Positions 1-64,000 of a DNA stretch of 64,000 nt are shown one piece after another. The DNA is taken from sequence record OQ721909; one strand, written 5' to 3'. Position 1 is the first letter of the stretch. Every line of letters starts with the position of its first letter. The translations under genes were made by a program, and so were the position numbers. The notes below the pieces were generated by a model. The model did not search any database. It worked only from the letters and a program-made list of their open reading frames with translations, and had not been told where the DNA came from. This DNA is from Escherichia phage vB_VIPECOOM01.

Positions 1-2178
1 TTAGGCCGCAAGGGCCTTCATAGTTTTAGCGATTTGGGAAACTTCATCATCACTTAAAGAGTTGCGATAACCGATGAAGTCGGAAACAATACGGAATTTC
101 TTGGTAAACTCAGCAACCATTTTATCACTGTTTTTTGAAGCATTATTTGATAATACATCAAAAAGATTAGTTACTGTCCAGATGTCATGACCGATGGTAT
201 CTTTTCCACCGTTGAAATATATCCCCCGCAATGAACTAACCATATTACCGAGTCGTGTATATTCTTCAGAAACTTCATCTGTACTGAAGTACTTCATCAT
301 AAAATCTAGTTCAGGATACTTGATAATTTTATCAATATATCGTTGAGCTGAACTTGAATAACCTACATACTTATCATAATCTACATCATCAAAAGCATCT
401 ACATATAAATCACGCAGAGTTTCAAAAATACATTGGCACTGACCAAGTTCTTTTACCTTTTTCTGCAAAAGCGGACGAATAACATAAAATTCATTAATGC
501 CAATAAGATTAGCCATACGAATCAAAATATTCGTAGATGGATGACAAAGCGATGTAGTACCATCCATAGAGAAAATATCAGAACGATGCATGTATGCTAC
601 ATAACCAGTAATTTCATCTGCTTCTGATGTGAGCGTAAACAATTCCTCTTTTTCCCAGCGCCCGTCTTTAATTTCAAACTTAAATGCAGTGGCAGTTTTA
701 GGACGAGGAGATGTACTTTTTACTGCCTTTGGAATATAACTTTTAACTAAAGCTTCAATTTCTGACAAATAATGAATGTTAACTTCATCACTTTCAAACA
801 TTGCCATAATATCAGGAAGCAAATCAATCTGCGATTCTACTTCCGGATTAATAAACAGAAGGCGTTCATTGTGATGAATATTTAAGGTGTTATTAAATTC
901 ACTATCATCTAATGCACGTGCTAATCCACGGACAATATTAACACGATTTTTAATATTATCAATAACAATATTAATTTTTGTCGTATTAATACCAAACAGA
1001 CGATAGCTTGACGCAACAGCTGAAGTTTCATGGCTTTGCTTAATGCGTTTCAGTCGAGGGTCAAGATTTACTTCATACACAACCCCTGCATTGCATAACT
1101 TACTGTCAGGTTCAAACATGCTTTGCATCTTTTTATATGACAGATTTTTAGTCGTGAATTTGACCGAATTACTAATCATATAATCTCGAGCAGAATATCC
1201 CATCTTCATCAATTCACGGTATGTATGACGAGGAGATGTAGATTCTTTAAATCGTTTTACATCTTCATTAAATGCCTTCTCACTGAGCTCTTTAACACGC
1301 TCAATAATATTTTTACGAGTACGATCATCTAATGAAAGAGCCTCACGCGATGGGGCAATATCAAGTGAACCCATTGGAAACTTAATGTAATTCACTTCAT
1401 TGCGGATGCTTAACCAGTTACGGTCTCTAATAACACCATCGATAGGATAAACAATACCGCCATAGATAGCATACAATCCACCACGATCTGGCCAGTATCT
1501 TTCTGGATTTACACCGTAATAGTCATCAAAATCCGGAAAATAATCAATTTCACGGTCAAGACCATTAATGATAGCCAAATCTTTGAATGGTCGCATGATA
1601 TAAGAAACTTCATAAGCAAAGTTTCTAAAGTCTTTTTCTTCAACTGGAACTACGATTTCAATACCAGTTTTATCGTTTGGACCCATTTCTTTTACGAATG
1701 TAGGTTTAATCTGCGGACCATCACCATCCATGTAAGCTACATAACCGCGAATTTCACCTTTATGGTACGAAGTAATACTGAACGTATCAGTATAACTAAA
1801 CGGAGATTTAGAACCTAAACCAAATCCACCAATGAAATCGTTAGATTCAGCCTTAGATGAACTAAAGTATGAATTATACAACCCAGGAGAATTATCATCA
1901 CCCTGAATATCAAAATCGCTCATACCCGGACCAAAATCTCGACAAACAAATCGCGGATCTAATCGTCCTGGAACTTGAATGATAAATTTTTCAGGATTTC
2001 CATTGAGAGCATGGGCATCAATCATGTTGGTAATCAATTCACGAACTACTGCGCGAATCTTGTTTGTATACAAATCAGATGACAGAATTTTAAATACTTT
2101 AGGAGATGCTGTGATGCTAAATGCCTTTGATTTAGAACCATTACCAAGAATTGTTTCTTTTTCAGTGGTGATAATCAT
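1..2178 (-). CDS. rIIA: rIIA protein
   Basis: 725-aa ORF, same length as T4 rIIA; ATG at 2178 checked; sits next to gene 39 at the conventional T-even map origin. Confidence 0.85.
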
Positions 2179-2188
2179 AATTTCCTCA

Positions 2189-2392
2189 TTAATTCATATT
2201 GCGTTTAATAACTTCAGCAACTTCTAGTAGTTCATCTTTAGTTGCGGTGTCGGATTGAATTTTATCTCTAATATCCTTAAAGCGGTTTTTAAACTCTTCG
2301 GCTTCTCCCATATCGAAAAAGCGTTGAATGATTCTATATTCTCGATGAACTGCTTTATCAAAAAGTTCTAAATTTACTTTATATGATTTCAT
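2189..2392 (-). CDS. hypothetical protein (rIIA.1 position)
   Basis: 67-aa ORF between gene 39 and rIIA; positional only. Confidence 0.5.
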
Positions 2393-2417
2393 TTCAATAT
2401 CCTCATTTGCCCAATTA

Positions 2418-2447
2418 ATTATACCACATCCTTGTGGTAAAGTAAAC
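2418..2447 (-). promoter_or_regulatory. early promoter (-35 GTTTAC, 18-nt spacer, -10 TATAAT)
   Basis: Minus-strand reading GTTTACTTTACCACAAGGATGTGGTATAAT; near-identical copy at about 46893..46922. Confidence 0.55.
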
Positions 2448-4264
2448 TACTGGCTCATCCATTCTTTACGAAGGTCAGCATTATCTCCCATGAGCATTTC
2501 AAAAAGCTCTTTCCAGTTCTCAGGAAGTTTAACAACATCATATACTGGATTTTGAATCATCTCACGATATTCAGATTTTTCCAAAGAGCCAAGTCCCTTA
2601 ATATAACGGATGCTATGTTTAGGTAGAGCATCTTTGGCGCTCTCATATTCAGCGACTGTATAAAACCATTCTTGTTTTTTACCGACCTGAGCGATGATTA
2701 CAGGAGTTTTGACAAAGCGAATTCTTCCTTGTTCAAACAATTCTGGCCAATTACTGAAAAATCCGAGCAAAGAAGGATAAATGCTTCCTAGACCATCATG
2801 GTCAGCATCGGTCATAATTGCAATATTATGATAATTCAAGTTTTCAGCTTTTTCACCAAGAACTAATCCAGTGATTGCGCAAATATCAAATAGTTCTTTG
2901 TTTTTAAGCATATCAGCATATGACATGCCCCAACTGTTAAGAACTTTACCACGTAATGGATAACCACCATGAAGTTCTTTATCACGAACATCAATAAGAT
3001 ATCCGATAGCCGAATCACCCTCAGTCAAGAAAAGAGTAGTGTCAGCATCTTTACCACAAAGATTCGCTTTGATATGTTTATGAACCTTAGCTTTAGAGGC
3101 CTTTTTAGCTGCTTTAGTTTCTGCTGCCTTTTCTGCCGCCAATTTACGAGCCAAGGCAGCTTCAATGATTGGCATTAAAATTGCTTCATTATTCAAAATA
3201 GCACGTGAAATCTTTTTAGCATCAAGCTGAATATGACTACGGATTTCACCAAATGGAGAAGTCAAACGCTCTTTAGTTTGAGAGTCAAATCGCATGTTTT
3301 TCATATCACGAACAAACATAACGATAGTCAAACATTCTTTAACACGTGCTTTAGTTACATCAATTTTGAATTTACGTTTGATTTGTGGAATAAGGTCTTC
3401 ACAAATATCATCCATAACACAGTCAATGTGATGACCACCATTCTTAGTATGAATGTTATTAACGTACGTCAATTGACGAAAACCATCCGGTGAACGACCA
3501 ACCGCAATAGAACAGTTTTCTTGTTCTTGAACGATAGCATGCTCATCATATTGGCGTGCGTATTTCTTAAAATTACCCTGAACCTTTTTACCATTAAAGG
3601 TAAATTGAATATCAGGATAAACTACTGCAAGTGTCTGGAGACGATCTAGTGTAATGTCAAGATAAACTTGAGATAGCTCATTAGTTTCAAATGACATAAA
3701 ATCAGGAATGAAAGTAACGCGAGTTCCTTTCCATTTTCCAGGAATATCTTCCCATGATTTATTTTCCATGCCGTTTGAACAACGAACTACAATATTATTT
3801 TGACCGTCGCCAGTTTCACCGACAAACATCACAGAAAAAATGTTAGTTAAACTAGAGCCAACACCGTTCATACCGCCAGTGACGCGTTCTTTGTCATCAC
3901 CGAAGTTACCACCTGCTTTTGGAATAGTCCATGCAGCAACAGGACCAGGAATTTCTTCACCGGTAGGTGTTTTAACCATCGCCTGTGGAATACCACGACC
4001 GTTATCTTCAACTGTTACTTGATTGTTTTTAATAGTAACATTAATTTTATTCGCGAATTTAAACTTAGTACGAATACCTTCATCTACTGAGTTATCGATA
4101 ATTTCATCAATAAGCTTAACAAGACCAGGTACATACTGAACACTTTCCCATTTACCAAACAGAAAGCGCTCATGCATTTCATTAGCAGAAGAGCCAATAT
4201 ACATGCCGCTACGCTTTTTGATATGTTCAATATCGCTCAGAATTTTAATTTCATTCTTAATCAT
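2447..4264 (-). CDS. 39: DNA topoisomerase II large (ATPase) subunit, uninterrupted gp39 as in T2/T6
   Basis: GyrB-like ATPase/TOPRIM motifs (IDNSVDEG, GGMNGVGSS); 605 aa from ATG at 4264, track ORF starts one codon earlier at GTG; no gene 60 split. Confidence 0.9.
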   Translation of the reverse strand: MIKNEIKILSDIEHIKKRSGMYIGSSANEMHERFLFGKWESVQYVPGLVKLIDEIIDNSVDEGIRTKFKFANKINVTIKNNQVTVEDNGRGIPQAMVKTPTGEEIPGPVAAWTIPKAGGNFGDDKERVTGGMNGVGSSLTNIFSVMFVGETGDGQNNIVVRCSNGMENKSWEDIPGKWKGTRVTFIPDFMSFETNELSQVYLDITLDRLQTLAVVYPDIQFTFNGKKVQGNFKKYARQYDEHAIVQEQENCSIAVGRSPDGFRQLTYVNNIHTKNGGHHIDCVMDDICEDLIPQIKRKFKIDVTKARVKECLTIVMFVRDMKNMRFDSQTKERLTSPFGEIRSHIQLDAKKISRAILNNEAILMPIIEAALARKLAAEKAAETKAAKKASKAKVHKHIKANLCGKDADTTLFLTEGDSAIGYLIDVRDKELHGGYPLRGKVLNSWGMSYADMLKNKELFDICAITGLVLGEKAENLNYHNIAIMTDADHDGLGSIYPSLLGFFSNWPELFEQGRIRFVKTPVIIAQVGKKQEWFYTVAEYESAKDALPKHSIRYIKGLGSLEKSEYREMIQNPVYDVVKLPENWKELFEMLMGDNADLRKEWMSQ

Positions 4265-4291
4265 CACTTATCCTCGTTTGGTTTCGGGAAT

Positions 4292-4317
4292 ATTATACTC
4301 CAGTAATCATAAAGCTA
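4292..4317 (-). promoter_or_regulatory. MotA-dependent middle promoter for gene 39
   Basis: MotA box TAGCTTTA, 12-nt spacer, -10 TATAAT; directly follows the UUCG hairpin. Confidence 0.55.
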
Positions 4318-4319
4318 AA

Positions 4320-4331
4320 GGCCCGAAGGCC
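4320..4331 (-). terminator. UUCG-tetraloop hairpin
   Basis: GGCC-UUCG-GGCC on the transcript, immediately after the 4333..4605 stop. Confidence 0.55.
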
Positions 4332-4332
4332 T

Positions 4333-4605
4333 TTATTTAAAACGGATAGTCGAATCCTTGAAGAATAGACCAGAACATACTGTTCCTTCTACTTTCTGCC
4401 CGGTAGGTCCAATAGCACGAAATCCAGTATGCTGGAAATCATTTTCAGAGCAACCGAACCAATTATATCCAGTGATTTCAATATTAGTAAAACCACTTGA
4501 AGACAAAACTTTGGTTGCATTATCAGCATCAGTACATCCTACTAAAGATACTGCTAATACTAATGCCGCGATAGAACGATTAACATATTTCATAATTTCA
4601 CTCAA
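4333..4605 (-). CDS. small lipoprotein
   Basis: N-terminal signal peptide with lipobox LVGC; stop followed directly by a UUCG hairpin. Confidence 0.5.
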   Translation of the reverse strand: MSEIMKYVNRSIAALVLAVSLVGCTDADNATKVLSSSGFTNIEITGYNWFGCSENDFQHTGFRAIGPTGQKVEGTVCSGLFFKDSTIRFK

Positions 4606-4975
4606 ATTTAATGGCTTGAAGGAGACTAATAATTCTCAAGCGACTTCTTTCATCTTTAACTGTAAAAGAAAGAGGATCGCCAGATTTCATAGTGATGGTG
4701 CATCCAAAATCAAAATCTTCTGTAACTTCTTCGAAGAAGTCAAATTCTTCATCATAAATTAGAACATTACTCTGAAAACTATGAAGAATTTTTCCATCAT
4801 TTCCAGATGCTGTACTAATCATTGTAACATTATGGCCTTTCATATCTTCAACGATAAATTCGCTTGTAGATATTACAGTATTAATAGAACTATTCCTATA
4901 AATAGAAGAAAGTAGATATTTCTTTTCTTCACCTTCGCGAACACGATATTTCTTACCGATTTTAAACATAATCAC
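4598..4975 (-). CDS. hypothetical protein
   Basis: 125-aa ORF; track start codon is GTG, likely true ATG two codons in. Confidence 0.45.
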   Translation of the reverse strand: MIMFKIGKKYRVREGEEKKYLLSSIYRNSSINTVISTSEFIVEDMKGHNVTMISTASGNDGKILHSFQSNVLIYDEEFDFFEEVTEDFDFGCTITMKSGDPLSFTVKDERSRLRIISLLQAIKFE

Positions 4976-5148
4976 CCTTTAAGTAAGTCGTAAAATCCAC
5001 CATTCACATGCTTAGGAGCAGAAGGCCGACGAGTAGACAAACGATGACATTTAGGGCAAACATCATTTTCTCGTTCAGAAATCTTTTTAATTTTTTCATA
5101 TTCATGCCCACAATCTTCGGATTGGCATTTATAATCATACATTGGCAT
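4972..5148 (-). CDS. FmdB-family zinc-ribbon protein (58 aa), missing from the ORF track
   Basis: Hand translation MPMYDYKCQSEDCGHEYEKI...CPKCHRL; two CxxC pairs; frame checked, ATG 2 nt after upstream stop and TGA overlapping next start. Confidence 0.45.
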   Translation of the reverse strand: MPMYDYKCQSEDCGHEYEKIKKISERENDVCPKCHRLSTRRPSAPKHVNGGFYDLLKG

Positions 5149-5150
5149 AA

Positions 5151-5570
5151 TTATTCCTTAAAATGTGCTTTCAACATCTGATACAAGGACCATGCCTGTT
5201 CATTATTTTCAATAGTAACTTTCATTACCGGGAATTCTGTGAAATCTTCTATTTGTTCTTGCTCTTCCTGCTCTTGTTCTTCAGCAGCCTGATATGGATT
5301 TTCCACTTCATCAAAGAACTCAGCTTCGTTAGTAGAGAGCCAGATAAAGTTTTCGTCAATGACTGTACCACATGTTGAATATCCAATTGTACCAGTAGAT
5401 GTCACAATTTTAGTAGGACGCCCGTAATAGTCAACATCTAAAATTTTAAAAGGTTCCATACCTAAACGTCGTGCATAGATTCCGTTGTCAGTATGGTCTT
5501 TAATAAAATTTTCTTGAGCTTGTTTATTTTTAAATTGATACCATTTATTAACTTCAAATCTAATAGCCAT
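5151..5570 (-). CDS. hypothetical acidic protein (goF position)
   Basis: 139 aa with [10 protein letters not shown] acidic tract; positional guess only. Confidence 0.45.
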
Positions 5571-5785
5571 TAATAAATTTCCTTCCAGTAAGTTGTGCCA
5601 TCTTCAGTAATTTCACGAAATACACCGTAAATCGGTTGTTTATCACCAACCTTTTCATACACATAAACCGAAGTCAAGTGAGTAAACTTAACAGTATGTT
5701 CCTTTTGAACCACTACCAAATCTGGATCGAATAATACATCTTCAAATTCGTCATTAGTGCATTTCTGAACAGTTTTACGTTTCAT
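5570..5785 (-). CDS. hypothetical protein (cef position)
   Basis: 71 aa, same length as T4 Cef; start overlaps upstream stop. Confidence 0.4.
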
Positions 5786-5798
5786 TACAATTTCCTCA

Positions 5799-6068
5799 TT
5801 AATTGAACAGTGGAGCGATGCGTTTCAGAAGAGTAGCAGCACCTTTGGCGAATTTTACATCATGAAAAACAGTTTCTTCTTCCGTTACAACACGAACTTT
5901 AATGTTTTCACAATCCCAATTTTTACGAACAATCTTCAAAAGCTGCAGTAAATCTTTACATTCAGCAATATCGATAACACATCCACGAGAATCTTCCATT
6001 ATCGCACGATAACCGTAAGCCGTACCATAATCGTTGAAAGATTGCTCGATGATAATTAAGTTTTCCAT
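5799..6068 (-). CDS. hypothetical protein
   Basis: ATG at 6068 with GGAG SD; track ORF starts at upstream TTG; preceded by the conserved promoter-leader cassette. Confidence 0.5.
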   Translation of the reverse strand: MENLIIIEQSFNDYGTAYGYRAIMEDSRGCVIDIAECKDLLQLLKIVRKNWDCENIKVRVVTEEETVFHDVKFAKGAATLLKRIAPLFN

Positions 6069-6080
6069 TTTATTCTCCAA

Positions 6081-6165
6081 GTTGTTTTCTGTATCAGTAG
6101 TTGATATTGATATAGTACCATAATCAACTACTGATGTATATAGTTTTATGAAAAAATTTTAAACT
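6081..6165 (-). promoter_or_regulatory. conserved promoter-leader cassette, copy A (diverged)
   Basis: UP-like AAAATTTTTTCA, -10 TACTAT, leader ending TTGGAGAATAAAATG; shared with copies at about 24739..24830 and 51978..52062. Confidence 0.5.
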
Positions 6166-6663
6166 TTATGCACAGCGAGCTTTGCTATAGTGTTTAATCC
6201 AACTTTCAGGAATGACTTTGTATGTTCCTAAAAATACCGCATTGTACAGCTTAACACCGTCTTCTACCCATTGATCGGTAATGTATGCACACATAGCACG
6301 AGTACGACGTTTTTGAACAACCCCTTCCTCATCTTCGGTAAATTCGAATTCATAAGGAGCAATGAACTTAATAGCCTGACCGAGTTTCCACTTAAAGTCT
6401 ACACCTACATGCGAAGTATCAATCGTTTCAATTCCTTTAGCAGGAATAGCTTTCAAAAACGCAGACTCAAGAAATTTCGCACGAACATAGCCAAACTGAG
6501 GTTTAGACTTTCCATCTTTAGGAATGATACGCACTTTTACTTCAGAATCTTCATCTTTAACGCCGTGTTTAAGCTGAATGCTTACAATTTCGACCAATTT
6601 TCCTGCTGCTTTAGAACGGGATTTATCAGATACACGAGCAATTTCACCAATATTAATAATCAT
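6166..6663 (-). CDS. hypothetical protein, possibly MotB-like
   Basis: 165 aa, close to T4 MotB length and position; C-terminus shared with 6740..7279. Confidence 0.4.
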   Translation of the reverse strand: MIINIGEIARVSDKSRSKAAGKLVEIVSIQLKHGVKDEDSEVKVRIIPKDGKSKPQFGYVRAKFLESAFLKAIPAKGIETIDTSHVGVDFKWKLGQAIKFIAPYEFEFTEDEEGVVQKRRTRAMCAYITDQWVEDGVKLYNAVFLGTYKVIPESWIKHYSKARCA

Positions 6664-6739
6664 AGTTATCTCTCACTTGTTAAAAAGATTTTATACTCCA
6701 CGGGACCATTATACTCTGGTCCCAAGAGTTTGTAAACTA

Positions 6740-7279
6740 TTAATTCAAAATAGCTACCACTGCACTACGATGTACTACGCTAAAATCACCTGCATGAACA
6801 ACGTTCAGAAGTTCAACACCATCTTCAATCCACTGGTCTGTTACCCAACCACAGACCGAAATAAATGGAGTCTTGATAGCTACCGCACGAGTTAGAAGGT
6901 CAGTAGGATCGCATTCTTGAAAGAGGATGAACTCTGCTTCAAAAACTATAGTTTTAATTACTTCATCATTATCTAAACGGTGTACTCGAATCACGTAAGC
7001 TTTATTCTTATCATACCAGTTACTTTTTGAAAAGCTTTTAACCACAAACTCGCCTTCACCAAAAACATTAGTCAATGCTTTATAACCCAAATTTAGTTCA
7101 GTAGTTTTAATTTCAGTTTCAACCAGTTTGTAGGTTTTGCCGATTTCAATAGCGGTAGTCATAGTAGGTTCCTTAATTTCCAGTGGTTTAACAGGGCATA
7201 CATAAGTGCTTACAACATCAAAATCAATCAGTTTAGCTACCGGATTTGGTGTGTATTCAGGATTATAATTAAATTTCAT
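6740..7279 (-). CDS. hypothetical protein, C-terminal paralogue of 6166..6663
   Basis: Shared C-terminal motif DQW(I/V)EDGV(E/K)L(L/Y)N(V/A)V. Confidence 0.45.
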   Translation of the reverse strand: MKFNYNPEYTPNPVAKLIDFDVVSTYVCPVKPLEIKEPTMTTAIEIGKTYKLVETEIKTTELNLGYKALTNVFGEGEFVVKSFSKSNWYDKNKAYVIRVHRLDNDEVIKTIVFEAEFILFQECDPTDLLTRAVAIKTPFISVCGWVTDQWIEDGVELLNVVHAGDFSVVHRSAVVAILN

Positions 7280-7281
7280 AA

Positions 7282-7821
7282 TTATCTCATTTCAATAAAA
7301 TCTACAAGTTCAGCATGGGATTTACGGAACATTACTTGGTGCCCGCCAATGATAACTTCATCTTCAGGAACTTCGTATACAGCGAGATAAAATCCTTTAG
7401 AAGATAATTCTTCCCGCTCTTCTCGTGTGAACCATCTCATCATATCATATTCACTAGCGAAAGCAAAATGATAAAGAGCTATAAACCATCCTGGAATATG
7501 ATATTCTACTCCAACATAATCTTTCTTGAACTTAGTATTAATTACTATATTAGCGTTTTTAACTAACAGTTTATCTTCATGTGGTACAGGAATTCTTTTA
7601 TTATCATCACTATGATGCATAAAATTAGGTCTGTCATAACCTACGTGTAATAGCCACTCTTCACTCCATGAATCTATTATACTCCTGTATGGCGTTATTT
7701 GAACACAAAGATTTCGACGTATTGTTATAGCATCTTCATAATTAAGAATACTAAAAGATGATTCAACACGATAAATTTTCATTTTATTATCCTCAGTAGC
7801 TATGGTGTTATAATACCACAA
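7282..7821 (-). CDS. hypothetical protein
   Basis: 179-aa ORF tightly packed upstream of dexA. Confidence 0.45.
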   Translation of the reverse strand: MWYYNTIATEDNKMKIYRVESSFSILNYEDAITIRRNLCVQITPYRSIIDSWSEEWLLHVGYDRPNFMHHSDDNKRIPVPHEDKLLVKNANIVINTKFKKDYVGVEYHIPGWFIALYHFAFASEYDMMRWFTREEREELSSKGFYLAVYEVPEDEVIIGGHQVMFRKSHAELVDFIEMR

Positions 7822-7839
7822 CTAACCGAGGAAGTAAAC
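7806..7839 (-). promoter_or_regulatory. early promoter
   Basis: Minus-strand GTTTAC...TATTATAAC upstream of 7282..7821. Confidence 0.45.
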
Positions 7840-7845
7840 AACTTT

Positions 7846-8529
7846 TTATCGTTTTGTTGGAAGAGACAGAGGATCGCACTCTTCCTCTGACGGAGCATCT
7901 TCAAGACCCATAGCATATCGCAAAGCATACTTCATCATCAGGATGTCTTTCGCACAGTCATGAATAGAATCATGTGCAACGAATCCATCTAAAGTTCCCT
8001 TTGGAAGAGGACACGTGGTCATATCACGAACAAGCAGAAGTGCTTCAATTCTGGTACGAATATCACGCTGATTCCAGAATTTACAAGGTTCTAACTTAAA
8101 TGTGTCAAGTTCATTCTCAGAAACGCCATTAAGACGCTGAATATCGCGAATGAGATCGACTAAAATTGGAAAATCAAACGACATTCCACGGCACCAGCCT
8201 TGAGATTTCCAAGGATCGATGTTATGTGCATTAATATAATCATTAAATTTTGCAATACCATCGATAGTGCTTACATCTTCATCTGATGGCGCAATATTTT
8301 TTCGAGCTTCAGGAGACTGATTTTTCCACCATTCGATAGTGCTTTTAGTAAAAAGACGATGTCCTTTTTGGCTTTTTAAATCAAACTTGATTTTAATGCC
8401 GCGTGAAACTAATTCATCAAATGTTTCAACTACTTCTGGATTAGGGTCAAAGGCAATAACAGCTAAGTCAATAACAGCTGCTTTTTCACCGCTTCCCATT
8501 GTTTCAAAATCTATAATAAAATCAAACAT
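7846..8529 (-). CDS. dexA: exonuclease A (DEDDh-type 3'-5' exonuclease)
   Basis: 227 aa as T4 DexA; N-terminal FIIDFETMG exonuclease motif; ATG checked. Confidence 0.8.
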   Translation of the reverse strand: MFDFIIDFETMGSGEKAAVIDLAVIAFDPNPEVVETFDELVSRGIKIKFDLKSQKGHRLFTKSTIEWWKNQSPEARKNIAPSDEDVSTIDGIAKFNDYINAHNIDPWKSQGWCRGMSFDFPILVDLIRDIQRLNGVSENELDTFKLEPCKFWNQRDIRTRIEALLLVRDMTTCPLPKGTLDGFVAHDSIHDCAKDILMMKYALRYAMGLEDAPSEEECDPLSLPTKR

Positions 8530-8804
8530 TAAATTTTCCTCGCTAAATCGCGAATTTGACCTACAGTATAATCTTGGATATAAACTTTATTAATGGGCTC
8601 ATCAATAAATTTTGCCATAGATTCAATATCTTTTTGTATCTCTTCAAGACTGTATACTATCTTTAAAGCTTTTTCGCGAATAGTAACATTATCAGGTCCC
8701 GAATTTTCTTGAATGACAGCTTTAACATTTGTCATAAGAGATTTAAACTGATGCAAACTTAATTCAATCATTAATAACCGCCTTATAAAGATGGCTAATT
8801 TCAC
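8529..8804 (-). CDS. hypothetical small protein
   Basis: 91 aa; resembles the next ORF (LEEI...DY..G.I..L pattern). Confidence 0.4.
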   Translation of the reverse strand: MKLAIFIRRLLMIELSLHQFKSLMTNVKAVIQENSGPDNVTIREKALKIVYSLEEIQKDIESMAKFIDEPINKVYIQDYTVGQIRDLARKI

Positions 8805-9024
8805 CTAAAACGTAATCACTGATTGTAACAGTTTTCACTTCACCACAAAAGAATTCTAACGCAATCAAATCTCGTTCAATTTCTTCCAATTGAAGCATTA
8901 ACTTACCTGATTCAATTTTCACGTTTTTGCGATTTTTACTATAAGCTATTTCATAAATTTCGCTCACTTTATCTTGAAGCAGATAAAACTGGTCTTTAGT
9001 TATTTCCACGAATAGCTTCCTCAA
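8764..9024 (-). CDS. hypothetical small protein
   Basis: 86 aa, paralogue-like to 8529..8804. Confidence 0.4.
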   Translation of the reverse strand: MRKLFVEITKDQFYLLQDKVSEIYEIAYSKNRKNVKIESGKLMLQLEEIERDLIALEFFCGEVKTVTISDYVLGEISHLYKAVIND

Positions 9025-9256
9025 ATTTAATCAGCAGCTTACAGACACTTTCATCTAGCGTAATTACCGTATCTGTATTACTGTGATATGATTGTTTTTC
9101 AATTCGTTTAATTGCTAGTATAGTATCACTTATAAGATTAAGCTTATAAAGGAGCTCAGCTCCTGTTACCATAACACTGAGATTATCTTGCTTATCAGTA
9201 TGCTTCTTTATACCATCTATTAGACGATTTAAATATTTTGAATTGATGTTAATCAT
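8996..9256 (-). CDS. hypothetical small protein
   Basis: 86-aa ORF just upstream of dda. Confidence 0.4.
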   Translation of the reverse strand: MININSKYLNRLIDGIKKHTDKQDNLSVMVTGAELLYKLNLISDTILAIKRIEKQSYHSNTDTVITLDESVCKLLIKFEEAIRGNN

Positions 9257-9262
9257 ATATCC

Positions 9263-10582
9263 TCACACATAAAACACATCATAACGACCACGAGTGACAC
9301 CAACATAAAGAAGCTGCTGAGCTAGTTCAGCATCTGCATAATGAATACAAGGCGTATAGATGAAAGCACGGTCTACAGACATGCCCTGAGCTTTATGGAA
9401 TGTTGATGCAGGAAGTGCTTTTACTTTACTAAACTGTGATTTAGCATCCCAAAAATCACTCCACGGAGCTTTTCCGCCTTTATTCCAATTTTTATAAGTT
9501 TCTGCCGTTTTACCTAAAAATAAGTTAAACTTATATAGCTCTTCATCAGATGAAATTATTTTAATCTTTTCACGATAATATTCATCATCGCCGTAAGTTT
9601 CTACTGTTAAATCCCAATGACGAATTAGATATTCTCCAGAAACACCACGAGCTTTAACAAATGTTGATGTATACTCTGCTTCTATAATACGAACTAATTG
9701 TCCGTTATTAAAAATAATTTCTGACACAGGCTTTCCATCAATTTTATATGTTTTAATTAATGGTTCCTGCATTACAATAATTTCACCAACGATAAAATCT
9801 TTATCAGTTTCAAAAATCTTTTTGCGAATAATGCTATTTAACTTATCAACAGATTTATTCGTAAATGCCATTACGCGATTTTCAAACAAATCATCTAGTG
9901 ATTTTACGATTGAAAAATAATTTACCATAAAATCGCGTAAAGCGGTATCACCAGTAAATCCACGTACTCCATGCCCGTCAACAACTTTGTCATAAATCCA
10001 CTTACCGTTGCGAACATCAGTAGCTACATCAATAATAGGAGCATTACTGCGTTTAACTTCAGTGAGTTCACACTGATAAAAATCTTTGTGCGTAAAGAAT
10101 GGACTGATATAAGCAGTGTTTTCTCCTGGGTCAACAGGTCTAATTTGCTTATTATCGCCTATTCCAATTATAGTACACCATGGTGGAATAGTTGAAAGCA
10201 AAATTTTAAATAGCTTTCTATCATACATTGACACTTCGTCGCAGATTAATACTCTGCATTTAGCCAAATCCGGTACTTCTTTTTGCTCAAAAAGAACGTT
10301 TTCTTCGTATGTTACTGGGTTAATTTTAAGAATACTGTGAATAGTACTCGCTTCTTTCCCTGACAGTTTTGAAAGAATCTTTTTAGCTGCATGTGTAGGA
10401 GCTGCTAAAATAATGCCAGTTTCGCCCGTAGATATTAAAGCTTCAATGATGAACTTAGTAAGAGTAGTCTTACCGGTACCAGCAGGTCCATTAATAGTTA
10501 CATGATGTTTCTTTTCTTTAATAGCCCTCATAACGATGTTAAAGGCATTTTTCTGGCCTTCTGTCAAATCATCAAATGTCAT
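9263..10582 (-). CDS. dda: Dda DNA helicase (SF1B)
   Basis: 439 aa as T4 Dda; Walker A GPAGTGKTT; ATG checked. Confidence 0.9.
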   Translation of the reverse strand: MTFDDLTEGQKNAFNIVMRAIKEKKHHVTINGPAGTGKTTLTKFIIEALISTGETGIILAAPTHAAKKILSKLSGKEASTIHSILKINPVTYEENVLFEQKEVPDLAKCRVLICDEVSMYDRKLFKILLSTIPPWCTIIGIGDNKQIRPVDPGENTAYISPFFTHKDFYQCELTEVKRSNAPIIDVATDVRNGKWIYDKVVDGHGVRGFTGDTALRDFMVNYFSIVKSLDDLFENRVMAFTNKSVDKLNSIIRKKIFETDKDFIVGEIIVMQEPLIKTYKIDGKPVSEIIFNNGQLVRIIEAEYTSTFVKARGVSGEYLIRHWDLTVETYGDDEYYREKIKIISSDEELYKFNLFLGKTAETYKNWNKGGKAPWSDFWDAKSQFSKVKALPASTFHKAQGMSVDRAFIYTPCIHYADAELAQQLLYVGVTRGRYDVFYV

Positions 10583-10890
10583 CGTAAATTCCCTGCAATT
10601 GGTATACTAACAATACGCCCAGTATCTAAAATTCGCCGATATAATCTTTGTGTGTCTACATCAGGCTTAACATGTTTAACTTCTATTTTATTAAACCAAA
10701 ACTTGCGTGGAGTCTCAACTAATCTCGGAATTCCCATACCTAAAGCTAGTCGATACTGCTCTTTAAGAGTAGTAAAAACTTTATCGGCAATCTCCCTTTC
10801 AAAAAATACAGCAGGACGATGTTCATCAAGAGGAACAGGCACCGCAAATCCATCTTTATCTCTATACACTATCGCATATACATAAAACAT
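10579..10890 (-). CDS. hypothetical protein (dda.1 position)
   Basis: 103 aa, start overlaps dda. Confidence 0.5.
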   Translation of the reverse strand: MFYVYAIVYRDKDGFAVPVPLDEHRPAVFFEREIADKVFTTLKEQYRLALGMGIPRLVETPRKFWFNKIEVKHVKPDVDTQRLYRRILDTGRIVSIPIAGNLR

Positions 10891-10891
10891 A

Positions 10892-11638
10892 TTATCCTCG
10901 GATAAGTTTAAAAATTGAACAATTTAGCGGGTATCCTCTTTTCAGTTTAAGTTTATCAATAAAAGACAAGTTTTGATACCGCTCTACACCTTGAATAATT
11001 TTATCACACATATCATATTGCATTTCTGCTTCTGACAACTTTTTCACGGTTTTCCAATCCGAGCCTTTAAGAAGAACGTTCAATTTAACAACTTCAGCGC
11101 CTTCTGCTATACGAGAACCATCAATACGAGCTTTAAGTGCTATAATTGTTAGCTTAACGTCAGAAGTTTGTTTTGATTTAGAAAGCTGAGAAATATGCTC
11201 AATTCGGTTTTCACGTTTTTTCTGTATAGCTTTAATTTGATTATAAGTCTTTTTGATTTTAGCCCATTTCTTTTCATCTAAATTTAGTTTATGAACTTTT
11301 TTCGCAGATGAACGACCAATTCGCAAAGCAAATAAATCACGCTTTTCAATCAGCTCTTCTAAAGTATAATCAGAACGAAATGTATTATACTTTTTCTTTA
11401 CTGCAATAACATTCCCTTTAATATATCCAACGTTATTATCAAAACGTTCTAATGATAATTTCTCTCCTTCAATACGATTATCAAAAGGTTCTCCTGAGTA
11501 AGCGCAAACTTTTTGATCTAAAATGTTCTTAATGTAATTGAAGTCTAAGTTAAAATCTTTAGAACGTCTTTTAGCTGATGCCTGAGTATGCTCTAGACGA
11601 CGTGTAATTTTACGAATTTGATTTTTAGACAGTTTCAT
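10892..11638 (-). CDS. Srd-position protein with degenerate HNH-like motif
   Basis: 248 aa between dda.1 and modA; segment CAYSGEPF...SLERFDNNVGYIKGNVIAVKKKYN resembles an HNH core lacking the catalytic His. Confidence 0.45.
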   Translation of the reverse strand: MKLSKNQIRKITRRLEHTQASAKRRSKDFNLDFNYIKNILDQKVCAYSGEPFDNRIEGEKLSLERFDNNVGYIKGNVIAVKKKYNTFRSDYTLEELIEKRDLFALRIGRSSAKKVHKLNLDEKKWAKIKKTYNQIKAIQKKRENRIEHISQLSKSKQTSDVKLTIIALKARIDGSRIAEGAEVVKLNVLLKGSDWKTVKKLSEAEMQYDMCDKIIQGVERYQNLSFIDKLKLKRGYPLNCSIFKLIRG

Positions 11639-11753
11639 ATTTTTCTCACGGACGGTTAACTACTTATACTATATCATTTTTACTTCAACTTGTAAACAAC
11701 TTTATGAAAAATGCTTTAAAACTTTCATGGTATAATGAATCTAAGTCCTTCCA

Positions 11754-12356
11754 TTATAGATTAAATCCTTCAAAATCAAGAGTATAGATAGTGTATGTTG
11801 AATACTTTTTATACTCATATCTATCTGCAATTCTAAATACACTTCCAGCTGGTATCATTACTTCTTGTTCATCTGAAACTAATTCCATATTACGATAACG
11901 ATGACTATCCGGAAACTTAAAACTTGGACTATATTCTTTACAACGTAGAGCTTTTATAGCATACTCCTGGAAATTAAACACCATAGGAGCTTTGAATTCA
12001 AAAATAACTTGTGTGTTGTATTCTAATCCAGAAGCAAAATGTAGAGCTATATTTTTATCATATGAAGCTGATACTACTTTATCAAATGTAATAATATCAA
12101 TTTCTTGATTTAATACCTGCTTAGTCTCAACTGGAACACCTCTCCAAAGAGGTTTATCGTTTGGAACCAAACGAGATTTGATTATTTCATTTAACCAAGA
12201 ATGATCGTCTGGCTTATTAGTAATACAGTGAATTAAAAGTTCAATTTCAGATAAATTAAATCCTTCAGAAAGTAATTCTTCACGAATAGAAGCACGCACC
12301 GATGCATCCATTGATTTGATTTTAAAATCTTTTAATTGCATTGCTGAATATTTCAT
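11754..12356 (-). CDS. modA: ADP-ribosyltransferase ModA
   Basis: 200 aa as T4 ModA; adjacent paralogue modB; synteny dda-srd-modA-modB. Confidence 0.7.
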   Translation of the reverse strand: MKYSAMQLKDFKIKSMDASVRASIREELLSEGFNLSEIELLIHCITNKPDDHSWLNEIIKSRLVPNDKPLWRGVPVETKQVLNQEIDIITFDKVVSASYDKNIALHFASGLEYNTQVIFEFKAPMVFNFQEYAIKALRCKEYSPSFKFPDSHRYRNMELVSDEQEVMIPAGSVFRIADRYEYKKYSTYTIYTLDFEGFNL

Positions 12357-12988
12357 TCAACTACCTCAATATCATACACTTTAAATGTTCCAAATGAATC
12401 GTGTAATTTTTCTTTTGAAATAGAAGTTATTTTATACTTTCCAATTGGAATCATCCATTCTTGTTCACGCACAATCATCATTAAGTTATCAGTACGCTCT
12501 GAATCTAATCCATCAGTATCTTCATATGTATACTTAAACTCAGTATTAGGAGAAGAAAGTATAATATCGCTAATATGGTCAGAGTAATTAAAAGCTTTAT
12601 CAGTTTTTAAGCGAAGTATTGTTTCAGTGAAATATTCAGCATAAGAAAAAGAACACGCTGTGTGCAAACTAGTAGTAAATGAATCTACCCTGTTCGTTGA
12701 AAACACTTCTCCAACTTGTAAATCTTTAATGAGCTCTTTTGTCGATTTTGATATACCACGATATAACTGATAAGGCGATTTAGTTAAATGCTTTTTAACG
12801 ATTTTATTCAACTGCTGATGAAGAGCTTCATTCTTTTTGGCTTCCATACATTGCCAAAGAATTGACTGTTCAAAGTCAGTAAATTTTTCACAGACTTTTT
12901 TATACATATCATATTGAAAATCAACGCTTTCAGCTTTTATAGATAACTGTTCAACATCTGCAAGATTAATAATCATGATAGCCTCCAT
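12353..12988 (-). CDS. modB: ADP-ribosyltransferase ModB
   Basis: 211-aa paralogue, start overlaps modA; probable true start at internal ATG with GGAGG SD. Confidence 0.65.
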   Translation of the reverse strand: MEAIMIINLADVEQLSIKAESVDFQYDMYKKVCEKFTDFEQSILWQCMEAKKNEALHQQLNKIVKKHLTKSPYQLYRGISKSTKELIKDLQVGEVFSTNRVDSFTTSLHTACSFSYAEYFTETILRLKTDKAFNYSDHISDIILSSPNTEFKYTYEDTDGLDSERTDNLMMIVREQEWMIPIGKYKITSISKEKLHDSFGTFKVYDIEVVE

Positions 12989-13043
12989 ATACTTCAGAAG
13001 CTATCATATCATTGTTAGGAAGGAAAGTAAACAACTTTTTGAA

Positions 13044-13226
13044 TTATTTTGCCCAGGGAGCCCAGGGCGGAGGGTCAAGATGGTATGAAGCTAGTTCTTC
13101 TAGAAGAGCATCTGGGGCTTCAATTCCATAATTCTGTAATACTATACGGTACTCTTTCTTATAATCACTAGAATCATTCTGGATATTCGTAGAATGATTA
13201 TCTTCTAACATCTCAAATAAATCCAT
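13044..13226 (-). CDS. hypothetical small protein
   Basis: 60-aa ORF. Confidence 0.35.
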   Translation of the reverse strand: MDLFEMLEDNHSTNIQNDSSDYKKEYRIVLQNYGIEAPDALLEELASYHLDPPPWAPWAK

Positions 13227-13234
13227 ATTAATTC

Positions 13235-13705
13235 CTAGCGATAAAAACCAAAATAACGATTAGCTTCAATAATCTTTCTTTCTTCTTCGGACATTCTCCA
13301 GCGTAGTCCAACATCAAAATGAGCCCAGACCATCTTAACGAATGCATTTATATCTTTAATATCTTCAATAATGAATGTTTTACTTTTAAAAGGCTGACTC
13401 GCTAATTTAACTTTATCGTCTTCAAACAGGTCAAAAAGACCATATTCATGAGCTCTTTTATAGCCTTTAATAGTTAAAGCTTCAGAAGAAGAAAACGGTG
13501 AATCAGTATTCTGCAAAATATCTTCAGTATGCTTTATAATTAGAATAACATTTTCTGGATATTTTCTTTCTTTTATATCTTTAATTAAAATATCCGGATT
13601 TTCTGCTAAAGGAATAATTAATGAGCACTTTTTATCAAGTGTATTTACTGATTTACCTTCTTTAGACATAAATTCTATTGAATAATGTTTTGCTACTTCA
13701 ATCAT
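13235..13705 (-). CDS. hypothetical protein
   Basis: 156-aa ORF, ATG checked. Confidence 0.45.
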
Positions 13706-13862
13706 GTGATTTCCTCTTGCCTACTAACGGGCCGTCAGGAATTTTGTTTTCCTGGATATATTTCTCATTTTCTTCCATCATTTTACTACCGATTTTAAGA
13801 AGCAAATCCAATGCTTCATTTGCTTTAGCCTTGGCCTCTTCTAGAGTTATATCTTTGTTCAT
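13698..13862 (-). CDS. hypothetical small protein (54 aa), missing from the ORF track
   Basis: Hand translation [21 protein letters not shown]...; ATGA overlap with upstream stop, frame checked. Confidence 0.35.
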
Positions 13863-14062
13863 GATTTATCCCCATAGATGTCTCTCATCAATTTAAGCGC
13901 TGAGCGTTCTAATTTCTTTTCTTTCTCGGCACTAATCATTGATTTCATCCATTCTTCTGATTCGTTCTGCATTTCTTTATTTGCTTGTTCAACCCAACCA
14001 TCATCAATGTACATTGAGTTTGGTCTATTGAACCATTCAAACATTTTCTTCAGAACTTTCAT
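13859..14062 (-). CDS. hypothetical small protein
   Basis: 67-aa ORF. Confidence 0.4.
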
Positions 14063-14534
14063 TTGTTTTACCTAAAACAACAGTAGGAGCATCATCAAAT
14101 TCATGAATTTTTAGCAAATTTGGATGTAAACTATTCCACACAGAAGAAATAAAGTATGATAACGCATCTTCACTCGCAATTATAAATTTATTTCCTTTAT
14201 CTATTTTCCAACTATATAATGAATCATACGAATAGAAAGATAAAGGTTTATCATTATATTGTTCTGCGCTAACATTAATGTATTCGGATTTAGTAAATGC
14301 TTCAATTGCTCTAAATGGAATATTTGGTACAGTTTCAATGATACCAATCTTTTTAAGCTTTATTTCAGCATCTTCTGGAACTGGCATTGAAACGAAATTT
14401 TCTACGAGATACATTGGGTCACAATAACCCTTATCAATCATTACTGCTACTGTAATTGGAACATCTTTAGCAAACGACATAATATTACTGCTAATATACA
14501 TTTCAAACAAAATCGCTTCCATAATTTTCCTCAA
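14037..14534 (-). CDS. hypothetical protein (mrh region)
   Basis: 165-aa ORF. Confidence 0.45.
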
Positions 14535-14872
14535 TCACAAGATGTAGATGAACAACTAGAATCACAAGAACTTCCACATGAATCGCCCGCCCATACATGA
14601 ACAGGAACATTAGTGTCATATGAATCAGAATTAGATTGTGTATTCTGCGTATTAGATGATGTAGTAGGTGTTGACCAGCGCCAAGGATTTTTATAATATT
14701 CTTGGGCTTCTTCATAAGTCATAGTAACTGCTTCTACTGTTCCATCTCCCATATAAACATATTCAACTACAGTTAAAGGAAGGTAATCGTTTGAAATAGG
14801 AACTACACCTTCTCCGGGAGTTGTAGAGAAAAAATCCGTAAAGAAACTTTTAAACCAATTAAAGATAAACAT
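14531..14872 (-). CDS. hypothetical protein with Cys/Ser-rich C-terminal tail
   Basis: 113 aa ending [18 protein letters not shown]. Confidence 0.45.
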
Positions 14873-15084
14873 TATAAAAAGCCTCTTTGAAATTCGACTC
14901 TTTGAAATCCACCCCAGTCAGTGTATCGCATTTCAGCATTGAACTCGACTGAACCATCTGCATGCATCATGAATGAATGCGTGACGACATCACAATCCCA
15001 GCTTTTCATGCCCCATTTATCAGAGATAGCTTTATCAAGAACCTTCTGGAGGTCTTCATTTGGTTTAATCCAACGATTTAACAT
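14872..15084 (-). CDS. hypothetical small protein
   Basis: 70 aa; early promoter upstream. Confidence 0.4.
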   Translation of the reverse strand: MLNRWIKPNEDLQKVLDKAISDKWGMKSWDCDVVTHSFMMHADGSVEFNAEMRYTDWGGFQRVEFQRGFL

Positions 15085-15110
15085 AGTGCTCTCCTCTATA
15101 AGATAAATCT

Positions 15111-15140
15111 ATTATACCATACTCATTTTGGAAAGTAAAC
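15111..15140 (-). promoter_or_regulatory. early promoter
   Basis: GTTTAC, 18 nt, TATAAT upstream of 14872..15084. Confidence 0.5.
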
Positions 15141-15155
15141 CAGTAAAATGAAAAA

Positions 15156-15175
15156 AGGACTCCCGAAGGAGTCCT
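15156..15175 (-). terminator. UUCG hairpin after soc
   Basis: 7-bp stem GGACUCC/GGAGUCC with UUCG loop, 8 nt after the soc stop. Confidence 0.6.
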
Positions 15176-15182
15176 TGAATTA

Positions 15183-15428
15183 TTAACCACCAGTTACTTT
15201 CCACAAATCTTCGTTTGCGGCAATCCATTCAGTACGTTGATTTTCTTCATATACTGTAGAATATGCTGCTTTTTCTGAAGGGAATGTCTGGTAATGAGCG
15301 CCAGAAATTTTGTGAACGTCAGAATAAAGAGGGAAAGCTACAGAAATTTCCTTTCCTTCAATTTTCTTATTTCCATCTAATTTCTGCTCAAACGTTTTGA
15401 TATTAACATAACCGCGAGTACTAGCCAT
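15183..15428 (-). CDS. soc: small outer capsid protein Soc
   Basis: 81 aa vs 80 aa in T4; TATAAATA late promoter upstream; UUCG hairpin downstream. Confidence 0.85.
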   Translation of the reverse strand: MASTRGYVNIKTFEQKLDGNKKIEGKEISVAFPLYSDVHKISGAHYQTFPSEKAAYSTVYEENQRTEWIAANEDLWKVTGG

Positions 15429-15458
15429 GTAATTCTCCTTTTATTTAAATTACATGAT

Positions 15459-15466
15459 TATTTATA
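15459..15466 (-). promoter_or_regulatory. late promoter TATAAATA for soc
   Basis: Exact TATAAATA about 30 nt upstream of the soc ATG. Confidence 0.6.
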
Positions 15467-15510
15467 ATAATTCTCACGGCTTTTAAGTCGTCGTTTAAAT
15501 AAACGAGCTA

Positions 15511-16029
15511 TTAATAACCTCGGTCTTGACGAGCGAAGTTTTCAGCATTTTTCAGATAATAAAGTTTAAAAATTTCTTCAGCCGTAAGACCAAGACCTTG
15601 GAACATGTTCAGAACGAAATGAAGAATATCAATCATTTCGAATTTAATTTCCAACTGATCTTGCGGAGACAAATCAGTAATTAGAGTTTCACGGCGTTCA
15701 CCATGTTGAGCTTTCCAAGGCTTCCATACAGCAGATGCATCTTTTTCACCATTGCTCATACCGCCAAGAGAAGTTAGAAGTTCACGGAATTCATCATCAA
15801 TATAATCTTTCTGATTACGCAGCCAATCAACAACTTCACCTGCAGTAGCCAAATCATCAGGATGACGGTTATATTCAGGTTTATCTTTAGCTAAACGAAC
15901 TTGCAGAGATTTCTGCATATCAAGCATAACTTGCAGCGGGTCTTTTTCATCACCGAGAATATCCCAGTATTCATTTTGAGCTTTATCAGCGCCTTCGATC
16001 AATTGTGAACATTCATTAAAGTATGCCAT
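15511..16029 (-). CDS. 56: dCTP pyrophosphatase gp56 (MazG-like)
   Basis: 172 aa from ATG at 16029 (T4 gp56 171 aa); track ORF is N-terminally extended. Confidence 0.8.
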   Translation of the reverse strand: MAYFNECSQLIEGADKAQNEYWDILGDEKDPLQVMLDMQKSLQVRLAKDKPEYNRHPDDLATAGEVVDWLRNQKDYIDDEFRELLTSLGGMSNGEKDASAVWKPWKAQHGERRETLITDLSPQDQLEIKFEMIDILHFVLNMFQGLGLTAEEIFKLYYLKNAENFARQDRGY

Positions 16030-16100
16030 TATTTTTCCTTTCAATTCATGGATTAGTAGATTAATTATACAATAAATATATAAAGCAATAAGGAGGACAT

Positions 16101-16301
16101 ATGGTGCAAAAATTAATGGCACTTGTTAATGCCATCAAAGGTAATAAAAAACGTATAGCTTTTACTATTTCTGCTATGATAGGAATTTTACTTTGGAATT
16201 TTGTTTTATCGCCAGTTGCTATTGCTCATGGCGTTAGTATTCCAGTAATTACTCTTGATACATTCGTAGATTTAGCATTTGCTTTAGTTGGGTTAATTTA
16301 A
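16101..16301 (+). CDS. small two-helix membrane protein (plus strand)
   Basis: 66 aa, hydrophobic; AGGAGG SD 4 nt before ATG; fills the 56/61 gap where T4 carries segF; 3' end converges on gene 61. Confidence 0.45.
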   Translation: MVQKLMALVNAIKGNKKRIAFTISAMIGILLWNFVLSPVAIAHGVSIPVITLDTFVDLAFALVGLI

Positions 16302-17326
16302 ATCTTAGCATATTTAGATAGCCGCATTTTAGCCATCAACCCTTGGGCAATATTATTTTTCATATATTCCATAATTTGTTCAGGGGTTGCACCTTCCTTT
16401 CTAATCATATCATTAACATCTTTTGATTTCCAGGGAGATTTGTCCCAAAACATAACCCTTTCTCCTGCATCAACTAATTTAGTCATTCGTTTAATAGTGT
16501 CAGGGTGACGAGGTTCATTATCTAAAACCCATACACGTCTATCTTTAAATGGAACAATTTCTAGGTCTAATTGGCCACCCGTAATAGCTATACCATTTTC
16601 AATAAAAAGTGAATCTATAGGTCCTTCTAGAACATATACATCACCATCTTTAACCCGTTCGACACCATAGATTTTTGTTGCCTCAGGATAAGCTTTGATG
16701 GTGATATATTTTTGAGGAGCATCTTTCTTTAATGCACGTCCTTGAAAAGACTCAGCTTTTCCATTAGCATTATAAATTGGAATAACAAGACGAGGCTCAG
16801 GTATTTCCTTTTTATATGTTCCTGGTGCTATACTATTAACTAATTTAGGCCATTCGGTTGTAAACCAAAGATATTTCCATTTATCCTTTGGAATACAGCG
16901 AGCTTTTACATATTTTATAATTGGATGGTCTTCCGTCAGTTTATCTAATCTAATACATGACGGAAGAGATTTAATTATTTTCTTCTCAGGTTGTTTAGGA
17001 AGTTCTTTAGGTTTTTCTACTGGACGACTTTTACCTTTTTCTTTTCTTATTTCAAAGATATACTCACGATATAAATCAGGTTCAAACTCCTTTAAATATA
17101 TTCCGATTGGTGCATGATAGTTACAGTTATAACAATGAATATTTCCTTCATTATTATCACCATAATACCATCCACGGGCTTTATTTTGGTCGGTTTTTGA
17201 ATCTCCACAAACAGGGCATCTAAACCGCAATTTAAAAGTTGAACTATTATTTACTTGTGTGAATTTAGGTAAATGAGCCAATGCACGGTATGCAAACTCA
17301 TTATCAATCCAAGGTATTGATGACAT
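16298..17326 (-). CDS. 61: DNA primase gp61
   Basis: 342 aa as T4 gp61; zinc ribbon CPVCGDS...CYNC; ATG checked. Confidence 0.9.
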   Translation of the reverse strand: MSSIPWIDNEFAYRALAHLPKFTQVNNSSTFKLRFRCPVCGDSKTDQNKARGWYYGDNNEGNIHCYNCNYHAPIGIYLKEFEPDLYREYIFEIRKEKGKSRPVEKPKELPKQPEKKIIKSLPSCIRLDKLTEDHPIIKYVKARCIPKDKWKYLWFTTEWPKLVNSIAPGTYKKEIPEPRLVIPIYNANGKAESFQGRALKKDAPQKYITIKAYPEATKIYGVERVKDGDVYVLEGPIDSLFIENGIAITGGQLDLEIVPFKDRRVWVLDNEPRHPDTIKRMTKLVDAGERVMFWDKSPWKSKDVNDMIRKEGATPEQIMEYMKNNIAQGLMAKMRLSKYAKI

Positions 17327-17328
17327 TT

Positions 17329-17493
17329 TTACTCTTCTTTTTCTTTAGATTCCTCTTTTTTCTTTTTAGGAATCTGTTCAGGGCCTTTATTTACTACAGC
17401 ACCTGATGTTGTTCCAGTAGAGATATTTTCAGGATTACCGCCTGAATCTCCAGCTACCATATCTTCTTTAATAAATTCTTTATATGTTTTCAT
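17329..17493 (-). CDS. candidate capsid-targeted internal peptide (54 aa), missing from the ORF track
   Basis: Hand translation MKTYKEFIKEDMVAGDSGGNPENISTGTTSGAVVNKGPEQIPKKKKEESKEKEE; N-terminus matches the CTS of ipII/ipIII in this window; GAGG SD; frame checked. Confidence 0.45.
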   Translation of the reverse strand: MKTYKEFIKEDMVAGDSGGNPENISTGTTSGAVVNKGPEQIPKKKKEESKEKEE

Positions 17494-17494
17494 A

Positions 17495-17851
17495 TTAACC
17501 TCTATTCATAAAAGCATTAAAAATTTGGTCATCAATCGATGGAATAGCAACCTTTTCTACATCATTTAACAAATCATTAATTTCGTCAGATAGCATAACG
17601 CATGTACCTTTATTTCCTGTAATTGTTACTGCGCAATTACGAACGTTTTCTTTATCAAATTTTAGGTTAATATTTTCGTAGTGAAAATCCTTTAATGCCG
17701 AATATATTTTTAAAATGAAATTGTCTTTTACTACAATAAACCCAACCTCACTATTAAAACGTGGTTCATGGAAACTGTAATAAACCTTTTCATCTATAAA
17801 ATCGTATGAAATTTTTTCCATTTTTAAATATGAAAATTCAGAACTATACAT
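17495..17851 (-). CDS. hypothetical protein (61.1 position)
   Basis: 118 aa; last 12 codons and stop are nucleotide-identical to the next ORF. Confidence 0.45.
   Translation of the reverse strand: MYSSEFSYLKMEKISYDFIDEKVYYSFHEPRFNSEVGFIVVKDNFILKIYSALKDFHYENINLKFDKENVRNCAVTITGNKGTCVMLSDEINDLLNDVEKVAIPSIDDQIFNAFMNRG
17500..17536. repeat. 37-nt direct repeat, copy 1
   Basis: ctctattcataaaagcattaaaaatttggtcatcaat, identical to 17858..17894. Confidence 0.8.
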
Positions 17852-17852
17852 A

Positions 17853-18479
17853 CTAATCTCTATTCATAAAAGCATTAAAAATTTGGTCATCAATAGAAAC
17901 ATTCACTTTAGACTGTTTTTCTGATGTCAATTCATATCCGCATATTACAATTTTGTGATCAATATCAAAATATGCAGAAGCAATATGATTAATGATGTTT
18001 TCAGTAAAGTCTAAATCAACATCAATATCTTTTTGACCACAACCTAAAGGATAAATAATGCGAGTAATTCGATTATCTTTAACAAAGATTCCACCGACAT
18101 ACTCAGTGTTACGTTTAAAGTCTACACGCCGACGAAATGAAAAATATTCAGGCTCTTTATGAGCTCGGCTCATAGGACACAACGAGTAACTAGAGTAAGA
18201 GATGTCAAATCCTACGCCTTCAATATGAGCCAAAGTATCATGATTAAACCAATTATAATCGTACGCCAAGTCCATTAGATTATAATATGTAAAAGGCACC
18301 GGATTAACATCATTAGTCACAAGCATGTAATTAGCAACTGCTATAATTTCGTTGTTTTTAACGAATACAAACCGTGATTGATGCGAATGACCTGGACCCG
18401 CGTTTTCACGATTAATGATATAACACTGGGCACCTTTATATTTGTATGTATCTTTGCACTTGTGCATTTGATAGAGCAT
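17853..18479 (-). CDS. hypothetical protein (61.2 position)
   Basis: 208 aa; shares C-terminal SIDDQIFNAFMNR with 17495..17851. Confidence 0.45.
   Translation of the reverse strand: MLYQMHKCKDTYKYKGAQCYIINRENAGPGHSHQSRFVFVKNNEIIAVANYMLVTNDVNPVPFTYYNLMDLAYDYNWFNHDTLAHIEGVGFDISYSSYSLCPMSRAHKEPEYFSFRRRVDFKRNTEYVGGIFVKDNRITRIIYPLGCGQKDIDVDLDFTENIINHIASAYFDIDHKIVICGYELTSEKQSKVNVSIDDQIFNAFMNRD
17858..17894. repeat. 37-nt direct repeat, copy 2
   Basis: Identical to 17500..17536; encodes the shared C-terminus of the 61.1/61.2 ORFs. Confidence 0.8.
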
Positions 18480-18772
18480 TATTCACCTACCACTTCAGCG
18501 ATGATATTTTTATTATTAAAGTTTTTATCGCAATATAGAACATAATTATACTGCATTACACCACCAGACTTAAGCTGTTTTTGCACTTCAGCTTTCATTT
18601 CAGGACGATCACGCTCAACGATATTCATAATATCTGCTTCAATTTGAGTTTCAACTTCAGTCTGATCTGCAGTCATAGACCATTCACACAAGTCTTTATC
18701 ATAACCTGCCATAGCAGGCTGAGCAGCGCAAGAAGATAAAGCAAAAATTGCAGCAAAGATAAATTTTTTCAT
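18479..18772 (-). CDS. sp: periplasmic Spackle-like protein
   Basis: 97 aa with signal peptide MKKFIFAAIFALSSCAAQPAMA; length and position match T4 sp. Confidence 0.55.
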   Translation of the reverse strand: MKKFIFAAIFALSSCAAQPAMAGYDKDLCEWSMTADQTEVETQIEADIMNIVERDRPEMKAEVQKQLKSGGVMQYNYVLYCDKNFNNKNIIAEVVGE

Positions 18773-18832
18773 GATAATCTCCTCAGTAGTTTATGTTTAT
18801 ATAGTATCTCAATTTCCAACAAAAGTAAACAG

Positions 18833-19132
18833 TTATTTTAAAACTTCTGCATAATCACATGTTACAAACTGTTTCTCTAACTTGATGATTTTACGAAAGT
18901 ATCTTTTACATTGGCGAATCTGTCGCTTCGTAGGGCGCACAGCAAACTTAATAAATTCCACTCGACCAAATGGAGGACTTTCTTCTGCTGGAATATCTAA
19001 CACCAATTCCCACGTATCCGCAATAAGTGCCTTGAATTGAGTATTTTTCCTGACGTTATACGGAGTAGGTTTAAATAAAACAATGTGCATATTATCCTCG
19101 GCAATCAACTTCACATACTTTCTTATCATCAA
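18833..19132 (-). CDS. basic small protein (61.4 position), possible TifA-like RNA-binding anti-toxin factor
   Basis: 99 aa with basic C-terminus; directly downstream of dmd; assignment from position and memory. Confidence 0.35.
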   Translation of the reverse strand: MMIRKYVKLIAEDNMHIVLFKPTPYNVRKNTQFKALIADTWELVLDIPAEESPPFGRVEFIKFAVRPTKRQIRQCKRYFRKIIKLEKQFVTCDYAEVLK

Positions 19133-19274
19133 TGAAAGCTTTAACTAGTGCTTTATTAACTTCAGCATATTGAGTAGTAGCCCATTGAACGTCATCTTTC
19201 ATCATTGTGATTTCTTTAGTAAACATGCTTTCATTCTTAAACCACCCCATAAAAACTACCTTTACCAATTCCAT
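19092..19274 (-). CDS. dmd: Dmd, antitoxin against RnlA/LsoA
   Basis: 60 aa, length and position (between 61.x and 41) as T4 Dmd. Confidence 0.65.
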   Translation of the reverse strand: MELVKVVFMGWFKNESMFTKEITMMKDDVQWATTQYAEVNKALVKAFIDDKKVCEVDCRG

Positions 19275-19303
19275 AACAATCTCCTCATTTAACCAACAAG
19301 ACT

Positions 19304-19333
19304 ACTATACCATAGTCTTGTCAGCTTGTAAAC
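19304..19333 (-). promoter_or_regulatory. early promoter upstream of dmd
   Basis: GTTTAC, 18 nt, TATAGT between gene 41 stop and dmd start. Confidence 0.5.
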
Positions 19334-20760
19334 TAAAATTTTAATTCATTTGCCAAAGCATCTAACTGAGCTCGAGCCGATTCATTTCTTTGATAGCGGT
19401 TCTGCTCAGCCTGAATCTGCTGTGAACCTGCTACTTCGTTCACTTCAGTTGGAGTAGAATCTTGTTCAATTTCTACCCATTTCTGATTTCCTTTTTGAAC
19501 ACCCATCAAAAACTTATTCCATTTATTCTTATCACCATATCGTGATTTGATTTGCTTAATGAGTTGTTGTTCAGCAGCTGCTAGCTCCTCGGTTTCAATG
19601 ACCGCAAGCATAAAATCGGCTGTTGCTGGAAGACCGGCAGATTCTGCAATATCGCTCATGTTAACATCAGAAGAATCCCAAGCTTGCTTACCAACCTGTG
19701 CTGCAGTCCAAAGAACAGTTTCGGTTTCAACAGCAAGAGCACGCAATTCTTCTGCGATGGCTTTAACAGTTGTGTAACTATTTTCTGAATAAACTCTAAT
19801 GCGGCAAGATTTACAAATACCTAGATAGTCAACAATAATGATTGTTGGAACAAAATTCTTCTTGAGCTTCAATTCGTTTAAAAGCGACCGAAATGTATTA
19901 GCATCTGCTCCACCAGTAGGATATTGCTTAACGATTAAACGTCCAAGAGTAGATTTCTCACGCCATTTTTCCATTTTTCCTTTATATTCAGCGTAAGAAA
20001 TATGCCCATCATCAATGTCATCAAGAGAAACATCGAGCATATTAGCATCAATACGTTTAGCACAGACTTCTTCTGCCATTTCCATTGAAATGTAAAGAAC
20101 ATTATGACCGAGCTGTAAATAATCTGCTGCCAATGAACACAGACCTAATGACTTACCAACGTTAACACCAGCCATTAAAACGTTCAGTGTTCCAGTTTCA
20201 GCTCCGCCTTTAGTAATTTTGTTTAGAATTTTGAGTTTAAATGGAACCTTACGAGCTTTATTCATATAAGATAGCCAACGTGCTTCGTAGTCATCCATCC
20301 AATCATGACCAACGTAACTATCAAATGAAATTGATAATGCTTGACGCATGATGTCAGGAATAGCACCTACATCTGGCATTTTCTTATTTCGTTTTTCCGG
20401 AGGAAGCTCAGCATTAGTTTGAATTTCAATTATTTTAGACGTAGCATTAAACATCGCCCTTTGCTGAACATATTTTTCTGTTTCTTTTACTAACCAGCTG
20501 TGGTCTTCCGGAGAATCGGTTAGTTTTGAAATAAGTGTTTTTACACCAGAATATTCTGTTTCAGTAAATGAACTATTTTCTAATGCAACATTTAACGCAT
20601 TAATAGATGGAACGCTATGGTACTCATTAACATGAGATTTAATTAATTTGAATGTATTTTTAGCTGGACCACTTTCAAAATATTCTGAATCCATATATGG
20701 CCAAACTTTTGAAAAATAAGCTTGATCAAATATGAGATGAGAAAGAATAATTTCTACCAC
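19333..20760 (-). CDS. 41: replicative DNA helicase gp41
   Basis: 475 aa as T4 gp41; Walker A GVNVGKS; GTG start with AAGGAG SD. Confidence 0.9.
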   Translation of the reverse strand: MVEIILSHLIFDQAYFSKVWPYMDSEYFESGPAKNTFKLIKSHVNEYHSVPSINALNVALENSSFTETEYSGVKTLISKLTDSPEDHSWLVKETEKYVQQRAMFNATSKIIEIQTNAELPPEKRNKKMPDVGAIPDIMRQALSISFDSYVGHDWMDDYEARWLSYMNKARKVPFKLKILNKITKGGAETGTLNVLMAGVNVGKSLGLCSLAADYLQLGHNVLYISMEMAEEVCAKRIDANMLDVSLDDIDDGHISYAEYKGKMEKWREKSTLGRLIVKQYPTGGADANTFRSLLNELKLKKNFVPTIIIVDYLGICKSCRIRVYSENSYTTVKAIAEELRALAVETETVLWTAAQVGKQAWDSSDVNMSDIAESAGLPATADFMLAVIETEELAAAEQQLIKQIKSRYGDKNKWNKFLMGVQKGNQKWVEIEQDSTPTEVNEVAGSQQIQAEQNRYQRNESARAQLDALANELKF

Positions 20761-20769
20761 ACTTACTCC

Positions 20770-21132
20770 TTAAAAGAATTTAAATTTTTTCTTTGACCTT
20801 TTATTAAATGCATCTTGTAGTTGCATTGTAATACATTTTTCTACATGAGGAGCTAACTCAGCTTTTCTTTCTTGGTCAAGAACAGCAAAGTCCATTATGA
20901 CTTTTCCATCAACCCAATCTAATTTTGTCACATACACAATGTGTGTAGAACCATCTTCTAGTTTAATGACAATCTCCTGGATAACATTTTCCATGGCAGA
21001 TTTAATTATCTTAAGAGATTCATTAAAAAGACGTTCTTTTCTTTCTTCTTCCCCCTCCGAAGAGGGGGATTCATCGATAATTTCTAGATTTAAATCTAAA
21101 TCATCTTTATTCATTAAATTCTTCCATATCAC
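20770..21132 (-). CDS. 40: gp40 head vertex assembly chaperone
   Basis: 120 aa between uvsX and 41. Confidence 0.55.
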   Translation of the reverse strand: MIWKNLMNKDDLDLNLEIIDESPSSEGEEERKERLFNESLKIIKSAMENVIQEIVIKLEDGSTHIVYVTKLDWVDGKVIMDFAVLDQERKAELAPHVEKCITMQLQDAFNKRSKKKFKFF

Positions 21133-22288
21133 TTAACTGATCTAGGTCAGTTTCTAAATCAGCTGCTGATTTACTTTTACTTTCTGGAGATTTAAATTTT
21201 TCAACCTTTGAGTTAATCAATTCATCAACTTCAGCTTCAACAATTTCATTACTATCAATAGCACCTAACTGATAAGCACGTTTAATAGCATCTCGGAATG
21301 GTTGATGCTTAAATAAAGGACCCCAGAATGTAGTACAGTTGGTATCTTTTGCACGCCAAGATTTTTCTTCGCGAATCATCTCGCCGGTTTCTTCGTCAAG
21401 AAATTCACGAGCATACCAGCCATTTTTAGGTTTTACCACAAATCCTAATTCAAGAGCCATATCTAACAATCCAGAATAAGGATCGATGCCACCGTCAAAT
21501 TTAACATCAATAAAGAATTTACTTTTTTCTTTAACGGTACGAGATTTTTCTACATTTAGAACAAATTGATACCCCTGAAGATCAGAACCATCTTTAATCT
21601 GGCGCTTACCGATAATGAATACAGTATCAGCCGAATACATTACGCCTGTACCACCTGTCATCACGGTTTTACTAAACATTTCAATTGTTTCAATTGTATG
21701 GTTAACCGCAACACACGGAATGTTTTTAATACTAAAATAAGGAGTAACAATACGGAATAATGACTTCAGCGATTTAGCACGAGTCATATCTGCCACAGAT
21801 TTTTCATTCAAGGCATCTTCCGTTTCTTTCTTAGAAGCCATATTACCGATTGAGTCGATGAATACAATAACTTTTTCACCGCGCTCAATAGCTTCAAGCT
21901 GATTCACCATATCAATTTTCAGTTGTTCAACTGACTGGATTGGTGTATGAATTACTCGTTCCGGGTCAACTCCCATGGATCGCAAATAAGCTGGAGTAAT
22001 ACCAAATTCGCTATCATAGAATAAACAAACCGCATCAGGATATTTGTTCAAATACGCCGCAACCATAGTCAAAGACATATTTGATTTAAAGTGTTTAGAA
22101 GGACCTGCAAAAATGGTTAAACCAGACTGCATACCGCCATCAATTGCACCGGAAATAGCAATATTAAGCATTGGGATTTTTGTACGGATTACATCCTTTT
22201 CATTAAAGAATTTAGATGTAGTCAGTTCAGCAGTCATTTTAGAAGTGGAAGCTTTAATCAAACGGGATTTTAAATCTGCAATAGACAT
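21107..22288 (-). CDS. uvsX: UvsX recombinase (RecA-like)
   Basis: 393 aa vs 391 aa in T4; RecA-fold; ATG checked. Confidence 0.9.
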   Translation of the reverse strand: MSIADLKSRLIKASTSKMTAELTTSKFFNEKDVIRTKIPMLNIAISGAIDGGMQSGLTIFAGPSKHFKSNMSLTMVAAYLNKYPDAVCLFYDSEFGITPAYLRSMGVDPERVIHTPIQSVEQLKIDMVNQLEAIERGEKVIVFIDSIGNMASKKETEDALNEKSVADMTRAKSLKSLFRIVTPYFSIKNIPCVAVNHTIETIEMFSKTVMTGGTGVMYSADTVFIIGKRQIKDGSDLQGYQFVLNVEKSRTVKEKSKFFIDVKFDGGIDPYSGLLDMALELGFVVKPKNGWYAREFLDEETGEMIREEKSWRAKDTNCTTFWGPLFKHQPFRDAIKRAYQLGAIDSNEIVEAEVDELINSKVEKFKSPESKSKSAADLETDLDQLSDMEEFNE

Positions 22289-22365
22289 TCATTTTTTCCA
22301 TAGGCATCATTATATTTTCCTCACTGGTTAAAGATAGAGTAATTATAACACAATAAATTTAGGCA

Positions 22366-23214
22366 TTAATCAACTGCTATTGGATGAATAGCATTAAACT
22401 TATGAAACGCTTCTGATTTTTCTTTGCGCGAAACACACATGCGAAGAACCTTTAATGGCTCGTCTTCTTCACCTAATGATTTTCGTTTTTCAATATTAGA
22501 TGTTTTCCAACGAGCTTGCTCTGGAAATTCTCTATTGATTTGCTCGAGCGCTCTATTATGTTTTGAATTACTACGAATTGAACTACATCCGCCAGGAGCC
22601 TGTGCTTTTCCGGATACAACCAGATATTTGAACAAAGCCAAATGCGGATAACCTTGATTAATTAAATTGAGAAATGCATACATATCTTCGCATAAATCAA
22701 TTTTTCCATACCCAATTTGTTCTGTTGTAAGTTTTCCGAGGTCATACCAGGTATTCGTGAATCCATATGAATTTTCACGATAATTACCCCAAGATGAAGT
22801 AATTTTAAAAATTGGTAGACGAGCATGGCCATGATAATACCCGCAATCCATAGCATCTTCCACGTATTGAATCAATTCATAGAACTGTTCACGGGTTAAT
22901 TGATTAATTTTATCTACGCAGCGACGATCATCTTTCTTTCGCATTGAACTCATACGAATAGTAGTATCATCATCGATCATCCAAATTCGTTGACCTGCAT
23001 ACATATCAGTAATTGCTTTACGAGTACCAGCAATTCCATTAACATCATCAGGAATAGTTATAATTTTAGCTCTAGACCCGTAAGCGTCATAATAAGCTTT
23101 TTCTTCGTGTTTACGTATTACAATATGAGGTTCATAATCAGATGGAAACATATCAAGGGCAGAAACTGCCCCTACGCGTTGATAGCTTGGAATTACGAAT
23201 TGAATCATTTCCAC
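22366..23214 (-). CDS. GT-A-type glycosyltransferase at the beta-gt locus (candidate beta-glucosyl-HMC alpha-glucosyltransferase)
   Basis: 282 aa with WMIDDDT (DXD) motif; T4 beta-gt is 351 aa. Confidence 0.55.
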   Translation of the reverse strand: MEMIQFVIPSYQRVGAVSALDMFPSDYEPHIVIRKHEEKAYYDAYGSRAKIITIPDDVNGIAGTRKAITDMYAGQRIWMIDDDTTIRMSSMRKKDDRRCVDKINQLTREQFYELIQYVEDAMDCGYYHGHARLPIFKITSSWGNYRENSYGFTNTWYDLGKLTTEQIGYGKIDLCEDMYAFLNLINQGYPHLALFKYLVVSGKAQAPGGCSSIRSNSKHNRALEQINREFPEQARWKTSNIEKRKSLGEEDEPLKVLRMCVSRKEKSEAFHKFNAIHPIAVD

Positions 23215-23945
23215 TCACCGTTATAATCTTTTTTCGCAATATGAGTTTCGCCAGTTTTCCACCAATGGTCAACCAAGTAAAAATGACGGGAATACACATG
23301 AAGACTTCCGACATTCCATATAATAGAACCTGCTTTATACTGACGAGTTGAATCACCTGCGTTCAAATCAGATACTAATTTATCTAGTACGTATTTTTGC
23401 CACGCATAATCATTACGGAATCCGAAGACCACGTCATTTGAGCGCATGTTAACTACTGCATTGACTTTCTTATCACGAATCAGGTACTGTACTGTATTAG
23501 TACACATGAAATCTGACATACCATCTTTATTGTAGTCAAACTGCATGGATGGACGAGTATAAATCATGATACCACGTCGAGAATCAGGATTTTGACCAAG
23601 TTCAGCTAAACACATATCATACTGGGCATAGTTATCTTCTGACCAGATGGCCCAACCATAATTCGAGTTAATTTCGCCTTTAGAAGATGCTACCTGTTGC
23701 CAAATCTTCGGTGTTTCACCTGGAATATCTTTAACAAACAAGCTTTGAGACTTATACCATTCAAGTTCACGCTGAATGTATTCATCATTAAGAGCGCCAA
23801 AAATAAAAGGTTCATCTGCTACAAATGATGCACCAATAATTTCAATAGTTTTAACACCAGTTTTATCAATTACGAAATCTTTTTCCTTTAATGCAATTCC
23901 CAAATGAAGACGGATTTCTTCAACTGTCATAGAGTCATTAATCAT
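23205..23945 (-). CDS. 42: dCMP hydroxymethylase gp42
   Basis: 246 aa as T4 gp42; thymidylate-synthase-like; ATG checked. Confidence 0.9.
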   Translation of the reverse strand: MINDSMTVEEIRLHLGIALKEKDFVIDKTGVKTIEIIGASFVADEPFIFGALNDEYIQRELEWYKSQSLFVKDIPGETPKIWQQVASSKGEINSNYGWAIWSEDNYAQYDMCLAELGQNPDSRRGIMIYTRPSMQFDYNKDGMSDFMCTNTVQYLIRDKKVNAVVNMRSNDVVFGFRNDYAWQKYVLDKLVSDLNAGDSTRQYKAGSIIWNVGSLHVYSRHFYLVDHWWKTGETHIAKKDYNGEWK

Positions 23946-23952
23946 TTAAACC

Positions 23953-24102
23953 TCAATTGATACATTCATATTTAACTTGTAACAGTAATAAACTCCACCC
24001 TATAATAAGCGTTGGAATCATACAAGGAACTGCTACGCTATAGTATATACTTATTATAATCATCAAGATTAAAAGCAATACTGCTAAAATTTTGCTTTTC
24101 AT
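23953..24102 (-). CDS. small hydrophobic peptide (49 aa), missing from the ORF track
   Basis: Hand translation MKSKILAVLLLILMIIISIYYSVAVPCMIPTLIIGWSLLLLQVKYECIN; ATGA overlap with imm stop. Confidence 0.35.
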   Translation of the reverse strand: MKSKILAVLLLILMIIISIYYSVAVPCMIPTLIIGWSLLLLQVKYECIN

Positions 24103-24350
24103 TCCTTCTCTCTGATGATAATTACTTGATTTGGCTGTGTTGACTTTTTAGTTTCACCCGCAATTGACCAAATAAAGGTAATAAACCAACCAATAATTGA
24201 CCAGTTAAACAGTAAAGATGTGAAAAAGATTCCTACTGTCGATTTTGACCCACGCATCAAGGCGATGAACCACGGAAGCATGTATATAATAATAGCCAAC
24301 ACACCTGAAACTAAAACCATAAAAATTGAACCTGCTACTAAAGTTTCCAT
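24099..24350 (-). CDS. imm: Imm superinfection immunity membrane protein
   Basis: 83 aa as T4 Imm, two hydrophobic helices, position between 42 and 43. Confidence 0.75.
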   Translation of the reverse strand: METLVAGSIFMVLVSGVLAIIIYMLPWFIALMRGSKSTVGIFFTSLLFNWSIIGWFITFIWSIAGETKKSTQPNQVIIIREKE

Positions 24351-24357
24351 GTTTTCC

Positions 24358-24738
24358 TCACTTAGTCAAATTTTTTACACATGAATTATAAGAATTCACT
24401 ACATACTCCATCGGAGCATTTTTACCAGTACGCCACTGGTAATTATTAGCCCAATTTGCCCAAAGCACGGCGCAGTAGTTTTCAATTTTTTCTTCGCGTG
24501 TAATTACATCCGAATTACGATATGCTTGAGCAGATTCATCTGGACGAATAGCTTCGTCAAAATTCGCCTGCATTTGTTCTACTGTCTGTTTTGGAGCTTC
24601 TTTATAACACTTAACATTAGGATTATAAAATTTGCTTGAACAGTTTACAATTTTTCCTACATCAGACTGATTTACTACTGGTCCTTGAGCTACACAACCA
24701 GTAAGACCCAATGCAATAACCAAAATAGCGATTTTCAT
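24358..24738 (-). CDS. lipoprotein (imm.1 position)
   Basis: 126 aa from ATG at 24738; lipobox LGLTGC; track extension is translated promoter/leader. Confidence 0.5.
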   Translation of the reverse strand: MKIAILVIALGLTGCVAQGPVVNQSDVGKIVNCSSKFYNPNVKCYKEAPKQTVEQMQANFDEAIRPDESAQAYRNSDVITREEKIENYCAVLWANWANNYQWRTGKNAPMEYVVNSYNSCVKNLTK

Positions 24739-24830
24739 TTCATTCTCCAAATCCGCATCAGTTGATAGTTGTATAGTACCATGGAAGAACAGAGATGTAA
24801 ACAGTTTTGTGAAAAATTTTTTAATGAATT
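24739..24830 (-). promoter_or_regulatory. conserved promoter-leader cassette, copy B
   Basis: AAAAATTTTTCACAAAACTGTTTAC, 18 nt, TACTAT, leader CAACTATCAACTGATGCGGATTTGGAGAATGAAATG. Confidence 0.55.
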
Positions 24831-24890
24831 CCGGAGGTCCAGAATCATCTATTTTTCCTAAGTATAGATTTATATTACTTGTATGAAAAA

Positions 24891-24906
24891 GGGACCCGGA
24901 GGTCCC
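24891..24906 (-). terminator. tetraloop hairpin after gene 43
   Basis: GGGACC-UCCG-GGUCCC, 14 nt after the gene 43 stop. Confidence 0.5.
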
Positions 24907-24919
24907 TAGATTTATTCTA

Positions 24920-27616
24920 TCAGCCAAACAGGAAGTCTAACGAAGCTTTTTCCTCATAGTCCATACCTGCCGATTCACACATACCCGCAAGCGGTTTAAC
25001 AAACGATTTTTGGAACAAAGTTGAGTAGTCAATCCAAGACAGTACATCAGAACGAATTTCTTTTGGAAGTTCCGTACCCGACGGCCAAGCAATACACTTG
25101 TCACCAAATGGATTTCCCTCACGTAATGGAAGAACCATTACCTTATTTCCATCCAAAATTGGAGCTACACCTAAACCACTAACAGCTCGACGATAAGTTA
25201 GCACCCCACGAATGTGGAACGGGCATTTAAATCCTGGCCAACCTTTATCGTCATATTTCGCTATATCGTTCGCGGTTTTTACTTCAGCAATAACTTTATA
25301 ATCAAGTTGACGATATTCTTTCTCAAAGTTCTTGTAGTATTCTTGGACAGACTCTTCACCTTCTTGAAGAATACGACGAATACTTTCTTCGAGAGCTTCT
25401 TGTACTGCTTTTGGTGTTGAACTCTGCTGAGTTTCCATACCCATGATTTTTAGATGTGGTTCAGCAAATCGCTTATCTTCCATATCATAAACGTTCAGAG
25501 CATAACGTTTTTTCGCTTTCCAAAATCCACCGACGCCCTTTGAACCAAGTGGAGGGCAAGAAATAGCTTCACGGTCCATATGCATCAGATGCTCGCGGTT
25601 ATTCATATAATCACATAACTCACGATATGCAACATCAATCATAGGTTCCATCTTTTTCTTACCAAACTGATTCATAAATTCAACTAAATCATTTTGTTCT
25701 TTAAAGCGGTCAAGACCTACTTTTTCAATAACTTTATCTACGCAGACATATACCGAATCAGTATCACCTGCTGCGATGAAATCTTCACCATCAGTTCCAC
25801 ATACTTTATTCAGATATTCATTAATTTTACGAGCAATCCACTGAATACCAACTTGACCAAAAATTGTGATAGCAGTAGCATTTCGCAAATCATAATAGCG
25901 GAAATGAATGTTACCAAGAGCACCATAAAGACTGTTAATAAGAATTTTACGGTTCAGCTGATTTGTGTTAGCAAGTGTAGCTGCTTTTTCACATTCTTCG
26001 ATCAGACTATTAAGAACAGATTCGGTGTAATTCGACAATTCGTTTAAGAAATCATCATTGAACTTAACATATCGTTCAACTTCTGGTTTAGTTGAGCAAG
26101 ACCCTGCACCTTTCATAATAATCTTTTTAATAGCTTCGGCATTCATTTCTTCAGCGAACATTTTCTTTTTCCAGTCTTTACGCTGGAAAAATACTTTAGC
26201 GATTTCCTTTGGAATGATACCTTCTTGATGCTTATCATACATCCATCCATTCGGAGAACAAGAATATTCATCACTTGGCTTAGGAGCTGTTCCTGCGATG
26301 TATTCATGAATTGGATGAACTTTAAACTGTCCACGAATAGTTTCAGGACTAATGTTAACCTGACGAATAATGCTAGGATACAGAGACGTCAAGTCAAAAC
26401 TCATAATGTATCGACGAGCAATCGGTTTAGGTTCAAATACAAATGCACCTGGAAAACTCTGTTTAACGTGCGAACCTTGTTGAGGAATAACCTTGTGTTC
26501 ACCTTTCAACGAGTTAAAAATAATAGCATCCCAAGTTTTAATAGGACTCATTACGCCAGAAAAAGGCATTTTAGCATAATAAGACATACTTAAAACTAGA
26601 TCGATAAATCCACGAATTTTATCAATTGCTTGAACTGATTCTACGTCAATGATGTTATAACTAATGTATCGTTGATGATTAGTCTCACGAAGTTTATTAA
26701 TAGGACCGTCATATGGTAATTTACCTTTTTTGGTTTCATGTTGAGCAACTGATTCCAAAGAGAACGATGGCAAATTAGTAAATGCGAATTTTTTGTACAA
26801 ATCTAAATAATCAAGAATAGATACGCCATCAATAGAATAAATTTCTTTGCTACCGTACATATTTTGAATTAGTTTAGATTTTACTCGACCGATTGGAGAG
26901 AAGCGTTTCATACTACGTTCACCGAGAACCATTTTAACACGATTCATGATATACGGAACGTCAAATCCCTCAATATTCCAACCGGTAAAAATAGCAGGTC
27001 GTTTCTGTTCCCAGAGATTAATATATTCCATGAGCATATCACGCTCATTATCAAATGGCATATAAATTACTCGGTCAAGAATTTCTTGAGGAACTTCATC
27101 ACCGCCTTCACAGTCAAGTTTAGCAGCTAACTTTGCATCCCATTTTGATACTGAACCGTACATTGAATTCAACAAATCAAAGACGTAAAAACGGTCGTCA
27201 ATTGAATCATAATGAGTGATAGCATCAATTTCATATTCTGCTTTCATTGGGTCAGGAAATTTATCGCCAGTAACCTCAATGTCACAGTTAGCTACACGAA
27301 CAAATTTTCGATCATAAACAATTTCTGAACCATATGTATCACTGATATAAGCGAGTTTAAAATCGTTCATACCGAGAGCTTCGAGACCGATGTCTTCCAT
27401 TCGTTTCATCCAATCTCGGGCATCTTTCATTGATGGAAATTTTTGAGGAGCGCAATTTTTACCATAAATGTCTTTGTATTTTGATTCTTCCTTACAGTGT
27501 CTAAACATAGTCGGAAGATATTCTACTTCACGAGTACGTTCCTTTCCGTTTTCATCAATATAACGTTCAACAATATTATTTCCGACTGTTTCGATAGAGA
27601 TATAAAATTCTTTCAT
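24920..27616 (-). CDS. 43: DNA polymerase gp43 (family B)
   Basis: 898 aa as T4 gp43; ATG checked; operator hairpin upstream. Confidence 0.95.
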   Translation of the reverse strand: MKEFYISIETVGNNIVERYIDENGKERTREVEYLPTMFRHCKEESKYKDIYGKNCAPQKFPSMKDARDWMKRMEDIGLEALGMNDFKLAYISDTYGSEIVYDRKFVRVANCDIEVTGDKFPDPMKAEYEIDAITHYDSIDDRFYVFDLLNSMYGSVSKWDAKLAAKLDCEGGDEVPQEILDRVIYMPFDNERDMLMEYINLWEQKRPAIFTGWNIEGFDVPYIMNRVKMVLGERSMKRFSPIGRVKSKLIQNMYGSKEIYSIDGVSILDYLDLYKKFAFTNLPSFSLESVAQHETKKGKLPYDGPINKLRETNHQRYISYNIIDVESVQAIDKIRGFIDLVLSMSYYAKMPFSGVMSPIKTWDAIIFNSLKGEHKVIPQQGSHVKQSFPGAFVFEPKPIARRYIMSFDLTSLYPSIIRQVNISPETIRGQFKVHPIHEYIAGTAPKPSDEYSCSPNGWMYDKHQEGIIPKEIAKVFFQRKDWKKKMFAEEMNAEAIKKIIMKGAGSCSTKPEVERYVKFNDDFLNELSNYTESVLNSLIEECEKAATLANTNQLNRKILINSLYGALGNIHFRYYDLRNATAITIFGQVGIQWIARKINEYLNKVCGTDGEDFIAAGDTDSVYVCVDKVIEKVGLDRFKEQNDLVEFMNQFGKKKMEPMIDVAYRELCDYMNNREHLMHMDREAISCPPLGSKGVGGFWKAKKRYALNVYDMEDKRFAEPHLKIMGMETQQSSTPKAVQEALEESIRRILQEGEESVQEYYKNFEKEYRQLDYKVIAEVKTANDIAKYDDKGWPGFKCPFHIRGVLTYRRAVSGLGVAPILDGNKVMVLPLREGNPFGDKCIAWPSGTELPKEIRSDVLSWIDYSTLFQKSFVKPLAGMCESAGMDYEEKASLDFLFG

Positions 27617-27619
27617 AGA

Positions 27620-27652
27620 TATTCCTTAGTTTATAGCCCGAGTTATTAGGCT
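27620..27652 (-). promoter_or_regulatory. gene 43 translational operator (gp43 autoregulation hairpin plus SD)
   Basis: mRNA reads GAGCC-UAAUAACUC-GGGCU then AAGGA SD and ATG; loop AAUAACUC matches the known T4 operator. Confidence 0.7.
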
Positions 27653-27676
27653 CTTGATATATTATACTCCAAATAA

Positions 27677-27690
27677 GGGGCCGAAGCCCC
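27677..27690 (-). terminator. UUCG hairpin
   Basis: GGGGC-UUCG-GCCCC after the 27695 stop, followed by -10 TATAAT. Confidence 0.5.
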
Positions 27691-27694
27691 TTGC

Positions 27695-27958
27695 TTAAAT
27701 TAATACCATTTGTCGGTGAAAAATTGTTAATCCATCTGCATTAATTGACTTAACTACTGCAGTAAAATATTTTTGTTCAGGGTGAACTAATTTTTGAAAT
27801 TCTACCTGAAATTTTAGTTGGAGGTTTTCTGGTAAATCAAAAAGTGTTTCTGTTGCAGAAAGATTATATTTTTCTTTAAGAGACGCCATATATTCTTGTG
27901 GGCTTATAGCAGTCATATTAATTACCAATCGTATATTTGGGAACGAGTTTCCATTCAT
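27695..27958 (-). CDS. hypothetical small protein
   Basis: 87-aa ORF overlapping regA 3' end; likely shorter. Confidence 0.3.
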   Translation of the reverse strand: MNGNSFPNIRLVINMTAISPQEYMASLKEKYNLSATETLFDLPENLQLKFQVEFQKLVHPEQKYFTAVVKSINADGLTIFHRQMVLI

Positions 27959-28286
27959 GTTTTTGTTTAAAAGAAATAACTCGGAAGTTATTAGTTAAAT
28001 CTTTCATAAAAGTTCTTTGACCAGGAGCGATTTCGATCAGTCCCCAATCTTCTAACAGCCATGCAATCGAATCACGACGAACTTCATCTTCTTCTGTCAT
28101 TTCAACTTGGCGACCATCCATACGAAGCATTTCTTTAAAATGAACGATATAGTATAGTCCTTTTTTCTGAAGAATGTGGCAGGACTGATACAGAACTTTA
28201 TCTTTATTATTAGCAATTCCCATGCGAGTCAAAGTTTCTTTTACTTTCAGAAAATCTTCAGGTTTTTTAAGAGTAATTTCAATCAT
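27918..28286 (-). CDS. regA: translational repressor RegA
   Basis: 122 aa as T4 RegA; synteny 62-regA-43. Confidence 0.85.
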   Translation of the reverse strand: MIEITLKKPEDFLKVKETLTRMGIANNKDKVLYQSCHILQKKGLYYIVHFKEMLRMDGRQVEMTEEDEVRRDSIAWLLEDWGLIEIAPGQRTFMKDLTNNFRVISFKQKHEWKLVPKYTIGN

Positions 28287-28287
28287 T

Positions 28288-28851
28288 TTACCATTCCAAT
28301 GCTAGTTTTTTGAGTTGTTTCTGTTCTTTTACGTTCTTAGTCACTTCTTTCAAAAAATCATCCGTGACTAAACCTTTTAGTTCCTTTAATACTAAAGGAA
28401 GTTTTCCATTTTTAGTAAGAATTGATTTATAGTTAATTGCATCATTTGTATTAACTTGATACCGCTTAGCAAGTAACTTAATAATCAATACTTCGGTAGA
28501 ATCTTCAACCAGTTTTGCCCATTTACCATATCTTTTACCCCGAGGAACAGCAGCCATCAGATAATTAAAATGGGCTTCATCGCTTAAACCTGATCCAATT
28601 AAATTCATAGCATATACAGCTGGCATGCACTCAGGAAATTGTGATAATGCATTCTCAACCATGTATTTTGAATAATCTTTTTGAGCAATAGAGCATTTAG
28701 TTTTATTATTGATAGCTCCAATTATTTCAAAAAATTCATTTTCAGCTTTTTCTTTAAAAGAATCTGCAGCAGATTGGACAGCTGTCCAATCTTTTGAATA
28801 CCAAGCAACTTGATGCTCGTTTAATTGAATATCATCTTCAAATAAGCTCAT
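28288..28851 (-). CDS. 62: clamp loader small subunit gp62
   Basis: 187 aa as T4 gp62. Confidence 0.85.
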
Positions 28852-28852
28852 A

Positions 28853-29827
28853 TCACTTCCACTGCATTTCGCATGCCAATTGAATGAAAAGATATGCTAA
28901 ATGTAATTCCGTATTAGCCGCAATTCCATGATACTGGTTATTTTCACCAACAATTTCATACATACGAATAATACTTTGCGGAGTTACGCGTGTATAGATT
29001 TCTTCAGCAAGTTTACCTACGAACCACGAATAATCAGCTGCATATTTTGGTGCTAAAGCTCTGAGTTGTTTAACATCTTTATTTTTGAGAGACTCAAGAA
29101 CATCATCAATAGCACCACGATCGTTAGTAACCAGTGATAAAATACCAGCATCCAAAACACCTTTAGATGAATAACTATCGAGCTCACCAATAGTTTTACG
29201 AAAATCAGGAAAATTCTTTTTAACCAAAGCTGCTACAACTTTCATATCAGCTATAGCAATTCCTTCATGCTTGCAGATTTCAGTCAATCGACGAATCATC
29301 TGCTTCATCATTTCAATTTTATCTTCATCGGTCGGTTGACCGAACGTAATAACTCGGCAGCGTGACTGAAGCGGTTTAATAATACCATCAATATTGTTAG
29401 CAGTAATAATAATACTACAGTTTGAACTATAAGCTTCCATAAAGGAACGAAGATGTCGTTGAGACTCTGCTAACCCTGAACGGTCAAATTCATCAATAAC
29501 GATTACTTTTTGACGACCATCAAATGAAGCTGCACTAGCAAAATTAGTCAAAGGACCGCGAACGAAATCAATTTTACAATCTGACCCATTCACAAACATC
29601 ATATCAGCATTTACATCATGACACAATGCTTTTGCTACGGTTGTTTTACCTGTTCCTGGAGAAGGAGAATGAAGAATAATATGTGGAATCTTACCTTTAC
29701 TTGTAATAGATTTAAAGGTTTCTTTATCAAAGGCGGGAAGAATACATTCATCGATAGTAGATGGACGATATTTCTGTTCAAGAATGTGTTCTTTTTCATT
29801 TACAGTAATCATAATTTCCTCATTCAA
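28853..29827 (-). CDS. 44: clamp loader ATPase gp44
   Basis: AAA+ Walker [11 protein letters not shown]; 324 aa. Confidence 0.9.
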
Positions 29828-29845
29828 GTTTTAGTGTAAATTATA

Positions 29846-29859
29846 AAGGGCCGAAGCCC
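29846..29859 (-). terminator. UUCG hairpin after gene 45
   Basis: GGGC-UUCG-GCCC motif between genes 45 and 44; coordinates approximate. Confidence 0.45.
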
Positions 29860-29863
29860 TTTA

Positions 29864-30550
29864 TTAAAAGTCGTGGGTAGAATCAGCTTCAAGAGCTACT
29901 ACATAATTCGCATGTTCACCTTCAAATTTAGCAGCACCTTGTTTACCTTTTGCCCAGAGCAGAAGTTTATAATTTCCTGGTTGCATTTTCATATTTGCCA
30001 TATTGATAATGAAATTAAATGTATTTTCACCATCATAATCACCAAGAGTCAAAGAATATTTAACACGGGTCAAAGCAGAATCTTCTACTTTATTAAAACC
30101 GTTAATTACGATTTTACCTTCTTTTACTGTGATAGCAATTGTATCAATCTGCAGACCACGAGATACACGCAACAGCTGTTGAAGGTCTTCAGCTTTAATT
30201 TCAGTAACAACAGATGCTACCGGGAATGGAATTGGTTTATTAGGAGCAACTACTGTACTCGGATCGGCTGCTGGCCAAAAAATTGTTGAACGAGCATCAG
30301 CAATTTTAATATTACCATCTTCTGACTGGGAAATTTCTGCATCATCATTAACTAGGGACAGAATACCGAGAAAACCGTTCAAATCGTAAATTGCTACATC
30401 AAAATCAATAGTGTCAGAAATATTTGCTTCTGCATAAGTTGTACCATTAACTGCGCGAGTCATAATAAATTGACCGGATTTAAGCATAATACCAGAGTTA
30501 ATAGTAGCGAAATTTTTAAGCAGAGCAGTAGTATCTTTAGACAGTTTCAT
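29864..30550 (-). CDS. 45: sliding clamp gp45
   Basis: 228 aa as T4 gp45; synteny. Confidence 0.9.
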   Translation of the reverse strand: MKLSKDTTALLKNFATINSGIMLKSGQFIMTRAVNGTTYAEANISDTIDFDVAIYDLNGFLGILSLVNDDAEISQSEDGNIKIADARSTIFWPAADPSTVVAPNKPIPFPVASVVTEIKAEDLQQLLRVSRGLQIDTIAITVKEGKIVINGFNKVEDSALTRVKYSLTLGDYDGENTFNFIINMANMKMQPGNYKLLLWAKGKQGAAKFEGEHANYVVALEADSTHDF

Positions 30551-30605
30551 GTAATTTCCTTCAATTCAAATGAGATTTAATTTTATAACTAATTTAATAA
30601 AGCAA

Positions 30606-30995
30606 TTAACGATTAAAATCAGCAGCAATTGTTTCCGCAACAATTTGAGCAGCAACAATTAGACGTTCATCTGCATTACCACAATAACCATCTTCAAGGC
30701 GTTCACCGCATGAAGTCATAATAAATTTAGCACCAGCATTTAGAGATTCTGCCGTATGTTTGCGCATCAGTTCAATCCATTTATCACTCACTTCACGATC
30801 GATAGCTTCATAATACGCATGACGAGCAGGTGCAGATTTAATTTTGCTTTGAATAACTTCCATTGCGTTATCAGAAAGAGACAAAACCCATGCTCGACGA
30901 ATTTTATTTTGGTTTTGTGGATTTGATTCAGAACGCACGTGTTTTGGCTGAATATCTTTTACATCAACAGTATAATTCACAGTAATTTTAGTCAT
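30606..30995 (-). CDS. rpbA: RNA polymerase-binding protein RpbA
   Basis: 129 aa as T4 RpbA; position. Confidence 0.65.
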
Positions 30996-31004
30996 AATAC
31001 ACCT

Positions 31005-31193
31005 TTAGTCATAATAATCAGTAACAGTCCAAGCTTCATTTCTGTTGGACATTATTTTCGTATATTCTGATTTAAATGCATTCTTAAGCATAGATTCAGT
31101 AACTATATGCTCTTCATTAGAAAAATTATTTCTCAGAATATATCGTTTTATTTCAGGAATAGTTAATAGATGCTGTCCAGTTGAATATTCCAT
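31005..31193 (-). CDS. hypothetical small protein
   Basis: 62-aa ORF. Confidence 0.4.
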   Translation of the reverse strand: MEYSTGQHLLTIPEIKRYILRNNFSNEEHIVTESMLKNAFKSEYTKIMSNRNEAWTVTDYYD

Positions 31194-31248
31194 GTTTTTC
31201 CTCCATAGAGATTATACTCTAATAAATTAAAGCATAATCTCTTATAAA

Positions 31249-32931
31249 TTAAACCATTACAGTAAATCGACCAACTTTCTTCATTTGAAGATGCTGACCA
31301 TATTCTTGCGGGTCATGGTCTTTATGCGAAATTATAAAAACATTAGTATTTTTCATTGAATTTATAATATTAGCTACGCCTTTGATACCTTCGGCATCAA
31401 ATGACCCATCAAACACTTCATCAAGAATTAATGTACTAATACTAACACCAGATACGATAGAAGCAATATCACGCCAAGTAAATAAAAGAGCAATATCGAT
31501 TCGTGCTTTTTCACCTTCACTAAATGAAGCATAACTAAAATCTTCACGACCACGGGATTTAATTGTCTCATTAAATTCTTCATCTAATGTAAACACATAA
31601 TCCGCTTCCATTATTTTAAGATAATGGTTAATGTGCTTATTAAATAATGGAATGTACTTTTTAATAATAGCACCTTTAATACCAGAATCTTTGAGCATGT
31701 CAGTCAAAATTCCTCTGTGGTATTTTTCCATTACTAAATTAGTTTTTGTCTTAACAATTTTATCAAGTTCTTCTTGAAGCAGTGCTATTTCATCAGCATG
31801 GTCAATAAACTCAGATGATGCTTTTTCTATAGCCGCTTTAACTTTTTTAGCTTTATCTACCGTCGTGATTAAGGATTGCTTTTTATTGCGAATATCATTT
31901 GCCAACGTCTGCTGGGTTTTAATATTATCTCGGTATTCATCAACAAGAACTTTTAAATTATCACGATGCGTTGAAAGCTGTTCAAATGAATGCGTACATT
32001 CAGAAACTTTATCTTTAATTTTAGAAACAACTTTATCACCGGAACTTAATTGTGACAAACAGGTTGGACATAATCCACCTTCGTGATACATATTAATGAC
32101 TTTATTATACGAGTCAATTTTTGATTTAATTAAAAATGCTTCTTGACCGATTTTATTAAATGCATCAGTCGGGTCTTCATCCAAAACAATATTAACTAAT
32201 CTTTCATTAGCTTCTTCTATTTCCGATTTTAGCGTTCTAGCTTCTTTTGCCAAATCATCGTACATATTCTGCAGACGAGTAAGGTTATCACCAGACAATT
32301 TTTTCTGGCGTTCAACATTATCATTATATATTTTAATTTGTTGGATAATACTATCTTTTTTAACATCAAGCACTTGGTTTTGTGAATTTAATTCACGTAT
32401 TAGTGCTTTATTAAGCTTATCCATTTCAGCTAATGTTCCTACCTCGAGCAGGTCTTCGACGAGTTTTCTTCTTGCAGGAGTGGATAGGCCCATAAAAGGG
32501 GTATATCCAGCCGTGCCGAGTACGACAATCTGTTTGAAACTGGCATATGACATTCCGATAAGCTGTTCAAATTCTGCTTGGAAATCTTTACTGCTGGCAG
32601 ATTCATTAAGACGTGTACCGTTAACGGTGATTTCGAAAACGTTCGGTTTTTGTCCTCTTTTGATATAGTACTTTTTCTCATCATATTCCATCCACAGTTC
32701 AACTAAAAGTTCTTTCTTATTTGTGCTGTTTATTAATTGACCTTTTTTTACATCACGGAATGGCTTGCCAAAAAGCCCAAATGTGATGGCTTCTAACATA
32801 GTAGACTTACCACCGCCATTTCGTCCAGTAATAAGAGTTTTTTGAACCTTATCTAATTGAATGTCAATAGGATTTCCACCTACTGACATTATATTTTGAT
32901 ACCTAACTCGGTTTAGTTTAAAATTCTTCAC
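31249..32931 (-). CDS. 46: recombination nuclease subunit gp46 (Rad50/SbcC-like ATPase)
   Basis: 560 aa as T4 gp46; Walker A GRNGGGKST; CxxC hook. Confidence 0.9.
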   Translation of the reverse strand: MKNFKLNRVRYQNIMSVGGNPIDIQLDKVQKTLITGRNGGGKSTMLEAITFGLFGKPFRDVKKGQLINSTNKKELLVELWMEYDEKKYYIKRGQKPNVFEITVNGTRLNESASSKDFQAEFEQLIGMSYASFKQIVVLGTAGYTPFMGLSTPARRKLVEDLLEVGTLAEMDKLNKALIRELNSQNQVLDVKKDSIIQQIKIYNDNVERQKKLSGDNLTRLQNMYDDLAKEARTLKSEIEEANERLVNIVLDEDPTDAFNKIGQEAFLIKSKIDSYNKVINMYHEGGLCPTCLSQLSSGDKVVSKIKDKVSECTHSFEQLSTHRDNLKVLVDEYRDNIKTQQTLANDIRNKKQSLITTVDKAKKVKAAIEKASSEFIDHADEIALLQEELDKIVKTKTNLVMEKYHRGILTDMLKDSGIKGAIIKKYIPLFNKHINHYLKIMEADYVFTLDEEFNETIKSRGREDFSYASFSEGEKARIDIALLFTWRDIASIVSGVSISTLILDEVFDGSFDAEGIKGVANIINSMKNTNVFIISHKDHDPQEYGQHLQMKKVGRFTVMV

Positions 32932-33191
32932 AAAAGATTCCTTTTAATGTATCTTTTAGACCATTCTATCATATCATCATAATCTAAAAAGTATTCATCA
33001 AATTCAGCCATGCAAACAACACCTTGTGCTGCTTTTGATGTGATATAAATTATTCCAACATATCTAGAATCTTCTTCGGTGTAATCAATATTTGCTATGA
33101 ATTCATCGTTAATGTCAAATGTCGAAAACTTCACAGTATGCATCCTTAATACAAGATACAGCCATATCTTGTAATGATTTAGGTGTGTCAT
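32928..33191 (-). CDS. hypothetical small protein
   Basis: 87-aa ORF. Confidence 0.4.
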   Translation of the reverse strand: MTHLNHYKIWLYLVLRMHTVKFSTFDINDEFIANIDYTEEDSRYVGIIYITSKAAQGVVCMAEFDEYFLDYDDMIEWSKRYIKRNLL

Positions 33192-33378
33192 TATCTAAAA
33201 TGTTGAAGTTAAAAGATACAGCCCAGTCAGTGCAGACCGTGACCTTTTTAATACAATTATCTTCAACCTCTAGTGGTTCAAACCAGTATTCAATAATTTC
33301 TTTATGCCCAATATCATCTTTTACTTCGCATTCAAAATGCTGACACATTATAACATTTTTAAATTCATCAAAAGTCAT
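33115..33378 (-). CDS. hypothetical small protein
   Basis: 87-aa ORF; overlaps previous. Confidence 0.4.
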   Translation of the reverse strand: MTFDEFKNVIMCQHFECEVKDDIGHKEIIEYWFEPLEVEDNCIKKVTVCTDWAVSFNFNILDNDTPKSLQDMAVSCIKDAYCEVFDI

Positions 33379-34394
33379 TGTGTTGCCTCTACATATAACT
33401 GATTTGCATATTGAATAAGTGCTTCGCGATCAGAATCAGTGATGTCTGGAATTGCATTAATGTATTCTTCCATCAACGTCTGAAGAGATTGAACTTCAAC
33501 TTCTTCATTATCATCTGACTCGACAGAGTTATCAATCTTTGACACAACTCGTAATGAATGCACAACTTTTTCTAGTTCAGATTCGAACTTTGTCAGATTT
33601 TTGTCTACCTCAGTTACTATAACACGTACTGATAGATTTGTAAAATCTTTATAGTCAATTTTTCCCTTAAATGGGTATTGAATTCGACGATGCCAGGTAG
33701 TGTTGTTTGGAATAAATTCCATTCGTTCTGTTTCTGTATCAAACATCCAGAACCCGCGAGGGTCATTCTCGTCACCTGCAGTTAGTGTCCATGGTGTCCC
33801 AATATATCTGACGTTAGCAGCCTCAGAGATAGTATGGAAGTGACCAGACCACACCTCTTTATAAGTCTTAAGGAAATCAGGTTCAAGACCATGAGATTTC
33901 ATTCCTTTATAAAAATAAAATCCATTCAGCTCCCAGTGACCGACACAAAAAGAAGCAGATGAAGTTTTGATATGTTCAAGAATTTCGCCAGTATTTTCTT
34001 CACACATCCAAGGAATTAAATCAATCAAACATCCGTCAAAATCTACTGTAGTAGGCTTATCATATACTTTAACATTAGGATATTTAGCCAAAAGCTCAGT
34101 AGAAGCATTTGGAGTTAAAGTATTTTTAAAGTGCATATCATGGTTTCCTACAACGGTATGTAGTGTAATACCAGCATCATCAAGCATCTGAACTATTTCA
34201 CGAGCGAACTCCATAGTTTTATGCGTGATTGCTTTTCGCACATCAAAAATATCGCCGTATTGAATCCATGTAGTAATTCCATTTTTCTTAGAATATTCTA
34301 TTGCTTGTTTAATTCCATCCAGTTGAATGGATTGAACCCACTCATCATCGGCTTTAACGCCTAAATGCCAATCACCTAAATTTAAAATTTTCAT
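33375..34394 (-). CDS. 47: recombination nuclease subunit gp47 (Mre11/SbcD-like)
   Basis: 339 aa as T4 gp47; phosphoesterase motifs (GDWH, GNHD). Confidence 0.9.
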   Translation of the reverse strand: MKILNLGDWHLGVKADDEWVQSIQLDGIKQAIEYSKKNGITTWIQYGDIFDVRKAITHKTMEFAREIVQMLDDAGITLHTVVGNHDMHFKNTLTPNASTELLAKYPNVKVYDKPTTVDFDGCLIDLIPWMCEENTGEILEHIKTSSASFCVGHWELNGFYFYKGMKSHGLEPDFLKTYKEVWSGHFHTISEAANVRYIGTPWTLTAGDENDPRGFWMFDTETERMEFIPNNTTWHRRIQYPFKGKIDYKDFTNLSVRVIVTEVDKNLTKFESELEKVVHSLRVVSKIDNSVESDDNEEVEVQSLQTLMEEYINAIPDITDSDREALIQYANQLYVEATQ

Positions 34395-34531
34395 ATATCA
34401 AGAACCGTCATTGAAATGCAAAATAAAATTATTGAAATAAATCCATCTGGAGTGCTAAAGAATCCAATCCAACATGCTCTCGTGAATAGATAAAACGCTA
34501 GAAAAAGTATCACATATCCAAGAAATATCAT
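34391..34531 (-). CDS. small hydrophobic peptide (46 aa), missing from the ORF track
   Basis: Hand translation MIFLGYVILFLAFYLFTRACWIGFFSTPDGFISIILFCISMTVLDI; ATGA overlap with gene 47 start; its ATG lies in the middle-promoter -10. Confidence 0.3.
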   Translation of the reverse strand: MIFLGYVILFLAFYLFTRACWIGFFSTPDGFISIILFCISMTVLDI

Positions 34532-34555
34532 TATATCAAACTCCGTATAAAGCTA
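34530..34555 (-). promoter_or_regulatory. MotA-dependent middle promoter for genes 47/46
   Basis: MotA box TAGCTTTA, 12-nt spacer, -10 TATAAT. Confidence 0.55.
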
Positions 34556-34557
34556 AA

Positions 34558-34569
34558 GGGCCGAAGCCC
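34558..34569 (-). terminator. UUCG hairpin after alpha-gt
   Basis: GGGC-UUCG-GCCC directly after the alpha-gt stop. Confidence 0.55.
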
Positions 34570-34570
34570 T

Positions 34571-35773
34571 TTATTTTGTAATAATGTCAAACTGTTCTTT
34601 AAAGCAGAAGCTTGAATCTTGATGCTGATACAAAAATTCATAAGCTTTTTCACGTTCACGGTCATAAAGAGCTCGGTCAGATGACAGTTCTTTAATACGT
34701 TCAAATGTTGATTCCATGTCATTTTCATCAAACCAAACGATACCGCTATCATGAGAAATTAATGGAGTATTATCAACACGGAATTTTAAATTTTCGCCAG
34801 TAGATTTCCAAAATACCGGAATTGTTCCACATGCACCAAGCTCGAGATGAGTATATTCTAAAGAACGCTGTAGATATTTTTTGTCCAACTTACTCAGCTG
34901 ATAACCAAATCCTGATTTACTCATGCGTTCAAGCATTTCGCTATTTACATAACGATCAAGAATTTGCGTTGGCAAATTAGGAGCAATTTTAATTTGGTCT
35001 ACTTGATGAAGACGATAATACTCGTATGGAATTCCTTTTTCTTTAATAGGAATGAACGCTGGAGAACGTTCCAGACCTTCCATAATAGTACTTAGTCCTG
35101 CAGGTTTAAGATGTTTTTCGTGAAAATCAAACATCTGATAAAAGCCTTTCCATGTAGTAGTACGACCAATCCAACGGTTGATATTCATGTTAATTTCAGA
35201 AACATCTTTCCAGTAAGTTGATCGAACCTTCGCAATATCCATAGGAGGCTGAAAGTTATATACGGTCGGTGCTTCTTCAATATCATCAAACAGAGAAACT
35301 GTTTCTGGATACCATTCTTTCATCAAAACTTTATTAAAGTCACCATTATCAGAATGGCTAAAAATAACATCAGCTCGACGAACAGTTTCTTCTAATCCCA
35401 AATTTCGGCGCAAAGAAAGAGAAGAATGGTCATGCTGATAAACTACAACACGAACCGAAGGTTTAATGTTATCAATAATTTTTTTATAGTTATTAATGGT
35501 GTCTTCTTCTACTGAAGTAGCAGGAACTGAATTGATAATTAGAATATCACAATCATTTACCAACTTAAGTGTTTTATCGTATTCTTTTGCCAATAAAACC
35601 GGAATTGAAAATGATTTATAATCATGCGCGCAATTACGGGTAAATGATTTATCTTTAGCATAAACCAAAGTTACTTCATGACCATTTTTAATAAACCAAT
35701 CACGCTGCTCAAGAGAAAATTTAGTTACACCGCAACCTTCAAGACCTCGAGCCATAAAAATACATACTTTCAT
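34571..35773 (-). CDS. a-gt: DNA alpha-glucosyltransferase
   Basis: 400 aa, near-identical by recall to T4 alpha-gt N-terminus (CIFMARGLEGCGVTKF). Confidence 0.9.
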   Translation of the reverse strand: MKVCIFMARGLEGCGVTKFSLEQRDWFIKNGHEVTLVYAKDKSFTRNCAHDYKSFSIPVLLAKEYDKTLKLVNDCDILIINSVPATSVEEDTINNYKKIIDNIKPSVRVVVYQHDHSSLSLRRNLGLEETVRRADVIFSHSDNGDFNKVLMKEWYPETVSLFDDIEEAPTVYNFQPPMDIAKVRSTYWKDVSEINMNINRWIGRTTTWKGFYQMFDFHEKHLKPAGLSTIMEGLERSPAFIPIKEKGIPYEYYRLHQVDQIKIAPNLPTQILDRYVNSEMLERMSKSGFGYQLSKLDKKYLQRSLEYTHLELGACGTIPVFWKSTGENLKFRVDNTPLISHDSGIVWFDENDMESTFERIKELSSDRALYDREREKAYEFLYQHQDSSFCFKEQFDIITK

Positions 35774-35797
35774 TTAATATCCTCATTGTTTTGGTTT

Positions 35798-35822
35798 ATT
35801 TTACCAAAAATTTATAAAGCAA
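35798..35822 (-). promoter_or_regulatory. MotA-dependent middle promoter for alpha-gt
   Basis: MotA box TTGCTTTA, 11-nt spacer, -10 TAAAAT. Confidence 0.5.
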
Positions 35823-35825
35823 TAT

Positions 35826-35841
35826 AGGAGCCTCGGCTCCT
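35826..35841 (-). terminator. hairpin upstream of the alpha-gt promoter
   Basis: Inverted repeat AGGAGCC/GGCTCCT. Confidence 0.45.
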
Positions 35842-36016
35842 ATCCGCATAATACGCCATACAGAGGCTCATTAGAGCTTCTAAATTTTATGCGCTTATAT
35901 GTTATAGTTCCTTCTGCTTTAGCTTTATCATGAGACGCTTTAAAGAGTCTCATCATTTCTACTTTAGAGGAACGAATTTTATTATAATCTGTTTCAGAAG
36001 TCTGGGTGTTCATCTT

Positions 36017-36223
36017 TCACAGTTGCCACCATTTTTTGACTTGATAAGAATCAACCCACACTTTCATATTAGGGTCTGCTCTTACAATAGGAGGATTAAC
36101 TTCTTTAATTGAACTATCATGGTATTCTTTTTCAGAAATTTTCACACAAAGATGACCATTCAAAGATTCAGTAAATCCTGCATTAATTTTAAGACGCTTG
36201 AATTTTACGCGTGTAAGCATCAA
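36017..36223 (-). CDS. hypothetical small protein
   Basis: 68-aa ORF. Confidence 0.35.
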   Translation of the reverse strand: MMLTRVKFKRLKINAGFTESLNGHLCVKISEKEYHDSSIKEVNPPIVRADPNMKVWVDSYQVKKWWQL

Positions 36224-36506
36224 TCATATCCTCAATCTGCGATCTAGTAGTCTTCCAAAGAATATTAATAAGTTCATCGTTATATGGCTGTTTTAGAATA
36301 TCCCGACTTTTCTTGATAGCATATTCGTATTGAGCAAAATTATTGTTTTCAGCTGCAATCTGAGCGTGCTTGTAAAGACGGTTCAGTTCGCGTTTGTTTT
36401 TAGACAATAACTTATTTGCTTTTCTTTCTGCTTCAAGACGGTTCTTTTCTTCAATAGAAGAAATAAGCTTTTCCACTTCATCATTAATTTCGGGTTTATC
36501 AGTCAT
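36189..36506 (-). CDS. hypothetical protein
   Basis: 105-aa ORF. Confidence 0.4.
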   Translation of the reverse strand: MTDKPEINDEVEKLISSIEEKNRLEAERKANKLLSKNKRELNRLYKHAQIAAENNNFAQYEYAIKKSRDILKQPYNDELINILWKTTRSQIEDMIDAYTRKIQAS

Positions 36507-36507
36507 A

Positions 36508-36726
36508 TTATTTCTCTAATATAAAATAAAAATCATCATCTGTTAAATGATACCGATAGTTTAATTCTACACCATTAGATTTAAAAGCGGTATCATACGG
36601 ATTTTCTGGATCAATATCAATGTCAAGAGCTAAAACTTCCCTGAGATACATTTTAAGTAAATAGGGAATAGCTTCAACTTCAGGTATTTCTTCCAAGAAT
36701 CCGGAGAGGTTAATCGTTAGCCTCAT
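36508..36726 (-). CDS. hypothetical small protein
   Basis: 72-aa ORF. Confidence 0.4.
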
Positions 36727-37273
36727 ATAAAAAATCCAAACTAGGAGAATCGTCTACAACACTTTTCTTTTCAGCCCCTGGTGTTCTATAGGTTGATTCT
36801 TCGTAATGCGTCATTTTATCGTAGATGTCTTGAATAAAAGTTTCATCTACTAACGCAACCATATCGTCGTCACGACTGTCATAGACATTGTGAACGAAGT
36901 AACTGTATTTCTTTGCAACTTCCTTACGTTCTTTTTTAATACGTTGGACGAATGCATTAAAACAAGCTTGAGTTATATATGCATGTGGGTTTTTATATTT
37001 CGTTTCATCAAAATTATGAAGCCCCTTAATAGAAGCTTCTATACCATCTGCAATCATTTCTTGTTTCCAGGATTGGGTGTATCCTGAAAAGTTGAAACGT
37101 TTAGATAAGCCTTCTGCAATAAGCATAATGGCTAATCCGATAGTATCATTCTGACGAACTACTTTATTTGGGTCTTTATTATTTGCTAATTCTGTTTTCC
37201 AATCAATAATAGCTTGTAAAAGCTCTTTATTGTTTACGTAATTATATTTAGGCTTAGTTTCTGACATTTTCAC
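36710..37273 (-). CDS. 55: late-transcription sigma factor gp55
   Basis: 187 aa vs 185 aa in T4; position upstream of alpha-gt. Confidence 0.85.
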
Positions 37274-37347
37274 CTCTTAGCTCAATTCATAGATCTATTA
37301 TATCATAATATTTGAAGATCTATCTTAAAGCATAGAGGATGAATCAG

Positions 37348-37617
37348 TTATCTAAGTAAACAGTATGCTTGGAATACTTTCTCCATCATCTTTTTAAATT
37401 CATGAATATCTATATAATGACTGGTTAAATCAGCATGATATAAAAAGTCTAAAAACTTTTCATGTGTGCTAACATATTCACTTTCATTTAATTCAGAAAC
37501 ATGGCTTTCCCAATATCCAACACCAGTCTTATTTGGGAAAAATGAAATTTTCATATATTGGTCAACATAGAAAATTCCATAATTTTCAATAGTAATAGAA
37601 ATATTAATAAATTTCAT
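37348..37617 (-). CDS. hypothetical protein
   Basis: 89-aa ORF. Confidence 0.4.
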   Translation of the reverse strand: MKFINISITIENYGIFYVDQYMKISFFPNKTGVGYWESHVSELNESEYVSTHEKFLDFLYHADLTSHYIDIHEFKKMMEKVFQAYCLLR

Positions 37618-37829
37618 ACATTCATCAACTTAGCCGCTTCAAGAGCTGCATCTAGTGAATCAAATTGGTCAACATATTCAATCAATTCGCCGTAATTGGC
37701 ATATAACCACCATTGGCTAAATTCATACTCAAGGATGAATCCGTTTCCTTCAATTTGAGTTAAACCAATGCCATTTGTATTTACTTCATATCCAGCAAGA
37801 CGCAAATCGTTAATAAGAGCTTCGTTCAT
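37614..37829 (-). CDS. hypothetical small protein
   Basis: 71-aa ORF, overlapping stop/start. Confidence 0.4.
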   Translation of the reverse strand: MNEALINDLRLAGYEVNTNGIGLTQIEGNGFILEYEFSQWWLYANYGELIEYVDQFDSLDAALEAAKLMNV

Positions 37830-37831
37830 AA

Positions 37832-38158
37832 TTATGCCTTAGTAATTTTCAGGTCAGCAAATTTTTTCTTGCGTTGATTTTTCATACGACGAATAGTTTT
37901 ATCAGAAATTTCATGTTTTTGATAAGCTTTAGATTCTACACCAAAAGCTTTAACATCAAATTCTGACAAAATATATTGAACCAACAATTCACGGACAGTA
38001 TTGCGTCCAATTTTCTGATCATTCTGTTTCATCGTCTGATGAAGCTCTTTTTCCCATTTATCCAAAATTTGAGGAGTTACAATATCGCCTTTTTCTAGCA
38101 AAGAAACTACTTTATCATATGCATAAGAATTGATGGCGTTTTTAATTTGAATAGTCAT
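37832..38158 (-). CDS. hypothetical protein
   Basis: 108-aa ORF. Confidence 0.4.
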   Translation of the reverse strand: MTIQIKNAINSYAYDKVVSLLEKGDIVTPQILDKWEKELHQTMKQNDQKIGRNTVRELLVQYILSEFDVKAFGVESKAYQKHEISDKTIRRMKNQRKKKFADLKITKA

Positions 38159-38210
38159 ACATTATCCTCAATTACGTTAAAATTTTATTATCCAAAAAGG
38201 GCCGAAGCCC

Positions 38211-38411
38211 TTAGCTAAACTGTTTGGCGCCCTTCCAGCCTTCGTACATCATTGCAGCTGATATTAATATTGCTCCTGCGCATTTTGAATATTTGTGATT
38301 CCAAAACCAGTTCAGAAAAACTTCGTCATCAATACCTTGGGCTATCATATTTTCAAAGAACTGACGACGAGCTTCGGCAATTCGTTGTGATAATTTAGAT
38401 TCAGGATTCAT
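38211..38411 (-). CDS. hypothetical small protein
   Basis: 66 aa; UUCG hairpin overlaps stop. Confidence 0.4.
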   Translation of the reverse strand: MNPESKLSQRIAEARRQFFENMIAQGIDDEVFLNWFWNHKYSKCAGAILISAAMMYEGWKGAKQFS

Positions 38412-38627
38412 TTAAATTTTCCAGTTACCGTTTTCATCAATAAATTTAATCCAGTCATTTACTGACCACTTAGTCGTATCGCCTTTTGGAGCAACATTTA
38501 AAGTGTATAATCCTTGTTTAAAAAGCATGCGTTTGATATTCATATTTTCCTCAGCTATAACGATAGCACTCGTTTGATTTACGCTTAGCAACTCGTTGAG
38601 AAGTATTGTAATCAAAATCATCGTCAA
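38412..38627 (-). CDS. hypothetical small protein
   Basis: ORF overlaps the next; true start probably internal. Confidence 0.3.
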   Translation of the reverse strand: MTMILITILLNELLSVNQTSAIVIAEENMNIKRMLFKQGLYTLNVAPKGDTTKWSVNDWIKFIDENGNWKI

Positions 38628-38889
38628 TGTAAACTGATTTTTTCAACTTTCTTACTTCACCACGTAATTGACGATTTAGCTCATCTTTAACTTCTGAATC
38701 AATACCTTTCATTCTACGCCATTTATCTGAGCGAAAAATGTTTTCAACCATATCTTTATGACTTACACCATCAGGAGCTTTACGCTTTCCGAAATAGTCA
38801 TAATCACGAACTTTCAAGTCTTTACGACGATACGTTTTACCCATGGAGTTTAATTTCCTTAGCAACTGAACTAAATACAGCACGATCAC
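38551..38889 (-). CDS. hypothetical basic protein
   Basis: Lys/Arg-rich; start probably internal. Confidence 0.35.
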   Translation of the reverse strand: MIVLYLVQLLRKLNSMGKTYRRKDLKVRDYDYFGKRKAPDGVSHKDMVENIFRSDKWRRMKGIDSEVKDELNRQLRGEVRKLKKSVYIDDDFDYNTSQRVAKRKSNECYRYS

Positions 38890-39043
38890 AAATCATCTGT
38901 TTATGTAACTTGAGTATAAGATAATAAACTTCAAAACCGTTTACATAAGTAACGCGAACAACATTACCATTAATAAAATAATATTGTCCCTTTTTAATTT
39001 CTTTATCAACCACAACCATATCAATTCCTCGAAGGCAATTCAT
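38837..39043 (-). CDS. hypothetical small protein
   Basis: 68 aa; early promoter upstream. Confidence 0.4.
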   Translation of the reverse strand: MNCLRGIDMVVVDKEIKKGQYYFINGNVVRVTYVNGFEVYYLILKLHKQMICDRAVFSSVAKEIKLHG

Positions 39044-39049
39044 ATGTTA

Positions 39050-39079
39050 ATAATACCACAGTTTAAACTTCTTGTAAAC
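39050..39079 (-). promoter_or_regulatory. early promoter
   Basis: GTTTAC, 18 nt, TATTAT downstream of nrdH. Confidence 0.45.
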
Positions 39080-39176
39080 AACTTTGTGAAAATTATTTTA
39101 GGGAATGATAAGAAGTGAATGATAGTTAGAATGGTAATATACAGAATGTGAGAAAGAAAGGCCCAGAGGGCCCGTC

Positions 39177-39485
39177 TTAGTCTTCTATGATATCTCTATC
39201 ATATCCAAGTGAAATGAGAGTTTCTTTGAAGTGTTTGATGTTCTTTTGTCTAGAATCATTGATGAAAATGACTGGATAACGAATGTTAAGAGATGTGAAT
39301 CCAGCTCGTTTAGCAAGAGATACAATCAGTGGACGATCATACTCAATCTTACCATTATTTGTAAGAACTTTATAGAAAGTAAAAGGAGCATTGAGCTCCT
39401 TTAGAAGTTTTGTAACTGATTGACATCCAGGACAACGACCTACTTCATCTGGAATTCCATAGACTTCAATCTTGTTTTGTTTCAC
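39177..39485 (-). CDS. nrdH: glutaredoxin-like NrdH
   Basis: 102 aa as T4 NrdH; CPGC redox motif. Confidence 0.8.
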   Translation of the reverse strand: MKQNKIEVYGIPDEVGRCPGCQSVTKLLKELNAPFTFYKVLTNNGKIEYDRPLIVSLAKRAGFTSLNIRYPVIFINDSRQKNIKHFKETLISLGYDRDIIED

Positions 39486-39487
39486 AA

Positions 39488-39724
39488 CTATTCCTTACTA
39501 AGAGCAGCATTCAGCTTGTTAGTAATTTTATCCAGACGCTCATTGAACTCGCTAGAAGACAGTCCTTTTTCTGGAGAAATCAAACTAATCACGAAAAATA
39601 TAGCAATAAAAGGAATAAGAAAAATAGCTCCAACTGCCATAAACAAAAAGAATGTTACGGTTGTAAGAAAATCAGCTAAACCTTTACGAAATTTATACAT
39701 ATTTACCCTTAATTGATTAACCAA
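39488..39724 (-). CDS. small membrane protein
   Basis: 78 aa with one long hydrophobic segment. Confidence 0.45.
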   Translation of the reverse strand: MVNQLRVNMYKFRKGLADFLTTVTFFLFMAVGAIFLIPFIAIFFVISLISPEKGLSSSEFNERLDKITNKLNAALSKE

Positions 39725-39814
39725 GCATTGATAAGCACTAAACTATACTGCGAATAAAATTCTGGACCAAAATGAAAAATCATATCATTTATAGTATCAA
39801 TAATATAATTCAGT

Positions 39815-40285
39815 TTAATCATGTTTCCACACCCCATCGGTATTTGACCAAAGCCGTTGATTATCTGATCCTCGCCACAGCTTTTTGGTCGGAAGATTTT
39901 TCTCATACTTCCCATCAATAATAACATCAACATATTTAAGCATTTCTAGTTGTTTAATATCTTCAAACTTATATCCTGTCCACAACCAAATGCTTTTATT
40001 CGGATAAAGATTTTTTACCGTTTGAACAATGCAATGAACAACATCTCGGTTATCAGGATAAAGAGGGTCTCCTCCAGTTATAGTTAATCCTTCTATATAA
40101 TCATTATTCAAACATTCAATTAATTGTTCTAGTGTTTCACCAGTGAATGGAACGCCATTTCTAGCATTCCATGTTGATTTATTATAACACCCTTCGCATT
40201 TATGCAAACAACCTGTAACGAAAAGAACGACCCTGCATCCAGGGCCATTCACAAAATCGCAGGGATAAAATCTATCGTAATTCAT
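39815..40285 (-). CDS. nrdG: anaerobic ribonucleotide reductase activase NrdG
   Basis: 156 aa as T4 NrdG; radical-SAM cysteine cluster CLHKCEGC. Confidence 0.85.
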   Translation of the reverse strand: MNYDRFYPCDFVNGPGCRVVLFVTGCLHKCEGCYNKSTWNARNGVPFTGETLEQLIECLNNDYIEGLTITGGDPLYPDNRDVVHCIVQTVKNLYPNKSIWLWTGYKFEDIKQLEMLKYVDVIIDGKYEKNLPTKKLWRGSDNQRLWSNTDGVWKHD

Positions 40286-42099
40286 TGGTGTTTAACCCTA
40301 TGCATGATTTCTTTATTTTTGCCGAGATTAAATCCGCGTTCATTCGGATTTCCCAAATAACCACAAGTTCTTCTTATTGTGTTCATCTTTTTAGGATCAG
40401 TTTCTCCACAAATAGAACAAACAAATCCGTTTTCAGTAGGAGTCATTTCATGGGTACTTCCACATGTAAAACATTTATCTACTGGCATGTTAACGCCAAA
40501 ATAATCTAAATGTTGTGCAGCATAATCCCATACAGCCTCAAGACCTTTTAGGTTATTTTTCATATCAGGAAGTTCAACATAAGAAATGTGACCACCTGTC
40601 GCAATGAAATGATACGGGGCTTCGCGAGAAATCTTTTCAAACGGAGTGATATTTTCTTCTACTGAAACGTGGAAACTGTTAGTGTACCAGCCTTTATCAG
40701 TAACGTCTTTTACACTTCCATATTTTTCGGTATCAAGTTTGCAGAAGCGATAGCACAGGTTTTCAGCAGGAGTAGAATACAAGCTAAAAGCAAAACCGGT
40801 TCTTTCAGTCCACTGCTTAAGACGAGCATTCATTTTAGTTAAAATTTCTTGCCCAATATCACGACCGACAAGGATATTCAATTCGTGAATACCAATGTAT
40901 CCTAAAGACACTGAACTTCTACCGTTTTTAAATAACTCAATTATATCATCATCAGGTTTAAGACGAACCCCGAATGCACCTTCTTGGTAAAGAATAGGAG
41001 CAACAGTCGCTTTAACTCCTTTTAAGGAACTAATTCTACACATCAAAGCTTCAAAACACAAATCCATTCGTTCATTGAACAATTCGGCAAATTTCTGTTC
41101 ATTGAACTGTGTTCCAATATAAGAATCTAACGCAATACGAGGAAGATTCAGTGTTACAACGCCAAGATTATTACGTCCATCAAGAATTTCATTACCAGTC
41201 GAATCTTTCCATACACTTAAGAAACTGCGGCAACCCATTGGAGAAACAGGAATAGATGAACCGGTGATGGCTTTATTGTTCTTAGCCGAAATGATGTCAG
41301 GATACATTCTTTTGCTTGCACACTCTAGAGCAAGCTGCTTAATATCATAGTTCGGATCGTCTTTATAAAGATTAACACCTTCTTCAACGAACATAACAAG
41401 TTTAGGGAAAATAGGAGTTATCCCGTCACGACCAAGACCTTTAATACGATTTTTCAGAATTGCTTTCTGAATCATTCGTTCAGTCCAGTCAGTTCCCGTG
41501 CCAAATGTAATTGTTACAAAAGGCGTTTGTCCATTTGAACTAAAGAGAGTATTTACTTCATATTCATAAGCTTGGAACGCATCATATACGTCTTTTTCTG
41601 TTTTAGACTGGGCGTAATTCAACGCATCAGCGATTTGCCATTTTTCTGCATCCTCAATATGTTTTGCATAGGTGCGTTTAACATAAGGAGAAAGTACTTT
41701 GTCTACATTCGCAAAAGTCGTTCCGCCGTATTGATGGGAAGCAACCTGTGCAGTAATTTGTGCCATAATTGCAGTAGCAACGCCGATTGATTTAGGAGTT
41801 TCAATCTGTGCATTACCGAGCTTAAATCCGTTCTCAAGCATTCCTTTTAAATCTACTAAACAGCAATTAGTAAATGGAAGAGCAGGAGAATAATCAATAT
41901 CATGGAAATGAATAATTCCGCTTTCATGCGCTTTCATAATAAAAGACGGGACCATATTTTTGGCAATGTGTTTAGACACAATACCAGCCATAAGGTCCCG
42001 TTGAGTTGGAAAAACACGAGAATCTTTATTAGCATTCTCGTTTAAAAGGTCTTTATTAGTTTTATGAATCAATCCTTCAATTTCTTTTTCAATTGTCAT
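40282..42099 (-). CDS. nrdD: anaerobic ribonucleotide reductase NrdD, intron-less
   Basis: 605 aa continuous ORF (T4 NrdD 605 aa after intron splicing); C-terminal Zn ribbon and glycyl-radical region. Confidence 0.9.
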   Translation of the reverse strand: MTIEKEIEGLIHKTNKDLLNENANKDSRVFPTQRDLMAGIVSKHIAKNMVPSFIMKAHESGIIHFHDIDYSPALPFTNCCLVDLKGMLENGFKLGNAQIETPKSIGVATAIMAQITAQVASHQYGGTTFANVDKVLSPYVKRTYAKHIEDAEKWQIADALNYAQSKTEKDVYDAFQAYEYEVNTLFSSNGQTPFVTITFGTGTDWTERMIQKAILKNRIKGLGRDGITPIFPKLVMFVEEGVNLYKDDPNYDIKQLALECASKRMYPDIISAKNNKAITGSSIPVSPMGCRSFLSVWKDSTGNEILDGRNNLGVVTLNLPRIALDSYIGTQFNEQKFAELFNERMDLCFEALMCRISSLKGVKATVAPILYQEGAFGVRLKPDDDIIELFKNGRSSVSLGYIGIHELNILVGRDIGQEILTKMNARLKQWTERTGFAFSLYSTPAENLCYRFCKLDTEKYGSVKDVTDKGWYTNSFHVSVEENITPFEKISREAPYHFIATGGHISYVELPDMKNNLKGLEAVWDYAAQHLDYFGVNMPVDKCFTCGSTHEMTPTENGFVCSICGETDPKKMNTIRRTCGYLGNPNERGFNLGKNKEIMHRVKHQ

Positions 42100-42569
42100 T
42101 TTAAACTCTTTCTAAGCTGCTTCTTAAATGAAGCTATTAATTGTGTTTTGGTGTCAGATTCATTATATTCAAATCCTCTTTGAAGCATCTCAGCCATCAT
42201 TTCCTCTTTTCCTAAACGAGAAAATTCCTTTGATTTATCTCCAACAAAGTTAGGGTGAATATTATTTTGGGTGTAATCGGATTTTAAATAAGTAAGTAAA
42301 TTTTCTAACCATTCAAGATAATCAACACCTTGTCCCTTTAAGCCAGAACGATTAAATTTATGCTTCATTTGACCTTCTGCAGCATTACAGAGATTACATA
42401 GCAACCCACGTACCTTTCCTGCTTTTGGTCCATTTAATTCATGGTCATGGTCAAGGTGATTAGCTTGAACATCAGGATTTAGTTCTCGTTGGCAAATTAA
42501 GCATTTACCGTTTTGTGCATCATAAAATTTCTGTTTTTCTTCTTTATATAATTTGCCAGTCAATAACAT
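42096..42569 (-). CDS. 49: endonuclease VII (Holliday junction resolvase) gp49
   Basis: 157 aa as T4 EndoVII; CxxC...HxDH motif region. Confidence 0.85.
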   Translation of the reverse strand: MLLTGKLYKEEKQKFYDAQNGKCLICQRELNPDVQANHLDHDHELNGPKAGKVRGLLCNLCNAAEGQMKHKFNRSGLKGQGVDYLEWLENLLTYLKSDYTQNNIHPNFVGDKSKEFSRLGKEEMMAEMLQRGFEYNESDTKTQLIASFKKQLRKSLK

Positions 42570-42611
42570 AATAAAACCCTTACCTTAAATAGATAAGGGT
42601 ATTTATTATTT

Positions 42612-42833
42612 TCAAGTATTGTAAAACATTCGATGCAATCGCTTATATTGTCGAATCATCTTTTTAGTAGGACGAGAATAAGTTCCTATACAAGTGGTCA
42701 TATTAGGGTCAGTAGGACTTCCTTTAATAAAAAGTTTCCAAACCTTACCACCATTTAACTTTTCAGTATAAATTAATTCGGTTTTCATTAAAACGCTCGT
42801 TAGAAAAAGAAATTTGAGTTTCAAGCCATTCAA
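42612..42833 (-). CDS. hypothetical small protein
   Basis: ORF overlaps next gene; true start probably internal. Confidence 0.3.
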   Translation of the reverse strand: MNGLKLKFLFLTSVLMKTELIYTEKLNGGKVWKLFIKGSPTDPNMTTCIGTYSRPTKKMIRQYKRLHRMFYNT

Positions 42834-43251
42834 TATATTCTGCAGCAGCTTGCATCAAATTTCCTTCATAGCCATCGTTATTTTCTTGTGCAGCTAATTT
42901 AGCTAATGCATATGAAATGCGTTCACCTTGAAAAGCGGCTTTAGGTTTATGAATAGCTTGATCAACTCGTTCTACAACTTCTTCAATTTCGCCATTTTCT
43001 GCGGATTCAGTATTCCACAAGCACCAATACGTAATTGGCTTATCGTAGATGTTAATAATCTTTCCATCAGAAAGTTCAATTTCAATAATTCCAGTATCAG
43101 GTTCTATATCATCTTCGCATTCTTTTGCAAGTTCACGAACTTTAAAGACAGTACCTGCACTAAGTTCCGGCCAGTAATTACACAGCCCTTTATCAGCACG
43201 ATTAATTCTAAACCACTTATCTACTGCAATCATATCCCATCTCCATATCAA
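42763..43251 (-). CDS. hypothetical protein, possibly Pin (Lon protease inhibitor)
   Basis: 162 aa vs T4 Pin 161 aa, downstream of gene 49; positional only. Confidence 0.35.
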   Translation of the reverse strand: MIWRWDMIAVDKWFRINRADKGLCNYWPELSAGTVFKVRELAKECEDDIEPDTGIIEIELSDGKIINIYDKPITYWCLWNTESAENGEIEEVVERVDQAIHKPKAAFQGERISYALAKLAAQENNDGYEGNLMQAAAEYIEWLETQISFSNERFNENRINLY

Positions 43252-43356
43252 TTAAGTCATTTATCGTTGGTTCATTATATACTGTTTCTTCATCAGTGTA
43301 AACCGGTTCTTCCGGCTCTGGCTCTACTGTTTCCCATCTAGCCGCCCACCAAGGTT

Positions 43357-43677
43357 TTATAGCGTAATCCATTCTCGTATTGTCTGAGTTACTACACGTT
43401 CACGGAGCTCGACTAGTTCAACAGTCGGAACTGCATAATACCAGTCAGAATGGTAAGAACCTGAACGGCATTCATTTACGGAAACATGTACATTATGTTT
43501 TGGACTAAAATAAACACACTGCCGATATTGGCATTTGCCATCTTGTACCCAATCTTCTATTTCGATAGGTTTAAGATAATCCGAAAAATCGAAATCATAA
43601 TTTTCTGAAAATGCATCATGGTCTTCGATGATTTCACTCAGAACTGCATCAACATCTAATTTATTTTCAATATTCAT
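43357..43677 (-). CDS. hypothetical protein
   Basis: 106-aa ORF. Confidence 0.4.
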   Translation of the reverse strand: MNIENKLDVDAVLSEIIEDHDAFSENYDFDFSDYLKPIEIEDWVQDGKCQYRQCVYFSPKHNVHVSVNECRSGSYHSDWYYAVPTVELVELRERVVTQTIREWITL

Positions 43678-43687
43678 TTTTCACCAC

Positions 43688-43897
43688 TTAATTTCGCAAT
43701 TTATTAAGTTCTTCATAATCAATCCAGGATTCTAGTCCTGATGGCAAATCAGATTCAATTTCCCAAAGAAGCTCTTCAATTTTCTGAAGACGATCTAATT
43801 CTTCGGCTGGAATAGTAACCATTGACGGAGTTCTTGATACACTAATATCGTAAATCATATTTACCCCAGTTTGACCATGCAATCGCCATATTTCCAT
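43688..43897 (-). CDS. hypothetical small protein
   Basis: 69-aa ORF. Confidence 0.4.
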   Translation of the reverse strand: MEIWRLHGQTGVNMIYDISVSRTPSMVTIPAEELDRLQKIEELLWEIESDLPSGLESWIDYEELNKLRN

Positions 43898-44076
43898 TTA
43901 GAAATAGACTTTTCACCGTTAGAATAATAAACTTCGAGTTTAGCACGATTATTTTTAATTTGAATAACCTTTGCTGTCATCAAAGTTCCATACCCGTAAT
44001 AAACTGCAACCTCATCACCTACATATACCGCGCTTCCGCGGTAGTCATGGATATAATCAGTTCCTTCGAGCATCAT
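43861..44076 (-). CDS. hypothetical small protein
   Basis: 71-aa ORF. Confidence 0.4.
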   Translation of the reverse strand: MMLEGTDYIHDYRGSAVYVGDEVAVYYGYGTLMTAKVIQIKNNRAKLEVYYSNGEKSISKWKYGDCMVKLG

Positions 44077-44336
44077 TTAAAGTATTCCCGCAATTGGTCA
44101 AATCCACCAACATGACTTCCATCAGGAGCAAATACCTGAGGCATCGTCAGTCCAATTTGAGTATCACGACCCAGTTTAGTTAGAAGCTCAGCGATTTTCT
44201 CATCATCAAAAACACCTTTTTCCGGCATAATGTTGATAAATTCAAACGGCTGTTTCTTCACAGTCAAAAGACGTTTTGCATTATCGCAATACACACATTT
44301 ATGGATGCTGCTATCATAACCATATACTTTAAACAT
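44073..44336 (-). CDS. nrdC: thioredoxin/glutaredoxin NrdC
   Basis: 87 aa as T4 NrdC; CVYC active site. Confidence 0.8.
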   Translation of the reverse strand: MFKVYGYDSSIHKCVYCDNAKRLLTVKKQPFEFINIMPEKGVFDDEKIAELLTKLGRDTQIGLTMPQVFAPDGSHVGGFDQLREYFK

Positions 44337-44337
44337 A

Positions 44338-44580
44338 TTATTCCTTAATTCCTAGTACTTGTTTAAAAGTCTCGTCGTAATCAAGACTTTGACCTGTTTG
44401 TTCTTTATGTTTGTATATAATATCACTTACTTCTGATAGCATATTTTTATATGAACGAGTTAAAGCAGATTTAAGCACGCTATATCTATCAGGAAATTTA
44501 CCATGTTCATTATAATACGCTATTGCTAATTCACGGACTGCCTTTTCAGCAGTCTCCATATATTCTTTACGCTTTGTCAT
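44338..44580 (-). CDS. hypothetical protein (nrdC.1 position)
   Basis: 80-aa ORF. Confidence 0.45.
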
Positions 44581-44884
44581 TTTCTTCTCGGTTAAATCGG
44601 TGTTTGCAATGACGGCATTTATAACGAAGATTACTAGTCTGCCAATGGACTAATTGAACCTGTTCAGTACCACATTTTGGGCAGTTCGGAACATTCTTAG
44701 AAGCCCTTTCGCGGCGTTCAACCATAACCATAATGGCATCCCAGGCTGGAGGTTTAAAGTCTAGATCGTCACAACCATGAATCTTTCCACGCATTTCTAG
44801 ATCGTCTTCTTCACCTGCCATAATAATTTTAATTAGACTGGAATTACTTGAAGCTGCAATGTCTTCTAATAGACGCTTTTTCAT
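44567..44884 (-). CDS. zinc-ribbon protein (nrdC.2 position)
   Basis: 105 aa; CPKCG...CRHC. Confidence 0.45.
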
Positions 44885-45810
44885 TTCAATACCTCAATAG
44901 CATTACGTAAACCATTTGCTTTTGCATTAAGAGATTTTAACAATTTGGTGTGTTCGGCAATCTGGGCTTCAACTTCAATCAAACGAGCATTGAGATATTC
45001 ACGTTCTTCGCTCAGGTTATCAACCTTTTCTACTTTAGGCTCTTTTACAACTGTCTTATATGTATTAGGGTTCTTCAGTTTAATTAGAATGCGTGAACTG
45101 TATAACATTGAACCATTATTTTCGATTTCGTCATACATTTCTACTACGTCCATGATTTTTAACATCATGCGGAGTTTATAAGATAACGAACGAATAGTTT
45201 TGTTGTGCTTATTAATTTCTCTAGAGTTCATGGTACCGAGATTACGTGAGTAGTAATAAGGAACCTGGATATCAATTGATAATGATGCGTTACCATTACC
45301 GGTTGGTTTGAATACTGCAGTAACCCAATCCTTAACATGAACTGTATTTGTACGGTCATCGCCCGCGGTAAATAGTTTACGAGCATGCTTAAAAAGCATA
45401 TTCACTTGGTCATTGAATTGACAAGCGAATTTATCAGCAAATTTAGTTTCAGGAATGGTAGATAACCAATCAGCCAAATGGGTCTTTTTAACATCGTTAA
45501 CAATAGTAAATTCAACCAAATCAGTTATAGATGTCTCAGATTTAATAAAGCTCGGCTTCATAAAGTTTTTAATGTTATCGCGAGCTACAGTAGAAGATAA
45601 CATACGAGAACGTTTAAACCATTGAAGCAAATTGCCCAACGAATGAGAATAAGCGTTCTGTGTATCTTTACAGATATGATTTTCCTGGCCAACATACTGA
45701 AGGAAATCACGAAGAATATTATTGATTACTGCTCTGTGTCCGATCTGATAATTACGGTGTTTAGTAATAAGACTGTCAAAATAATCAATATAATGTTTAC
45801 GAGTTTTCAT
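44881..45810 (-). CDS. coiled-coil-tailed protein, paralogue family member 1
   Basis: 309 aa; C-terminal heptad-like tail (LIEVEAQIAEHTKLLKSL). Confidence 0.5.
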   Translation of the reverse strand: MKTRKHYIDYFDSLITKHRNYQIGHRAVINNILRDFLQYVGQENHICKDTQNAYSHSLGNLLQWFKRSRMLSSTVARDNIKNFMKPSFIKSETSITDLVEFTIVNDVKKTHLADWLSTIPETKFADKFACQFNDQVNMLFKHARKLFTAGDDRTNTVHVKDWVTAVFKPTGNGNASLSIDIQVPYYYSRNLGTMNSREINKHNKTIRSLSYKLRMMLKIMDVVEMYDEIENNGSMLYSSRILIKLKNPNTYKTVVKEPKVEKVDNLSEEREYLNARLIEVEAQIAEHTKLLKSLNAKANGLRNAIEVLK

Positions 45811-45862
45811 GTTCTTCTCACTTGGTTAATGATTTATACTCCGAGCCATCCTTGGCTTTAAA

Positions 45863-46864
45863 TTACTTAATTAACTGTAAAGCTTGTTCAAGACGATCCA
45901 GGCGATTAACAGATTCTTCCCAAATCCTTTTAGCCTGCTCATATTCTTTCTGCGCTTTATTAGAAATTTCTAGAACTTCTTTATAAGCCTTTTCTAGTGC
46001 AATAACTTCTGGACGAATTTCTACAGGTTCAGGCGAATCATCAAGATTATCCATTAGTTCCTCAAGTGTAATTTCTTCTTTAGGAGTATTCACAATTTCA
46101 TCACATTTTTGTTGGTAAATTTCTTTATCAGTCGGTGAGTACGCACATTTCACTTCACGAAGACTAACTACAATTTTATATCCTTCCCAACCGCATATAT
46201 TCTTAAAAGGATACGTATGAATATTTTCTACTGTTTCCATACAAAGTAATGCGGTTTCTAATTGACGAGTTATAGTGCTAGCAATTGAGAAAAATTTATT
46301 AATATTCCTTTGGTTAGTTTCTGGTGTAAAAAATCCATAATTCACAAAAATAGATACTTTATTTTTATCAAGTTCATATTCTTTTACGATAATCATATCA
46401 GAAGCCAAAGGATGAATTTGACGATAATCGCCATAACATAATTTAGAAGCTGATTTTAAAATTTGCTTTTTGAAAAGCCTGAAATTACTAATCCAACGAC
46501 GAGTAAAAATATTCTCAGGGTCTTCTTTATTATTAAGATGATAAGAATTAACATCACCGAACCAATTATATCCTACTACATCTTTGGTTCGTTTAATTTC
46601 TTTCCCAAAATTACCAAGAATATCTCGATTAACCAAATATGAAAGAAGACGAGACTCTTTAAAGGTTTTCTTGATAACATCTTTATCTACACGACTAGAA
46701 ATTTTACGAATTTCATGAATAAATTTAACAGAAGAAACAAGACTTGCGTCAACACTATTGAGCCATTGATTGATAATAGAAATAACGCTATTTTGGCCAA
46801 ACAATGGTATAGCTTTATCATCAATAACGCTATTGAATGATTTGATATATTCGTTACGAGTCAT
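45863..46864 (-). CDS. coiled-coil-tailed protein, paralogue family member 2
   Basis: 333 aa from ATG at 46864 (GAGGAG SD); shares FxxxL(K/R)xxASxL core and coiled-coil tail with neighbours. Confidence 0.5.
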   Translation of the reverse strand: MTRNEYIKSFNSVIDDKAIPLFGQNSVISIINQWLNSVDASLVSSVKFIHEIRKISSRVDKDVIKKTFKESRLLSYLVNRDILGNFGKEIKRTKDVVGYNWFGDVNSYHLNNKEDPENIFTRRWISNFRLFKKQILKSASKLCYGDYRQIHPLASDMIIVKEYELDKNKVSIFVNYGFFTPETNQRNINKFFSIASTITRQLETALLCMETVENIHTYPFKNICGWEGYKIVVSLREVKCAYSPTDKEIYQQKCDEIVNTPKEEITLEELMDNLDDSPEPVEIRPEVIALEKAYKEVLEISNKAQKEYEQAKRIWEESVNRLDRLEQALQLIK

Positions 46865-46892
46865 ATTAATCTCCTCAGTAGAAAGTAAGAAC

Positions 46893-46922
46893 ATTATACC
46901 ACATCCTTGTGGCAAAGTAAAC
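46893..46922 (-). promoter_or_regulatory. early promoter (near-identical copy of 2418..2447)
   Basis: GTTTACTTTGCCACAAGGATGTGGTATAAT. Confidence 0.55.
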
Positions 46923-47950
46923 TAGTTTAGTGCATTTAGTGCATTGTTCAGTTTAGAACGTTGCTTCGTGAGATTTTTGACTTTTTCTTGAGCTTTTTCT
47001 AGCATCTTTTCAGCTTCTAACACTTCATTAGTTGCTTTAACGAGTTCATCATCTACTGCCTTGATAGACTTCTCAATCGCATCTGCATGCCATTTTTCAA
47101 CAGGTTTAAGACTCGGATTTTCAACAGGAAGAAAATTCACTTTATTGAATTTCCATGCATCCTTATTACCTGAACTATACATCCAAAATTTAGGATCGTT
47201 TGATGAGTAATTGGATAAATTTAAATTTAAGTTATCTTGCACTTCCTGCTTTTTCTCTTGCGTGACTTCGTCCTTTCTCAAAAAATCGTATTTAAATGAA
47301 ACGATCATATCAAGTTCATATGTTGTTGTGTCTAATTTAAATCGTTCGAAATGTTGTGAAATCTTAGACTGAACAGCGGCAACAACATCCATATACTTAA
47401 ATGCTTCTGTCAACTGCGATTTAAGGCATTCGCAAATTGAAAGAGAATTTTTTGTATTAGGTTTAAAGCTAATTCGTGCAGTTCTATTATTTTCTTTTAA
47501 TGGTCTTACTTCCATCTGAAGAGTATAACCATCAAATTTCAGGTTCTTTAAGTTAATATCAGAACCTTTCAATCGACTCGCAGTTGATAAAATTTGCTTT
47601 AATTGTCTACGGAACAGAGCAATAAATCTCCATTCAATACGATAATGATTTGGATTGAAAAATCCAGATGATAAATCGACCTTACTTTGACCAACGCCTT
47701 GAACAAATAAAGGATTTTTATAATCAATAGTTTTACAGAAATCGGTGAGTTGCTCACGAGCAGTCATTTGTGTAATATATCCCGCTTTACTAAAATTACG
47801 CACCCATTCACTGCTATTCGTATACTTAAAGTGATGAATAACACGATTAACTTTATCAGGGTCTAAATTATTTTCACACAAAAATGTCATAACATCACGA
47901 GTATAACTGGCATTACGAACCATATCTTCAATTTGAGAACGAGTTTTCAT
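46922..47950 (-). CDS. coiled-coil-tailed protein, paralogue family member 3
   Basis: 342 aa; same architecture. Confidence 0.5.
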   Translation of the reverse strand: MKTRSQIEDMVRNASYTRDVMTFLCENNLDPDKVNRVIHHFKYTNSSEWVRNFSKAGYITQMTAREQLTDFCKTIDYKNPLFVQGVGQSKVDLSSGFFNPNHYRIEWRFIALFRRQLKQILSTASRLKGSDINLKNLKFDGYTLQMEVRPLKENNRTARISFKPNTKNSLSICECLKSQLTEAFKYMDVVAAVQSKISQHFERFKLDTTTYELDMIVSFKYDFLRKDEVTQEKKQEVQDNLNLNLSNYSSNDPKFWMYSSGNKDAWKFNKVNFLPVENPSLKPVEKWHADAIEKSIKAVDDELVKATNEVLEAEKMLEKAQEKVKNLTKQRSKLNNALNALN

Positions 47951-47958
47951 AGTGTTCC

Positions 47959-48849
47959 TTAAGATTTAAGTAAATCAACAATTTTAATTAACTTTTCACG
48001 CTCAGATTTAGCTTTACTACTCAATCCAGATAGTCTGAAAATTTCATCATCATATTGTTGAATAGAAATATTCAGCTCTTCAATCTGTTTATTAAAATAA
48101 TCAATTTGTTCAGAATGTTTTTCGTTACTACGAACTGGTACAGGTTTCGTAGGCAATTTAGTTGAACTGGATTCATTCGGGCGATAAATTAAAATACAAC
48201 TTGAACCAATAGGGCATTTTGCACCAGATGAATATTCTAATGTTCCAGCTTCTTTTAAAACTTCAAAAGCTAAACAGAGATGATGCCCCATATTAACATA
48301 ATCTGTAGAGTGAGCTCTGATGTAATAATCATCTCCACGAATACTAAATTTAAAGCATTTAAGGTCTTCTGTATTATTGGTCTTAAAAATCATTTGTTTA
48401 TCTAGACCTTTAGCTAATCGAGCACCCAATGCTAATAATCGTCGTTGATTTTCCCACAAATCCGCAATCATTTGGTCGAATGATAATTTCGGCATTAGTC
48501 GACCATAAAGGTCATATCCTTTATTATAATTACGAAGGATTTCACTCGCATTAATGCGAGACAATGCTCCAATTTTATTAAGGGCTTTCATAATGCGATT
48601 AGATAAACTCATTCCAGACCCGTTTGTTCGCTGTAAATGTTTTTCTAATCCAAATCCAATATCAACTTTAAACTTATCTAAAATTTCTGCATGAACATCT
48701 TTGTCGATAACATTCAAATCCAAAGTTGGGTTAAATCTATGAAAAAATTTATCTGGCTCTCCACGGCGAAGTACAGTCCATTCATTCATCATTTTTTTAT
48801 TAACTAATGATTTAATTACTGCATTGACATTATTAATTACTACTGACAT
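47959..48849 (-). CDS. coiled-coil-tailed protein, paralogue family member 4
   Basis: 296 aa from ATG at 48849; same architecture. Confidence 0.5.
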   Translation of the reverse strand: MSVVINNVNAVIKSLVNKKMMNEWTVLRRGEPDKFFHRFNPTLDLNVIDKDVHAEILDKFKVDIGFGLEKHLQRTNGSGMSLSNRIMKALNKIGALSRINASEILRNYNKGYDLYGRLMPKLSFDQMIADLWENQRRLLALGARLAKGLDKQMIFKTNNTEDLKCFKFSIRGDDYYIRAHSTDYVNMGHHLCLAFEVLKEAGTLEYSSGAKCPIGSSCILIYRPNESSSTKLPTKPVPVRSNEKHSEQIDYFNKQIEELNISIQQYDDEIFRLSGLSSKAKSEREKLIKIVDLLKS

Positions 48850-48856
48850 ATTTTCC

Positions 48857-49264
48857 TCACTCAATTTCAATTTTACTAAATACACAGAATATGATTGAAC
48901 AGACTATATAAGCGCCACACACGGATTGAACTAATACCATCCCAAAGAACCAAACAATATTATCAAACAGTGTTTGTTTTACGTCGAAAGGACGTAAACT
49001 TACAGTAATATTATCACCTTTTTCTATTGAAGAATACATCTCTGGGGAAATATATTCACTAAATCTATAACCGTCTTTGAGTTCATATACGGCAATAAAC
49101 GATAAACTAGACCCTTTTCCTTGTGTTCCTGTAATGGTATTAACTACAGTAACATCATAATCTTTATAGTGCATATAATCATTAATTGCGTAATAACCAT
49201 ATGCAACTACTACACATAAACAACATATCAATAAATTCAATCTTTTAATTATCAACTGTTTCAT
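48857..49264 (-). CDS. membrane protein
   Basis: 135 aa with N- and C-terminal hydrophobic helices. Confidence 0.45.
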   Translation of the reverse strand: MKQLIIKRLNLLICCLCVVVAYGYYAINDYMHYKDYDVTVVNTITGTQGKGSSLSFIAVYELKDGYRFSEYISPEMYSSIEKGDNITVSLRPFDVKQTLFDNIVWFFGMVLVQSVCGAYIVCSIIFCVFSKIEIE

Positions 49265-49319
49265 AATAATCTCAATTAAAAGGGCTTAGAACCATTATAC
49301 CATCCTTGGTATAAAGCGG

Positions 49320-49847
49320 TTATGCGAGTACCGTCTTTAACCGTTCTTCAAACTTCCGAAGAGTATTTTGGCGTTCAGCTCTTTGCTTTTTGTAAGTTTC
49401 AATACGCTCTGAAATGAGAGAGTATCGTTCATTTACTGATTCTTTCATAAAATCAGGAATTTCACGAGAAGCTTTAATCTCGTCAAATTTATCAATAACA
49501 GCTTGCTCTTCAGCAATTAAGTTATCATACATCAAAATATCTTTCTTGATGAACTCAATATCTTCTTGAGTTACACGAGATAATTTAGATGCTTTATCCT
49601 TTTTGTACTGTTCGTTAGTATCACGAGACCAGTGTAATGTACGATTTTTATTCGTATTTTTGTAAATTTCGACAATACCAATCTCATCAATAATAACGAT
49701 CCAATTCCAACGGGATTTGTAAATTTGTCCTCCATCAACAGTGATTTCACCTCCGATTGAGATGTCGTTAAAGAACTTACTCTGTGCTTCAGATTTAAAT
49801 TTACCATCGTTGTAATTTACCAAGTTGAAAATATCTTTAGCGTTCAT
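49320..49847 (-). CDS. hypothetical protein
   Basis: 175 aa; early promoter upstream. Confidence 0.45.
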   Translation of the reverse strand: MNAKDIFNLVNYNDGKFKSEAQSKFFNDISIGGEITVDGGQIYKSRWNWIVIIDEIGIVEIYKNTNKNRTLHWSRDTNEQYKKDKASKLSRVTQEDIEFIKKDILMYDNLIAEEQAVIDKFDEIKASREIPDFMKESVNERYSLISERIETYKKQRAERQNTLRKFEERLKTVLA

Positions 49848-49907
49848 TTTCTGTTCCTCCGTAGTTGATAGGGTAATAATACCACAGAGGAACAGTCTTG
49901 TAAACCA

Positions 49908-50213
49908 CTAAAAGAAACTTCTTTCACAATTTTTTCCACTGAACCATGCGCTTACCGCTTTCTTAGTCTCGGGAGCAGTGTGGTCCATAAACCATTCAAA
50001 GGCAGCCTTTTTATGATTCTGAAGGGCTTCTCGGGCTTTAATCTGCTCACGGTCTATTAACACTAACATATGAGCCTTTCTTGTCACCATGGGCTTCTTA
50101 TGATTTTTTGAATACTCCCAGTCATTTGTCCATCGCATTGTCGTTGCGAATTGAAATACTGCTTCTTTAATTTTAGTTTCGTAAATTTCACGAGCCTTTG
50201 AGTATAACATCAC
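49908..50213 (-). CDS. hypothetical protein
   Basis: 101-aa ORF. Confidence 0.4.
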   Translation of the reverse strand: MMLYSKAREIYETKIKEAVFQFATTMRWTNDWEYSKNHKKPMVTRKAHMLVLIDREQIKAREALQNHKKAAFEWFMDHTAPETKKAVSAWFSGKNCERSFF

Positions 50214-50292
50214 TACCTCCGTTTACCAGTTTAATTCTAGTCATCTTTTTAATGGCAGTCCATATAATCTATTTCTGAACTGCCTTTTTGTC

Positions 50293-51012
50293 TTAGGATT
50301 CTTCTAAATGTCTTTTCTGAAAAGTTGATACCATACTACGATACGGTTCATTTGGATATCCGTGTTTTATAGCTTCCTTTGTAAATTTTCTCCATCCATA
50401 TTTAGTTTCTTTCCAAAGCTCGAATAATTCATCTTCATATTGCCATATAGTTAAATGAGAACGCTTTGCAGCTTTAATTCCATTAATATGCTTTTCTTTT
50501 ACTACAGGATTGCTTAGTTTCTTTTTAATAATATTACTAACTTTTCTAACAAAAGCTGGGTCCTTATATCGTTGTGAAGTTTTTATTGAAGTGTTTAATT
50601 TAGCTTCCGGCGTGGATGTGACCTCTTTCATCTTTTTCTTCATATGCTGTATATGATTAGGATTTTTCCATAAATTTATAGAATGCTTTTTGCATTTTAT
50701 CCTAGTTTCATCTGCAACCTTTCCTCCTTCACCCCCGTATGACAGGTTAACACAGTTTTTTCCATATTTCAATTTACCTGCCATGATATATAATATTTCA
50801 GCTTGTACCATTTTATCATAATTATCAAAAACTTCTAAAACCGTTTTTGATAATATGTGGTCATTTGACACTTTTACACGTTCTATATAATTTCCACTAC
50901 CAACATACGAATCATTGATGTTATTAGTTATATGTCGACCATAATAGTATTTCTTAATACCTGTCTTTAAATTTAATATTTCAGTTTTATAGATAGTAAA
51001 ATATTTTTTCAT
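50293..51012 (-). CDS. GIY-YIG-like (Seg-type) endonuclease candidate
   Basis: 239 aa; N-terminal IYK...GIKKYYYGRH...YVGSG resembles a GIY-YIG module; Lys-rich C-terminal half; ATGA overlap with upstream ATPase gene. Confidence 0.45.
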   Translation of the reverse strand: MKKYFTIYKTEILNLKTGIKKYYYGRHITNNINDSYVGSGNYIERVKVSNDHILSKTVLEVFDNYDKMVQAEILYIMAGKLKYGKNCVNLSYGGEGGKVADETRIKCKKHSINLWKNPNHIQHMKKKMKEVTSTPEAKLNTSIKTSQRYKDPAFVRKVSNIIKKKLSNPVVKEKHINGIKAAKRSHLTIWQYEDELFELWKETKYGWRKFTKEAIKHGYPNEPYRSMVSTFQKRHLEES

Positions 51013-51977
51013 TTTAATAATACCGTTTCAGCAATTTCTTCCCAACCGTTTTTGTCGGTCATAATAAAGTCAGCAAGATAAAGAGCAGTACGCAGTGAAA
51101 CATTGCGTAAACGATTAACATTAACTTTCATCCATGATAATGCTTTATAAGTTTCTTCATCAGAAAGACCGCGCTTTTGCATCATGTCAGTTGAAAGAAT
51201 AACATCTTCAACCCTGACCATAATTTCTTCATTAGTGTGAACACCCAAATCCAAATAAACTGAGCGGGACACTAATGCTTGTAAGTGTGGAGCAAGTTTA
51301 GTACCACGGTCTAATTCGCGGTCAATGTCAACGTTTGTGATAAAAACAATCGTTCCTTTAAATTCAAACTCACGCTCAATGCCTTTTTCTTCTAAGTAAG
51401 AAGACGCAGTGCTCCAGCAGACTTTACGGGTCTCTCCGGTGTCCAGAGCGGCTTTTAGAAGATTAAGAATATCCATATCAGAGAAAACATCCACATCATC
51501 AATCAAAAGGACAGAATTCTCTTCACGATTATTCCAAAGCTGCTCATAAAGACCAATACCAGAGATTTTACCATTAATGCTTTTATATTCAATGTATCCA
51601 ATATCATTTGCTTTATTTAAAGCTTTATCTAAAGAATACGTTTTACCAATACCTGCTGCGCCAGAGATAATTAATGAACGAATATTTCCATTAATAATAC
51701 CGTTCGTCATCATTCCCATAACATTAAATCTTTTATTAATGCGGGTTTTCATATCTTCATACGATTCTTTAACTTCTTCAACTTTTACACCATCATATGA
51801 AATATCTGATTTGTAAACCCAAACACCGCGACGTTTACCGTCAATTTCAACAAAAACTTTACCATCTCCTTGTGCATCTACCGGAGCATTATCTGGGAAC
51901 CATTCGCCTAAGAGCTCAAAAGTTCCAGAGATTTCTTTACCGAAGTAGATACCCTTATTGATAGTTACAGTTTTCAT
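51009..51977 (-). CDS. P-loop (AAA-like) ATPase
   Basis: 322 aa from ATG at 51977; Walker A GAAGIGKT, Walker B LLIDDVD; track extension is translated promoter/leader. Confidence 0.6.
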   Translation of the reverse strand: MKTVTINKGIYFGKEISGTFELLGEWFPDNAPVDAQGDGKVFVEIDGKRRGVWVYKSDISYDGVKVEEVKESYEDMKTRINKRFNVMGMMTNGIINGNIRSLIISGAAGIGKTYSLDKALNKANDIGYIEYKSINGKISGIGLYEQLWNNREENSVLLIDDVDVFSDMDILNLLKAALDTGETRKVCWSTASSYLEEKGIEREFEFKGTIVFITNVDIDRELDRGTKLAPHLQALVSRSVYLDLGVHTNEEIMVRVEDVILSTDMMQKRGLSDEETYKALSWMKVNVNRLRNVSLRTALYLADFIMTDKNGWEEIAETVLLK

Positions 51978-52062
51978 TTTATTCTCCAAATCCGTATCAG
52001 TTGATAGTTGTATAGTACCATAAAGCTTTATGCTTGTAAACTGTTTTGTGAAAAAATTTTGA
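51978..52062 (-). promoter_or_regulatory. conserved promoter-leader cassette, copy C
   Basis: About 40 nt of leader and -10 nearly identical to copy B; -35 GTTTAC; ends at the ATPase ATG. Confidence 0.55.
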
Positions 52063-52070
52063 AATAAAAA

Positions 52071-52088
52071 GGGAGCCCGAAGGCTCCC
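52071..52088 (-). terminator. UUCG hairpin after the NTase-like gene
   Basis: GGGAGCC-UUCG-GGCUCCC, 7-bp stem. Confidence 0.55.
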
Positions 52089-52090
52089 TA

Positions 52091-53104
52091 TCATTTATAA
52101 TAACTTCGGTGGTTTTCAAGATAAACCTTCTCAAGGAAGTCATCCCAGAAACCCATGTCTACTTTTTGCTGCATACCGTTCTTAGAAGCTTCAATTGATG
52201 CTGCTTCTACTTGATCGACCACATCTTCCAAAAACTCTTGAACAGTTTTAAATGGATGCTTGCCCAGCTTCACGTCGAGAATAAATGGGGCATCTTGTAG
52301 TGGATAAACCAAGTCACCAGTTTTGTAAATTTCCAATAGTTGGAGTCCACCACGACAAGCATGACTCAGAGCTTTCCAGTCAATGCCCTCATTCGCTTCA
52401 GCCTTACGAGCACGTTCACCATATTCAGCATCAAGTTTATTCAGAGATTGCTTAAGCTCAATAAGAGAAAGTGTAGTCTGATATTTACGACCCAACACAG
52501 TATAGAACGTTTGCGGTCCCGTTTTCTCATGATTATGGAACACCCATTCACAGAATTCATTTTCTGGAAGACGATGCTTAATATCTTCAACTTTAGTGCG
52601 ACGTTGCTTAATGGAACCGTCTTCTTGATAATCAACCCACTGATCGGGGATTTGATTAACTACTTTCAATACATCACGCAATGCGGCCAAACGAGAACCC
52701 TTAACACCATATTTAGAAGCTTGCTTGCGGACATATCCTAAATAGGATTTCATGTTAGTTGTATAAAATCGTGAACGATTGTCTTGAATAAACTTCCATA
52801 CATCAGGCAAATCAGATTTAACTACTAGTTCAGGTGGAGTGTGAAGCATATCCAATGCTACAGTTTCACCATCTGCTGCTAATTTAAAGAAATACTTAAG
52901 ACTGTATAGTTCATGGTCAATATCATCTTTAGTGTTTTTAGATGATGTGTTGTTAGTGTTTTTACTCATATGCTCTTTAACATTTCCGATAAGAATATCG
53001 CGAGCAGGAGGAACAAAGATTTCTTTAAAATCTACATCAGATTCTGGAGTAGAAGTTCCATAAAGATGACTACCAAAATAGCTTTTCATTACTGTTTTCA
53101 TCAT
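52091..53104 (-). CDS. nucleotidyltransferase-fold protein (pol-beta superfamily)
   Basis: 337 aa; N-terminal FGSHLYGTSTPESDVDF matches the GS...DxD minimal NTase motif. Confidence 0.5.
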   Translation of the reverse strand: MMKTVMKSYFGSHLYGTSTPESDVDFKEIFVPPARDILIGNVKEHMSKNTNNTSSKNTKDDIDHELYSLKYFFKLAADGETVALDMLHTPPELVVKSDLPDVWKFIQDNRSRFYTTNMKSYLGYVRKQASKYGVKGSRLAALRDVLKVVNQIPDQWVDYQEDGSIKQRRTKVEDIKHRLPENEFCEWVFHNHEKTGPQTFYTVLGRKYQTTLSLIELKQSLNKLDAEYGERARKAEANEGIDWKALSHACRGGLQLLEIYKTGDLVYPLQDAPFILDVKLGKHPFKTVQEFLEDVVDQVEAASIEASKNGMQQKVDMGFWDDFLEKVYLENHRSYYK

Positions 53105-53562
53105 TCAGCCTTATATTCAATAACAGGACACACTTTAGCTTTACGGGCTTTTAAAAATTCGACGATAATAGATTTCTTTGGTTGAATAGGAGGTAAACCT
53201 TTATACGCCCTATCAATATTTTCTACATGTAAAGCATAATCCTTTTTCCATTTATAATCTTTATATTTTTCATGCAGTTGTGCAGGAATAACAAATGAAC
53301 CAATAATAAGTAAAACAAGCAAAATGGCAAGTATAAATGCTGATGGAATAAGAGTCCATAAACTACCAAAAATAAGCCATTTCTGCATGATTTCTGCGCA
53401 GATGATAGTTAGACCTGCGAGTATAGTACATCCGAAAAAAGAAACGAAAAATGTAGGAATGGCAATAGACCAAAAATACGCGCATAGTGTCTTAGGTCGT
53501 TTCCATTCATCATTAAACATTTTGAATAATTTATAGTGCCAAGAGCTTTCATTAATAATCAT
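53101..53562 (-). CDS. membrane protein
   Basis: 153 aa with several hydrophobic helices. Confidence 0.45.
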   Translation of the reverse strand: MIINESSWHYKLFKMFNDEWKRPKTLCAYFWSIAIPTFFVSFFGCTILAGLTIICAEIMQKWLIFGSLWTLIPSAFILAILLVLLIIGSFVIPAQLHEKYKDYKWKKDYALHVENIDRAYKGLPPIQPKKSIIVEFLKARKAKVCPVIEYKAE

Positions 53563-53564
53563 AA

Positions 53565-54086
53565 TTATCCTTTCATTGAAGGTGTAACAGTTGTTAAATA
53601 CTTAATCATAGCCTCAGCTTCTGATTTTGATAATGAAATTTCTCCATTGTTTTGACGAATAGAAATAAAATCCGGATGACGGTCACCACCAGCTTTTAAA
53701 ACACACATATAAGTATCAGTTTCATCTTCAATATTTGAAATGATTGAAGCAGTTCCACATGAATGTGGTTTTTGATAAATCAATGCAGCTTTTCTTCCAC
53801 CGTTTGATTGTTCATAAACTTTTAACACATCAAACAAATCGCTTCTTTTATCAATAGCTAAGATGTTGTTTTCATCTTCAATGTTAAATCCTTCGGATAC
53901 TTCATAAAGTGTCACCCACAAATCACCTATATCGATAGTAGCATTTCCTTTTCCACGACTTTCAAGAATATGACAAATTTTCTTGATTTCGTCATAACTC
54001 ATTTTAATAATATCATCTCCTTGAATAAGGAAGATGTCATTTTTAAATTCAACACGAATTAAACCACTTTCACTTGAAATAAACAT
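53565..54086 (-). CDS. hypothetical protein, paralogue of 54093..54647
   Basis: C-terminal SKSEAEAMIKYLTTVTPSM vs TKDEAIALKTYLDSVIPTM in neighbour. Confidence 0.45.
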   Translation of the reverse strand: MFISSESGLIRVEFKNDIFLIQGDDIIKMSYDEIKKICHILESRGKGNATIDIGDLWVTLYEVSEGFNIEDENNILAIDKRSDLFDVLKVYEQSNGGRKAALIYQKPHSCGTASIISNIEDETDTYMCVLKAGGDRHPDFISIRQNNGEISLSKSEAEAMIKYLTTVTPSMKG

Positions 54087-54092
54087 ATTTCC

Positions 54093-54647
54093 TCACTTTG
54101 AAATCATAGTTGGAATGACAGAATCAAGATAAGTCTTTAGCGCAATAGCTTCGTCTTTGGTAAATGTGACAATATGTGATCGAAAATCGTCAATTTGGCG
54201 AATAGTTAAGACATCTCCCTCTTCATAACATTTTGATACATTTAAAAGAGTTTCATCATTCTGATTGCAAGCGTTAGTAATAATAGCATTGCAATTTTTG
54301 AGCCATTTTAAACTATGTTTTCTTTCATTAGAATAATAAAAATATTTAATCTTAGCTATAAAACTATCCCAATGGATAACTGATAAACACATTGACTCAC
54401 TGTTAATATTAAATCCTGGGCATGAAGAATAAAAATGAATTTTGTGCTCATCATTGATGCTTACTATTTTATCAGTATAAGGATATTCAATTTGGGTTAA
54501 ACGAATGATTTCACTGGGCGTAAAATATAGCATATCGTCTTCTTGCGTCAAACGATACATATTATTTACTTTTTCTATAGCCAATTCACCAAAAAGCGGA
54601 CTAACTTCTAATACTAATCGTTTCATATTAATCCTTTTTATTAGCAT
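54093..54647 (-). CDS. hypothetical protein, paralogue of 53565..54086
   Basis: 184 aa; shared C-terminal motif. Confidence 0.45.
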   Translation of the reverse strand: MLIKRINMKRLVLEVSPLFGELAIEKVNNMYRLTQEDDMLYFTPSEIIRLTQIEYPYTDKIVSINDEHKIHFYSSCPGFNINSESMCLSVIHWDSFIAKIKYFYYSNERKHSLKWLKNCNAIITNACNQNDETLLNVSKCYEEGDVLTIRQIDDFRSHIVTFTKDEAIALKTYLDSVIPTMISK

Positions 54648-54906
54648 GAATTTGTTCTAAAATTTTAGAGTATTCCTTCGTATCAGATTTACGTACAATC
54701 GATACACTATAAGGCATACTATCAGTATCTTTTATAAAGCGTTCCAAATGACACTCTAACAAAATTTCTGGATTATAAATCGTGTACATCAAATTACCTG
54801 TTGCTCCACGATATTGGCAGATTTCTACTGATTGAGTATCATTCCATAATTTTGTTAAGACTAAATCACCTACTTCTAATTTCGGAAAGCTCACATTATT
54901 CACCAA
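54628..54906 (-). CDS. hypothetical protein
   Basis: 92-aa ORF. Confidence 0.4.
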   Translation of the reverse strand: MVNNVSFPKLEVGDLVLTKLWNDTQSVEICQYRGATGNLMYTIYNPEILLECHLERFIKDTDSMPYSVSIVRKSDTKEYSKILEQIHANKKD

Positions 54907-55081
54907 TTAAAGTTTCAATATAAGAATCAAGATTTACTTTAGCTTCTTCCATAAGAGTTTTGTATTTAATCTTGTTAGCATATCCAGAGAAAGCTGATTC
55001 ATCAATAACTGTTGATGTATGAACAGCTTTACTATACATCTCAATTAATTCTCTTAATTTAAAAGCCTGCTCACTTGTCAT
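54896..55081 (-). CDS. small helical protein, tandem family
   Basis: 61-aa ORF. Confidence 0.35.
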   Translation of the reverse strand: MTSEQAFKLRELIEMYSKAVHTSTVIDESAFSGYANKIKYKTLMEEAKVNLDSYIETLIGE

Positions 55082-55245
55082 TACATGCTCCTTTGAATAA
55101 TATCAATAATATTGTTCACCAAATTATAAGTAAACATTGGGTAATTATATTGAATCATCACATACACAACAAACAAAATTTTCATTCTCTTCTCCTTGGC
55201 AGTTGACAAGATTACTATACCATAACCTTGCCAACTTGTAAACCA

Positions 55246-55419
55246 TTAAATGACGTTTTCAATAAAATTCTGAAGCTTTGTGTGAGCATCAACCATGATT
55301 TTCATTTCTTCCTTTGCGAAAGCTGTGCCTCTTTCCCGAGAAGAACACTCATAGTCAGAAACTGCATTAGCATATTCTTCAATTAGCTTCATTAAAAACA
55401 TCTGCTTTTCAGTTTTCAT
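55246..55419 (-). CDS. small helical protein (57 aa), missing from the ORF track
   Basis: Hand translation MKTEKQMFLMKLIEEYANAVSDYE...; resembles flanking small ORFs. Confidence 0.3.
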   Translation of the reverse strand: MKTEKQMFLMKLIEEYANAVSDYECSSRERGTAFAKEEMKIMVDAHTKLQNFIENVI

Positions 55420-55603
55420 TATTCCACCTAATCATTTCAAGATATTGAACTAACTTAGCTTTGGATTTATCCAAATCTCTTTTAGCTGCTTCTATACCGT
55501 CGTATGAATATCCTTCACAATGCTCAACTGCCAATTGGTATGAATCTATTTCAACATCACGTGCTAATTTAATGATTTTTTCAAACTGTTCACGTGTTAG
55601 CAT
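55409..55603 (-). CDS. small helical protein, tandem family
   Basis: 64-aa ORF. Confidence 0.35.
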   Translation of the reverse strand: MLTREQFEKIIKLARDVEIDSYQLAVEHCEGYSYDGIEAAKRDLDKSKAKLVQYLEMIRWNNEN

Positions 55604-55605
55604 AC

Positions 55606-55845
55606 TTAAACTCTCGTATTATGATCGATAATTTCATCAAGAAACATATCTAAAGCTTCTACAGCATTATCAACTTTAGCTTCAAGTTCTTCAGCGCCTT
55701 TATTTGCAATGCCTGCCGAAAACCAAGCAAAGTCACTAAGTTCCTCGTCTGCTTTGCGAATTAAAGCTACCAATTCTTTAATTTTATCTGCTTGTTCAAT
55801 ACTAATCATTATTCCACCACATATGAAAGAGAGAATATTGCACAC
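55606..55845 (-). CDS. small helical protein, tandem family
   Basis: 79-aa ORF. Confidence 0.35.
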
Positions 55846-56042
55846 GCCATATGAGTTGCAGCTTCATCACACATATCATAACGTTTCTTAAGAAGTTCTA
55901 CAAGTTCTTCACTAGTAACATCATCCATGTTGACGAAAAAATCACCATTAATGATGACGTAGATATTTCCTTCTTGATTAAGTGCTTCAATTTTCATGAT
56001 GTTCTCCTCTTTATCCGATGGTTGTATAGTATCACAGCTCAA
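55809..56042 (-). CDS. hypothetical small protein
   Basis: 77-aa ORF. Confidence 0.35.
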
Positions 56043-56070
56043 ATGGAAAGTAAACTGGTAAAATGAAAAA

Positions 56071-56088
56071 AGTCTCCCGAAGGAGACT
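56071..56088 (-). terminator. UUCG hairpin after rI.-1
   Basis: AGUCUCC-UUCG-GGAGACU. Confidence 0.55.
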
Positions 56089-56092
56089 AATG

Positions 56093-56479
56093 TTATTCGA
56101 GGGAAAGAAGATACTTACTCTGGTAAAACATTCCAGTAATATCATCTATCGTGCTTTGAATGGCTGGAGGCATTTCTTTGTAAATGCTGTTAGATTGGTC
56201 TAGTATACGATCAATCATTTTAATTGTGTCGGTCGGAAGTTTACTAGCATCTGGAATTGAAGGTGTGTATTTTCTACCAGAATACCCCAAATATTGCTCA
56301 CCAAATTTATCAATCAAATCTGGCAACTCAGAGAAAATAAAATCGTATGCTTTGTGTCTAGCATAACTTTTAGTTTCAAAATGTGCAGAATGAAAATAAG
56401 CTTGTGCAGCCATTAATAAACCTAAGTATTCATCTGCCTTTGAAGGTTTTCCACTTTGTGAAAAGTCGCTGAATTTCAT
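56093..56479 (-). CDS. hypothetical protein (rI.-1 position)
   Basis: 128 aa; UUCG hairpin after stop. Confidence 0.5.
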
Positions 56480-56769
56480 TCAGTCTCCAATTTAATGTTC
56501 ATAATTCTAGCGTATGATTGTGCCATCTCCGCGCCTCGCTCTATACATTCAAAATCGGAAGAGCACGGGTCATTTTTATAAGTCGTTCGCATAAAACTAT
56601 AGAACTGTTCAGATGATTCTACGCTTTTATTCTCAAAAAGCATATAAACGTGTCTAATACCAGATTCCATAAATTTATCAAAATGAGGATCGACATTCGC
56701 TTCAATCGGTGGAGATAAAGCAAACGCTAATCCTAGCATGGCAAATAGTGCCGTTGCTTTTAAGGCCAT
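56476..56769 (-). CDS. rI: lysis inhibition regulator RI (antiholin)
   Basis: 97 aa as T4 RI; N-terminal signal-anchor; position next to tk. Confidence 0.8.
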   Translation of the reverse strand: MALKATALFAMLGLAFALSPPIEANVDPHFDKFMESGIRHVYMLFENKSVESSEQFYSFMRTTYKNDPCSSDFECIERGAEMAQSYARIMNIKLETE

Positions 56770-56781
56770 AAAGGCCTCCTA

Positions 56782-56994
56782 TCATTTTTGTCCTGTATTT
56801 ACTTTATGCCGATGCACGGCCTTAACTTTATCAAGGTATTTTTCAAAATTTCGCAATCTAGTATAGTCTGCCGGAGATTGGTTGAGTGATACTTCTCGAC
56901 GCAAAGCTGAAATGATATTTCCAACTTCCCTACGAATTTCATCTAATTGAAGAACAGTAAGATTGCGAAGTTGCTTTTCAGTTAATTGTAGCAT
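56782..56994 (-). CDS. hypothetical protein (rI.1 position)
   Basis: 70 aa; TATAAATA late promoter about 25 nt upstream. Confidence 0.5.
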
Positions 56995-57019
56995 ATATAC
57001 CCCTTTAGTTAGATAAACC

Positions 57020-57027
57020 TATTTATA
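57020..57027 (-). promoter_or_regulatory. late promoter TATAAATA upstream of rI.1/rI
   Basis: Exact TATAAATA between the tk stop and rI.1 start. Confidence 0.55.
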
Positions 57028-57036
57028 ACTTTTGCA

Positions 57037-57618
57037 CTAACCGAGCTTTTTAGTTAATTCATTCCAATGTTTTCTACACAAAGAAACATAAATTTCATCA
57101 CCAATACAGATTTGATTACCTTCTTTAACTGGTGTTCCATCTTCCATTAATCGAGCTGTCATAATAGCTTTTTTACCACAATGACAAACTGCTTTTAGTT
57201 CAATAAGTTTATCTGCAATCGCCAAAAGTTCTTTAGAACCTTCAAATAATTTTCCAGCGAAATCAGTCCTTAGTCCATAAGCCATAACAGGAACATTATA
57301 TGTATCAACAATTCGGCTTAATTGATGCACCTGTTCAGTTTTTAAAAACTGAGCTTCATCTACAAATACGCAATGAATATCTTTTTGTGCTTCAGCCCAT
57401 TTATAGAACTCAAAAATATCCATATCATCCGTAATAATATTCGCTTCCTGTTTAATTCCAATGCGAGAAACGACTTCACAGACAGAATCGCGAGTATCAA
57501 TAGCAGGCTTAAGAACTAATACACTCATTCCACGTTCTTTATAATTATGTGCAGCAGTCAAAAGAGAAGCAGATTTTCCAGCATTCATTGCTGCATAAGT
57601 AAAAATTAAACTCGCCAT
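57037..57618 (-). CDS. tk: thymidine kinase
   Basis: 193 aa as T4 Tk; P-loop AAMNAGKSASLL and C-terminal Cys cluster. Confidence 0.9.
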   Translation of the reverse strand: MASLIFTYAAMNAGKSASLLTAAHNYKERGMSVLVLKPAIDTRDSVCEVVSRIGIKQEANIITDDMDIFEFYKWAEAQKDIHCVFVDEAQFLKTEQVHQLSRIVDTYNVPVMAYGLRTDFAGKLFEGSKELLAIADKLIELKAVCHCGKKAIMTARLMEDGTPVKEGNQICIGDEIYVSLCRKHWNELTKKLG

Positions 57619-57627
57619 ATCACCTTC

Positions 57628-57813
57628 TTAAAGCGTATTCACATAAGCTATTAATTCGTTTTCTTTCTTATCAAACCGGTCAGCAAATTCTTCTTGCTGT
57701 TCGGGAGATAGCGGGCCGTATTCATCATAAAAGGTGTTTGCTTCTGCATGCTCATCTAGAAGTTCATGGATAAGCTCAAACAATTTATCTTTTTGTTCTT
57801 TACTCAGACTCAT
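57628..57813 (-). CDS. hypothetical small protein (tk.1 position)
   Basis: 61-aa acidic ORF. Confidence 0.4.
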   Translation of the reverse strand: MSLSKEQKDKLFELIHELLDEHAEANTFYDEYGPLSPEQQEEFADRFDKKENELIAYVNTL

Positions 57814-57979
57814 ATATTAATTTCCAGGAGTTTTAAAATAATTCGCTTTTGCTTAAATATTTCCGTAGTTAAATGGTCAGTATCTTTTTGACCGATTCCA
57901 ATGGCAAAACCTTTATTAACAGCGAGTTCAATTAAATTATCAAGCTCACGTAACACTTCATATTGTAACTCAAAATTAT

Positions 57980-58207
57980 TCATTTTGGTTTACCTTCTTT
58001 AACGAAATCAGGATAAGGATAAAATCCCGAATAAAATCCTTCGCCTTTATGATTGATGCATCCTTTATTAGAACAATAGCACCAATAATCGAAATCACAA
58101 GCCATTTCATCATTGCATAAAGCAAAAACAACTGGCCATTTACACTTTTCACAATGTGCATTTTTAAGAATACTAGTTTGGCTCATAACCATGTAACCTT
58201 TAAGCAA
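57980..58207 (-). CDS. Cys-rich small protein (tk.2 position)
   Basis: 75 aa with about 9 Cys. Confidence 0.4.
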   Translation of the reverse strand: MLKGYMVMSQTSILKNAHCEKCKWPVVFALCNDEMACDFDYWCYCSNKGCINHKGEGFYSGFYPYPDFVKEGKPK

Positions 58208-58395
58208 TATTCTTCTACATGTTGTTTACGACCTTTCTTATCAATAAAGGTATATTCAACGAATGTTCCAATATAGTCTTTATCTACATCATGTGGACTA
58301 TTAATTGGGCATTTAGTACGGCAAATGCGTTCCCATTGACGAATAATTTCTGCTTTGTTTTTAGGGTCAAACGGATGCGGGTAATGTGCTTTCAT
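58183..58395 (-). CDS. hypothetical small protein (tk.3 position)
   Basis: 70-aa ORF. Confidence 0.4.
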   Translation of the reverse strand: MKAHYPHPFDPKNKAEIIRQWERICRTKCPINSPHDVDKDYIGTFVEYTFIDKKGRKQHVEEYCLKVTWL

Positions 58396-58846
58396 AATCC
58401 ACCACTATTAAATCAATATCAGGAGTAAACATGTCGATTAATTTAGAAACCTTATCCCAATCACCGCCAGCAATACCACAACCTATGCGTGGAATGTAAA
58501 TTACTGGTTTAAACAAAAGGGTCTCTGCCTGTAGATTTAATTCTATCATGCAGTTTACTAAAGCACCATAATCAAGATTAGGACCTGGTTCGTATTGTGT
58601 ATACAGATTATAGCATATACCAAATCCCGCAGGACTATGTTTAAAAACAATAGACATATCGCCTAATTTATCACGAGAACCATATTCAGTAGTGGTTTTA
58701 TCTATTTCTAAAATTTTAGGATAGGCCCTTGCTAATTGACCTGCTACACCTGAACCCATAGTATGAAAACAATTGCACCCGTGCGCAATAATATTACCTT
58801 GAAGAAATAGGGCGACAATATCGCCCTTGATATATTTTACAATCAT
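58367..58846 (-). CDS. macro-domain protein (ADP-ribose binding/hydrolase, tk.4 position)
   Basis: 159 aa; macro motifs GNIIAHGCNCFHTMGSGVAGQ and IGCGIAGGDW. Confidence 0.65.
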   Translation of the reverse strand: MIVKYIKGDIVALFLQGNIIAHGCNCFHTMGSGVAGQLARAYPKILEIDKTTTEYGSRDKLGDMSIVFKHSPAGFGICYNLYTQYEPGPNLDYGALVNCMIELNLQAETLLFKPVIYIPRIGCGIAGGDWDKVSKLIDMFTPDIDLIVVDYESTLPASV

Positions 58847-59184
58847 CTAGTACTCAATCCTCGATTATAAGAATCTACCAAACGGTCAACCATTGAATGA
58901 CAAGCGGCTTTATCTTTCTCCTCCGCAACTGAACATTCTAAGGTATTCCACTTTTTAGCATATCGTTTTAATAAAGTATCATTTTTGTATCTGCTTGATT
59001 TATCTCTTTCTCCGTCTTTATATGCATATATTAATTTCTGCGCAAATTCAGCTTGGCATGCTTTATTTTTCCCGCAATAATCCGCGGCAGTACGGTTTAC
59101 ATACTCTCTAATTTCAGTATATGATGTATTTGCTAACGCAGAAAATGAAATTAATCCTATACATAAAACCAAAATTTTAGTCAT
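58843..59184 (-). CDS. secreted small protein (vs position)
   Basis: 113 aa with signal peptide. Confidence 0.4.
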   Translation of the reverse strand: MTKILVLCIGLISFSALANTSYTEIREYVNRTAADYCGKNKACQAEFAQKLIYAYKDGERDKSSRYKNDTLLKRYAKKWNTLECSVAEEKDKAACHSMVDRLVDSYNRGLSTR

Positions 59185-59722
59185 TTACTATTTCCAAAAG
59201 TTTATTATTTTTAAGGTAGTTAGCCTTTTCTAGGACTTCAGAAGCATATTTAGAACCTGCTTTAACATTCCATCCCGAATTATAAGAGGATATCGCCTTT
59301 CTTATATCGCCCTTATGTATATTTAACCAATAAGAAAGTTCAATGTACGCCCATGAAGCTGAATTGGACCGTTTATTCAACATTCTTTTTATTTCAGCAT
59401 CAGTCATATTATAACCAAGTTCCTTAACTCTTGCTCGCATAGTAGGCAAATAATTTTGGAACATTCCGTAGGCATGATGCTTTGGTTTAGATTTTAAATT
59501 AACTCCGGCAGAGCTTTCTTGCCATAAAATAGCAGCCATTATATGACCTAATCCGCTCTTGTGGATATTTTTATGTGTTTTATATTTTCCATCCTTAGAA
59601 AATTGTTCCCCGAATTGATACGCGTAACGCATGTTATCGAGTTGGACATTACTGAAAGTATGCTCGGAGCTATGTGCCATCATAGAAATGGCCAATAGAC
59701 CAGCGAGTAGTGCTTTTCTCAT
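59177..59722 (-). CDS. soluble lytic transglycosylase-like protein (vs.1 position)
   Basis: 181 aa; signal peptide; SLT catalytic motif ILWQESSAG. Confidence 0.65.
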   Translation of the reverse strand: MRKALLAGLLAISMMAHSSEHTFSNVQLDNMRYAYQFGEQFSKDGKYKTHKNIHKSGLGHIMAAILWQESSAGVNLKSKPKHHAYGMFQNYLPTMRARVKELGYNMTDAEIKRMLNKRSNSASWAYIELSYWLNIHKGDIRKAISSYNSGWNVKAGSKYASEVLEKANYLKNNKLLEIVND

Positions 59723-59729
59723 GCTTACC

Positions 59730-60191
59730 TCATTGAGTTTTAATTACTGCTTTAGAAGCCTTTCCCGGTAAACGACGACTGTTGATAATTGCCATCCTGC
59801 ACTGAAGTGACGGGTCTTTGAACTTCGCATTAGGTTTACAAACTGTAAATCCAAGCCAAAGATTTCCATCAGTGATTTCTAAACGCCCAGGACGATATTC
59901 AACCCCATCAATAAAATCCTCGTCAATGTCAGGACGCGGAGGCATATTCAGGAATTCATTAACTTCTAAAACATGGTCTTTTATTTTATGGAATAATTCA
60001 AAAACATATGTCTCATCAATCTCCCGTTGAATTGCACGATCAAGAAGATGCTGAGAATATTTTAGATGAAACGATGAGACTCCTGCTGCTTTTGATGCCT
60101 CACGAATCTCATTGTTAATTTGACGAAACTCCGACTCAAAGTGACGACGGAGTTTATTTCGACGGATAAAAACTTCTGTGTTGATAGTCAT
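59730..60191 (-). CDS. regB: endoribonuclease RegB
   Basis: 153 aa as T4 RegB; position. Confidence 0.75.
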   Translation of the reverse strand: MTINTEVFIRRNKLRRHFESEFRQINNEIREASKAAGVSSFHLKYSQHLLDRAIQREIDETYVFELFHKIKDHVLEVNEFLNMPPRPDIDEDFIDGVEYRPGRLEITDGNLWLGFTVCKPNAKFKDPSLQCRMAIINSRRLPGKASKAVIKTQ

Positions 60192-60251
60192 GTTATTCTC
60201 CTCTTAACTGATAGAAAAATTATACCACAGTCAAGAGGAAAAGTAAACAAG

Positions 60252-60572
60252 TTATTCTTTAAATCTAATCAATTTATTCATAGACTTTGTAACTTCTGCA
60301 CGAACCTCATGCAGGTTTTTAAGCTGTTCAAGACGCTGCTCATAGTAAGCAATTTCATCTTCTTCGAGACAGTCCTGTGAATCTTCTTTAAGATAACGCG
60401 CATAGTCCTGGAAAGCTTTACGGACTACTTCCTGGAAGTCATCAAGACTTTGAATTTTCTTAGGAGCAACAGATACACGACGAGGGGCAGTATAATACTC
60501 ATAACCAAACCCTGCGCTTAATTGAGCCATTAATATTTTTCCTCTGGTTGGAATACCGCGCGACAAGCCCAC
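60252..60572 (-). CDS. hypothetical protein (vs.3 position)
   Basis: 106-aa ORF. Confidence 0.4.
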
Positions 60573-60796
60573 ATACTAGCTTCTTTGAGTTTCGTTTTAG
60601 CAATAGTTAGCTGATCGAGGCTTTCAGCATAATTCTTTGCGAATTCGTAGTCTTCGCAATTATCTAGTGCTTCCCAGAATTCATCGTATAAAGCGTCAAA
60701 GATAAGTCCTAAACGAACTTCAGCATCTTTGATAGCATTCACTTTACCGATTTTCTCTTCAGTATGTGGCTTATAACCCTTAATATCTTCAATCAT
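60530..60796 (-). CDS. hypothetical protein at vs.4 position, possible Acb2-like cyclic-nucleotide sponge
   Basis: 88 aa; T4 vs.4 has been described as anti-CBASS Acb2 (from memory); positional only. Confidence 0.35.
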
Positions 60797-61010
60797 ATTT
60801 TACTTCCTCACCAGTACCCAAATCATATTCAACTAAACGAATAGGTTCATGAATGCCATATCCCTGAACAGAAATTTCTGTCGTAGGATAAATTCCACTA
60901 ATATCACCCATGTTCCATGCTTCATTAAATTGCTGTTCGCCTGAATTACTAAACCACTCGGCGAAAGCATTTAGCACATCTTTAGAACCTTCAATAATTA
61001 TCTTTGCCAT
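60789..61010 (-). CDS. hypothetical small protein (vs.5 position)
   Basis: 73-aa ORF. Confidence 0.4.
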   Translation of the reverse strand: MAKIIIEGSKDVLNAFAEWFSNSGEQQFNEAWNMGDISGIYPTTEISVQGYGIHEPIRLVEYDLGTGEEVKYD

Positions 61011-61378
61011 TACAAACTCTCAGTAAAGGTACGAGCGATAACGTCGCGCTGCTGTTCCGGAGTCAGAGAGTTAAAGCGAACTGCATAACCGGATACACGG
61101 ATGGTCAGCTGCGGATATTTTTCCGGATGCTTAACTGCATCTTTCAGAGTTTCACGACGCAGAACGTTAACGTTCAGGTGTTGACCACCTTCAATTTTAA
61201 CTGTAGGTTGTGTTTCAATTTCAATTTCAATTTCACGAGCATGCAAACCATAGAAAATTTCTGGGTCTACAAAAGAGTCCTCTTTAAAAGTTTTAGAGAC
61301 AATAATTCGTACTTGAATACCATCTTCAAAATAAATAGTACCTTTATGTGTGCCTTCAAGAATTTGATATGCTTTCAT
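61010..61378 (-). CDS. autonomous glycyl radical cofactor (GrcA/YfiD-like)
   Basis: 122 aa; C-terminal glycyl-radical signature [25 protein letters not shown]. Confidence 0.8.
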
Positions 61379-61384
61379 ATAACC

Positions 61385-61765
61385 TCAATTAGAAAATAAA
61401 TTTATCCAAGACTGTTCTTTAATTAAAAATGGCTCAGAATCATATGCCATTAAACTTTGGGTGATTAGTCCTTTAAAAGGCCCATCAATAAATTCCATGG
61501 TAAAATATGGAATTTTATTCATTAATCTTGCATTAGGAGCAGTACACAAAACTCTGCATCCTTTGAATACGCCTTTTTGTAATTTGTATTGCTTAGGATA
61601 AAATTCGCTCAAGACGTTGTTATTTGCCAAAATTTCAAAATGATTCACCAATTTATTTTTAATAGTTTTTGGCGAAAAATAAAGATATTCGAAAAGTTGC
61701 GTATCTGTCATCATTGCATTCCAATTACGAAAAACTGTGGACGAGTAATACCACCAATGCAACAT
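61385..61765 (-). CDS. hypothetical protein (vs.7 position)
   Basis: 126-aa ORF. Confidence 0.4.
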   Translation of the reverse strand: MLHWWYYSSTVFRNWNAMMTDTQLFEYLYFSPKTIKNKLVNHFEILANNNVLSEFYPKQYKLQKGVFKGCRVLCTAPNARLMNKIPYFTMEFIDGPFKGLITQSLMAYDSEPFLIKEQSWINLFSN

Positions 61766-62253
61766 TTACTATTGCAGCAGTGTTGCACAGTTTCAATATG
61801 AATATCGTAAATTTTATCCATATCAGGAGATTTAACAGGCTCATCGATTATATACAAAATCCGCGAAAGCGATAAACCTCTGAACTTGCTACCTCTATTA
61901 CCAACAAAACTACGGACAGAATCAGTAAATAAACGGAATCGAATATCATCATTAGAATAGCGTGAAAATTCTTTTTTAATGTGGCCCGCAGAAATTTTAG
62001 CGTAAGCTGAAGTATTAGAAAGAACAATAACTGTTCCACCGTCATACAACCAATTAGCGGCAAAATTAGTTACTGCAGTTGATTTACCGGATTGACGTCC
62101 ACCATCTAGTCGAAGTGTGCAGTATTCTTTAAATAAATGTGGCGAATCAGGTACATAAAATCCACTATTACAAATTTCTTCTACTCTAGCATCAGAATGG
62201 TGTGTAAAAGCATTCATCAGGGATAGATAAGGACCAGTTAAAAATGTTCTCAT
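61711..62253 (-). CDS. P-loop NTPase-like protein (vs.8 position)
   Basis: 180 aa from ATG at 62253; GGRQSGKST Walker A; track extension is translated leader. Confidence 0.45.
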   Translation of the reverse strand: MRTFLTGPYLSLMNAFTHHSDARVEEICNSGFYVPDSPHLFKEYCTLRLDGGRQSGKSTAVTNFAANWLYDGGTVIVLSNTSAYAKISAGHIKKEFSRYSNDDIRFRLFTDSVRSFVGNRGSKFRGLSLSRILYIIDEPVKSPDMDKIYDIHIETVQHCCNSKCCIGGITRPQFFVIGMQ

Positions 62254-62285
62254 TTTATTCTCTCTAAATTTGGGCCATTCCATGG

Positions 62286-62330
62286 CGCATGAATTGTCCA
62301 TTTCTGTATTTACCCATTACCGCACTTGGG
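62286..62330 (-). promoter_or_regulatory. repeated hairpin-containing leader element, copy 1
   Basis: Shares GCATGAATTGTCC-TTTCT-TATTTA-C-ATTACCG with the ipII copy. Confidence 0.4.
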
Positions 62331-62398
62331 CTCGACCTTATTACAGGTTGGCGGGAATCCCTCATAGAATCATGAGGTCCAGGTTATTCCCATGTTAT

Positions 62399-62815
62399 TT
62401 AAATGTAAATATTTTTGCCGTAATACTTATACCAGTGCGGCTTCATTAAAATTTTTTCATCGAGTCGTTGTTGACTCAACCTAATAGCTGATTTGCATGG
62501 ATTATAATCATTTTTCCATTCTGCTGGAATATCGCTGATGTCAGGAACTTCAGTATCTTTTATACTAAACCCACGTTTTAAGCATTCCATTATAATGTCT
62601 GATTGACGCTTTCGCAAAAATTCTAACTTGTCGTAAAAGAACGTAACATGACCAGAACCTAAAATAAACTCGGAAGATATTTTAAAATCTTTAACCCGCT
62701 TACCATTTGCCACATGTTTACGAACTATACCAAAAACACGTGGCAATTCACGGTATTCTGCGATTAAATGCTGATCAGCAAGTTCAGATACTAAAGTCAA
62801 ATTAATACGAGTCAT
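62399..62815 (-). CDS. denV: endonuclease V (pyrimidine dimer glycosylase)
   Basis: 138 aa; N-terminal [17 protein letters not shown] matches T4 endoV by recall. Confidence 0.9.
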
Positions 62816-62872
62816 TTTACCTCTCCAAGTAATTATGAATATACTATCACAATTCTAGGAGAAAGTAAACTG

Positions 62873-63175
62873 TTATTTACCTTTAATTACTTTAGCTGCT
62901 TCGATAGCCGCTTGCTGAAGGTCATCCATAGACATACCGAATTTAGAAGCAAAGTTATCAATTTTCTTTTCGACAGCATTCAAAGGCTTGGCCTGTTTAC
63001 CTTCATTAGCGCCAGGAAGAGCGAGAATACGCTCTTTGTCAATATAAAGGCTTACAAGTTTCTTACGGTCTTTATCGGACAAATCATGAAATGAATGGGC
63101 CTTTTTATTTATAGCGGCTTCTAATTTACCTGCACTCACTCGCGCTTCAGCAATAAATTCTTGATATGTTTTCAT
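62873..63175 (-). CDS. ipII: internal protein II
   Basis: 100 aa as T4 IPII; CTS MKTYQEFIAEA. Confidence 0.85.
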   Translation of the reverse strand: MKTYQEFIAEARVSAGKLEAAINKKAHSFHDLSDKDRKKLVSLYIDKERILALPGANEGKQAKPLNAVEKKIDNFASKFGMSMDDLQQAAIEAAKVIKGK

Positions 63176-63221
63176 ATGTTTCCTTTAAATGTAAATAGTT
63201 TTATTCTTTAAGTTTGGGACA

Positions 63222-63262
63222 ATTCGCACGCATGAATTGTCCGTTTCTATATTTATCTATTA
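63222..63262 (-). promoter_or_regulatory. repeated hairpin-containing leader element, copy 2 (ipIII-ipII gap)
   Basis: Perfect 9-bp inverted repeat GGACAATTC/GAATTGTCC plus shared flanking sequence. Confidence 0.4.
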
Positions 63263-63283
63263 CCGGGTTCGAACTCGGCTTTA

Positions 63284-63862
63284 TTAAGAATTACCACGAG
63301 CTGCATTAGCAACGGCGTAAGCGTACTGAACATTAGCGTCTTTAAACGTACCTTTAGAGGTATCTAGTTCTGCCTTAAAGCCGCCTTTAGTCATAACATC
63401 GGCAAATTCTTTACGGAAAGCCATTGCATCAAGGCTTCTCCATGACGATTTGTGCTTGGCGAATTCAAGACCAGCGTAGTTGACAGCCTTAGCTAATTTA
63501 TTATCAATAACCCATTTACCTGCTTTAGGCACAAATACCGGGCCTTTCTGTTTAGAGAATAGTTTTAAATTCCAGCGACGAAGGTCACCGTCAGCTTTAA
63601 CAAAAGCTGCGTCCAAGTTACTAGCAACAACATCTTGAATATGGCCAAATTTAAGCCCATCAACTTCAATATTTAGATCGGTACGCCAGCGAAGTCCTTC
63701 CCAAGCGAAAGCTTTAAAGTCAGAAGCCTTTGTAGCTAAATACCGTTCAATAGTAGCTGTTTTAGGGTCAAAGCCGTTTCCTCGATAAGTCCACTCATCT
63801 TTATTAATTCCTTTGGCCTTTTCCACAGAAGCTTCAGCGATAAATTCTTTATACGTTTTCAT
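63284..63862 (-). CDS. ipIII: internal protein III
   Basis: 192 aa vs 194 aa in T4; CTS MKTYKEFIAEA. Confidence 0.85.
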   Translation of the reverse strand: MKTYKEFIAEASVEKAKGINKDEWTYRGNGFDPKTATIERYLATKASDFKAFAWEGLRWRTDLNIEVDGLKFGHIQDVVASNLDAAFVKADGDLRRWNLKLFSKQKGPVFVPKAGKWVIDNKLAKAVNYAGLEFAKHKSSWRSLDAMAFRKEFADVMTKGGFKAELDTSKGTFKDANVQYAYAVANAARGNS

Positions 63863-63935
63863 GTGTTTCCTTTAAATATTTTAATTAGTAACTGTGAATA
63901 TACTATCACAGTTCTAGAAGAAAGTAAACAACTTT

Positions 63936-63965
63936 ATAGATTTTTATAGATTTTTATACGCGTCC
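63936..63965. repeat. tandem 10-bp repeat (tagattttta, about 2.5 copies)
   Basis: Visible direct tandem repeat upstream of ipIII, followed by inverted repeat CCACGT/ACGTGG. Confidence 0.6.
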
Positions 63966-64000
63966 CACGTACCAGTTCTAAACGTGGCAATGACTCGTTT

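Follow-up and report, generated by a model that had tools for sequence, protein, structure and literature searches.

A close sequence counterpart of the T4 early gene cluster between genes 41 and 61 encodes predicted toxin inhibitors and a predicted inhibitor of the gp5 tail lysozyme

The closest described counterparts of the locus reported here are the small early genes located between genes 41 and 61 of phage T4 and their relatives in phage RB69. The function of Dmd (61.5) against the toxins RnlA and LsoA has been summarized in PMC9391042. In this work, Srikant, Guegler and Laub renamed T4 61.4 as tifA (ToxN inhibitory factor A), which encodes an 85-residue protein and is co-operonic with dmd, an early promoter upstream of dmd driving both genes (PMC9391042). 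The name adfA for T4 61.2 originates from the same source, where the region was proposed to form an “anti-TA island” composed of dmd, tifA and adfA, each of them directed against a different toxin-antitoxin defence (PMC9391042). T4-type TifA overcomes plasmid-borne toxIN only partly, and RB69 TifA was reported as the more potent ToxN inhibitor (PMC9391042). According to Guegler et al., a Pro-Thr-capped basic C-terminal helix of TifA (P53, T54, K55, R56 and R59) is required for RNA binding, ToxN association and inhibition, the F41 loop tunes potency, and the toxin is apparently held on abundant RNAs, 16S rRNA among them (PMC10853763). For AdfA, the R164H exchange in the RB69 protein resulted in DarT1 binding and neutralization, and deletion of adfA in T4 produced no phenotype against the DarTG1 system tested (PMC11257639). 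Spackle (61.3) is an early periplasmic protein. It binds to gp5, the tail spike of T-even phages that arrive later, at the lysozyme domain and, together with Imm, brings about superinfection exclusion; its complex with the gp5 lysozyme and the direct inhibition of this enzyme have been established by crystal structure and enzymology (PMC7677548).

The stretch of phage DNA analysed here (the window) comprises 64 kb, and the 1.2-kb locus at 18300..19500 was compared with a phage collection by megablast. A 100% match at identical coordinates was obtained for Escherichia phage vB_VIPECOOM03 (OQ721911.1), specified in its record as a Tequatrovirus isolated on E. coli ATCC 25922. Identities of at least 90% were found for 501 phage records including OQ721911.1; the other 500 match at 90–99% and belong nearly all to T4-like phages of Escherichia, Shigella, Yersinia and Salmonella. 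The dmd-tifA-sp locus is hence among the most often sequenced stretches of phage DNA. The list of open reading frames contains three minus-strand ORFs of 60, 99 and 97 residues (Table 1), the second of which (18833..19132) is a mechanical reading from a TTG start. They are located between the gene 41 helicase on one side and the 61.x genes and the primase on the other, just as a preceding sequence-only reading of the window had placed and named them. All three are real genes and not chance ORFs, as each has a full-length Pfam match far above threshold, in agreement with the PHROG assignments. Plus-strand ORFs of 30–55 residues across the locus were taken for antisense artefacts arising in AT-rich coding sequence and rejected; neither OQ721911.1 nor T4 has any of them annotated. 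An Rfam scan of positions 17000..20000 on both strands (E ≤ 1) revealed no RNA family. Only two intergenic gaps exist from gene 41 to gene 61, one of 58 nt between gene 41 and dmd and one of 60 nt between tifA and sp; the remaining junctions from dmd to gene 61 are at most 2 nt long or overlapping. Judged by their sequences, the three genes are members of a near-unchanged copy of the well-studied T4 dmd-tifA-spackle cluster and are, as such, already known. Taken as a whole, the locus almost certainly represents the Tequatrovirus copy of the T4 early cluster 41 / dmd-tifA / sp-adfA-…-61 and would exert the functions described in the literature; no observation speaks against the gene identities. 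The identities, the kept motifs and the layout of genes and promoter emerge from the present analysis and all biochemical activities from the literature on T4 and RB69, whereas the division into two transcription units and the second promoter upstream of sp are deduced by us.

Table 1. Coordinates of genes and other elements of the locus in the 64-kb window
Feature	Position	Strand	Basis
Gene 41 helicase	19333..20760		ORF list
T4-type early promoter of dmd-tifA	19304..19332	-	Promoter scan 10/12, T4 identity, PMC9391042
14-bp RNA hairpin, gene 41-dmd intergenic	19292..19325	-	Fold energy versus shuffles
dmd (61.5), 60 aa, predicted antitoxin against RnlA and LsoA endoribonuclease toxins	19092..19274	-	T4 identity, Pfam, PDB match
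tifA (61.4), 85 aa, predicted RNA-binding inhibitor of type III toxin ToxN	18833..19090	-	T4 identity, Pfam, PHROG
Candidate for a second early promoter between tifA and sp (60-nt gap)	18801..18829	-	Read from sequence, inference
sp (61.3, Spackle), 97-aa precursor, predicted gp5 tail lysozyme inhibitor	18479..18772	-	T4 identity, Pfam, PDB matches
adfA (61.2), 208 aa, anti-DarT factor A	17853..18479	-	Pfam, T4 identity
49-nt direct repeat (family D1) copy 2, adfA 3' end and next gene start	17849..17897		Repeat family D1
118-aa paralog of the AdfA C-terminal half	17495..17851	-	Pfam AdfA, AdfA alignment, phrog_4122
49-nt direct repeat (family D1) copy 1, 118-aa gene 3' end and next gene start	17491..17539		Repeat family D1
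Primase	16298..17326		ORF list

Dmd of the window agrees with T4 Dmd in 60 of 60 residues, which substantiates the 60-residue antitoxin against RnlA/LsoA claimed by the earlier reading as far as gene identity is concerned. The Pfam family PF17587 covers residues 1–60 of 60 with 156.9 bits (cutoff 27), and the protein is identical to the crystallized chain 5hy3_B, “Antitoxin Dmd” (E = 1.8e-37). On the basis of its 100% identity to a characterized protein, Dmd of the window is predicted to bind and neutralize the RNase toxins RnlA and LsoA after their labile antitoxins have decayed.

The promoter assigned to dmd-tifA consists of a −35 element TTTACA (19332..19327), a 17-nt spacer, a TG upstream of the −10 element and the −10 element TATAGT (19309..19304). 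Its score is the joint top one of the region, it is the sole site with an upstream TG, and the stretch is identical to that of T4. The promoter scan of the whole region yielded 12 sites compared to 12.2 expected from shuffled sequence, i.e. chance level; the site preceding dmd is the single one accepted as promoter, because of its top score, its identity with T4 and the literature. An early promoter had been suggested at about 19304..19333 from the sequence alone, in good agreement with both the scan and PMC9391042. Transcription of dmd would start near 19297. After infection, host RNA polymerase would transcribe dmd and tifA from this site, and the two genes, being 1 nt apart, are probably translationally coupled. 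The arrangement of tifA directly downstream of dmd with a promoter upstream of dmd matches the early operon described in PMC9391042, and the promoter probably serves dmd-tifA and not the whole gene set.

For the genes further downstream, a candidate promoter can be read from the sequence of the tifA-sp gap, composed of (G)TTTACT, 17 nt and TACTAT and followed by a GAGGAG Shine-Dalgarno sequence (18784..18779). On account of the gap spacing, of this motif and its conservation in T4, and of the genes inserted at the tifA-sp gap in PP01 and RB69, we infer that two early units, dmd-tifA and sp-adfA-…-61, are fairly probable. The alternative of a single early unit that extends from dmd through gene 61, has its sole promoter upstream of dmd and contains an inactive tifA-sp motif would render the “one island, one promoter” view of the sequence-only reading literally right; we consider it possible, if on the unlikely side. 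The candidate fits only 8 of the 12 consensus positions, thus lies under the scan threshold and was not listed by the scan, as would be expected for an inactive motif, but it has the GTTTAC −35 motif in common with the promoter upstream of dmd, a 17-nt spacing and a strong Shine-Dalgarno sequence of its own, all within a gap that is 100% conserved with T4. Moreover, it is precisely in this gap that RB69 and PP01 carry additional genes, in keeping with a boundary between modules, and in T4 evolution experiments the amplified segment comprised dmd-tifA together with the promoter preceding dmd (PMC9391042). A terminator scan detected no terminator-like site between dmd and sp or elsewhere in the island except one inside adfA, a count at chance level; this result, which also favours a single unit, makes read-through from dmd-tifA into sp likely as well for the preferred arrangement of two units.

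The gap between gene 41 and dmd moreover harbours a 14-bp RNA hairpin of −20.2 kcal/mol (z = −4.55; none of 200 shuffles folds as well), for which no match was found in Rfam. It overlaps the spacer and the −10 element of the dmd promoter, and the sole difference from T4 in its stem converts a G-U into a G-C pair. The complete hairpin would be contained only in read-through transcripts from gene 41.

Spackle of the window shares 94 of 97 residues with T4 Sp, two of the three differences (T8A and A12S) being located in the signal peptide and the third being K53E, and it is covered by the Pfam family T4_Spackle (PF25676) from residue 1 to 96 with 153.3 bits. The earlier description of a 97-residue signal-peptide protein matching Spackle was therefore correct. 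The intact Sec signal peptide encompasses residues 1–22 and ends at MKKFIFAAIFALSSCAAQPAMA/G (…AMA/G), leaving behind a mature periplasmic protein of 75 residues. This cut fits the structure 7cn6, whose mature chain begins at residue 23; further matches in the PDB are 6x6o, 6xc0 and 6xc1. Shi et al. (PMC7677548) named C29/C81 as disulfide pair and S32, M33, T34, A35, Q37 and N76 as residues in contact with gp5; all of them are kept. From the 97% identity, and the K53E exchange notwithstanding, the protein is predicted to inhibit the gp5 tail lysozyme. Exported via its 22-residue signal peptide, periplasmic Spackle would bind to the basic patch that surrounds the substrate cleft in the gp5 lysozyme of later T-even phages and thereby block their penetration.

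Spackle is not directed against host defence but would act on the tail lysozyme of superinfecting phages, and the term “anti-host island”, applied to all three genes by the sequence-only reading, suits dmd and tifA but not Spackle as a gp5 lysozyme inhibitor (PMC7677548). A role of Spackle as an anti-defence factor like its neighbours, instead of a phage-versus-phage exclusion protein, could be suspected from its position between tifA and adfA and from the designation of other genes of the region as anti-toxin candidates (PMC9391042). We regard it as very improbable in view of the direct inhibition of the gp5 tail lysozyme revealed by structure and enzymology (PMC7677548) and of the periplasmic location of the protein, whereas TA toxins are cytoplasmic. 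In RB69, sp furthermore adjoins imm and imm.1, the other superinfection-immunity genes, which supports sp as a separate module.

The product of the middle gene is identical to T4 gp61.4 in 83 of 85 residues and to RB69 TifA in 57%, and it scores 74.5 bits with the Pfam family DUF7279 (cutoff 24.5). F41, the cap formed by P53 and T54, and the basic K55, R56 and R59 are kept, the segment of residues 52–72 carries a net charge of +8, and the block RPTKRQIRQ is invariant among the proteins of the window, of T4 and of the more distant RB69. Both a pronounced similarity to TifA and an intact RNA-binding motif, the joint absence of which had been named beforehand as evidence against the assignment, are thus present. 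TifA homologs were detected in 673 phage records, 501 of them with at least 80% identity. A PDB sequence search with TifA (E ≤ 1) gave no match and hence no solved structure; AlphaFold models have been published for a 98%-identical TifA (PMC10853763). The coding sequence of tifA is free of GAAAT (ToxN-motif) sites, and one such site occurs at 18816, 17 nt after the stop codon. By sequence, the 85-residue protein of the window is TifA, a predicted ToxN inhibitor. In analogy to T4, its Pro-Thr-capped basic helix (residues 53–70) is expected to bind RNA while the protein contacts ToxN at the toxI-binding pocket; ToxN would thereby be held on abundant RNAs such as 16S rRNA, and phage mRNA would not be cut.

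The sequence-only reading had proposed a 99-residue protein with a basic C-terminus at the position of TifA, which proved right with respect to identity and basic helix but not to length. The 99-residue version is the longest mechanical ORF and overlaps the last 41 nt of dmd; it was dropped in favour of 85 residues on the basis of start context, profile boundaries, the RB69 alignment and the substitutions in the overlap. The ATG at 19090 lies one base past the dmd stop codon (19092) and is preceded at a distance of 5 nt by a GAGG Shine-Dalgarno sequence inside the dmd end, and this start is annotated in both OQ721911.1 and T4. The profile phrog_2375 covers residues 15–84 of the 99-residue ORF and thus starts at its residue 15, and the alignment with RB69 TifA likewise begins at the Met corresponding to 19090. 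Within the overlap of 41 nt, two nucleotides differ from T4. Neither exchange alters Dmd, but in the putative extension they would turn I into T and L into W; therefore, selection acts on the dmd frame only. A protein of 98 or 99 residues starting inside dmd at ATG 19129 or TTG 19132 and thus carrying 13–14 additional N-terminal residues can practically be dismissed: although the frame is open from 19132 with an in-frame ATG at 19129, and open in the corresponding upstream region of T4 and RB69 as well, this openness is accounted for by the constraint on the C-terminus of Dmd, neither 19132 nor 19129 is preceded by a recognizable Shine-Dalgarno sequence, and for the T4 gene the 85 cloned codons suffice for activity, which is lost upon deletion of their ATG (PMC9391042).

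The adfA gene, whose ATG overlaps the stop codon of sp by one base (TAATG), codes for a protein matched over its full length by PF23813 (441.7 bits) and 96% identical to T4 gp61.2 (198/207). It presumably acts as a DarT-binding inhibitor. His165 aligns with position 164 of the RB69 protein, which is an Arg there. The T4-type AdfA (at least 80% identity) occurs in 232 phage records and a divergent form (60–80%) in 253. Because T4 AdfA is without phenotype against the DarTG1 system tested, the actual targets of the AdfA alleles of T4 and of the window may be other homologs. The genes dmd, tifA and adfA are placed within 1.4 kb and correspond to the definition of the anti-TA island, an idea already published for T4; Spackle resides inside the cluster without being an anti-TA factor. 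The island bounds previously given as 18479–19274 properly enclose the three smaller genes but omit adfA, which had been grouped with the “61.x ORFs”.

Between adfA and 61.1, a position at which T4 has no gene, the window contains a further gene for a 118-residue protein. It matches the Pfam family AdfA at profile positions 113–211 with 33.3 bits (cutoff 27) as well as phrog_4122, and it is 35% identical to residues 109–207 of AdfA, a 13-residue tail, SIDDQIFNAFMNR, being identical in both. The half of AdfA matched is the one containing the DarT1-specificity position. At a threshold of at least 80% identity, the gene is found in 293 phage records. The two copies of the 49-nt direct repeat are 94% identical, and their spacing of 358 nt equals the length of the extra cassette. 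In T4, the sequence at the 3' end of 61.2 resembles a recombinant of both repeat copies, with adfA-type sequence on its left and the sequence following the 118-aa gene on its right. Three states of the locus were seen, namely adfA only (T4), both genes (window phage) and the 118-aa gene only (PP01), which, as the sequences suggest, could be interconverted by recombination between the repeats. By such recombination, the 118-aa gene appears to be gained, lost or exchanged for full-length adfA. An independent anti-defence function of the 118-residue protein, with another DarT homolog or another toxin as candidate target, appears unlikely to us. If true, the protein would provide the anti-TA island with a fourth specificity, and it may bear on the published DarTG resistance of T2, a phage said to lack adfA, for which that report credits adfN (30.3) in the case of DarTG1. 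This paralog is the only part of the region with any potential for novelty.

As genes, mechanisms and the concept of the anti-TA island have been published for T4 and the window phage carries near-identical copies, the finding is an ordinary one. A correct annotation is nevertheless useful, tifA and adfA being labelled “hypothetical protein” in many GenBank records including OQ721911.1. By its sequence, the cluster predicts a phage resistant to RnlAB/LsoAB, chromosomal ToxIN and some DarTG systems, a property that matters for the choice of therapy phages. Between genes 41 and 61, the cargo varies among T4, RB69, PP01 and the window phage, which characterizes the site as a hotspot, and small genes such as that of the 118-aa paralog are reasonable anti-defence candidates.

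Compared with T4 (NC_000866, 18966..20553), the window displays the same order 41 / dmd-tifA / sp-adfA-61.1-61, the same strand and the same junction geometry, with identical protein lengths of 60, 85, 97 and 208 residues and sequence identities of 96–100%. The tifA-sp gap is unchanged and the gap between gene 41 and dmd differs by one base; besides the three exchanges in Sp (T8A, A12S and K53E), TifA carries the substitutions V69I and I83V. The major difference to T4 is the extra 358-bp cassette encoding the 118-residue AdfA-like protein between adfA and 61.1. RB69, a Mosigvirus, shares with the window the adjacent dmd-tifA pair with its 1-nt junction, the invariant basic helix of TifA, and sp followed by adfA. 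Its TifA, however, consists of 70 residues, is 57% identical and lacks the 15-residue C-terminal extension of the window protein; tifA and sp are separated by imm.1 and imm, gene 41 and dmd by two ORFs, and its AdfA is the non-neutralizing allele with Arg164 whereas that of the window has a His. PP01, also a Tequatrovirus, resembles the window in dmd-tifA, sp, the 118-aa gene, 61.1 and 61. In contrast to the window, it is devoid of a full-length adfA, so that the 118-aa gene directly follows sp, and it contains two extra genes between tifA and sp, one of which is annotated as goF-like.

The 118-aa paralog of the C-terminal half of AdfA is encoded by a cassette of 358 bp, which carries a 49-nt direct repeat at each flank. 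This gene is missing from T4, while in PP01 it is present and adfA is missing. At the sequence level, the junction found in T4 looks like the recombined product of the two repeats. Taken together, this recombined-like T4 junction and the PP01 arrangement of a 118-aa gene without adfA give the locus three natural states.

Features in and around the gene 41-61 region
Feature	Position	Strand	Remarks
14-bp hairpin	19292..19325	-	fold -20.2 kcal/mol, z = -4.55
118-aa paralog of AdfA C-terminal half	17495..17851	-	predicted; without T4 counterpart
49-nt direct repeats	17491..17539 and 17849..17897		94% identical; flanking the cassette
Candidate second early promoter, GTTTACT-17-TACTAT	18801..18829	-	in tifA-sp gap
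beta-glucosyl-HMC-alpha-glucosyltransferase	22366..23208	-	record annotation; directly downstream of uvsX (junction near 22288)
66-aa ORF	16101..16301	+	adjoins gene 61, where T4 has dam (stretch 16030..16301)
Gene 56 (dCTPase)	15511..16029		just beyond the 66-aa ORF

Both tifA (18833..19090) and adfA (17853..18479) are still designated as 'hypothetical protein' in this GenBank record, as they are in the majority of the listed related entries; published names and functions already exist for both.

The strong hairpin is located between the stop codon of gene 41 and dmd, and overlaps the spacer and the -10 element of the early promoter. Its stem differs from that of T4 at one position, where the T4 difference turns G-U into G-C and pairing is kept. 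An Rfam scan of 17000..20000 on both strands (E <= 1) assigned the hairpin to no family. It could serve as a 3'-end stabiliser of gene 41 transcripts. Between the window and T4, identity is 100% across the tifA-sp gap. This gap harbours the candidate second early promoter, scoring under the threshold of the promoter scan, and a GAAAT motif at 18816, shortly past the tifA stop codon. GAAAT is the cleavage motif of ToxN.

Outside this region, T4 carries segA followed by the beta-glucosyltransferase gene downstream of uvsX. Because the alpha-glucosyltransferase gene directly follows uvsX in the window, the annotation indicates that the phage lacks this homing endonuclease at the uvsX junction, and its DNA glucosylation may differ from that of T4. 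On the other side, dam adjoins gene 61 in T4; as the plus-strand 66-aa ORF and gene 56 are found there instead, dam is missing from this location. RB69 is arranged as the window, with ORF029w at the position of the 66-aa ORF.

The cargo between genes 41 and 61 also differs among phages (4012..4690 and 5153..5899 of the RB69 locus; 1087..1591 of the PP01 locus). RB69 contains two unknown ORFs inserted between gene 41 and dmd, and its tifA-sp gap holds imm.1 and imm; in PP01 the tifA-sp gap is occupied by a goF-like and a hypothetical gene. The insertions of RB69 and PP01 reside in the same two intergenic gaps as the promoter motifs.

Follow-up and report, generated by a model that had tools for sequence, protein, structure and literature searches.

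The analyzed stretch of Escherichia phage vB_VIPECOOM01 DNA (64,000 nucleotides; hereafter, the window) contains, in the interval between uvsX and gene 42, an intact open reading frame on the minus strand (22366..23214) that encodes 282 aa when read from its GTG codon. Downstream, this slot is flanked by uvsX (21107..22288, minus strand; Pfam T4_UVSX_C, 4.7e-39, and RecA), and on its other side lies gene 42 (23205..23945, minus strand; Pfam Thymidylat_synt, 6.2e-16), which encodes the dCMP hydroxymethylase that makes the hmC precursor and is 96% identical to T4 gp42. In T4, the same slot holds segA together with the 351-aa beta-gt that the sequence-only reading had named for that phage. Here, unlike in T4, only 77 nt separate uvsX from the stop codon of the open reading frame, and segA is missing.

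The third codon of the frame is an ATG at 23208, which overlaps the TGA stop codon of gene 42 as ATGA, i.e., by four bases. Because of this overlap, and because it agrees with the annotation of GenBank OQ721911.1, T2, T6, Solly, and EH2, the ATG at 23208 is almost certainly the true start, giving a protein of 280 aa (22366..23208), and we rejected the GTG at 23214 on the same grounds. The sequence-only reading had described a 282-aa protein with a WMIDDDT motif between uvsX and gene 42; the intact frame, its motif, and its position all hold, and only the length needs to be changed, likely to 280 aa. From the sequence, gene 42 and the downstream gene, hereafter ba-gt, appear to be translationally coupled. 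A 9-bp, GC-rich hairpin (TAGGGGCAGTTTCTGCCCTTG; 23154..23174, minus strand) lies just past the start, within codons 12-18 of ba-gt, and its DNA is the same in T2, T6, Solly, and EH2; its significance is doubtful, as such sites were found at chance rate. A promoter/terminator scan of 22000..24400 behaved much as it did on shuffled sequence (12 hits vs. 11.8 expected, and 1 vs. 1.1), which allows no regulatory conclusion.

A T4-like alpha-glucosyltransferase gene (alpha-gt) had also been proposed at 34571..35773 (minus strand), and this assignment proved sound: the product matches Pfam AGT over its full length (2.4e-236) as well as PHROG 2888 (3.8e-222), and is 91% identical to the T4 enzyme across all 400 aa. 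Bases 1-64000 of OQ721911.1 (Escherichia phage vB_VIPECOOM03) equal the window base for base, and in that record the coding sequence at 22366..23208 (minus strand) is annotated as beta-glucosyl-HMC-alpha-glucosyltransferase and that at 34571..35773 as alpha-glucosyltransferase. According to its genome announcement (PMC10508110), vB_VIPECOOM03 belongs to Tequatrovirus and came from Philippine hospital wastewater.

Several other features of the region were noted. The genes dam, segA, segF, and mobB are absent at their T4 positions (15511..17326, 22289..22365, and 35774..36016). When the whole genome was searched by tblastn, nothing was found with T4 Dam or MobB, and the sole match to SegA and SegF was a remote GIY-YIG homologue (50293..51012). 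An extra 73-aa open reading frame (27695..27916, minus strand) sits between gene 43 and regA; it matches Pfam PF25760 (Phage RB18 ORF43.1 protein; 1.5e-28) and is absent in T4, T2, and T6. At 24358..24927 (minus strand), the longest frame would give 189 aa from a TTG codon, far more than the 126 aa of the gene annotated at 24358..24738 (DUF5481, 5.5e-71), and translation of the additional upstream part is improbable.

Family and Fold of the Transferase

To judge from sequence comparison, the ba-gt frame lies far beyond chance expectation, since PHROG 842, a family named beta-glucosyl-HMC-alpha-glucosyltransferase, matches its product over the full length (E = 1.9e-88) and a homologue is present in 688 phage records. 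The product also matches Pfam PF20691, TAGT (TET-associated glycosyltransferase), at 4.7e-9 and 36.9 bits (gathering cut-off, 27.5). This alignment runs from residue 5 to residue 209 in the 282-aa numbering and covers profile positions 2-205 of 205; it is thus a match to the whole domain, and its modest score reflects the breadth of the family that the profile describes. No Pfam family besides TAGT was detected in the protein, and NCBIfam holds no model for either transferase. Both matches are to glycosyltransferase families, as expected from the earlier reading. Within TAGT, the T-even enzymes form one branch, tied to hmC synthesis of the thymidylate-synthase type rather than to TET/JBP oxygenases.

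Over 280 aa, the protein is 98% identical to its counterpart in T2 (AP018813) and 97% identical to that in T6 (AP018814), both of which occupy the same slot. Conversely, BLASTP found no detectable similarity to T4 beta-gt (best E = 3.4), and a tblastn search with T4 beta-gt across the complete 168.5-kb genome recovered no homologue (best E = 3.8), ruling out a beta-gt gene elsewhere. TAGT and alpha-gt are each present once in the complete genome. The proposal that this phage has the T2/T6 arrangement, with beta-gt replaced, is thereby upheld: it shares with the T2/T6 systems the uvsX-gene 42 slot, the length of 280 aa, 97-98% identity, the alpha-gt partner, and the absence of beta-gt.

A sequence search of solved structures with the ba-gt protein gave nothing meaningful, the best match being to an RNA-binding protein (E = 0.76), and the fold was therefore tested with a predicted model. 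The model (mean pLDDT, 79.7; pTM, 0.81) consists of a single Rossmann-like alpha/beta/alpha domain whose only disordered loop spans residues 131-149, and its structural matches are solved GT-A/GT2 enzymes. The model thus indicates a GT-A fold, as the sequence-only reading had suggested from the motif, and this call agrees with a published AlphaFold3 analysis in which the T6 TAGT was modeled as GT-A, sister to GT2 (PMC13216743). In ATG numbering, the DXD motif of WMIDDDT (22963..22983, minus strand) comprises D79, D80, and D81, and directly follows the model strand formed by residues 74-78. When the protein was aligned with ten homologues, these three residues were invariant across all 11 sequences, at identities down to 30%. 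In the model they occupy the canonical DXD position of GT-A enzymes, with a putative role in binding metal and UDP. I6, P7, S8, Y9, and R11 are likewise invariant in this alignment; they belong to IPSYQR (23176..23193, minus strand), the loop after the first beta-strand (model strand 3-7), which by analogy with GT-A enzymes is predicted to bind the nucleotide.

Compared with GT2-type GT-A enzymes (WrtF, TarS/TarP, RmlT, and K4CP), the protein shares the fold, the DXD after the central beta-strand, and the N-terminal nucleotide-binding strand and loop, whereas sequence identity is only 9-15%, and the acceptor is a polysaccharide, teichoic acid, or lipid for those enzymes but presumably a sugar on duplex DNA for ba-gt. 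T4 beta-gt (Pfam PF09198) resembles it in other respects: the two share a genomic slot, and T4 beta-gt is, as ba-gt presumably is, an inverting enzyme that uses UDP-glucose to build a beta linkage on modified phage DNA. However, T4 beta-gt has a GT-B fold, as opposed to the GT-A fold of ba-gt (PMC13216743), there is no detectable sequence similarity between them, and the T4 enzyme acts on bare hmC while ba-gt would act on alpha-glucosyl-hmC.

Probable Second-Step Glucosylation and Its Likely Extent

In all likelihood, the gene encodes a beta-glucosyl-HMC-alpha-glucosyltransferase of the T2/T6 type (ba-gt, ggt, or TAGT), a second-step enzyme that yields gentiobiosyl-hmC. In the proposed pathway, gp42 would produce hm-dCMP, and replication would then incorporate hmC into the DNA. 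The alpha-gt product (34571..35773) would attach an alpha-linked glucose to hmC in DNA, creating the acceptor for ba-gt, which would in turn attach another glucose through a beta-1,6 bond to the first glucose of alpha-glucosyl-hmC. The ba-gt protein is presumably an inverting, metal-dependent UDP-glucose transferase that uses the DDD of its predicted GT-A fold. The phage DNA is thus predicted to contain alpha-glucosyl-hmC, gentiobiosyl-hmC, and some bare hmC; since no beta-gt is present in the genome, no beta-glucosyl-hmC is expected. This composition is inferred, and the reaction product is taken by analogy from orthologues that are 97-98% identical. The T2 and T6 genes for the enzyme were reportedly cloned by Winkler and Ruger in 1993.

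Published work on these orthologues is consistent with such a pathway. T6 from which ba-gt has been deleted carries only alpha-glucosyl-hmC in its DNA; in vitro, the Brig1 glycosylase degrades this DNA but not that of wild-type T6, and Brig1 immunity acts more strongly against the deletion phage (PMC11078745). Escape of T6 from Brig1 arises through mutations that inactivate alpha-gt, which shows that the first sugar is required for the second (PMC11078745). The glucose of gentiobiosyl-hmC cannot be removed by the deglucosylase BapA (PMC13160076), and T6 without ba-gt responds differently to both Brig1 and BapA (PMC11078745, PMC13160076). In Tequatrovirus phages of the Durham collection that encode alpha-GT and TAGT, LC-MS detected hm-dC, alpha-glucosyl-mdC, and alpha-gentiobiosyl-mdC, and the beta-glucosyl form was absent; the authors describe TAGT as syntenic with T4 beta-GT (PMC13390438). 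Among alpha-GT plus TAGT phages, Solly and EH2 had about two-thirds gentiobiosyl-mdC and about one-third hm-dC, again without the beta form (PMC13390438). For sibling phages, the nucleoside LC-MS suggested in the sequence-only reading is thus already available.

The extent of second glucosylation is not readable from sequence. We regard it as unlikely that the window's enzyme, although of the right family, is only weakly active as in T2, leaving DNA that is mostly alpha-mono-glucosylated with a few per cent of gentiobiosyl-hmC. The classical value for gentiobiosyl-hmC in T6 is about 72%, and the T2 and T6 enzymes are about 97% identical. The T2 gene is 98% identical to the one in the window, yet T2 is reported to contain only about 5% gentiobiosyl-hmC (PMC11078745, PMC13160076), and the Durham phages EL, BGP, and Geo are intermediate (1:2:2), so that the extent varies among near-identical enzymes (PMC13390438). 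The residues that set T2 apart argue against a similarly weak enzyme here: R11H and P251S are all that separates the T2 protein from that of Solly and EH2, both rich in gentiobiosyl-mdC, and the window's protein has R11 and P251. A second point is that dam is absent from this phage, as it is from those Durham phages in which gentiobiosyl-mdC makes up about two-thirds, unlike the intermediate group, which has a Dam-like gene (PMC13390438); this is a correlation only.

All 31 family-invariant positions are intact in the window's protein. It differs from the Solly/EH2 protein by five substitutions, of which T23S, E33K, R92K, and V101I fall at variable positions, and V31I is a conservative change from Val to Ile at the near-invariant V31. 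Because the invariant residues are kept, R11 and P251 are present, and dam is absent (the last being a correlation that offers no mechanism), this phage appears to lean toward a T6/Solly-like gentiobiosyl extent. The T2 protein, the only copy with His at the family-invariant Arg11, and carrying P251S as well, is the same in eight GenBank records, and R11 and P251 are found in the genes closest to that of T2, which share 99.3-99.4% nucleotide identity with it. It is conceivable, if on balance doubtful, that R11H alone causes the difference between T2 (about 5%) and T6 (about 72%) in gentiobiosyl-hmC; wild Tequatrovirus phages with the consensus protein, this one included, would then all be T6-like, with about two-thirds gentiobiosyl-hmC, and T2 would be a laboratory hypomorph, not a distinct natural type.

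Deposited T6 sequences also carry lesions in ba-gt. In AP018814/NC_054907, an in-frame 3-nt deletion shortens the invariant DDD by one Asp, and in MH550421, an amber codon replaces Gln10 and the annotated coding sequence begins at a later Met (261 aa). The ba-gt lesions thus differ between two T6 stocks sequenced independently, and it may be that laboratory stocks do not need the gene and that it is decaying there. The window's protein has neither T6 lesion, nor R11H and P251S of T2.

It is very improbable that the protein is instead a primary transferase acting on bare hmC, which would take over the function of beta-gt instead of carrying out the second step. Such a role would suit its location in the slot of T4 beta-gt, and many phages have a solitary TAGT homologue with neither alpha-GT nor beta-GT (PMC13216743). 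Against it stand the T6 genetics, in which escape from Brig1 comes through loss of alpha-gt and deletion of ba-gt leaves alpha-glucosyl-hmC (PMC11078745), as well as the failure to detect beta-glucosyl-mdC in alpha-GT plus TAGT phages (PMC13390438). In addition, about 25-33% of hmC is bare in such phages, and a primary enzyme should fill these sites. Scarcely credible is a different sugar or linkage, giving a disaccharide other than gentiobiose: the TAGT family is diverse and has relatives alongside other modification pathways (PMC13216743), but the product of the T2, T6, Solly, and EH2 enzymes is chemically established as gentiobiose, and with 97-98% identity to them a switch of donor or linkage is very unlikely.

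Frequency Among Phages and Predicted Consequences for Phage DNA

The sequence-only reading had framed the second-step glucosyltransferase as a departure from T4, a framing that turned out to be misleading. In the phage collection, 471 of the 688 records with a ba-gt homologue have one at 90% identity or more, whereas a T4-type beta-gt passes the same threshold in 29 records, most of them from T4 and its near derivatives. Given these counts, and in agreement with published work (PMC13216743), the arrangement seen in the window is the usual one in Tequatrovirus, with T4 as the exception. A further combination was observed in Escherichia phage vB_EcoM-G3F8 (MZ234036.1, about 28441..30362), where a TAGT 95% identical to that of the window adjoins a divergent beta-gt that is 55% identical to T4's. 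This pairing of beta-GT and TAGT occurs in some Escherichia phages of the same genus and raises the question of the acceptor linkage of TAGT there.

As a discovery, the finding carries little weight: the identity of the gene and the arrangement are already known, since publications cover the ba-gt gene together with its position, fold, and product, and the gene is named in OQ721911.1. Its value lies in what it predicts for a candidate therapeutic phage, whose DNA would carry alpha-glucosyl-hmC and gentiobiosyl-hmC, along with some bare hmC. Were alpha-gt to be lost, this phage, unlike T4, would have no beta-gt to fall back on. The predicted modification pattern would shape the sensitivity of the phage to Brig1-type glycosylases, to Brig3/BapA, to restriction of the GmrSD/BrxU type, and to McrBC.

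Follow-up and report, generated by a model that had tools for sequence, protein, structure and literature searches.

The locus examined here raises the question of whether an open reading frame (ORF) lodged between nrdC.10 and nrdC.9 of a T-even phage is a mobile endonuclease gene and, if so, to which family it belongs and how its insertion site is defined. In the window (the whole stretch of 64,000 nucleotides of Escherichia phage vB_VIPECOOM01, record OQ721909, that was analysed), this ORF occupies positions 50293–51012 of the minus strand and comprises 239 codons followed by a TAA stop, just where an initial annotation had placed it. Its designation as a homing endonuclease gene draws on the ORF list, on existing annotation, and on PHROG 314. 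At the base composition of the window, the chance of 239 stop-free codons is approximately 8.5e-8. Over 4.2 kb around the ORF, the sequence shows 100% identity, with matching coordinates, to that of Escherichia phage vB_VIPECOOM03 (OQ721911.1, Tequatrovirus), whose record annotates it as VIPECOOM03_00090, 'homing endonuclease'. The evidence presented below makes it very likely that the ORF encodes a free-standing GIY-YIG homing endonuclease of the Seg family, located in an optional cassette of 732 nt at the nrdC.10 stop codon. The gene is real and probably functional, its function being predicted from sequence, and we infer nuclease activity, a target, and homing for its product.

The gene and its neighbourhood

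All the genes in this part of the window lie on the minus strand. Immediately upstream of the ORF is nrdC.10 (51009–51977, minus strand), the gene that hosts the insertion at its 3′ end; its P-loop ATPase-like product contains the Walker A sequence GAAGIGKT and gave weak matches to AAA_14 and AAA_22, both under the Pfam cut-off. The ATG of the endonuclease gene (51012–51010) overlaps the TGA of nrdC.10 (51011–51009) in an ATGA, in agreement with the overlap with the ATPase stop noted initially. On the downstream side lies nrdC.9 (49908–50210, minus strand; DUF7203). The endonuclease ORF has its own reading frame between these two genes, and a search of positions 49500–52500 found neither a group I intron nor any further Rfam family at threshold; therefore, the gene is free-standing.

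The automatic ORF list proposed a 361-aa version of nrdC.10 starting at 52094, which we discarded, given that the extension crosses a terminator hairpin (52070–52089) and an early-type promoter (52040–52012). The annotated start at 51977, which has a GGAG Shine-Dalgarno sequence, is plausible. Length variation was also observed around these genes: the close relatives W143, N2, NIC06P2, and KMB22 have an extra 260–630 bp within the interval equivalent to 49000–53200, and ASO78A (L013, 4491–4900) and Kelasse (L019, 4478–4678) carry additional small ORFs in the spacer between nrdC.10 and nrdC.11, which is a second variable spot beside the endonuclease cassette.

The initial annotation had also described the classical T4 endonuclease sites of this window as empty. 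Consistent with that description, mobD is missing after nrdC.11, where a 153-aa membrane-protein ORF (53101–53562) is found instead, and nrdD is a single uninterrupted coding sequence (40282–42099) without an intron or I-TevII. segF is indeed absent, but its position had been misassigned: in T4 it is located between soc and 56 (T4 annotation, PMC2988022), a gap of 82 nt in the window (15429–15510), and not between 56 and 61. By comparison with the T4 annotation, mobA, mobB, mobC, and segA (uvsX/beta-gt gap) are absent from the window as well. In the RB32 annotation, the predicted membrane-protein ORF 'replaces mobD', and RB3 has both mobD and a disrupted copy of the nrdC.10 endonuclease gene. 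T4 carries dam between 56 and 61; in the window, no dam methyltransferase gene is present at 16030–16297, between 56 (15511–16029) and the primase gene 61 (16298–17326), and only a 201-nt plus-strand ORF (16101–16301) occurs there. The large subunit of topoisomerase II is encoded by one ORF of 605 aa (2447–4264); gene 60, the mobA remnant, and gene 39 are separate in T4, and this T4-type split with its insertion is absent from the window.

Family and domain architecture of the product

The sequence elements quoted by the initial annotation were all present in the protein (IYK 7–9, GIKKYYYGRH 18–27, YVGSG 36–40). Searches with the single protein returned no nuclease family in Pfam (E ≤ 1), NCBIfam (E ≤ 10), or the PDB sequences (E ≤ 10), and no direct match to Pfam PF01541 or PF19835 was obtained even at E ≤ 1. 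T4 SegF, which is listed as active (PMC2988022), and two homologues that share the insertion site (described below) likewise have no Pfam match (E ≤ 0.01). Since SegF also goes unmatched, the missing match of the query is not evidence against its membership in the family; this shows a limited sensitivity of the models rather than an exclusion. The query matched PHROG 314, 'homing endonuclease', with an E-value of 1.5e-30, and in tblastn it matched segB (E = 4e-6) and segF (E = 1e-2).

A word-indexed protein search recovered two relatives only, and phmmer against 1.84 billion representatives gave 1440 matches at E ≤ 1e-3. From the query and 97 of the best phmmer matches, we built a family alignment of 98 members, in which E72 and N89 are invariant and Y8, Y23, G25, H27, D34, Y36, G38, S39, G40, G93, and G94 are conserved in at least 90% of the sequences. 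The query keeps the two invariant residues and all 11 of the others. Pfam matches among the 98 members were to PF19835 (SegE_GIY-YIG) in 29, to PF01541 (GIY-YIG) in 14, and to NUMOD3 in 30, the last of these not being matched by the query. The family profile aligned with the whole catalytic domain of I-TevI (1LN0, E = 1.3e-3), placing the invariant Glu and Asn on E75/N90, and the comparison of the query family with T4 SegA/D/E/F by hhalign yielded a probability of 99.96% (E = 5.6e-39) over 201 columns and residues 1–237. The proposed GIY-YIG, Seg-type nature of the protein was thus upheld by profile comparison.

In agreement with this assignment, the AlphaFold2 model (pLDDT 95.7) contains a beta-beta-alpha-beta-alpha domain in residues 1–90. 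These results showed that the N-terminal 97 residues (50722–51012, minus strand) have the GIY-YIG fold, a three-stranded sheet flanked by helices. The predicted strands 4–14 and 20–29 hold TIY (6–8) and YYG (23–25), and the remaining catalytic-domain motifs are H27, D34-x-Y36-x-G38-S39-G40, E72, N89, and G93-G94. This domain is followed by four tandem helical repeats of 17 residues at approximately 116–184 (50461–50667, minus strand), defined by the exact spacing of prolines 118, 135, 152, and 169, by the presence of one helix per repeat in the model, and by the NUMOD3 matches of the homologues; these NUMOD3-like repeats presumably form a DNA-contacting linker. The C-terminal helical domain (residues 185–239; 50296–50460, minus strand) carries the Seg-type motif W..E....W...G...F.K.A...GYPN..Y..M...F and is presumed to be a helix-turn-helix DNA-binding domain. 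Residues 98–239 contain 26 Lys and 7 Arg versus 15 acidic residues (Asp plus Glu), in line with the Lys-rich C-terminal half that had been pointed out initially.

The protein shares with T4 SegA/D/E/F the N-terminal set of motifs Y..Y(K)T.N...Y.G.H.T..(N)D.Y.GSG ... E ... N..GG.GG, a size of 205–239 aa, the basic-rich middle repeats, and a free-standing location between conserved genes with a sporadic distribution; with SegA and SegF it also shares the C-terminal W..E..W..G...K.A...GYPN..Y..M..F domain. In contrast, it is only 22–26% identical to these four proteins, the beta-hairpin of its GIY-YIG domain is 4 residues longer than theirs and than that of I-TevI, and the K-Y-G..N motif, invariant across all four, is missing from it. 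The alignment with I-TevI (1LN0/1MK0) matches the GIY Tyr, the Tyr-x-Gly of YIG, and the counterparts of Glu E75 and Asn N90, and both proteins are modular, with a nuclease, a linker, and a DNA-binding part. The structural alignment gave an identity of 18%. Unlike I-TevI, the query is not intron-encoded and has no zinc finger, and in place of the helix containing R27 and H31 it has the Seg-type loop H27...D34.Y36.GSG (H-x6-D-x-Y-x-GSG). No Arg column conserved like R27 of I-TevI was found in the query family (98 members) or in T4 SegA/D/E/F; the query has R26 and R45.

GIY-YIG nucleases also include enzymes that do not home, and a role of this kind, such as degradation of host DNA or a restriction-like activity as in T4 EndoII, is scarcely credible for this protein, given that its full-length architecture and its C-terminal domain match the Seg proteins and not EndoII, and that the gene belongs to an optional cassette with site fidelity.

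The cassette, its empty site, and its distribution

The limits of the insertion were defined by aligning both junctions in 17 genomes and by comparison with T4. The alignment included nine carriers (the analysed phage, RB32, T6, AR1, RB14, RB68, SHFML-11, ESh34, and RB3) and eight non-carriers (T4, ASO78A, PYPS2T, slur11, Shfl2, PE37, CAM-21, and Kelasse), and it replaced a right junction taken from a pairwise MAFFT alignment with T4, which was misplaced. The cassette spans 732 nt (50297–51028), occurs in the carrier genomes only, and has identical boundaries in all nine. Its left edge may be a few bases further left, as position 50293 is T in all carriers and T or A in the empty-site genomes. 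In place of the cassette, the latter have about 36 nt, AAGKCCTCTTATGAATT(T)ATTTCAGAAGAGTAACCT on the plus strand, which together with adjacent bases fold into an intact hairpin across the nrdC.10 stop codon. Only a 94-nt spacer separates nrdC.10 from nrdC.9 in T4. A different hairpin, GGCAGT-N19-ACTGCC (50254–50284, minus strand), lies between the cassette and nrdC.9; since it is kept in carriers and in empty-site genomes, it is outside the mobile unit.

The cassette includes the last six codons and the stop of nrdC.10 (51009–51029, minus strand), which the 17-genome alignment revealed to be recoded. nrdC.10 ends in GAA ACG GTA TTA TTA AAA TGA (ETVLLK*) in the carriers and in GAG GTT ACT CTT CTG AAA TAA (EVTLLK*) in most of the sampled empty-site genomes, so that the recoded codons give a near-identical peptide. 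The terminus of T4 nrdC.10 differs from that of the other non-carriers (…ATGYSSEINS* vs …AEVTLLK*) because of an indel of 1 nt shortly before the hairpin at the stop codon (T4, L002 14336–14380, record 54335–54379).

Among the phage-collection records, 65 carry the ORF, with DNA identities that are all at least 97.9%, and 434, T4 included, have an uninterrupted T4-type nrdC.9/nrdC.10 junction. The cassette is therefore present in about 13% of the Tequatrovirus-type records with the junction and missing from about 87%, a distribution that agrees with the candidate mobile insertion proposed initially. T6, RB32, RB14, RB51, RB3, and AR1 are also among the phages that have it; the cassette is shared and optional among T-even phages, and not private to the analysed phage.

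At least 3 of the 65 copies are frameshifted or disrupted, namely those of AR1 (1-nt deletion), RB3 (7-nt insertion), and FL12. In seven intact copies, 19 variable codons are synonymous-only and 8 change the amino acid (a ratio of about 2.4); the corresponding values for nrdC.10 are 43 and 1. This indicates that the endonuclease gene is under purifying selection, weaker than that on nrdC.10. The damaged copies, the lack of a co-conversion signal in the flanks (see below), and the loss of the K-Y-G..N motif, invariant in T4 SegA/D/E/F, could be taken to mean that this Seg-family gene no longer homes and is a decaying or inert passenger that persists through its linkage to nrdC.10. We regard this as unlikely: the copy in the window is full length and keeps all the family-invariant residues, the excess of synonymous-only codons among intact copies argues for purifying selection, and two homologues at the same site have also diverged from K-Y-G..N and yet are intact.

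The initial annotation had suggested comparing the flanks for marker-exclusion gradients. No co-conversion tract or marker gradient was visible between the 9 carriers and the 8 empty-site genomes, and none of the 284 informative flank columns showed a fixed difference between carriers and non-carriers (best uncorrected p, 0.007). Flank identity was equal for carrier–carrier, empty–empty, and mixed pairs, and the identity of the cassette among carriers (98.8%) was slightly higher than that of the nearest 1 kb of flank on each side (97.5–97.9%). Co-conversion tracts could have been erased by recombination among T-even phages. Since no flank difference is fixed, an active enzyme would leave the replaced segment as the only place for a consistent difference able to protect the carriers.

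Three more distant lineages also have a gene at this site; in them, homologues with 41–46% identity are found directly after nrdC.10 orthologues that are 74–77% identical to that of the window. These correspond to Klebsiella phage Wolf_ER13 (endonuclease 46%, nrdC.10 74%), the metagenome contigs L021/L022 (41% over the aligned part, 77%), and the contigs L024/L025 (45%, 74%); nrdC.10 orthologues precede the endonuclease homologues in L020, L021, and L024. The junction in L021 is that of the window, ETVLLK plus ATGA. In Wolf_ER13 and L024, the empty-type nrdC.10 codons are retained and the endonuclease gene starts 8 nt past the stop codon; these junctions locate the insertion to the stop codon of nrdC.10, within the loop of the hairpin, and imply that recoding is not required for stable insertion. 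Homologues with about 30% identity are located elsewhere, after uvsY, which ties the lineage under study to the 3′ end of nrdC.10. These next-closest homologues (L026, 3001–3678; phage IME341) belong to another Seg-like lineage, positioned directly after the end of uvsY and overlapping it. One apparent N-terminally truncated homologue, P0002, was set aside as a gene-calling artefact, since at the DNA level its ORF is full length and shows the ATGA overlap too.

The sharing of one site by such divergent endonuclease and nrdC.10 genes means that their association is old. Together with flanks that are unlinked to carrier status, this could suggest that the patchy distribution stems from an old acquisition that was then repeatedly lost and exchanged by ordinary homologous recombination between T-even phages, instead of from endonuclease-driven spread. 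This explanation seems unlikely to us. The boundaries are precise and identical in 9 of 9 carriers, the hairpin of the empty sites is intact and bears no deletion scar, and the cassette is at least as similar among carriers (98.8%) as its flanks are; the missing co-conversion tracts do not discriminate, since rampant recombination would erase them under either model.

Expression, proposed homing, and significance

A T4 early-type promoter-like site, GTTTAC-N14-atggTActaT, was identified upstream of nrdC.10 by a consensus scan (52012–52040, minus strand); the terminator hairpin precedes it, and ASO78A has an annotated early promoter at the corresponding position. No Shine-Dalgarno sequence was found before the endonuclease start, and no T4 late promoter (TATAAATA) is present near the gene, or anywhere between 15.5 and 57 kb. 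A sigma-70-like match at 51045–51017 was rejected, as transcription from it would start at or inside the ATG; it is 1 of 15 such matches, where 8.4 would arise by chance alone. The endonuclease gene takes its start codon from the ATGA overlap. As the gene has no Shine-Dalgarno sequence of its own, we infer, as the simplest reading, that it is co-transcribed with nrdC.10 and translated at a low level by reinitiation at the ATGA.

Based on these observations, we propose that the early promoter upstream of nrdC.10 would produce a transcript shared by nrdC.10 and the endonuclease gene, from which the enzyme would be made in small amounts by termination–reinitiation. During a mixed infection, its C-terminal modules would bind the empty-site allele at or around the hairpin of the nrdC.10 stop codon, and the GIY-YIG domain would then cut near the bound site. 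Repair of the break from the carrier genome would copy the cassette into the cut genome, an outcome described for SegF, SegG, and SegE as intronless homing or localized marker exclusion. Carriers may be protected from cutting because the hairpin is interrupted by the insertion and, in the allele of Tequatrovirus, because its 5′ arm is also recoded.

A more specific version of this proposal holds that the lineage recognises the near-palindromic hairpin across the nrdC.10 stop, and that the recoded terminus and the ATGA together would act as a travelling module for immunity and expression. By analogy with SegB of T6, the breaks could also drive recombination or amplification of nrdC.10 (ATPase-like) and nrdC.11 (nucleotidyltransferase). 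We consider this version quite unlikely as a whole.

The SegB precedent also bears on what the gene might do for the phage. SegB is reported to promote the segmental amplification of anti-defence loci of T6, including the gp49.1–nrdC.1 region (PMC13096335). T6 carries the endonuclease gene described here as well, and its intact copies are under purifying selection, so the main effect could conceivably be a benefit to the phage, through marker exclusion of competitors or through recombination that amplifies nearby accessory genes. This reading appears decidedly improbable, because nothing in this analysis ties this particular gene to amplification or to the evasion of defences, and about 87% of close relatives lack it. 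Intronless homing remains the reading that we favour.

The gene has been annotated in public records for years. Its orthologues, RB32ORF093c and those of T6 (KMB99_gp092), RB14, RB51, RB68, and AR1, represent the same gene at the same site, with DNA identities of 98–99.7%, and the RB32 GenBank entry of 2006 calls it a 'putative site-specific intron-like DNA endonuclease, similar to seg'. The label 'segE', given to it in AR1 and RB68 on grounds of similarity, is wrong, as segE itself is found between inh and uvsW in T4 and the T4 SegE protein is only 22% identical to the query. The nrdC.10/nrdC.9 site of the query is used by no characterised T4 endonuclease gene, and a review of T4 mobile elements from 2010 has no endonuclease listed there (PMC2988022). 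A full-text literature search for RB32ORF093c and nrdC.9 found no paper; as far as the literature searched shows, the gene is catalogued but uncharacterised.

The feature is thus an ordinary member of the Seg family at its own conserved site, and its significance beyond T-even phage genetics is small. Genome-editing nucleases have been made by joining GIY-YIG nuclease domains to programmable DNA-binding modules, for example as I-TevI-TALE fusions (PMC4065259), and a further target specificity could be of minor practical use in that field. For the T-even phages, this gene extends the catalogue by an uncharacterised Seg-family lineage whose insertion site is defined as the stop codon of nrdC.10, and carriers such as T6, RB32, and the analysed phage, set beside empty-site phages such as T4, constitute a clean natural allele pair for homing and marker exclusion.
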